Part shown: positions 1 to 64,000 of the stretch, piece by piece
Numbering within the stretch: the stretch's first letter is position 1
How the letters are laid out: each line of letters begins with the position of its first letter
NCBI GenBank assembly: GCA_964016885.1
Contig: OZ024753.1
Span: 35,154,001-35,218,000, forward strand
Reading direction: 5' to 3'
From: Eledone cirrhosa
Lineage: Eukaryota
DNA: 64,000 nucleotides
The notes under the pieces: model-generated
What the model was told of the DNA's origin: nothing
The model's database searches: none
The model's input: the letters and a program-made list of their open reading frames with translations, nothing else
Program-made: the position numbers and the translations under genes

Positions 1-411
1 ATATATATATATATATACATATATGTATATATATAAAATACGGCGATAGCTTACATTTCTAATAATTTCAAATCCACTCGCTGTTTCAAAAATATTCTTA
101 CTTGACATTAGAGTCGCTAAGTTTATAGCTTCTAATTTGAATGGAAAAGGACGGGTGATGTGTTGGTGTAAATGGTAGCACAGTGGTCCGAATAACCAAA
201 AATGTGGGTTCAACTCCCATGTACGTCAATACTCATCTTTTTCCATTTCTCCGAGTGTTCTTAACCCCACTATCAGGCTAAATAATTTCTTTAATTTCTT
301 TAGTCAAAATACGGCGATATATACATACATATATATATATATATATACATATATATATACATATATATATATATACATATATATATGATGGCTGCCCCCT
401 CGTTATCGAGA

Positions 412-442
<31 letters not shown>

Positions 443-602
443 CATCATCATCATCATCCCCGTTTTACGTCCGTTCTTCCACGCTAGCATGGGTATATAT
501 ATATAAATATATATATATACGTATATATATATAAATATATATATATACGTATAAATATATATATATACATATAAATATATATATATATACGTATATATAC
601 AT

Positions 603-642
<40 letters not shown>

Positions 643-718
643 CGAAGGAAAAGTGGTAAGGAACCAGGTGGACCATAATGCACCAAAGTACTCAATACTT
701 AGGGTAGTAGAGTGGGTC

Positions 719-825
719 ATAGGAACAAGTAAGACCCCGACGGCTGAGCTCAAGCCGTTTCGACGGCTAATTCCAGAATTAGCCGTCGAAACGGCTTGAG
801 CTCAGCCGTCGGGGTCTTACTTGTT

Positions 826-830
<5 letters not shown>
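719..830. repeat. Perfect inverted repeat, 55-bp arms with a 2-nt spacer, part of a 641-830 insert in (TA)n
   Basis: 719-773 is the exact reverse complement of 776-830. Confidence 0.95.
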
Positions 831-1985
<1,155 letters not shown>

Positions 1986-2464
1986 CAGGGAAAAGCAGAC
2001 GTAAAATGATGATATATATATTATGTATTTTATTATGATCAATGGCTTTCTTTATATGCATATTAATCATAATAAAACAAGATGCATTATTGCTATCATG
2101 AAACTGAACCTTATGAAAAAGATACAGTATTGTGCTGAGTAGTGATATGTTATAATGTAAAATACTTGGCCTCTCGTACAAACACTACAATACTCGAAGT
2201 AAACATGCTGACAAGCCAGAAGCTACAGTGTTTGGCAATCGAAATTAGATTGAGATAATATAGGGCTGGAGTGAACTCTCCTGTCTGGCCAAGCATGAGA
2301 TTACCTCTCTATTGCTGGTGCCACAATAAGATGCTCCCAGTAAACGTTGTAAGGTAGCACAATAAAATGCACCCATTACACCTTGTAGTGTCGGTACCAT
2401 GATAAAATGCACTTAGTCCACTCTTTAAGGAGTTAGTGCTGGTGTCATGAAAACCATTATCATG

Positions 2465-3645
2465 TTGGTGTCATGAAAAACATACCCATGCTGGTGTCAT
2501 GAAAAACAGAGCCATGCTGGTATCCTAAAAAACATACCCATGCTGGTATCATAAAAAACATACCCATGCTGGTATCATAAAAAAACATACCCATGCTGGT
2601 GTCATAAAAAACATACCCATGCTGGTATCCTAAAAAACATACCCATGCTGGTATCCTAAAAAACATACCCATGCTGGTATCCTAAAAAACATACCCATGC
2701 TGGTATCCTAAAAAACATACCCATGCCGGTGTCCTAAAAAACATACCCATGCTGGTATCCTAAAAAACATACCCATATGGTATCCTAAAAAACATACCCA
2801 TGCTGGTATCCTAAAAAACATACCCATATGGTATCCTAAAAAACATACCCATGCTGGTGTCCTAAAAAACATACCCATGCTGGTGTCATAAAAAACATAC
2901 CCATGCTGGTGTCATGAAAAATATACCCATGCTGGTGTCCTAAAAAACATACCCATGCTGATGACATAAAAAACATACCCATGCTGGTGTCATAAAAAAC
3001 ATAGCCATGCTGGTATCATAAAAAACATACCCATCCTGGTGTCCTAAAAAACATACCCATGCTGGTATCCTAAAAAACATAGCCATGCTGGTATCATAAA
3101 AAACATACCCATGCTGGTGTCCTAAAAAACATAGCCATGCTGGTATCATAAAAAACATACCCATGCTGGTGTCATAAAAAACATACCCATGCTGGTATCC
3201 TAAAAAACATACCCATGCTGGTGTCATAAAAAACATAACCATGCTGGTATCATAAAAACATACCCATGCTGGTATCCTAAAAAACATACCCATGCTGGTG
3301 TCATAAAAAACATACCCATGCTGGTATCCTAAAAAACATACCCATGCTGGTATCCTAAAAAACATACCCATGCTGGTGTCCTAAAAAACATACCCATGCT
3401 GGTGTCCTAAAAAACATACCCATGCTGGTGTCCTAAAAAACATACCCATGCTGGTGTCCTAAAAAACATACCCATGCTGGTATCCTAAAAAACATACCCA
3501 TGCTGGTATCCTAAAAAACATACCCATGCTGGTGTCATAAAAAAACATACCCATGCTGGTATCATAAAAAAACATACCCACGCTGGTATCCTAAAAAACA
3601 TACCCATGCTGGTGTCCTAAAAAACATACCCATGCTGGTGTCACA
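2465..3645. repeat. 26-bp minisatellite (aaaaaacatacccatgctggtRtcMt), about 45 copies, inside a decayed RTE-tail element (~2320-3830)
   Basis: Direct tandem repeats. The flanks carry the aaaatgcaccc...gtaaag units and an (ATG)n tail typical of the RTE 3' UTR. Confidence 0.92.
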
Positions 3646-4347
3646 AACAATGGCACCCAGCAGATTCTGAAAGGTGGTTGGCATCTATCAGTTGAAATTC
3701 TGCCAAGTATGGAATGTGGCAAGCAAGATTGGCCATTTTCTCCCATCTGGTCTCAGACTGTAACAACCTGTTCAACCCTTGCCAGTATGGAATGGGGGTG
3801 TAAAATGAAGATGAAGATGATGATGATGTTGTTTCTATTTAGATAGTTAAACATTTAACATTTACATTACTCTATATATACTATTGTATTTTTCTGGTAA
3901 ATGCTCTATCTCACATAATATTGAATCTATGAGATTTTGATATTATTTATTTTGAGAACAATACCTTAACATCAGTATGAGTGGCCAGTTACGACCATTT
4001 TGAACAGAAAGAGGCGAGAGAATTCTGGCCTGATATGGCCGGTTTATATGCCAAAGGGTTAAAGGTGGTGAATTGACAGTTGTTAGAGAGTAAAATAGAA
4101 TAGCTTGTGATATTTGGTCTGACTCACTGTGCTTTGAGTTCAAGTCTTGTCATGGTCAACTTTGTTTTTCAATCTTTTGGGGGTCAGTAAAATAGTACCA
4201 GTACAGGGCAGTGCATTGGAATAATTACTATGGTGTTAGATGAGATGCCTTGTAGTATTTGATCCAGCTCTTTATGTTCTCAGTTCAAATCCTGCTGTGG
4301 CCTGTATGTTATATATACTATATATATGTGAATGTGTGTGTGTGTAT

Positions 4348-4893
4348 ATCATCATCATCATCATCATCATCATCAACGTTTAACGTCCATGTTCCACGCT
4401 TGCATAGGTTTGGACGGGGGTTTTCCCACTTGAGGCAAGAGTGATTGTCTTGCTCGCGTAGGACTGTCTGGCGGGTTTTCTACAGCTGGATGCCCTTCCT
4501 AACACCAACCACATTTACAGTGTGGGTCTGGGAGGTTTTTACCGTGTTGCCTACACGGCCACATTACAGCATGGACTGTGTGTTTTTTTGTCGTGACACC
4601 TACACGATCTCATTTGTTTCGGCCTGGAAGGTGTGGCACCAACATAACTTTACATAGAAGGGGGCGGTGTGGATGGGGTGGGGGTGGTGGGACGGGGGTG
4701 TATTTTGTTAGAGATGCCTACTGACTGTAGTAGGTTTTACTATGTATTTAGGTAAGGCGGGTCTTCTCTATTACTGAGTACCGCCAAAGGTCTCGGTCCA
4801 GTGACATTGTCTTGGAGAGGTGTAAGTGTGTGAGGTCGGAGTTTATCAGCTCGTCCCAGGTTTTTCTAGGTCTGCCTATTCCGTGGCTACCGT
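4348..4893 (-). mobile_element. RTE LINE 3' fragment (GRPRKTW..., 3' UTR, (ATG)n tail)
   Basis: ORF remnant GIGRPRKTWDELI...DRDLWR. The 3' UTR is shared with 7147-7647 and similar to 42190-42470. Confidence 0.85.
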
Positions 4894-5129
4894 CTATATA
4901 TATACGGGATAACAGGTTATCGTTATGGCAATTCACTTAGATGTAGTCCAGTTGGAGTAGTTCTTGTAGTGGATAGTATTAATGTGCGGCTTAGTTTGAC
5001 TCAACAAGATGTTTCCATAGTGATGCTGCGAGTTCGCGGTGATTTCTATGTAGTTTATACTTGGAGTAATAATAGTTCAAAGTAGAAGATTGACATGGTT
5101 TGCTATACAATAAGGGCTTTATTCACATT

Positions 5130-5237
5130 GCTGACAATTGTTTCTTTGATCTGGCAGGTCTAGAGTTCGCTAAACGCCTGATTCTGCGCCAATCGATCTC
5201 CAATACTGTGTTTATAACCAGTCCATTTCATCAGAGC
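5130..5237 (-). ncRNA. Possible type-I hammerhead with a long (~83 nt) helix II insert
   Basis: Minus strand: GCT CTGATGA ... GAAA CAATTG TC AGC. Base of helix II TGGACTGGT/GCCAGATCA. Lies in a ~340-bp insert between TA tracts. Confidence 0.5.
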
Positions 5238-5439
5238 GGGTGAAATGTATATATATATATATATATATACATCCATACAGAGAGGGGTCGGGGGGGGGGG
5301 GGGGGTAAAATCCCAACTGCATCGCCAAGCCAAACTGCTAGGCACCGTGGTTGGGATTTTACCTATCTATATACCCACTCTGCATCCTGCATCTCCCCAT
5401 GTATTGAGTACTCCCATGGTTAGTGGTCTCAGCACTGCA

Positions 5440-5511
<72 letters not shown>

Positions 5512-5982
5512 TTAAAACAACTACCTTGATCTTATATATTTTATATATTACATCTTAAATTCATTGCATATGGAAGTTTTTAATACTTTTCTCATTATTT
5601 ATAAATGTATTTTACTTGCTTCCAACAATATTCAGTAATACATTCTCTAGGCTATATCATCTATCTATTTCAATATTTCATCCTTTGATATATGAAAATA
5701 ATTAATTACTTGAGTATGCATTATTATTTTTTTTAACATTTCATAAATTCTATAACACTCTCCATTTGATATTAGATAAAAGTGGTCTTATTGATGTAAA
5801 ATTCACACATTTTTTTTTATTACATAAAATACATTACACACTGCATTTTTAGAATTTTTATTGCACTTCAATTAAAAAAAAAAAAAGGATTTTTAAAACA
5901 AAAAATCATTTATTTTCTCTCCGGTTACTATTTTTACATCTTTTTCTCATATTAATTCTTTGCAATGCAATGTTACCCAACA

Positions 5983-6327
5983 CAGTGGAACCTCGGTTCA
6001 TGAACTTATTTCATTTCTGAAGGCCGTTCATCACCTGAAAAGTTTGTAAACCAAAACTATTTTTCACATATGAAATGTTGAGAGAGAAATACAGTGAGAG
6101 AGAGAGTGTGTGTGAAAGACAGATAGATATCATCACCGTAGTATCTAACTACACAGCAAGTGATGCTTTCCTGCTGATACTCCCAGCTTGTTGTTAACCA
6201 TTGTTACTGGCTTGTGCATTCATTACTTGAAACACCGTTCATCAACCGAGATGTTCTATGTTTGGAAAAATTGTTCACAAACCAATTTATTTGTGATGAA
6301 AGCCGTTCGTGATCCGAGGTATCACTG
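5983..6327. mobile_element. Tigger/pogo-like non-autonomous DNA transposon
   Basis: Imperfect TIRs CAGTGGAACCTCGGTTCATGAAC / GTTCGTGATCCGAGGTATCACTG followed by TA. Confidence 0.7.
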
Positions 6328-7146
6328 TACTTCAAATATAAAAACAAAATGTTATTTAAGTACAGTGATACCTCGGATCACGAACGGCTTTCATCACAAA
6401 TAAATTGGTTCATGTAATAATCACATGATTCAGTAGCAATATGCTATACTTAACCATCATTAGTGAGTTTCCAATATAGAATGTCCTGCTTCACCTTTCA
6501 TAATCTTCTATTCTATTCCTGTTCTAAATATTTGATAAATCCTCTAAAGAGGTTTAGCCATCTATTACAATACCTAGCGTTGTTTAAGTGATATAGATTA
6601 GAGTTTTGCCATAGTAAAATATTTAATCTATTATGTCCACACACACATGTATATATGCATGCACACACACACACACCACACTTATACACACATACAAACC
6701 TGTATGATATCATCATCATCATCATTATGATCATTATCATTTTTATGTCAGCTTTTACATGCTGGTATGGGTGAGAGAGGATATTTTGGGGCAATGTTTT
6801 ACAGCTGAATGCTTTCCCAGGTAACCACCCATCAGTTACTTGTTACCAAATAGGGATATGCTGTACCAATTCTAAACTGGATACACACAATATGTATTCT
6901 ATAAATTGTGTTTTGTTTATGGAATTATTACTTTTTTGTTTTACTTTATTAGCAATATTTATGGGACCAGTTTGGTTGTTAAGAACAGGGTGGACAGCTT
7001 CATTGTTAAATTGTGAAGCCTATGTGCCAGGATACAATGTTATTTTCCTGCCATGCCAACATGGTAAAATGCTTATTAAAAAATATATATATTATCCACA
7101 CACACATCGTGTATGTGTGTGTGTGTATATATATATATATACAAAG

Positions 7147-7647
7147 TAAAAACCTACTACAGTCAGTAGGCACCTCTATCAAAACACACCCCCGTCCCAC
7201 CACCTCCACCCCACCCACACCGCCCCTTTCAATGTAAAGTTATGTTGGTCCCACAACATCCAGGCCGAAACAAATGAGATCGTGTAGGTGTCACGACAAA
7301 AAACACACAGTCCACGCTGTAAATGTGGCCGTGTAGGCAACACGGTAAAAACCTCCCAGCCCCACACTGTAAATGTGGTTGGTGTTAGGAAGGGCATCCA
7401 GCTGTAGAAAACCCGCCAGACAGTCCACGCTGTAATGTGGCCGTGTAGGCAACACGGTAAAAACCTCCCAGCCCCACACTGTAAATGTGGTTGGTGTTAG
7501 GAAGGGCATCCAACTGTAGAAAACCCGCCAGACAGTCCTATGCGAGCAAGACAACCACTCTTGCCTCAAGTGGGAAAACCCCCGTCCAAACCCATGCAAG
7601 CGTGGAACACGGACGCTAAACCTGATGATGATGATGATGATGATGAT
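7147..7647 (+). mobile_element. RTE 3' UTR fragment with an internal ~115-bp tandem duplication
   Basis: Reverse complement of 4348-4740 at high identity. The segment cagtccacgctgta...gccaga is duplicated. Confidence 0.85.
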
Positions 7648-7782
7648 ATACACACTCAAAAGTAGTGCTGTTATAGGAAATATTCACTATAATCCCGTTT
7701 GCTCACATTACTCACTCAATGAGGTATGGTTCGACCAAACCTGTCCCAGAGTGCTAACAAAATGTATATCTGTAATGGAGCA

Positions 7783-7819
<37 letters not shown>

Positions 7820-7823
<4 letters not shown>

Positions 7824-8430
7824 TGGCTGCCAACTCGTTTTCGAGTACGGCCACTACTTTATATCCATGTAGGAGAACCCCTACCGATGCGCTGAACGAG
7901 TGTGACTTTTTAGTCCAGCCAGCAACTTGAAAACTCTGGTACAAACACTACACTTGTGACAATTATTGATACATAGTGCTGGGCCCATGGTACCATGTGA
8001 CGACAAGTGCAGAGAGATCTCCAGATATAAAGCAATGGCTGTGCCGTGAAGCTTTTATAGTGAGCAAAGGCACTGCACAAAGCCAGTCCCACTCTCTTAA
8101 CCAAGATGATATTTACCAAAAAGAAGAACAAGTCAACATCATTGGATACCATCAGAGTTGCCGGTGTTATATCAGAGTTTTCCTTCACCTAGAATTCTGC
8201 CTTGACAAAGGCTAAGGGGTCATTTCTCCCGGTGATTTTGGATGTCCATTGACTCTTAAGAGCTCCTTTGTCCTTTGACAGGTTTTGTTTTAAGTCCTGC
8301 AGGATGTCCAAAGTCACCCTCCTCACCAAGAAACCTTGGTGGGGTTGCCAGTTTAGTCGCCAACAACCCGACCATGGGACAGGTTGTACTGGGATACATG
8401 TTACCAGTAGCACCAACTGGTGACCTGACA
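7820..8430 (-). mobile_element. ~610-bp non-autonomous interspersed element. Second copy with the same termini at 24468-25083.
   Basis: Two colinear, highly similar copies, both bounded by (TA)n-like tracts. Minus-strand motif ctaggWgaaggaaaactctga resembles RTE 5' UTRs, so the strand is inferred. Confidence 0.75.
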
Positions 8431-8854
8431 TATATATATATACATACATACATATGCGAGTGTGCAGGTGAAACTCCAGAGTGAATTGGCCTTACATAGA
8501 TATTTATATCCCTCATTTATACATACATGTATATGTATGTTGTTGTTGTTGTTGTTCTGGTTTAACCCTGCATTAACTCCGATCAAGTTGATCTATGGTC
8601 AAAGATATTTCAGTCATGACAATCATGCCCCAATACAATATAATCACTAATGTAAAACAGAATTTAGCAACAGGCCTACTAAAAGGATGCAACCCATGCT
8701 TGATGAATGACATCATATATCTATTTACGTAGTTACAACTTATCCTGCTATGTTAAAGAATTGACTAATTATCTTGTAATAACAAGACAGAAAGAAGTGA
8801 GAGAGAAAAATAAATTGAAAAGGGTGTGGCTGGCACTTCATAGCAACAAGTGTT

Positions 8855-9083
8855 TTAACCCTTTAGCATTTAAACTGGCTGTATCCGGCTAGAATTCTCT
8901 CACCTCTTTCTGTTGAAACCGGCCGTAACTGGCCACTCCTACTGATGTTAAGATATTGTTCTTAAAATAAATAATATCAAAATCTCATAGATTCAATAGT
9001 ATGTGAGATAATTATGTGAGGTAAAGATTTTACCTTGAAAATACAATAGTAAATATATAATAATTTAAATGCTAAAGGGTTAA
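8855..9083. mobile_element. piggyBac-type MITE (TTAA-CCCTTTAGCATT...AATGCTAAAGGG-TTAA), about 10 copies: ~3858-4062, 8855-9083, 15073-15300, ~28750-28966, 28963-29190, 33041-33269, 35793-36009, 37306-37535, 49093-49306, 63753-63951
   Basis: ~200-230 bp, terminal inverted repeats starting CCC, TTAA target duplication, conserved interior. Confidence 0.88.
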
Positions 9084-9762
9084 AGCCATTTTTCCCTGTT
9101 AAAGGTGAGGTTAGCCATGTGAGTCCCTTGACAGGCTTCATACTCATCAAGGGGTCTTTTTGAAGTAATGTTTTATGACCGGATACACTTTGGGACAGCA
9201 ACACTTGTTGTCGCCTCTTTTGACATACAGGGATATAGCGTACCTATTCTAAACCGGATACACGCAACAGTGGCAAATACTTCATCATATAATCAATAAT
9301 GTGGTCATCTGGAACACAATACATATATGGTTTCAGTCATGCCAATTCGCCTATTCTCAATGTTTTGTCTTATATTGTTTCTTATTGTGTCTAATATAGT
9401 AATGTTACGTTAAGCAGGTGATTCATTCATAATGATATAAATAAATTTTGTCACAATTCAAATCCATAAATGAACTTCTTCCATCTCAGTTGTACTTTAG
9501 CCATTTTACTTTCACAGGAGCCATCCATTATTCTAATTATATCTTCTATCGAACATTAATGTATAAATGTATACACAACTTCCATCATTTCATATCAGCT
9601 TTATTATTCATGTGTAAAGATATTATTGGTATTCCCATTTTGCTGTTCTTTAAAATAATATTAGAGAATGCAAAATTAAACAAATTCTATAAGCTCATAC
9701 TCCAATAACATAACCACTCTGTACATTTACATTCGTATATGTATACATGTTACAATATTGAG

Positions 9763-9828
<66 letters not shown>

Positions 9829-10157
9829 GGACGTAAAACAGTGATAATGTAGCATTGAAAAATAGATGTAAAATGGTGATGATGACGATATATATATATA
9901 TATATTTACACACACATATATATATACAGGTGTATGTATGTGTATATATATATGGATATCTATATATATATACACCCAACACACCCATATACATATCTGC
10001 GTGATAATAATGGATATCAAAATAAGTACTCAATACCAAAGTAGAGTTAAATATTCTTTATTATGGCTAAGTGGTGAGTGTTGTTGTTCTGGAGTTTCAC
10101 AGGATCACCAGACAAGAAACATGACTTAGTCATAATAAAGAATATATATATATATAT

Positions 10158-10499
10158 CATCATTATCATCATTTCATTTTACGTCCACTTTTTCCTTGCT
10201 TGCAAGGGTGGGACGGGAACTGATTCTGGCTTGATTTCTACAGCTGGATGCCCTTCCTAACACCAACCTCATTTACAGTGAGTGCTGGGTGCTTTTTTGC
10301 CGCGGCACCTCCACGACCACTTTACAGTGGAATAATAGGGACCCCAGTCCCTATCATCTCATTTCTACAGCTGAGTAAACTGGAGCAATGTGAAATAAAG
10401 TGTCTTGCTCAAGGAAACAACACATCACCCGGTCTGAGAATTGAACTCACAACCTTTCGATTGCAAGGCCAATGCTCTAACCACTAAGCCATGTGCTCC
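10158..10499 (-). mobile_element. tRNA-derived SINE with an RTE-type 3' tail (family A)
   Basis: Head TGGCTTAGTGG (A box)...GAGTTCAATTC (B box), tail ending in (ATG)n. Near-identical copies at 10831-11167 (+) and 23803-24146 (+), partial copy at ~18598-18770. Confidence 0.88.
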
Positions 10500-10561
10500 A
10501 TTTACATATATATATATATATGCAAGCAGGGAAAAGCGGACGTAAAATGATGATGATGATG

Positions 10562-10625
<64 letters not shown>

Positions 10626-10830
10626 CATTTCCTGTCATCAGCTGTCGATTTGTAAATGACAATATTTCACCCTTTAAGCTGCAAGAATCTCCCTGGGAGT
10701 GTTCAGGTATATATATACACACACAAGGCATTTCCTGTCATCAGCTGTAAATTTCAAAACTGATAATATGACACCCTTTAAGCTGCAAGAATCTATCTGG
10801 GAGTGTTCAGGTATATATATATATATATAT

Positions 10831-11167
10831 ATGGCTTAGTGGTTAGAACATTGGCCTTGCAATCGAAAGGTTGTGAGTTCAATTCTCAGACCGGATGATG
10901 TGTTGTTTCCTTGAGCAAGACACTTTATTTCACATTGCTCCAGTTTACTCAGCTGTAGAAATGAGATGTTAGGCACTGGGGTCCATATCATTCCACTGCA
11001 AAGTGGTCGTGGAGGTGCCGCGGCAAAAAAGCACCCAGCACTCACTGTAAATGAGGTTGGTGTTAGGAAGGGCATCCAGCTGTAGAAATCAAGCCAAAAT
11101 CAGTTCCCGTCCCACCCTTGCAAGCAGGGAAAAAGCGGACGTAAAATGAAATGATGATGATGATGAT
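10831..11167 (+). mobile_element. SINE family A copy, head-to-head with 10158-10499
   Basis: Reverse complement of the 10158-10492 copy with few differences. Confidence 0.88.
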
Positions 11168-11645
11168 ATATATATACATATATATATATAATGTAGAAGG
11201 TGAGTAATATTGTAGAACAATAAAACTATGCATATATCAGATAAGTAGCACTCAACAATTGGTAGAACTGGAGTATATATTAAAGAAGTAATTAAAAGAT
11301 GGTTAAAATATATGGAACTTCTTTAACCATCTTTTAATTTCTTCTTTTATATATATATATATATATATATATCACATAATAAATGGAGAATCAGTGGTGT
11401 GACGAATTAAAATTTATCAGACATATTACAACATTTCTCTGGTGACCAGCTCGAGGCACAATCGATGCAGTTTCCAAATTTGGAAACTCTGCTTCGAAGA
11501 ATCGAGACGTATCTGAGGATCTTGCGATTTCAGAGTCAGGTTCGATCATCGCATCGATACTCTGCTCTGTAAGAGCATCGAGTGCTCAAACGGCCTACCG
11601 CATACGGACGCTTTAAGCATCCCACACCAATTATATATATATATA

Positions 11646-12047
11646 TATATTAATAAGAGGAATTCCAACTTTGTCTGATTTACTCGTTTTATTTACAATC
11701 CTTTAAAATTTATAATGGTATTATAATGAAATAGTATGATAGAATATTAAATGTTAAGTGTTAATTGAACAAGTACTTTCATTCTTTCGCAATCTTCAGG
11801 TTCATAATGTATGGTGACAGTCAAGTTTGCAATTTTCAACTATGTGTTCACAGTTGAAAATTGCAAACTTGACTGTCACCACACATTATGAACCTGAAGA
11901 TTGCGAAAGAATGAAAGTACTTGTTCAATTAACACTTAACATTTAATATTCTATCATACTATTTCATTATAATACCATTATAAATTTTAAAGGATTGTAA
12001 ATAAAACGAGTAAATCAGACAAAGTTGGAATTCCTCTTATTAATATA
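11646..12047. repeat. Long inverted repeat, 196-bp arms with a 10-nt spacer and one mismatch seen, flanked by (TA)n
   Basis: 11646-11841 vs 11852-12047, compared base by base with no indels. Confidence 0.95.
11889..11927 (+). ncRNA. Minimal type-I hammerhead motif (mirror copy at 11766-11804 on the - strand)
   Basis: TGAAC CTGAAGA TTGC GAAA GAAT GAAA GTAC TT GTTCA. 5-bp helix I, palindromic GUAC loop, CUU triplet. Helix II is weak. Confidence 0.75.
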
Positions 12048-40881: not shown

Positions 40882-42470
40882 GTGAGGCAGTTACAGGAAA
40901 AGTACCTAGCTAAAAGTAAGCCACTCTACTTGGCATTTGTCGACCTTGAGAAAGCCTTTGACAGAGTTCCACGTGTTGTAATCTGGTGGGCTCTTAAAAA
41001 ACTAGGAGTAGATGAATGGCTTGTGAAAGCGGTACAAGCCATGTATAGGGGAGCAGTCAGCAAAGTTAGGATTAGCAATGAGTATAGCGAGGAATTTAGC
41101 GTACAGGTTGGGGCCCACCAGGGCTCTGTTCTTAGACCCCTCCTGTTCATCATAGTCCTGCAGGCAATAACAGAGGAGTTTAAGACCAGATGCCCATGGG
41201 AACTCCTGTATGCTGATGACCTCGCGCTTATAGCTGAATCTATGGTAGAACTAGAGAAGAAATTCCAAACTTGGAAGCAGGGACTAGAAAGAAAGGGTCT
41301 CAAAGTCAACATGACAAAGACTAAGGTCCTTGTAAGTAGACGAGAAAACAGAACCCAGATCCCCTCAGGGAAATGGCCTTGCTCAGTATGTAGGAAAGGT
41401 GTAGGTAGGAACTCCATTCTCTGCCCCAAATGCAAACAATGGGTACACAAGAGATGTAGCGGGATCTCAGGAAGCTTAATTAAGAATGTAGGCTTCACAT
41501 GCAGCAGCTGTGCTGGGACAGCAAACAGCCACAGGAAACAAGTACCACCAATCTCTGGGAGGGCTCTGTAGAAACAGTAGACAGCTTCTGCTACCTAGGT
41601 GACCGAATTAGCAGCGGAGGTGGGTGTTCAGAAAGTACAATAACTAGGGTAAGAATGGGATGGAAGAAGTTTAGGGAACTACTACCACTGCTAGCTGCAA
41701 AAGGCTTCTCCCTCAGAATGAAAGGCAGACTGTATGATGCGTGTATCTGAACAGCGATGTTGCATGGTAGTGAGACCTGGGCGCTGAAGGTGGAAGACTT
41801 ACGTAGATTAGAGAGAAACGAAGCCTGCATGCTCCGATGGATGTGTAACAGTAATATACGTGAACGACAAAGCATAAATGAATTGAGAGAGAGACTGAGC
41901 ATAAGAGGAATCAAATGCTGTGTGCAGGAGAGGCGGTTGCGCTGGTATGGACATGTGATGCGTATGAAGGATGACAGCTGCATAAAAAGGTGCAGAGCAC
42001 TAGAAGTTGATGGAAACCGCGGAGTGGGGAGACCCAAGATGACCTGGGATGAGATGATAAAGCCGACCTTACCCAATTACACCTCTCAAAGGCAATGACA
42101 CACGACCGTGACCTCTGGCGTCACGCAGTAATACAGAGCACCCGACCTCCCATGTGTAGAAGCTGAAGCATATAGACAATATGCCCCCACACCCCCCACC
42201 GCAAGGTGGTCGTGGAGGTGCCACGGCAAAAAAGCACCCAGCCCACACTGTAAAGTGGACGTGTAGGCGCCACGAAAAAGCACCCAGCACTCACTGTAAA
42301 TGAGGTTGGTGTTAGGAAGGGCATCCAGCTGTAGAAATCAAGCCAAATCAGTTCCTGTATGAGCAAGGCATGGTCAGCCGACCAGACACTGCCCACAACA
42401 GGACAACCCGTCTAACCCATGCTAGCGTGGAAGAACGGACGTAAAACGGTGATGATGATGATGATGATGA
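40882..42470 (+). mobile_element. 5'-truncated, decayed RTE-clade LINE (partial RT, Cys-rich insert, thumb domain, 3' UTR, (GAT)n tail)
   Basis: FVDLEKAFDRV, HQGSVL.PLLF, LYADD, FCYLG, RRLRWYGHV, GRPK.TW motifs. Frameshift near 41520-41560 and an in-frame TGA at 41748. Inserted in a TA-rich tract. Confidence 0.93.
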
Positions 42471-45400
42471 TATATAATTTATATGTATATGTATATATGT
42501 AAGCATATATATGTATGCTTGAATATATGTAATGTATGTATGTATATATGTATGTTTATATATATATATATGTGTGTTTTTGTGTGTGTGTGTGTGTGTG
42601 TGCAACACATACAAATATGTATATATGCATATGTGTGAATACATGTATATACATTAATATATATTGAAATATACGTGCTACTTTAAGGGCACAGACCCTT
42701 ATAGATAGAAATACAAATAAAGTTGACGTACACATCCAAACCTTTCAGTAATTACTCATATTTTTGACATACTTCTCTTTTCCCTGTTTAATCGTGAGAT
42801 TTTATCAGTGTTCTTATATTCCTTATCTGCCACCTGTTTTTACACCTCCACCTAGTCCTTGGTTATCTTTAGTAGAATCTAGTATGTTGCAAGCATTCAG
42901 GCCAGATCTGTAGCTTGAGAATACCTTCCTCTCTTTCTTTCTCTCCTTGACTAAAAAAATTTTGAAAATCATTTAGCTTATAAAAAAAAGTCCCCCTCTC
43001 CACTGGAACCGTTTTCGTTTTATTTGAAAGTGGAAGACATTAAATACACTGCTAACTAAAACTAAACATCTCATATAGCCTTATAATAGCTCTATCAACA
43101 CACAAGAGGTTATAGAAACAAAAGAGCTTAAATAATTTACATTATCTGTCAGAGGTTGTTGAAAAATATAACATACTTATCTTCAGGTTTGAAGTTAATG
43201 ATTATAGTTTTTTTATGATATGTCAAATAAACCTTAAGAGATAGGTTTACAGAATTGTAAAGTAACTATTATTGCTAAATACAAAGTAACTGTTTCCGGG
43301 TGTATTAGGGTGGAAGGTGGAGGTGGGTGCTCCTAAGAGCCAGTGCTTATTGTATGTTTGATCTTCACTAAGATACCAATCTATTAGAAGTAACATTTTT
43401 TGACAGCAACATAAACTAAAGGTAGTAAAATAAAGTGTACATCCCATATCATCATTTCATTATCATCTTTTTAGTTCCATTTTTCGATATAAATGAAATA
43501 TCTGCAGAGAATTTCAGCTCTAAAGCAAAGAGTTATTCAGATAATACCATAACTCAGCCATTTCCTCTTCTACAAGAAACTATTGACTTAATTTAAACCT
43601 TTCTTTTTCTCATTTGAGTAGGGAAACAATCTTTATTTAATGAAATTGAAAAATAATCCATTATATAAAAGAAAATCTAATAATTAGCTTTTGTTCTGGC
43701 TATTTACATTCTGAGTTCAAATCTTTTTGAGATCAACTTTGCATTTTGGGGTCGATACAATAAATAAGTTAGCATGTTGAACAAATCCTAGTGCTCCTAA
43801 AAACCAAACCTTACAATATTAAACAAAAAAGGACAAATTGAATAATGAAGTCTTAGATACCTATAAACAGACTGCAGTGGGCATGACTGCAGTTTCTTTG
43901 ACCATAGCTCTACTTGATCATGATTGGTTTGGGACTAAACAACCACAATATATATTAAAAAAAAAACAAGATTTCATATTTGTTATAAAAAAATAGATAA
44001 ATATAAAAAATAATTGTGTGTTATATGTGTGTGAATATATGTCTGTTACATGACAATGTAAATCACTGATTAAACCAGTTTTGTTATTTTCTGAAATATT
44101 CCTTTTGATTTTTTTAAACACTATCTTTATTTTTTTATAATTTATGTTATCATCATAATATGATTTCAACCTATAATATCTGTTTAATAGATCTTTCCAC
44201 TGTGATAGTGGTTGCTTTAGAAAACAATCTAGTTATTTGTAGCAGAACTTATAATCAATATATCTTCCAGCTCACCAATTTTCATTTCAGAAATCAATTG
44301 CCTTAAACTTTATTTATTGATGCAAATTAGTTCTTAACTTACAAGCAAATAAACAACAAAAAGGAGAAAATAAATAAATGAATGCATGAAGCTACAGGGA
44401 GAATGAATACACTATTTAAAATCCTTTCTTATCTTTTATATATTCTTTGCTTTATATATAATCTATAATGATTTAGCGGAATATCAGTTCTCTAATCAAA
44501 ATGTAGCATATATATTGTTAGAGGGTATTAAACATATGATAGTGAAAGTCATATAGTTGCAAACATAAGTGACCGATATGTTGCCTAGAGCCGTATATTT
44601 TATGTTGTATGTTATCACTACAAAACATTGAATGTTCTATCATACTCTTACTTAGCTACAGAACAGGTATTAAAGGAGAAAAACTATCTTATTGAATAAA
44701 AAAAAAAATAAAAAAATGTTAAATGCAAATTGGTGATAAATGTAAATTAATAGTTTGTTGCTTTATCAAACTGAGATTTGAAAAGACATCATATTATAAT
44801 GATGCTAATGTGACAATAGTGAAGATGGGTGGCTTAGTGGTTAGAGAATTAGGTTCATAATCATGAAGTTGTGACTTTTATTCCTGGGCTAGGTGATGCA
44901 TTATGTCCTTGAGCAAGACACTTTATTTCATGTTGCTCCTTCTGCCAGGAATTGTGATTGGCTGATAGTATCAGTAGCTGAAAAGACTAATGAAACATTG
45001 TTTTCTTGGTTCGATCTGACAAGTTCCACCACACTCAGTAAGAGAATGAAGTTTGCGCCCCCGCCCTCCCCTCTTCATCCCCAATAATTATATATTTTCT
45101 CCCCAAACTACCAAAACACACATCTATTTGTATATGTGCTACAATTTATGTACATTTTATGTTTATCGCATAACAAATTTTTTTTATATCTTGGTTGATA
45201 TTTGATAATAACAACTAAACTAATCATTACAACTAAATTGACCAAATTTGCCCAGCCCCCAATTCAGAAATGCTTCCTCTGCCCCTGCTTACAATGTGAA
45301 CTAGTTGTATTTTATCATGTCACTGGCATTGGTGAGATTAGATTGTTCCATGTGGAAGAACTAAAGAGTCTCCCTCTATTCTGTATTTCTCCTAGATGGG

Positions 45401-45844
45401 TTGGCTGTGAAACAGCCTGGAAAGATCATGTCTCACTTATACATTTCATTTTTTTCACATGACTTCTAAGGTTTGTCTAACAACAACCATTTTAAAGTGT
45501 GTACTATTAAGAAAACACACAATTCCTGTTTGTCTGTAACAGATGAACTAAAAACTTTTATCGGTGTTGCTGACTAGTCTAAAATTTTGCATATATTCTA
45601 ATTGTTAGAAATCATTTTTAATTAATTATGAAAATAATCAATATCTTCTGTCTTTGTGCGTTTCTCTGCATATACGCAGCCTCTATTTACACCATCATCA
45701 TCATCAGGATACACACCCACATACACATATACATATATATATTGTTATATTTGGGGATGGTCATTTGCCAATATTGGCAGGTTCAATCAGGGGTAACCAC
45801 AGTAAGTAGGGTACTCAATACATAGTAGGGTATATAATGTTTAA

Positions 45845-45889
45845 TTCCTGATGATTTCCTTCGAATGAAACAGTTCTGATCCTGTAGAA
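45845..45889 (+). ncRNA. Type-I hammerhead motif. Degenerate relatives at 18909-18958 (-) and 12405-12452 (+).
   Basis: TTC CTGATGA TTTC CTTC GAAT GAAA CAG TTCTGATC CTG TA GAA. Intact core, 4-bp helix III, GUA triplet, but only a 3-bp helix I. Confidence 0.7.
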
Positions 45890-47149
45890 GCCATTTATAT
45901 ATTAAACATTATATATATATGCTAAAAGTAAATGGAAAACAACAAAGAAAACAATCCAGTACAATGAAGATATATATTAGTTTAACACTTGATATAGTAG
46001 GAAAAGAGTCTTTATGTTTCGGATGCTAGTCCTTCAACAGAAAATAGAATGAGAAATAAAAGATGAAATAGAAAGAGAGAAGAGAGTGAGAAGTGGGAGA
46101 AACCTTATTATTATTGTTATATGGCGGTGGATTGGTAGTATCGGTAGAGCGTCGGAGACCATGCTTTGTGGCATAGTTACATATCTTTACATTCTGTGTT
46201 CAAATCCCGCTGAGTTTAGCTTTGCCTCTTTCATCCTTATGTGATCGATAAAATAAAGCACCAGTAATTCACTGGGGTCTGTTTAATCGATTTGTCCCTC
46301 CCTAACAATTGTTGGCCTTGTGCCTAAATCAGAAACCATTATTGTTGCCACTGTTGTCTTTGGCGTCATTATCATAATCGGTGTCAGCGTCCTCGTGATC
46401 ATACTTTTGATATCCAATCTATTGAAATGTATATAATTAATAGACGCCATGGTAAAAAGCAGCCAGTACTCACTGTAAATTAGGTTGGTATAAGGAAGGG
46501 CATCCAGCTATAGAAATCAAGCCAAAATCAGTTCTGTATGAGCAAGACATGGTAATCTGACCAGGCATTGCCCACAACAGGACAACCCATCTAACCCATG
46601 TTAGCATGGAAGAATGGACATAAAACGGTGATGATGATGATAATAATTATTATTAACATTATTGTTTTAAACATCATTTTAAAACAATGTAAACTGTTAA
46701 AATTATAACGAGGTATTTAAAAAAACAAAATATAAATTAAAAAAACAATCATGTTTTGCATAATTTATCCCTAAACCCTCTTCATGTAATGAATACAGCC
46801 TACATTCAGGTTTGAATATGCTTCTCAGATCTATCAATAGGTTATTGCCATCATAATTGTATTTTGTTAAAAAGGAAAAAAAAATATGTTAGCCTTTGTA
46901 AATATTATTGATTCATGATGTTTGTGTAATCAATATTGAAAAAGTACAAGTTTCACTCTGAAAATTCAGTTGTGCAGTAACTAGAAAATACTAAGTTAGA
47001 TTTTGGATAAATGCCTTATATATAAATCTGAGAAAAGAGAGGAAAAAATGCCAAATAATAAAAAAATATTATAAACATTGCAGAATTTTATTATCCTCCT
47101 GAAATAAGTTGTAAACAGTATGAACATTCATTTCTGAATACTATATATA

Positions 47150-48008
47150 TATAAGTATGTACACGTACATACATATATGTATACAGACGTACAGTAGTAT
47201 GTATATATATACATACATGCACACATATATATATGTACGTATGGATTCACCGAACATTTATTATAATGCTCGGTGTGTTTGTAAACAAACATCCCGTATT
47301 AAGCCGTAGTGTCTAGCAACCATCGTTGCTCGTTTGTTCAACACTGACAAAGGAACGCTGTACTAGTTTCAAGCTTATTAGCTATCGTCAGCAACGTATA
47401 CCTTCCTGCCAGATTGTTGAACGTATATACTTATCTTATGCATATTAACGGCTGAGTAGCCCAATTTGCATATCGAGTGGGTTAATCGGCCGGGTGCACC
47501 GAAAACGATAAACGGAAAAAATGAAACGAAATTTCATTTCCCACTCTTAGTACGTCTGTTACTTAAATATAAGTATGTACACGTACATACATATATGTAT
47601 ACAGACGTACAGTAGTATGTATATATATATACATACATGCACACATATGTACGTATGGATTCACCGAACATTTATTATAATGCTCGGTGTGTTTGTAAAC
47701 AAACATCCCGTATTAAGCCGTAGTGTCTAGCTTGCTACAGCGTTCCTTTGTCAGTGTTGAACAAACGAGCAACGATGGTTGCTAGACACTACGGCTTAAT
47801 ACGGGATGTTTGTTTACAAACACACCGAGCATTATAATAAATGTTCGGTGAATCCATATGTACATATATATATGTGTGCATGTATGTATATATATATACA
47901 TACTACTGTACGTCTGTATACATATATGTATGTACGTGTACATACTTATATTTAAGTAACAGCCGTACTAAGAGTGGGAAATGAAATTTCGTTTCATTTT
48001 TTCCATTT
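47150..48008. mobile_element. Retrozyme-like or Penelope-pLTR-like composite: ~1.4 tandem copies of a ~415-nt HHR-bearing unit on the - strand, joined head-to-head to a ~270-nt copy on the + strand
   Basis: 47151-47317 is repeated at 47569-47731 (offset 414-418). 47736-48008 is the reverse complement of the unit and starts at the HHR cleavage site. (TA)n on both sides. No ORF. Confidence 0.8.
47355..47397 (-). ncRNA. Intact minimal type-I hammerhead ribozyme motif
   Basis: Minus strand reads ACGTTG CTGACGA T AGCT AATA AGCT T GAAA CTAG TA CAGCGT. This gives a 6-bp helix I, a CUGANGA core, a 4-bp helix II, a palindromic CUAG helix III and a GUA triplet. Confidence 0.88.
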
Positions 48009-48120
48009 ATATATATATATGTACGTATTTATGTACATATATTATTATTTATGTATATATATAACTGTATATATATATATGTTGATTTAAAACTGCACTA
48101 TTCACAAGTGTTTTTTAACC

Positions 48121-48191
48121 TATTTTATCTGATGAAAATGCAAATGTCATCGCATGATGATATTTGTTTTTGAAATGCGCATAATAAAATA
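48121..48191 (+). ncRNA. Intact type-I hammerhead ribozyme motif
   Basis: Helix I TATTTTAT/ATAAAATA (8 bp). Core CTGATGA at 48129-35. 16-bp helix II with one T-T mismatch and GCAT loop. GAAA at 48172-75. Palindromic helix III TGCGCA. AUA cleavage triplet, with the cut predicted at 48183/48184. Confidence 0.88.
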
Positions 48192-48314
48192 CATGGAACT
48201 CTTTTAACCATCTTTTGATCTTATGTATTATTTATACTCCAGTCCTACAAACTGTAGAGTGCTACTTATCCGATATCTGCATTGCTTTATTGTACTACAA
48301 TAAAACTCACCTCC

Positions 48315-48352
<38 letters not shown>

Positions 48353-49761
48353 CTGTTGCTTAAACCATTTTGTTTGTTTACCCTAGCGTCCCCTTTATTT
48401 ACGTGTCCCAACGACTTTTTTTAGCCGTTGCTCGCACCAACCTGAGGTATATGGTCTTTAAAGCGATGAAATGCCTATGACGGTTGGAAGACCACTGATG
48501 AAGGACAAACTTTTTCATATGTAACCCATTTGCAACGCCGCAGCTCCATTATTATCATATTTACACACACATATATATATATATATATATGTGTGTGTGT
48601 CTGTGCATATATATATATACATACATTTATGCATGTATATATTTATGTATATACATATCTATGTGTGTATATATATATATATATGTGGGAGCGTGTGTGA
48701 GTATATATATATACATTTATGCTTGTATACATTTATGTATATATATATATATATATATATTTAAATGTGTGTGTGTGATATTCCTGACTAACAATGTGCT
48801 TGACTATAGAGACATGGGAGGTAGACTAAACACCAGCAATAGATATATTGATTGAACTAATAACTTCATCTTCTGCATTTCTGTTTATATTTGTCTCAGT
48901 TAGGACTGTGGTATTGTTGCTTATAATATTAAAACTCAGTATGACAACAAAGTTGCTGAGCAGTGTATATCCTGTGTATAGGAATATTGGTTGAAGATTA
49001 TTGCTGAGTATACTGTTTGGAATAGTACTTTCTTTTTACAGTTTTACTAAGGGAGGGAAGGAAGACTGTGTATTGGCAAAGTTCTTAAAACATTAACCCT
49101 TTAGCATTTACATTACTCTATATATACTATTGTATTTTTGTGGTAAAGGCTTTATCTCACATAATATCGAATCTATGAGATATCGATATTTATTTTGAGA
49201 ACAATACCTTAACATCAGTATGAGCAACCGGTTACAGCCGGTTTGAACAGAAAGAGGTAAGAGGTAATCTGGCTGGATATGGATTTTTTAAATGCTAAAG
49301 GGTTAAATAGAATGAAATTAGAAATAGAAGCTTTTGCTGTATTTTTTTTTTTACTAAAGAAATTTTGATCTGATAAACCCTCTGAGAAATGGAAAAAGAT
49401 GAGTATTGACGTCAATACTCATCTTTTTCCATTTCTTAGAGGGTTCTAAACCCCACTATCAGGCTAAAATTTCTTTAATCAAAACAAATACTCATTCGCT
49501 ATTTCAAAACATACTAATTTGTCATTAAATAGAATGTTTTGTGATATTCATTTTAGCTCTCTGTGCTGCTGAGGTCAACTTTGCCTTTCATCATTTTGAG
49601 TTCTATTCTTCCTCTATCTCTCTCTCACACACACTCTCTATGTCTCTCTCTCCCTCCCCCTCTCTCTCTCATTAAAATATTTCTTACATTATGAAATAAA
49701 ATTATTCCCAATTGTGATCTAATTGCCTAGAACATAATCTATTTTTTTGTTTTTCTTACAG

Positions 49762-49991
49762 CATGCTACAGCTGGAGCACCTCAGCCTTACCGACAAGTC
49801 CTCCTCCAGCAGCACACCCACAGCTTCACCAAAGTCAGCACCCGTAACACCCACACATGACACCACTAATGGAGTCGATGTGGGCTATCGAGATGGTAAC
49901 CAACGCAGCTTCTTTGAAGGGTTGCTTGGGTGTCTGCGTCCTGTGTGGACAATTATCGGGAAGGCAGCCGCTGCTGAATTTAAACAGCAAG
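49762..49991 (+). CDS. MAP3K13: DLK/LZK-family MAP3K exon with the conserved N-terminal motif FEGLLGCLRPVWTIIGKA
   Basis: ttttcttacag acceptor and G|gtacac donor. The motif matches vertebrate DLK/LZK FLEGLFGCL(R/K)PVW..IGKA. Confidence 0.93.
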
Positions 49992-50612
49992 GTACACAAC
50001 ACTTACTATTTCTTTTTAGCTATGTTTTCAATTATCTTGTTTTCCCCAAGTTTTATATTACAGAAAAAATAAAAACAAGAGGAAATATTACTCTAAAGAA
50101 AGATCCCTCAGTAGTTAATAAAATCCTGACATGGTCTTTAACAGCCCTCTATCATCTAGCTTTATGCAGTATTCATTCTTCATTTCCTTCTCAATCAACA
50201 GATTATTTACTTTGCCATTATGCCCTTTAGAGCTTATCCTGAAATAATAATCCACCTATACCTCTAACCCCACCTGTCCTTCGTTTAATGGCTGATCTTA
50301 TTTTATATCACTTTTGTTTGGTTCATCTTTGATACCAGAATAAAAATAAGTTTTAAAGTTAACATATTGATTTGCAGAATTTTGAAGACTAAAGAGTATA
50401 CACCATTATTCTTTATCAATAGTTTCCAGAGGAAATTTTGTATCAATATTTTTAATAAAAGTCTCATTTCTCTCTATGAATATCTTCAAATTGAACCTTT
50501 TTGTTCCAACTTGACTAAAACTGGCTCTTGTTCTGTAAAACAAACCACTCATTTTTGAAGGATCCTATTTAAATTAAAATCTTCCAACACAATTTTATAT
50601 GAGAGCTATATA

Positions 50613-50768
50613 CAGTGAAATTCTGTTATAACGAAATTCACAGGGTATAAAAATAAATTCTTTGTAACGAAAAATTCTTTATAATGAGATCGACTGAAAC
50701 AAATCGAGCATTTGTTTGTTATTACCTCATGGATTGAAATGGTATTTGTTATAACAGAATTTTACCTG
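50613..50768. mobile_element. Tigger-like MITE
   Basis: TA-CAGTGAAATTCTGTTATAAC...GTTATAACAGAATTTTACCTG-TA. Confidence 0.7.
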
Positions 50769-51032
50769 TATTAAGTTACTATCATCATAATGAAATAATT
50801 AATAATTTTAGTATATCCCTCAACATTATTTCCTAGAGGTTGACTTTGCCTTTCATCCTTACGGGGTCGATAAAATAAAGTACCAGTAATGCACTGGGTA
50901 ATTGCTGGCCTTGTGCCTAAAGTAGAAACAATTATTTCCTAGTTAAATAAAATAGAGTTTATTTCATTAGAAATGTTATTGTCAAAGTATTAATAATATA
51001 GAAAAAATAAATTGATTGTTTATTTGTTGTAG

Positions 51033-51216
51033 ATGACTGGGAAACTCCATTTGAGAACATTACTGATCTTCAATGGCTTGGGAGTGGCGCACAAGGAGCT
51101 GTATTTCTGGGTAAACTCAACTCAGAAGAAGTTGCAGTTAAAAAAGTTAGAGATGTCAAAGAAACAGATATAAAAAATCTACGGAAATTAAATCATCCTA
51201 ATATTATTTCGTTTAA
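51033..51216 (+). CDS. MAP3K13: DLK/LZK kinase domain exon ([27 protein letters not shown]...VAVKKV...NHPNIISFK)
   Basis: Gly-rich loop [10 protein letters not shown] and VAVK lysine, typical of DLK/LZK. AG at 51031-32, GT at 51217, phase 1 to phase 2. Not in the supplied ORF track; translated by hand. Confidence 0.97.
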
Positions 51217-52544
51217 GTAAGCTTTTGTCTTCTTTGCTTTTTATTACTTTTTGAAAAGAAAAAAAAAAAGGTGGTGGGTTGGCAGGGTGATTAGAACATC
51301 TGATGAAATGCCTTAGAGTAATTTGTTACAATATTCTACCTTCTGAGTTCAAGTTTTACTGAAGTCAACTTTGCCTTTCATCGTTCTGAGCTTGATAAAA
51401 TAAAGTATCAGTCAAGTACTTTGACAGTACAACTCACTCTTCCCTTCCCTCGAAATTACAGGCCTCGTGCCTAAATTAAAAGCAATCATTTTTTTAATAT
51501 AAATGCTTGTTATATAGCTCTGCATAATTAACACTCAAAACATGCACTGAATGAAGTACTGGTGAATTCTTAAATTTAAGGTCCTTAAAGAAGCATATTT
51601 TTTAAAGTTTGGTGGTTACTCTCTTGCATCCTTATCATGATGCTCAGCTTTTCATTGATGACTTCAGAACAAACATACAGAAGTGGCAAAGGATGAGAGC
51701 TCTGTGAGTTTAAAAGTGCCCTACTTCGTTATAAGTTTCATGGTGAGCAATGTATTGAGAATGGGAAGTACTTTGTTGGACTTCAATCTTTAGACCAAAT
51801 AAGGATCTTACCACCTTGGAATAGAAAAATTGTGATGTCATCTGGTCATTTGTCCTCCCCTCGATCTAATCCCACTCGTTCCAGCTACAACAAGAAGCCA
51901 ACTTTGTTTCTGCCCCATTTAATATCATTAAGAATGCCATGTGAAAGGAAGCATCTGGTGCTGAGGTGACATGACAGTCAATAACATCCAAAGTGTCTAC
52001 TGTAGACCTACAATGTCATTTGTATTATTCATAGATTTGGAGACCGAGCCTGCATGAAATACCAAATGCCAAGATGGTTGTAATTTCTTTATTTACCAGA
52101 GACACAAATGCAATTTAGTAAAATCAACATTGTAATGAGTAAAAATGTTATTGTTATAACATAACATAGTGAAGAAATGAACTCAGTTAATTTCAAGAAA
52201 GGAAAAAGGAAATTTATTTATGTGAATAGAAATTGCTACAATTGAGAATTAAAACTATGTTGAAGAATCCTTTTACTAAGAGTTTACCTCCATTTCTACA
52301 GAGCTTACTACTATGAAATTCTATTTTGATGTTGAAAGTAGCCATTTCAGGGCAATACCTTAATGTGAAAAAAAAAAGATGTAAAACATTGTTGCATTCA
52401 CAATTTTATCTGAAAAAAAAAAAATTCTAGATTTTAAAAAAACTATAAATGTATGCATAAGCTTATTAGTTGAAATGTCTTTAATATGTTTGCTAAAACA
52501 AATCATTATTTTATTATTATTATTATTACTTTTTTTTATTGCAG

Positions 52545-52736
52545 AGGGGTTTGTACCCAAGCACCATGCTTCTGTATTATAATGGAGTATTGTCCTTATG
52601 GGCAACTTTATGAAATTCTACGTGATGGAAAAGAAATACCTCCAGCACTTATACTAGATTGGTCTAAGCAAATTGCAAGTGGCATGAATTATCTACATTC
52701 TCATAAAATTATTCACAGAGATTTAAAGTCACCAAA
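52545..52736 (+). CDS. MAP3K13: DLK/LZK kinase domain exon ([16 protein letters not shown]...HRDLKSP)
   Basis: Catalytic loop HRDLKSPN is split across the junction. tgcag acceptor, AA|gtaagt donor. Confidence 0.97.
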
Positions 52737-52924
52737 GTAAGTTTAAATGAATTATTCTTTTTTTTTTCAAATTTCTTTCTCTACAAATCTATTTTTGTTG
52801 CACTAAAATGAAATGAAATACAAAAGAAATTATATAGAAAACTGTAATAATCCTTACAACTAGAAAAAACCTGTGAAGATCTTTTTTCCGTTATGGTCCA
52901 TCTGGTTCCTTACCACAATTTCTT

Positions 52925-52967
<43 letters not shown>

Positions 52968-53094
52968 TAATTTTGAAATGTTTTCATTGCTTGTTTATGG
53001 TTATAAGAATTTTATCAGTTATTATCAAAATAAAAGAAAATATTTTAATTTCTTGTTTGTTTATTTTTTTAATTTAATTAATTGTTTATTTCAG

Positions 53095-64000: not shown

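What the first reader, a model, noticed from the sequence alone, without database searches (positions are those of the whole stretch)
47150..48008. Retrozyme-like element: a ~415-nt non-coding tandem unit with an intact hammerhead, plus an inverted copy starting at the cleavage site
Seen: read on the minus strand, 47731 to 47150 is about 1.4 head-to-tail copies of a ~415-nt unit with a perfect minimal HHR (47355-47397, GUA^CAGCGUU). The unit is rich in small hairpins (caccgaacatt...aatgctcggtg; agcaac...gttgct). A third copy on the + strand begins TA-CAGCGTTCC at 47736, essentially at the predicted cut, and runs ~270 nt into (TA)n. The copies differ at only a few bases. Known: metazoan non-LTR retrozymes are tandem non-coding units of a few hundred nt with minimal type-I HHRs that yield circular RNAs, and Penelope-like elements carry similar HHRs in their pLTRs. 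Inference: this is a recent insertion copied from a self-cleaved monomer and a circular or multimeric RNA, i.e. a candidate cephalopod circRNA/retrozyme family.
Basis: partly seen in the sequence, partly recalled or inferred. Interest (0 to 1): 0.9.

Follow-up and report, generated by a model that had tools for sequence, protein, structure and literature searches.

The report
Octopus ribozyme repeat hitchhiking on Penelope
This is one of more than 11,000 copies of a ~420-base non-coding repeat carrying a hammerhead ribozyme in an octopus genome, and its insertions end the same way as the genome's Penelope-like retrotransposons, so it likely spreads as a self-cut RNA circle copied by their enzymes; the kind of element is known, but its long-proposed helper now becomes testable.

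Summary
The structure is real: 1.4 tandem units (47731→47146, minus strand) with a type-I hammerhead, head to head with a 275-nt inverted copy (47736-48010), flanked by (TA)n, in an intron of an Octopus MAP3K13-like gene. The family is large: 11,418 exact hammerhead matches, dispersed insertions and a ~111-kb array. Core bases are invariant and the stems covary across subfamilies and a sister family.

5' ends are not enriched at the cut (39/8,950 against controls 19/6,765 and 60/11,418), so this copy starting there is likely chance. The ribozyme is canonical-like with a weak helix III, not 'minimal'.

The informative signal is at the 3' ends. They fall at two fixed sites 57 nt apart, and 40 of 42 inverted pairs have one short and one tailed arm, as in 6 of 6 Neptune Penelope-like (PLE) insertions here. 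The youngest insertions have near-identical units sharing private variants across both arms, which fits rolling-circle copying of one RNA. No homology was found to the terminal repeats of three sampled PLE families.

Verdict: a new octopus member of the non-LTR retrozymes, with insertion-site evidence for mobilisation by PLEs in trans. Cleavage and circles are untested.

The parts
47146..47731 (-). Main arm, 586 nt = 1.4 units. The 5' end is truncated 44 nt after a cut site; the 3' end is the 'short' fixed end (~220 nt after the cut) running into (TA)n
47146..47563 (-). One full 418-nt unit, 37% GC, strongly self-paired; no ORF over about 50 codons from an ATG in a natural multimer of the family
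47355..47397 (-). Type-I hammerhead: helix I 6 bp, core CUGACGA (47391-47385), helix II with U·U at its base and loop UAAUAA, GAAA (47370-47367), palindromic loop III CUAG, predicted cut 47361/47360
47333..47423 (-). Extended helix I (internal loop plus two further stems) around the ribozyme
47508..47563 (-). 57-nt 'tail' segment between the two fixed 3' ends; it contains a hairpin and is kept in the sister family
47732..47737 (.). Head-to-head junction with a 4-6-nt patch that matches the adjacent hairpin (likely a brief template switch)
   Evidence: sequence
47736..48010 (+). Inverted 5'-truncated arm, 275 nt, starting 0-2 nt before the cut, lacking the ribozyme core, ending at the 'tailed' fixed end into (TA)n
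47140..47153 (.). (TA)n target remnant, left flank
48007..48020 (.). (TA)n target remnant, right flank
48077..48319 (+). Separate neighbour: solo terminal repeat (pLTR, tailed form) of an autonomous Neptune-type PLE, with its own different hammerhead at 48129

Best explanation
This is one insertion of a non-coding ~420-nt hammerhead repeat family with over 11,000 copies in an octopus genome (a non-LTR retrozyme), likely copied into (TA)n microsatellites by the reverse transcriptase and endonuclease of a Penelope-like element acting in trans, likely from a circular RNA monomer. Shown: copy number, tandem and inverted architecture, two fixed 3' ends with one on each arm, scattered 5' ends, covarying ribozyme stems, near-identical units within young insertions, and intact young PLEs with the same end rule. 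Inferred: (1) tandem copies are transcribed; (2) two ribozymes pair through the ACUAGU palindrome and cut out monomers, which a host ligase circularises; (3) a GIY-YIG endonuclease nicks (TA)n, and the two target strands prime at two TA-like sites 220 and 277 nt after the cut; (4) the RT runs round the template through the re-ligated cut site, giving 0.2 to several units per arm; (5) the two cDNAs join head to head by microhomology; (6) some insertions later grow into satellite arrays by unequal exchange.
For: Copy number: 11,418 exact matches to a 29-nt hammerhead pattern, control 0. 3' ends: 167 of 197 fall in two narrow classes, and 140 of these 167 run into TA-rich DNA. Of 65 head-to-head pairs, 42 have both ends standard and 40 of those are short + tailed (38 of 40 after removing two duplicated stretches, p = 1.5e-9). 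The autonomous Neptune family obeys the same rule in 6 of 6 pairs with a 90-nt tail. The 468-nt sister family does so in 9 of 9 pairs with both ends standard, among 11 pairs in 16 stretches. PMC8557442 lists partial tandems, an inverted 5' copy, a tail at one end and microsatellite bias as PLE marks. Helpers exist: 55 of 55 scored hits at 98-100% identity to an 816-aa RT/GIY-YIG ORF, 54 without a stop. Single template: the two arms share inherited alleles 121 of 165 times (73%) against 11% for random arms in 43 pairs, and 6 locus-private alleles are in both arms. L164 has 7 units of 422 nt with one substitution in all, and carries a private allele in every unit of both arms; L042 has 7 units with no substitution. 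Ribozyme under selection: 7 of 14 pairs change on both sides across 11 lineage types while the core and the CUAG loop are invariant.
Against: No cleavage assay and no direct detection of a circle. Helix II has a U·U base and helix III is one pair; the monomer fold evaluates at only -1.8 kcal/mol and the minimum-energy fold is not the active one. In the Xenopus preprint 8 of 9 retrozyme dimers did not cleave. L167 has two alleles each missing from 2 of 7 full units, not in a simple block, which a pure monomer circle does not predict. Identical units can also come from a homogeneous multimeric transcript or from later homogenisation. 44 of 165 inherited alleles differ between arms, and 63 private alleles lie in one arm only (expected from later mutation, but not separated here). 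No sequence homology to the three PLE families sampled, so the helper is unidentified. The shared end motif CTTATAT occurs in both the Neptune and the Poseidon-type repeat and does not pick one. The 11 rows of the covariation test are related and hand-chosen by lineage, so its shuffle control overstates significance.
Confidence: 0.68

Rival explanations
1. Same PLE-driven insertion, but the template is a linear multimeric transcript of an existing tandem array whose internal ribozymes have not cut; circles, if made, are not the intermediate.
For: Read-through of the cut site in over 98% of copies fits uncut RNA equally well. The ribozyme looks weak. L167 is internally mixed. Homogeneous young arrays exist that could serve as source genes (L042, L164).
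Against: An allele private to one locus and present in all 7 units of both arms (L164) needs a one-monomer bottleneck at or just before insertion. The large C28 array has 6-8% divergence between units, unlike young insertions. Covariation shows the ribozyme fold has been kept across lineages.
Confidence: 0.2
2. The unit is the orphan terminal repeat (pLTR) of an unseen autonomous PLE, and tandem arrays arise after insertion by local amplification (the scenario discussed in bioRxiv 10.64898/2026.07.22.740005).
For: PLE-type ends. Long arrays do show block-wise shared variants typical of unequal exchange (L041, L163, L165, L168). Only three of many PLE families were checked for homology.
Against: The end listings showed scattered 5' flanks and no recurring upstream ORF junction; the one repeated flank (L269) is a retrozyme inserted antisense into a PLE. 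Tandem units occur in both inverted arms of very young insertions with shared alleles. Several successive subfamilies and a 468-nt sister family all propagate as ORF-less units. Flanks of all loci were not screened by tblastn, only five stretches plus an ORF listing.
Confidence: 0.08
3. One reading: the inverted arm is a run-off copy of a self-cleaved linear monomer, so its 5' end marks the cut.
For: This arm starts 0-2 nt from the cut; 3 of 198 sampled 5' ends do (this locus, L006, L025).
Against: No genome-wide excess: 39/8,950 against 19/6,765 and 60/11,418 with patterns of equal capture chance. 7 of the 30 cut-site hits that were fetched still have ribozyme sequence upstream by the script's flag and are small indels. 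The junction patch supplies microhomology.
Confidence: 0.03
4. Assembly artefact or chance microsatellite pattern.
For: The unit contains TA-rich runs; long reads over this exact locus were not available.
Against: The same architecture with different junctions occurs in 65 pairs among 111 stretches. The three copies differ at several bases. Contigs of public runs hold the family and its TA-joined tail end at 47508 (the best holder may be the source sample).
Confidence: 0.01

Closest known systems
Animal non-LTR retrozymes (Cervera & de la Peña 2020, PMC7229834; mussel, coral, axolotl)
   Same: Non-coding 150-450-bp tandem unit, GC under 45%, type-I hammerhead, thousands of copies, dimers to long arrays, self-paired RNA, co-occurrence with PLEs. 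Helix III is like axolotl HHR_Amex1 (one pair, palindromic tetraloop) and the U·U base of helix II is like HHR_Amex2.
   Different: Here cleavage and circRNA are not shown. The main text has no occurrence of 'inverted', 'octopus' or 'cephalopod' (its supplement could not be read), so the inverted arms and the short/tailed end rule are not described there as far as I could see.
EN+ Penelope-like elements, Neptune clade (Craig et al. 2021, PMC8557442; Cervera & de la Peña 2014, PMC4209133)
   Same: 5' truncation, partial tandems, inverted 5' copy, tail on one end only, (TA)n targets, hammerhead near the 3' end.
   Different: No ORF. The hammerhead has canonical helix sizes (6 and 4 bp) rather than the long helix II of PLE min-HHRs such as the neighbour at 48129. 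The tail is 57 nt (30-40 in the paper, 90 in this genome's Neptune). No homology to three sampled families.
Xenopus retrozymes as PLE derivatives (Li, Clavereau, Pollet, bioRxiv 10.64898/2026.07.22.740005)
   Same: Non-autonomous tandem HHR repeats tied to PLEs; dispersed monomers and clustered multimers.
   Different: That work rests on co-occurrence and pLTR homology (24 of 57 families matched known TEs, nearly all PLEs), sampled no mollusc, and does not discuss tails or inverted arms. Here the link is the insertion footprint, without detected pLTR homology.
Non-autonomous Chlamys/MRC1 elements (PMC8557442 passage)
   Same: Non-autonomous PLE riders with multicopy head-to-tail insertions.
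   Different: Those generally share 3'-end sequence with their autonomous partner, and most Chlamys lack canonical hammerheads.

Membership tests
Non-LTR retrozyme | Tandem unit of about 150-450 bp, GC under 45-50% | tested here: met
   418-427 nt, 37% GC; dimers to a ~111-kb array
Non-LTR retrozyme | Type-I hammerhead in each unit with intact core | tested here: met
   Core invariant and 7 of 14 pairs covary in 11 lineage types; 11,418 exact matches. No Rfam hit.
Non-LTR retrozyme | No protein coding; no LTR/PBS/PPT organisation | tested here: met
   Longest ATG-started frame 51 codons in a natural multimer; no tRNA gene in 46500-48700; head-to-tail units. PBS and PPT were not searched for separately.
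Non-LTR retrozyme | Dispersed, high copy, mobile | tested here: met
   Copies on many contigs at 97-99% identity; successive subfamilies
Non-LTR retrozyme | Self-cleavage (as monomer or dimer) | not testable with these tools
   Needs in vitro transcription; the weak helix III predicts dimer dependence (by analogy)
Non-LTR retrozyme | Expression as monomer-length circular RNA | not testable with these tools
   Needs Northern or divergent RT-PCR; only indirect genomic support
Non-LTR retrozyme | Target-site duplication longer than 4 bp when present | tested here: inconclusive
   Masked by (TA)n; 3 candidates among the solo arms listed; one 9-nt duplication in L269
PLE-mobilised element (works like) | Inverted 5'-truncated copy adjacent to the 5' end | tested here: met
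   65 head-to-head pairs in 111 stretches
PLE-mobilised element (works like) | Tail extension on one end only | tested here: met
   40 of 42 pairs; Neptune control 6 of 6; sister family 9 of 9
PLE-mobilised element (works like) | Microsatellite insertion bias | tested here: met
   140 of 167 standard 3' ends run into TA-rich DNA; no genome background rate was computed
Autonomous PLE | RT + GIY-YIG ORF between pLTRs | tested here: not met
   No ORF in the unit or between tandem units
pLTR-derived retrozyme (Li et al. 2026) | Sequence homology to the pLTR of a resident PLE | tested here: inconclusive
   None against 30 loci each of three PLE families; many other families unsampled
PLE minimal hammerhead (min-HHR) | Long helix II (7-8 bp), short helix I, unpaired base before helix II, G10.1-C11.1 | tested here: not met
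   Helix II 4 bp with U·U, helix I 6 bp plus extension

The most novel reading that the evidence does not exclude
Octopus genomes carry at least two sister families of ribozyme circles (about 11,000 hammerheads each) that parasitise Penelope-like enzymes purely by structure, without sharing their sequence. Each insertion records the reaction: one circular RNA is primed from both strands of a nicked (TA)n target at two fixed sites and copied round and round in both directions. This would be a direct genomic footprint of rolling-circle reverse transcription of a retrozyme by a PLE, an explanation for the PLE 'tail', and a source of thousands of long inverted repeats in introns of an animal with heavy A-to-I editing.
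Probability: 0.4. Interest if true: 0.75.

Novelty: new member of a known kind. Interest (0 to 1): 0.52.

Why it matters
That PLEs mobilise animal retrozymes through circular RNA has been proposed since 2020 on co-occurrence and, in 2026, on pLTR homology in frogs; the papers read here give no insertion-site evidence. This family supplies such evidence (one short and one tailed arm in 40 of 42 insertions, as for a resident Neptune element) in a genome that also has dozens of intact, near-identical PLE ORFs. That gives a ready substrate-enzyme pair for an in vitro PLE assay, which PMC8557442 names as the missing step, and a minimal 420-nt template for mapping what PLE RT recognises. The inverted arms would also form 200-bp-plus RNA duplexes in host introns. 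The class itself is known, also from a mollusc, so the surprise is moderate.

Tried and rejected
Expression: no RNA holder listed among 6 public runs; the 4 runs laid were contigs of unrecorded kind, which cannot show starts, ends or strand. Rfam: no hammerhead family at gathering or E ≤ 10; the miRNA hits are TA-repeat noise. Pile-up of 5' ends at the cut: tested and rejected. An apparent arm-specific variant at unit position 272 was a strand-dependent gap placement in a T run and was masked. RNA-editing signature: A>G at 12 sites against T>C at 4 among template-borne alleles, p = 0.08; not claimed. Parent PLE: no homology to Neptune-1, Neptune-2 or Poseidon-type loci; a relaxed hammerhead pattern found a sister retrozyme and an older subfamily, not a PLE. 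Pfam and PDB sequence searches did not recognise the PLE ORF; its identity rests on Atlas look-alikes with GIY-YIG/RVT_1/HTH_animal and on motifs read from the translation (YRDD, Cys linker, GIY-YIG-like; the clade name 'Neptune' is recalled, guided by PMC8557442). The target-site duplication search was largely uninformative. The bacterial promoter scan is irrelevant to this host. Literature searches for an octopus or cephalopod retrozyme found none (listings only). The supplement of PMC7229834 was unreadable, one of the files of PMC4209133 was not searched, and bioRxiv supplements are closed; any could list cephalopod motifs. Repbase and Dfam were not available, so the family may already be catalogued as an unnamed repeat.

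Full report
Observation. The minus strand from 47731 to 47146 holds 1.4 head-to-tail units, and a 275-nt inverted copy follows at 47736-48010 after a 4-nt patch; both outer ends merge into (TA)n. A pattern scan of the whole window found two hammerhead-like motifs, this one (core at 47391) and one at 48129. Rfam recognises neither. The host is an octopus: the exon at 49763-49990 is 100% identical to an O. vulgaris MAP3K13-like protein, and the element lies between coding exons at 36161-36331 and 49751-49990, with the ribozyme antisense to the gene.

The ribozyme. Helix I is 6 bp with an internal loop and a long extension. Helix II is 4 bp with U·U at its base and the loop UAAUAA. Helix III is one A-U pair around the palindrome CUAG. 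By the definitions in PMC4209133 (parts 1-2 of 4 read) these are canonical metazoan sizes, not the PLE minimal type. PMC7229834 (sections 14, 15, 17 and passages) describes both weak features in axolotl retrozymes, which cleave mainly as dimers. In 30 copies of this family one helix I pair occurs as U·G 18, A-U 8 and G·U 4 times. With the older variant and the sister family (11 hand-picked lineage types) 7 of 14 pairs change on both sides while core and loop III stay fixed; slid controls give 0-2. The rows are related, so this shows a maintained fold, not a rate.

Family. A 29-nt pattern matches 11,418 times (control 0); this misses variants such as the UAACAA loop. Copies range from fragments to a ~111-kb array on C28 that also begins with an inverted truncated copy. 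Several subfamilies succeed each other. A relaxed pattern gave 11,346 further matches (control 11); the first 100 listed are mostly a 466-469-nt sister family, 67% alike over 144 nt, with the same loop III. Contigs of public runs under three coded organism labels hold the family; one low-depth contig (X5) keeps the ribozyme and the tail with a different middle.

Ends. I mapped 199 arms in 111 non-redundant stretches. These were chosen from about 285 loci then held, leaving out overlapping loci, C28 array pieces, most PLE loci, the 30 loci selected for a break at the cut, and L269. About ten short TA-only arms in that set may be spurious. 3' ends: 81 at 208-228 nt after the cut, 86 at 268-282, 30 elsewhere. 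5' ends are spread over all ten bins (13-37 each). Of 65 head-to-head pairs, 42 have two standard ends; 40 are short + tailed, 1 short + short and 1 tailed + tailed. The window's insertion is a typical short + tailed pair. An autonomous Neptune-type element (816-aa ORF; 55 scored copies at 98-100%) shows the same rule in 6 of 6 pairs visible in 30 loci, and the sister family in 9 of 9. PMC8557442 (passages) gives exactly these features as PLE-specific and not seen in LINE insertions.

The cut site. Patterns requiring four mismatches just upstream of an exact anchor gave 39/8,950 at the cut, 19/6,765 at position 48 and 60/11,418 at the start of the core, with no difference. So reverse transcription passes the cut site in nearly all copies.

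Template. In 43 pairs the arms share inherited alleles in 121 of 165 cases against 11% for random arms; 6 locus-private alleles are in both arms and 63 in one. Of 8 insertions examined unit by unit, 5 had two or more full units: L164 (7 units, one substitution), L042 (7 units, none, small indels), L043 (4 units, one with two changes), L097 (2 units, two changes) and L167 (7 units, mixed). A private allele in every unit of both arms of L164 needs a one-monomer bottleneck, most simply a circle; L167 is the counter-example. Long arrays show block-wise variants and 2-8% internal divergence, as expected from later expansion.

Mechanism. Shown: architecture, end rule, read-through, shared alleles, conserved fold, intact candidate helpers. 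Inferred: dimer cleavage, circularisation, nicking of (TA)n, priming from both target strands at two sites 57 nt apart, rolling-circle synthesis, head-to-head joining by microhomology (most junctions overlap by 0-6 nt). I put 0.68 on the whole chain and about 0.9 on PLE-type insertion alone. The helper is not identified: three PLE families share no sequence with the unit.

Novelty. Non-LTR retrozymes are known, also from a mussel. PLE mobilisation is proposed in PMC7229834 and PMC7761336 (passages) and argued from homology in bioRxiv 10.64898/2026.07.22.740005 (parts 1-3 of 5 and a term search). Searches for a cephalopod case found none. I file this as a new member of a known kind, whose value is that it turns the helper hypothesis into a concrete test.

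Noticed in passing
window 48077-48319 (+): Solo tailed pLTR of the Neptune-type PLE, about 70 nt from the finding in the same TA-rich patch, with a different hammerhead (long helix II, loop UGCGCA) in the sense direction of the host pre-mRNA. Another fragment lies at 11189-11367.
   Followed up: partly
L287-L315, L321-L329 (e.g. G000:C1:5,738,326-5,752,444): Second retrozyme family, 466-469-nt unit, same CUAG loop III, covarying helices, 3' ends at about 232 and 304, short + tailed in 9 of 9 pairs; up to about 11,000 copies.
   Followed up: partly
G000:C28:109,956,737-110,067,695 (L036-L039): About 111-kb satellite array of the unit (roughly 260 copies) starting with an inverted truncated copy; units 6-8% diverged.
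   Followed up: partly
L040:4134-6584 (-), L106-L135: Very young Neptune-type PLE family, at least 55 near-identical ORFs of 816-821 aa; Pfam does not recognise it.
   Followed up: partly
L236-L265: Young Poseidon-type PLE family with many open frames of about 777 aa; its hammerhead has the U3-A8 core variant and its tailed ends run into (TC)n or (TA)n.
   Followed up: partly
L269:1879-2777: Retrozyme inserted antisense into a PLE endonuclease region with a 9-nt target duplication; an inverted copy of the chimera lies to the left, suggesting it was carried along by the PLE.
   Followed up: partly
L172, L174, L271-L273: An older subfamily has matched 4-nt expansions on both sides of one palindromic hairpin, a compensatory indel.
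   Followed up: no
L286, L317-L320: Older variant with a paired or C-opened base of helix II and a GUU cut triplet, suggesting the U·U and GUA of the young family are derived.
   Followed up: partly
window 36161-55399 (+): MAP3K13/DLK-like gene; the finding sits in its first coding intron, where the inverted arms could form a duplex of about 220-230 bp in pre-mRNA.
   Followed up: partly
family-wide: Template-borne alleles show A>G at 12 sites against T>C at 4 (p = 0.08), a weak hint of RNA editing before insertion.
   Followed up: partly
window 157-228 and 23811-23868: Two tRNA-like Rfam hits, likely tRNA-derived SINE heads.
   Followed up: no
window 40234-41568 (+): Frame ending in a reverse-transcriptase-like stretch (LINE-like by recalled motifs).
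   Followed up: no
window 29001-32000 and 2943-3380: Strongly skewed C/A-rich tract, and a short-period tandem repeat.
   Followed up: no

What the first reader, a model, noticed from the sequence alone, without database searches (positions are those of the whole stretch)
48121..48191. Fully intact hammerhead in sense orientation inside the 13.4-kb DLK/LZK intron
Seen: all core nucleotides are present, with an 8-bp perfect helix I, a 16-bp helix II, palindromic helix III (A-UGCGCA-U) and an AUA triplet. It lies ~1.6 kb upstream of the exon at 49762 on the transcribed strand. Known: palindromic helix III HHRs typically cleave efficiently only as dimers, and intronic ribozymes can cut pre-mRNA co-transcriptionally. 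Inference: it might cleave DLK pre-mRNA, possibly in trans with transcripts from other family copies, and so affect splicing or dosage of an axon-injury kinase. It may also be neutral.
Basis: partly seen in the sequence, partly recalled or inferred. Interest (0 to 1): 0.75.

Follow-up and report, generated by a model that had tools for sequence, protein, structure and literature searches.

The report
Repeat-borne hammerhead in octopus kinase intron
A real self-cutting RNA motif sits in an intron of an octopus nerve-injury kinase gene, but it is one slightly damaged copy of a common jumping-gene fragment and most likely does nothing to the gene.

Summary
The motif is real: a type I hammerhead at 48121-48191, sense to a confirmed 13,428-nt intron of an octopus MAP3K13 (DLK/LZK) gene; 0 of 200 shuffles give one. 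It is not a gene-specific device. It lies in a ~235-bp repeat between (TA)n tracts; 3,286 contigs of one same-species run and contigs of two related organisms align to it, and family variation keeps the fold (variable N7 and loop, probable A-U/G-C swap at 10.1-11.1). It looks like a Penelope-type pseudo-LTR or retrozyme fragment; no link to a Penelope ORF could be tested. 'Fully intact' overstates: helix I is all A-U, helix II is 15 of 16 pairs, helix III does not form in a monomer, and this copy lacks a 17-nt segment that many family copies carry and that can extend helix I. A homodimer is predicted stable, so in vitro cleavage is plausible; cleavage within the minute or so before the next exon is unlikely. 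An untouched core is expected in a copy this young. No RNA data, and no orthologous copy shown. The scan reached a similar reading earlier in another genome (e1-7858566). Verdict: ordinary retroelement passenger.

The parts
48083..48317 (+). Copy of a dispersed ~235-bp hammerhead-bearing repeat (Penelope-type pseudo-LTR or retrozyme fragment); 5' boundary approximate
   Evidence: 3,286 contigs (X1), 4,827 reads (X21), 57 (X5) and 187 (X6) contigs laid; depth starts in bin 48078-48088, with 47990-48086 masked as simple repeat
48121..48128 (+). Helix I, 5' strand (8 A-U pairs with 48184-48191)
48129..48135 (+). Catalytic core CUGAUGA (C3-A9); N7 at 48133 varies U/C in the family
48136..48171 (+). 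Long helix II: 15 of 16 pairs, U.U mismatch at position 4, 4-nt loop; A10.1-U11.1 here, probably G-C in about a fifth of family reads
48172..48183 (+). GAAA, palindromic helix III (48175-48182) and AUA triplet; predicted cut after 48183
   Evidence: palindrome duplex -10.5 kcal/mol
48184..48191 (+). Helix I, 3' strand; start of the predicted 3' cleavage product
48118..48119 (+). Place where many family copies carry a 17-nt pyrimidine-rich segment that this copy lacks; the segment can pair with 48191-48195 and so extend helix I past a bulge
   Evidence: 177 of 344 X21 reads at this place carry it, 236 more are clipped with the same letters, loose ends agree in X1 and X5; duplex -4.9 kcal/mol
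48008..48082 (.). TA-rich tract on the 5' side
48318..48349 (.). (AT)16 tract on the 3' side; likely insertion target
11166..11355 (.). Second, core-less family copy as a fold-back between (TA)n tracts: + arm 11304-11355 matches from 48185, one base after the predicted cut; - arm 11308-11193 matches 48202-48317
   Evidence: 81% and 83-85% identity
36334..49761 (+). Host intron of the MAP3K13 (DLK/LZK)-like gene, 13,428 nt
36161..36333 (+). First coding exon (from ATG; residues 1-57)
   Evidence: 100% to P0001
49762..49991 (+). Second coding exon, downstream of the hammerhead
47146..48010 (.). Neighbouring insertion of a different hammerhead family: partial tandem of a ~415-nt unit on the - strand with an intact-core hammerhead at 47391-47361 (antisense to the gene), plus an inverted copy whose match starts at 47736, two bases before the predicted cut product

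Best explanation
The hammerhead belongs to a mobile element, not to the kinase gene. A non-coding retroelement family of the Penelope/retrozyme kind carries a dimer-type type I hammerhead whose job, in the source elements, is to cut tandem precursor RNA (inferred). A short reverse-transcribed piece of it landed in a (TA)n tract of the DLK intron, in sense orientation by chance (inferred). The copy is young enough to keep its core but lacks a 17-nt family segment that extends helix I (shown). In the pre-mRNA it is single, cannot form helix III alone and competes with AU-rich flanks (computed), so it cuts slowly or not at all before the next exon is made, and DLK mRNA is little affected (inferred, not measured).
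For: High-copy family in the same species and in two related organisms; crude RAD depth equals about 1,300 genome copies at the core, order of magnitude only. Family variation respects the fold: 8 of 9 stem substitutions keep pairing (p~0.02 against a coin-flip null), the ninth (U48171C, 278 of 1,412 reads) matches A48136G (175 of 817 reads) in frequency, and 0 of 11 core positions vary against 15 of 71 overall (p~0.06). (TA)n flanks, alternative 3' ends at about 48216-48236 and 48317, and an inverted truncated copy match the described architecture of Penelope-like insertions. Small palindromic helix III and enlarged helix II are described for Penelope hammerheads, which mostly occur as single truncated motifs with low activity; one needed its protein to cleave. 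31 Penelope-like families are recently active in O. vulgaris. At 1-3% divergence from the family majority an untouched core has probability 0.68-0.91 without selection. Four other repeat families with hammerhead-like cores sit in the same 64 kb, most of them decayed. Slow intronic ribozymes are reported not to affect splicing (Fong 2009, seen only as cited).
Against: No cleavage or RNA measurement exists for this copy. The active homodimer is predicted stable (ddG -6.1 to -11.9 kcal/mol; -7.9 and -9.8 against the monomer ensemble for the bare 71-mer), so cleavage with a partner is possible. The 8-bp helix I and 15-bp helix II are more perfect than many Penelope minimal motifs. No Penelope ORF was linked to the family. 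The missing segment may mark a subfamily rather than damage private to this copy. The orthology test had low power, so conservation at this site is not excluded.
Confidence: 0.78

Rival explanations
1. Accidental, unselected cleavage: the copy pairs through its palindrome with abundant family RNAs (for example retrozyme circles or linear monomers) or with a sister nascent transcript, and cuts a minor share of DLK pre-mRNA, lowering output slightly without being a regulatory adaptation.
For: Homodimer predicted favourable in three contexts; the UGCGCA palindrome and helix I are largely shared across the family; mussel retrozyme RNAs accumulate to high levels and cleave at ~0.1 per minute.
Against: Only 1,578 nt separate the cut from the 3' splice site, about 0.4 min at the mammalian rate quoted; Penelope-type motifs cleave weakly even as dimers; this copy lacks the helix I extension. 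One large read class changes the palindrome (G48177U, 1,182 of 2,558 X21 reads, probably few loci).
Confidence: 0.12
2. Domesticated regulator: the hammerhead has been kept to limit or tune DLK/LZK mRNA, as proposed for amniote RECK-type intronic hammerheads and shown for the CPEB3 HDV-like ribozyme.
For: Sense orientation in a confirmed intron near a 3' splice site, full core; precedents exist.
Against: Embedded in a young multi-copy repeat; no piece in X5 or X6 spans the stretch, and their longest pieces carry several differences; no canonical helix I 6-bp/helix II 4-bp loop-loop geometry; intact core expected from youth.
Confidence: 0.05
3. On identity only (compatible with a neutral role here): the family is a non-LTR retrozyme, a non-coding ~250-nt unit that spreads through circular RNA and is opened at a (UA)n tract, rather than the end of an autonomous Penelope element.
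For: Size 235-252 nt and low GC fit 170-400-nt metazoan retrozymes; no ORF; the neighbouring family forms a ~415-nt non-coding partial tandem.
Against: Single copy, no tandem here; no joint from the 3' end back to the 5' end listed, though TA tracts were masked; inverted truncated copies and alternative 3' ends are Penelope traits.
Confidence: 0.35
4. Chance match in AT-rich DNA.
For: Loose core patterns do occur by chance (mean 3.3 per shuffled window); Rfam does not score it.
Against: 0 of 200 shuffles for the structured pattern; structure-preserving variation in the family.
Confidence: 0.01

Closest known systems
Type I hammerheads in pseudo-LTRs of metazoan Penelope-like elements (Cervera and De la Pena 2014, PMC4209133)
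   Same: Type I topology, small palindromic helix III, enlarged helix II, dimer dependence, mostly single dispersed truncated copies, inverted copies nearby, AT-rich or microsatellite targets.
   Different: Helix II is much longer (15 pairs against 6-8), helix I longer (8 against 4-5), no extra base between positions 9 and 10.1, A-U instead of G10.1-C11.1 in this copy; link to an RT/GIY-YIG ORF not shown.
Metazoan non-LTR retrozymes, e.g. Mytilus galloprovincialis 350-390-bp repeats (Cervera and De la Pena 2020, PMC7229834)
   Same: Molluscan, non-coding, low GC, unit of a few hundred bases with one type I hammerhead lacking the usual loop 1-loop 2 residues; thousands of copies.
   Different: No tandem at this locus; no circular RNA shown; fold-back copies in (TA)n.
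Conserved intronic hammerheads of amniotes (RECK, CTCL, DTNB; as reviewed in PMC6155905) and the CPEB3 intronic HDV-like ribozyme (PMC10274809)
   Same: Self-cleaving motif on the sense strand of an intron of a protein-coding gene.
   Different: Those are conserved across a clade; CPEB3 has a measured 2-3-min half-life matched to a 9.9-kb distance. This one is a young repeat copy, 1.6 kb from the exon, with no conservation or activity shown.

Membership tests
Type I hammerhead ribozyme | Core C3 U4 G5 A6 N7 G8 A9, G12 A13 A14, A15.1-U16.1, H17 in a three-helix junction opened at helix I | tested here: met
Type I hammerhead ribozyme | G10.1-C11.1 first pair of helix II (highly conserved) | tested here: not met
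   A48136-U48171 here; G and C each in about a fifth of X21 reads, linkage not shown
Type I hammerhead ribozyme | Canonical loop 1-loop 2 contact (6-bp helix I, 4-bp helix II) | tested here: not met
   8-bp helix I, 15-pair helix II; the family's helix I extension is missing in this copy. A non-canonical contact is not excluded.
Type I hammerhead ribozyme | Score above an Rfam hammerhead model threshold | tested here: not met
   no hammerhead family among 2 gathering hits in the window or 97 hits at E<=10 in 45000-50000
Type I hammerhead ribozyme | Self-cleavage at H17 | not testable with these tools
   no assay; no RNA holder listed
Penelope-like element (PLE) hammerhead | Short palindromic helix III, dimer-type fold | tested here: met
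   monomer helix III probability ~0; dimer favourable
Penelope-like element (PLE) hammerhead | Dispersed multi-copy family with truncated and inverted copies in AT-rich or microsatellite targets | tested here: met
Penelope-like element (PLE) hammerhead | Located in a pseudo-LTR beside an RT plus GIY-YIG ORF in full-length copies | not testable with these tools
   no genome held; two metagenome scans found nothing; no ORF of 80 aa or more over the element
Penelope-like element (PLE) hammerhead | Extra unpaired base between positions 9 and 10.1 | tested here: not met
   helix II pairs symmetrically from 48136
Metazoan non-LTR retrozyme | Head-to-tail tandem of 170-400-nt units, each with a type I hammerhead | tested here: inconclusive
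   size fits; single copy here; TA flanks masked, so tandems through TA could not be seen
Metazoan non-LTR retrozyme | Expressed as small circular RNA | not testable with these tools
   no RNA run laid; no RNA holder listed
Domesticated intronic ribozyme | Conserved at the orthologous intron position across species | tested here: inconclusive
   family present in X5 and X6, but no piece spans the stretch in any contig run, X1 included
MAP3K12/13 (DLK/LZK) host gene | Kinase exons and N-terminal region match DLK/LZK | tested here: met

The most novel reading that the evidence does not exclude
A dimer-only hammerhead in an intron acts as a transcription-rate sensor: it is silent when DLK is transcribed sparsely, but when polymerases follow closely (as after axon injury), two tethered nascent transcripts, or one transcript and an abundant family RNA, pair through the AUGCGCAU palindrome and both helices I, cut, and cap DLK output. 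With on the order of a thousand family copies, the same would apply to many octopus introns. The predicted dimer stability allows this; nothing here shows it.
Probability: 0.05. Interest if true: 0.8.

Novelty: new member of a known kind. Interest (0 to 1): 0.2.

Why it matters
As it most likely stands, it adds an octopus family, with an unusually long helix II, to the well-known hammerheads of Penelope-like elements and retrozymes; my searches found no paper on octopus hammerheads, but thousands per genome are the rule in invertebrates. A side result is more useful than the DLK idea: two fold-back copies from two families begin within two bases of their predicted cut sites, which, if general in the genome, would show that ribozyme-cut RNA is the template for insertion, a role still called unclear in print. 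If the copy did tune DLK mRNA, it would be a retroelement ribozyme co-opted to regulate an axon-injury kinase in a cephalopod.

Tried and rejected
No whole genome is held, so no genome-wide count or Penelope ORF link. Rfam: no hammerhead hit; taken as model mismatch, since the structured pattern beats shuffles. Sequencing runs: no RNA holder listed; no evidence either way. Metagenome scans with two patterns: 0 matches each. Viral contigs: 9 pattern matches, none with the fold (helix I 2-4 of 6 pairs, helix II 1-3 of 6); rejected as chance. Read ends piled at 48174 (1,142 molecules in X21) were rejected as a sign of cleavage: it is a DNA RAD library and the same read class has G48177T, which makes an AATT site there (the enzyme is my inference); 48251 is probably similar. 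The depth rise across 48144-48198 was not accepted as proof of starts at the cut site: it is gradual, no strand-changing joint at 48184 is listed, and none of the 23 loose ends shown (of 180) lies there; one X5 contig folds back at the helix III palindrome instead. The unfavourable in-context dimer energies (+4 and +13 kcal/mol) left the flanks unpaired and were replaced by constrained folds. A third structured match at 15033-15001 (-) has a core change and was left as possible chance. Earlier notes near this place or like this sequence: none. Lunse 2017 and De la Pena 2010 were not held. PMC3365414 and PMC5688996 passages gave nothing that I use. Repeat finder output was swamped by microsatellites.

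Full report
Observation. The sequence at 48121-48191 (+) holds a type I hammerhead: 8-bp helix I, CUGAUGA, a 36-nt helix II domain, GAAA, the palindrome AUGCGCAU and an AUA triplet, with the cut predicted at 48183/48184. A structured search finds 2 matches in the window (this one and 47391-47361 on the - strand) and 0 in 200 local shuffles at helix I >=6 bp. Rfam has no hammerhead hit.

Host gene. The exon at 49762-49991 is 100% identical to a protein named MAP3K13-like of Octopus vulgaris, and a kinase exon matches solved DLK best. Eight exons map on + between 36161 and 55399; the intron 36334-49761 is 13,428 nt, and a 16-residue junction peptide is present in 3 of 3 proteins checked. So the motif is in the pre-mRNA, 1,578 nt before the 3' splice site. 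The species is O. vulgaris or a close relative (inference).

It is part of a repeat. The 135 nt after the cut recur at 11166-11355 at 81-85% identity as a fold-back between (TA)n tracts. Laying four runs on 47990-48317 gave 3,286 contigs (X1, same species), 4,827 RAD reads (X21, same species label), 57 and 187 contigs in two other organisms. Depth runs from about 48083 to the (AT)16 tract at 48318, with further 3' ends into (TA)n at about 48216-48236. RAD depth at the core equals about 1,300 copies for a 2.8-Gb genome (size derived); RAD coverage is uneven, so this is an order of magnitude only.

The family looks like a working ribozyme. Of 71 positions, 15 vary at >=10% in X1 or X21, none of them among the 11 core positions (p~0.06), while N7 and the helix II loop vary freely; 8 of 9 stem substitutions keep pairing (p~0.02 against a 0.5 null), and the ninth, U48171C (278 of 1,412 X21 reads), matches A48136G (175 of 817), which together would give the canonical G10.1-C11.1; linkage on one molecule was not shown, and in X1 the C is only 1% of depth. 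This is selection in the source elements, not at this locus.

This copy is young and not complete. It differs from almost all family depth at 2 of 235 places and from the X1 majority at about 8, so an untouched core has probability 0.68-0.91 with no selection. It lacks a 17-nt segment behind 48118 carried by 177 of 344 X21 reads there, with 236 more clipped on the same letters and matching loose ends in X1 and X5. That segment pairs with 48191-48195 (-4.9 kcal/mol), extending helix I beyond a pyrimidine bulge, where type I hammerheads place their tertiary contact (inference). Whether the loss is private or marks a subfamily is not settled.

Predicted activity. As a monomer, helix III has probability ~0 and closing it costs about 3 kcal/mol; helix I drops to 0.4 in 131 nt and 0.02 in 335 nt of context. 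Published behaviour of the class: no cleavage as monomers and low cleavage as dimers for Penelope motifs (PMC4209133, parts 1-2 of 4 read; PMC6765202, passages); protein-assisted cleavage and no RNA ends at the site for the Anolis element (PMC11167929, parts 1-2 of 4); ~0.1 per minute for a mussel retrozyme and 6-22% in an hour for axolotl monomers (PMC7229834, section 14 and passages). Fast intronic ribozymes block splicing and slow ones do not (Fong 2009, seen only as cited in PMC10274809, passages). At the 3.5-4.1 kb/min quoted there, the next exon is reached in about 0.4 min; an octopus is probably slower, but a half-life near a minute would still be needed (inference).

What kind of element. 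(TA)n targets, truncation, adjacent inverted copies and optional 3' extensions are described for Penelope-like insertions (bioRxiv 2021.04.23.441226, passages), and 31 Penelope-like families are recently active in O. vulgaris (PMC13282606, part 1 of 3 and passages). Size and lack of an ORF also fit a retrozyme. I could not decide: no genome, no hits in metagenome scans. I put Penelope-derived at about 0.6 and retrozyme at about 0.35. The window is rich in such debris: an intact-core antisense hammerhead in a ~415-nt partial tandem 740 bp upstream, an inverted pair at 11799/11894, three decayed copies of one family at 12411, 18953 and 45848, and two of another near 1475 and 48494 (the decayed ones judged by eye).

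Conservation. No contig in X5 or X6 spans the stretch and their longest pieces carry several differences, but none spans it in X1 either, so the test has little power. Amniote intronic hammerheads are filed as domesticated because they are conserved across clades (PMC6155905, passages); that is not shown here.

Side result. The + arm of the 11166-11355 copy matches from 48185, one base after the predicted cut, and the inverted copy of the neighbouring family matches from 47736, two bases before its cut product. A third fold-back (11655-12045) turns about 45 nt upstream of its core, so 2 of 3 fit. The laid reads do not confirm a general pile-up there. It is a lead on the open question of what Penelope hammerheads do.

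Novelty. Searches for octopus or cephalopod hammerheads and for a MAP3K13 intronic ribozyme (0 papers) showed no such report by title; two cephalopod repeat papers contain neither word (PMC8967140, passages). Supplements that I did not open (motif lists of PMC4209133 and PMC7229834, repeat library of PMC13282606) and Lunse 2017, which is not held, may already list this family. An earlier scan note reached the same kind of verdict in another genome; it is not independent evidence. DLK's role in axon injury is recalled, not taken from a call.

Verdict. Real motif, real intron, ordinary origin: a young, partly deleted retroelement hammerhead, most likely neutral (0.78); incidental cleavage 0.12; domesticated regulator 0.05. 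Interest 0.2.

Noticed in passing
window 47508-48010: Near-perfect ~230-bp hairpin (MFE -381 kcal/mol, z -50) in the DLK intron, 110 nt upstream of the hammerhead; a likely substrate for A-to-I editing, which is extensive in coleoids (recalled). It may matter more to the pre-mRNA than the ribozyme does.
   Followed up: partly
window 47391-47361 (-), element 47146-48010: Second hammerhead with full core, 6-bp helix I, U.U at 10.1/11.1 and palindromic helix III, antisense to the gene, in a ~415-nt non-coding partial tandem with an inverted copy that starts at its predicted cut site.
   Followed up: partly
window 11304 and 47736-47738: Fold-back copies of two different families begin within two bases of their ribozyme cut sites; a third fold-back (11655-12045) does not. 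Possible genomic footprint of reverse transcription of cleaved RNA.
   Followed up: partly
window 11655-12045: 98%-identical 390-bp palindrome with a hammerhead-like motif in each arm (11799 -, 11894 +).
   Followed up: partly
window 12411, 18953 (-), 45848; 1475, 48494: Decayed hammerhead-like cores in two more repeat families; 45848 and 48494 are sense within the same DLK intron.
   Followed up: partly
window 40234-42098: Frameshifted reverse-transcriptase remnant (LYADD motif) on + inside the same intron; looks like an RTE-type LINE by eye, not searched.
   Followed up: no
window 156-229 and 23811-23868: tRNA-like matches; the second recurs as a repeat and is probably a SINE head; the first is called Phe by ARAGORN but aligns oddly.
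   Followed up: no
window 27506-28795 and 2398-3466: Tandem arrays of 99-nt and 26-nt units.
   Followed up: no
Read laying X6, 48155-48220: In organism C the family keeps GAAA, the palindrome and helix I 3' strand but has a different helix II, with C at 11.1 in 97% of depth.
   Followed up: no
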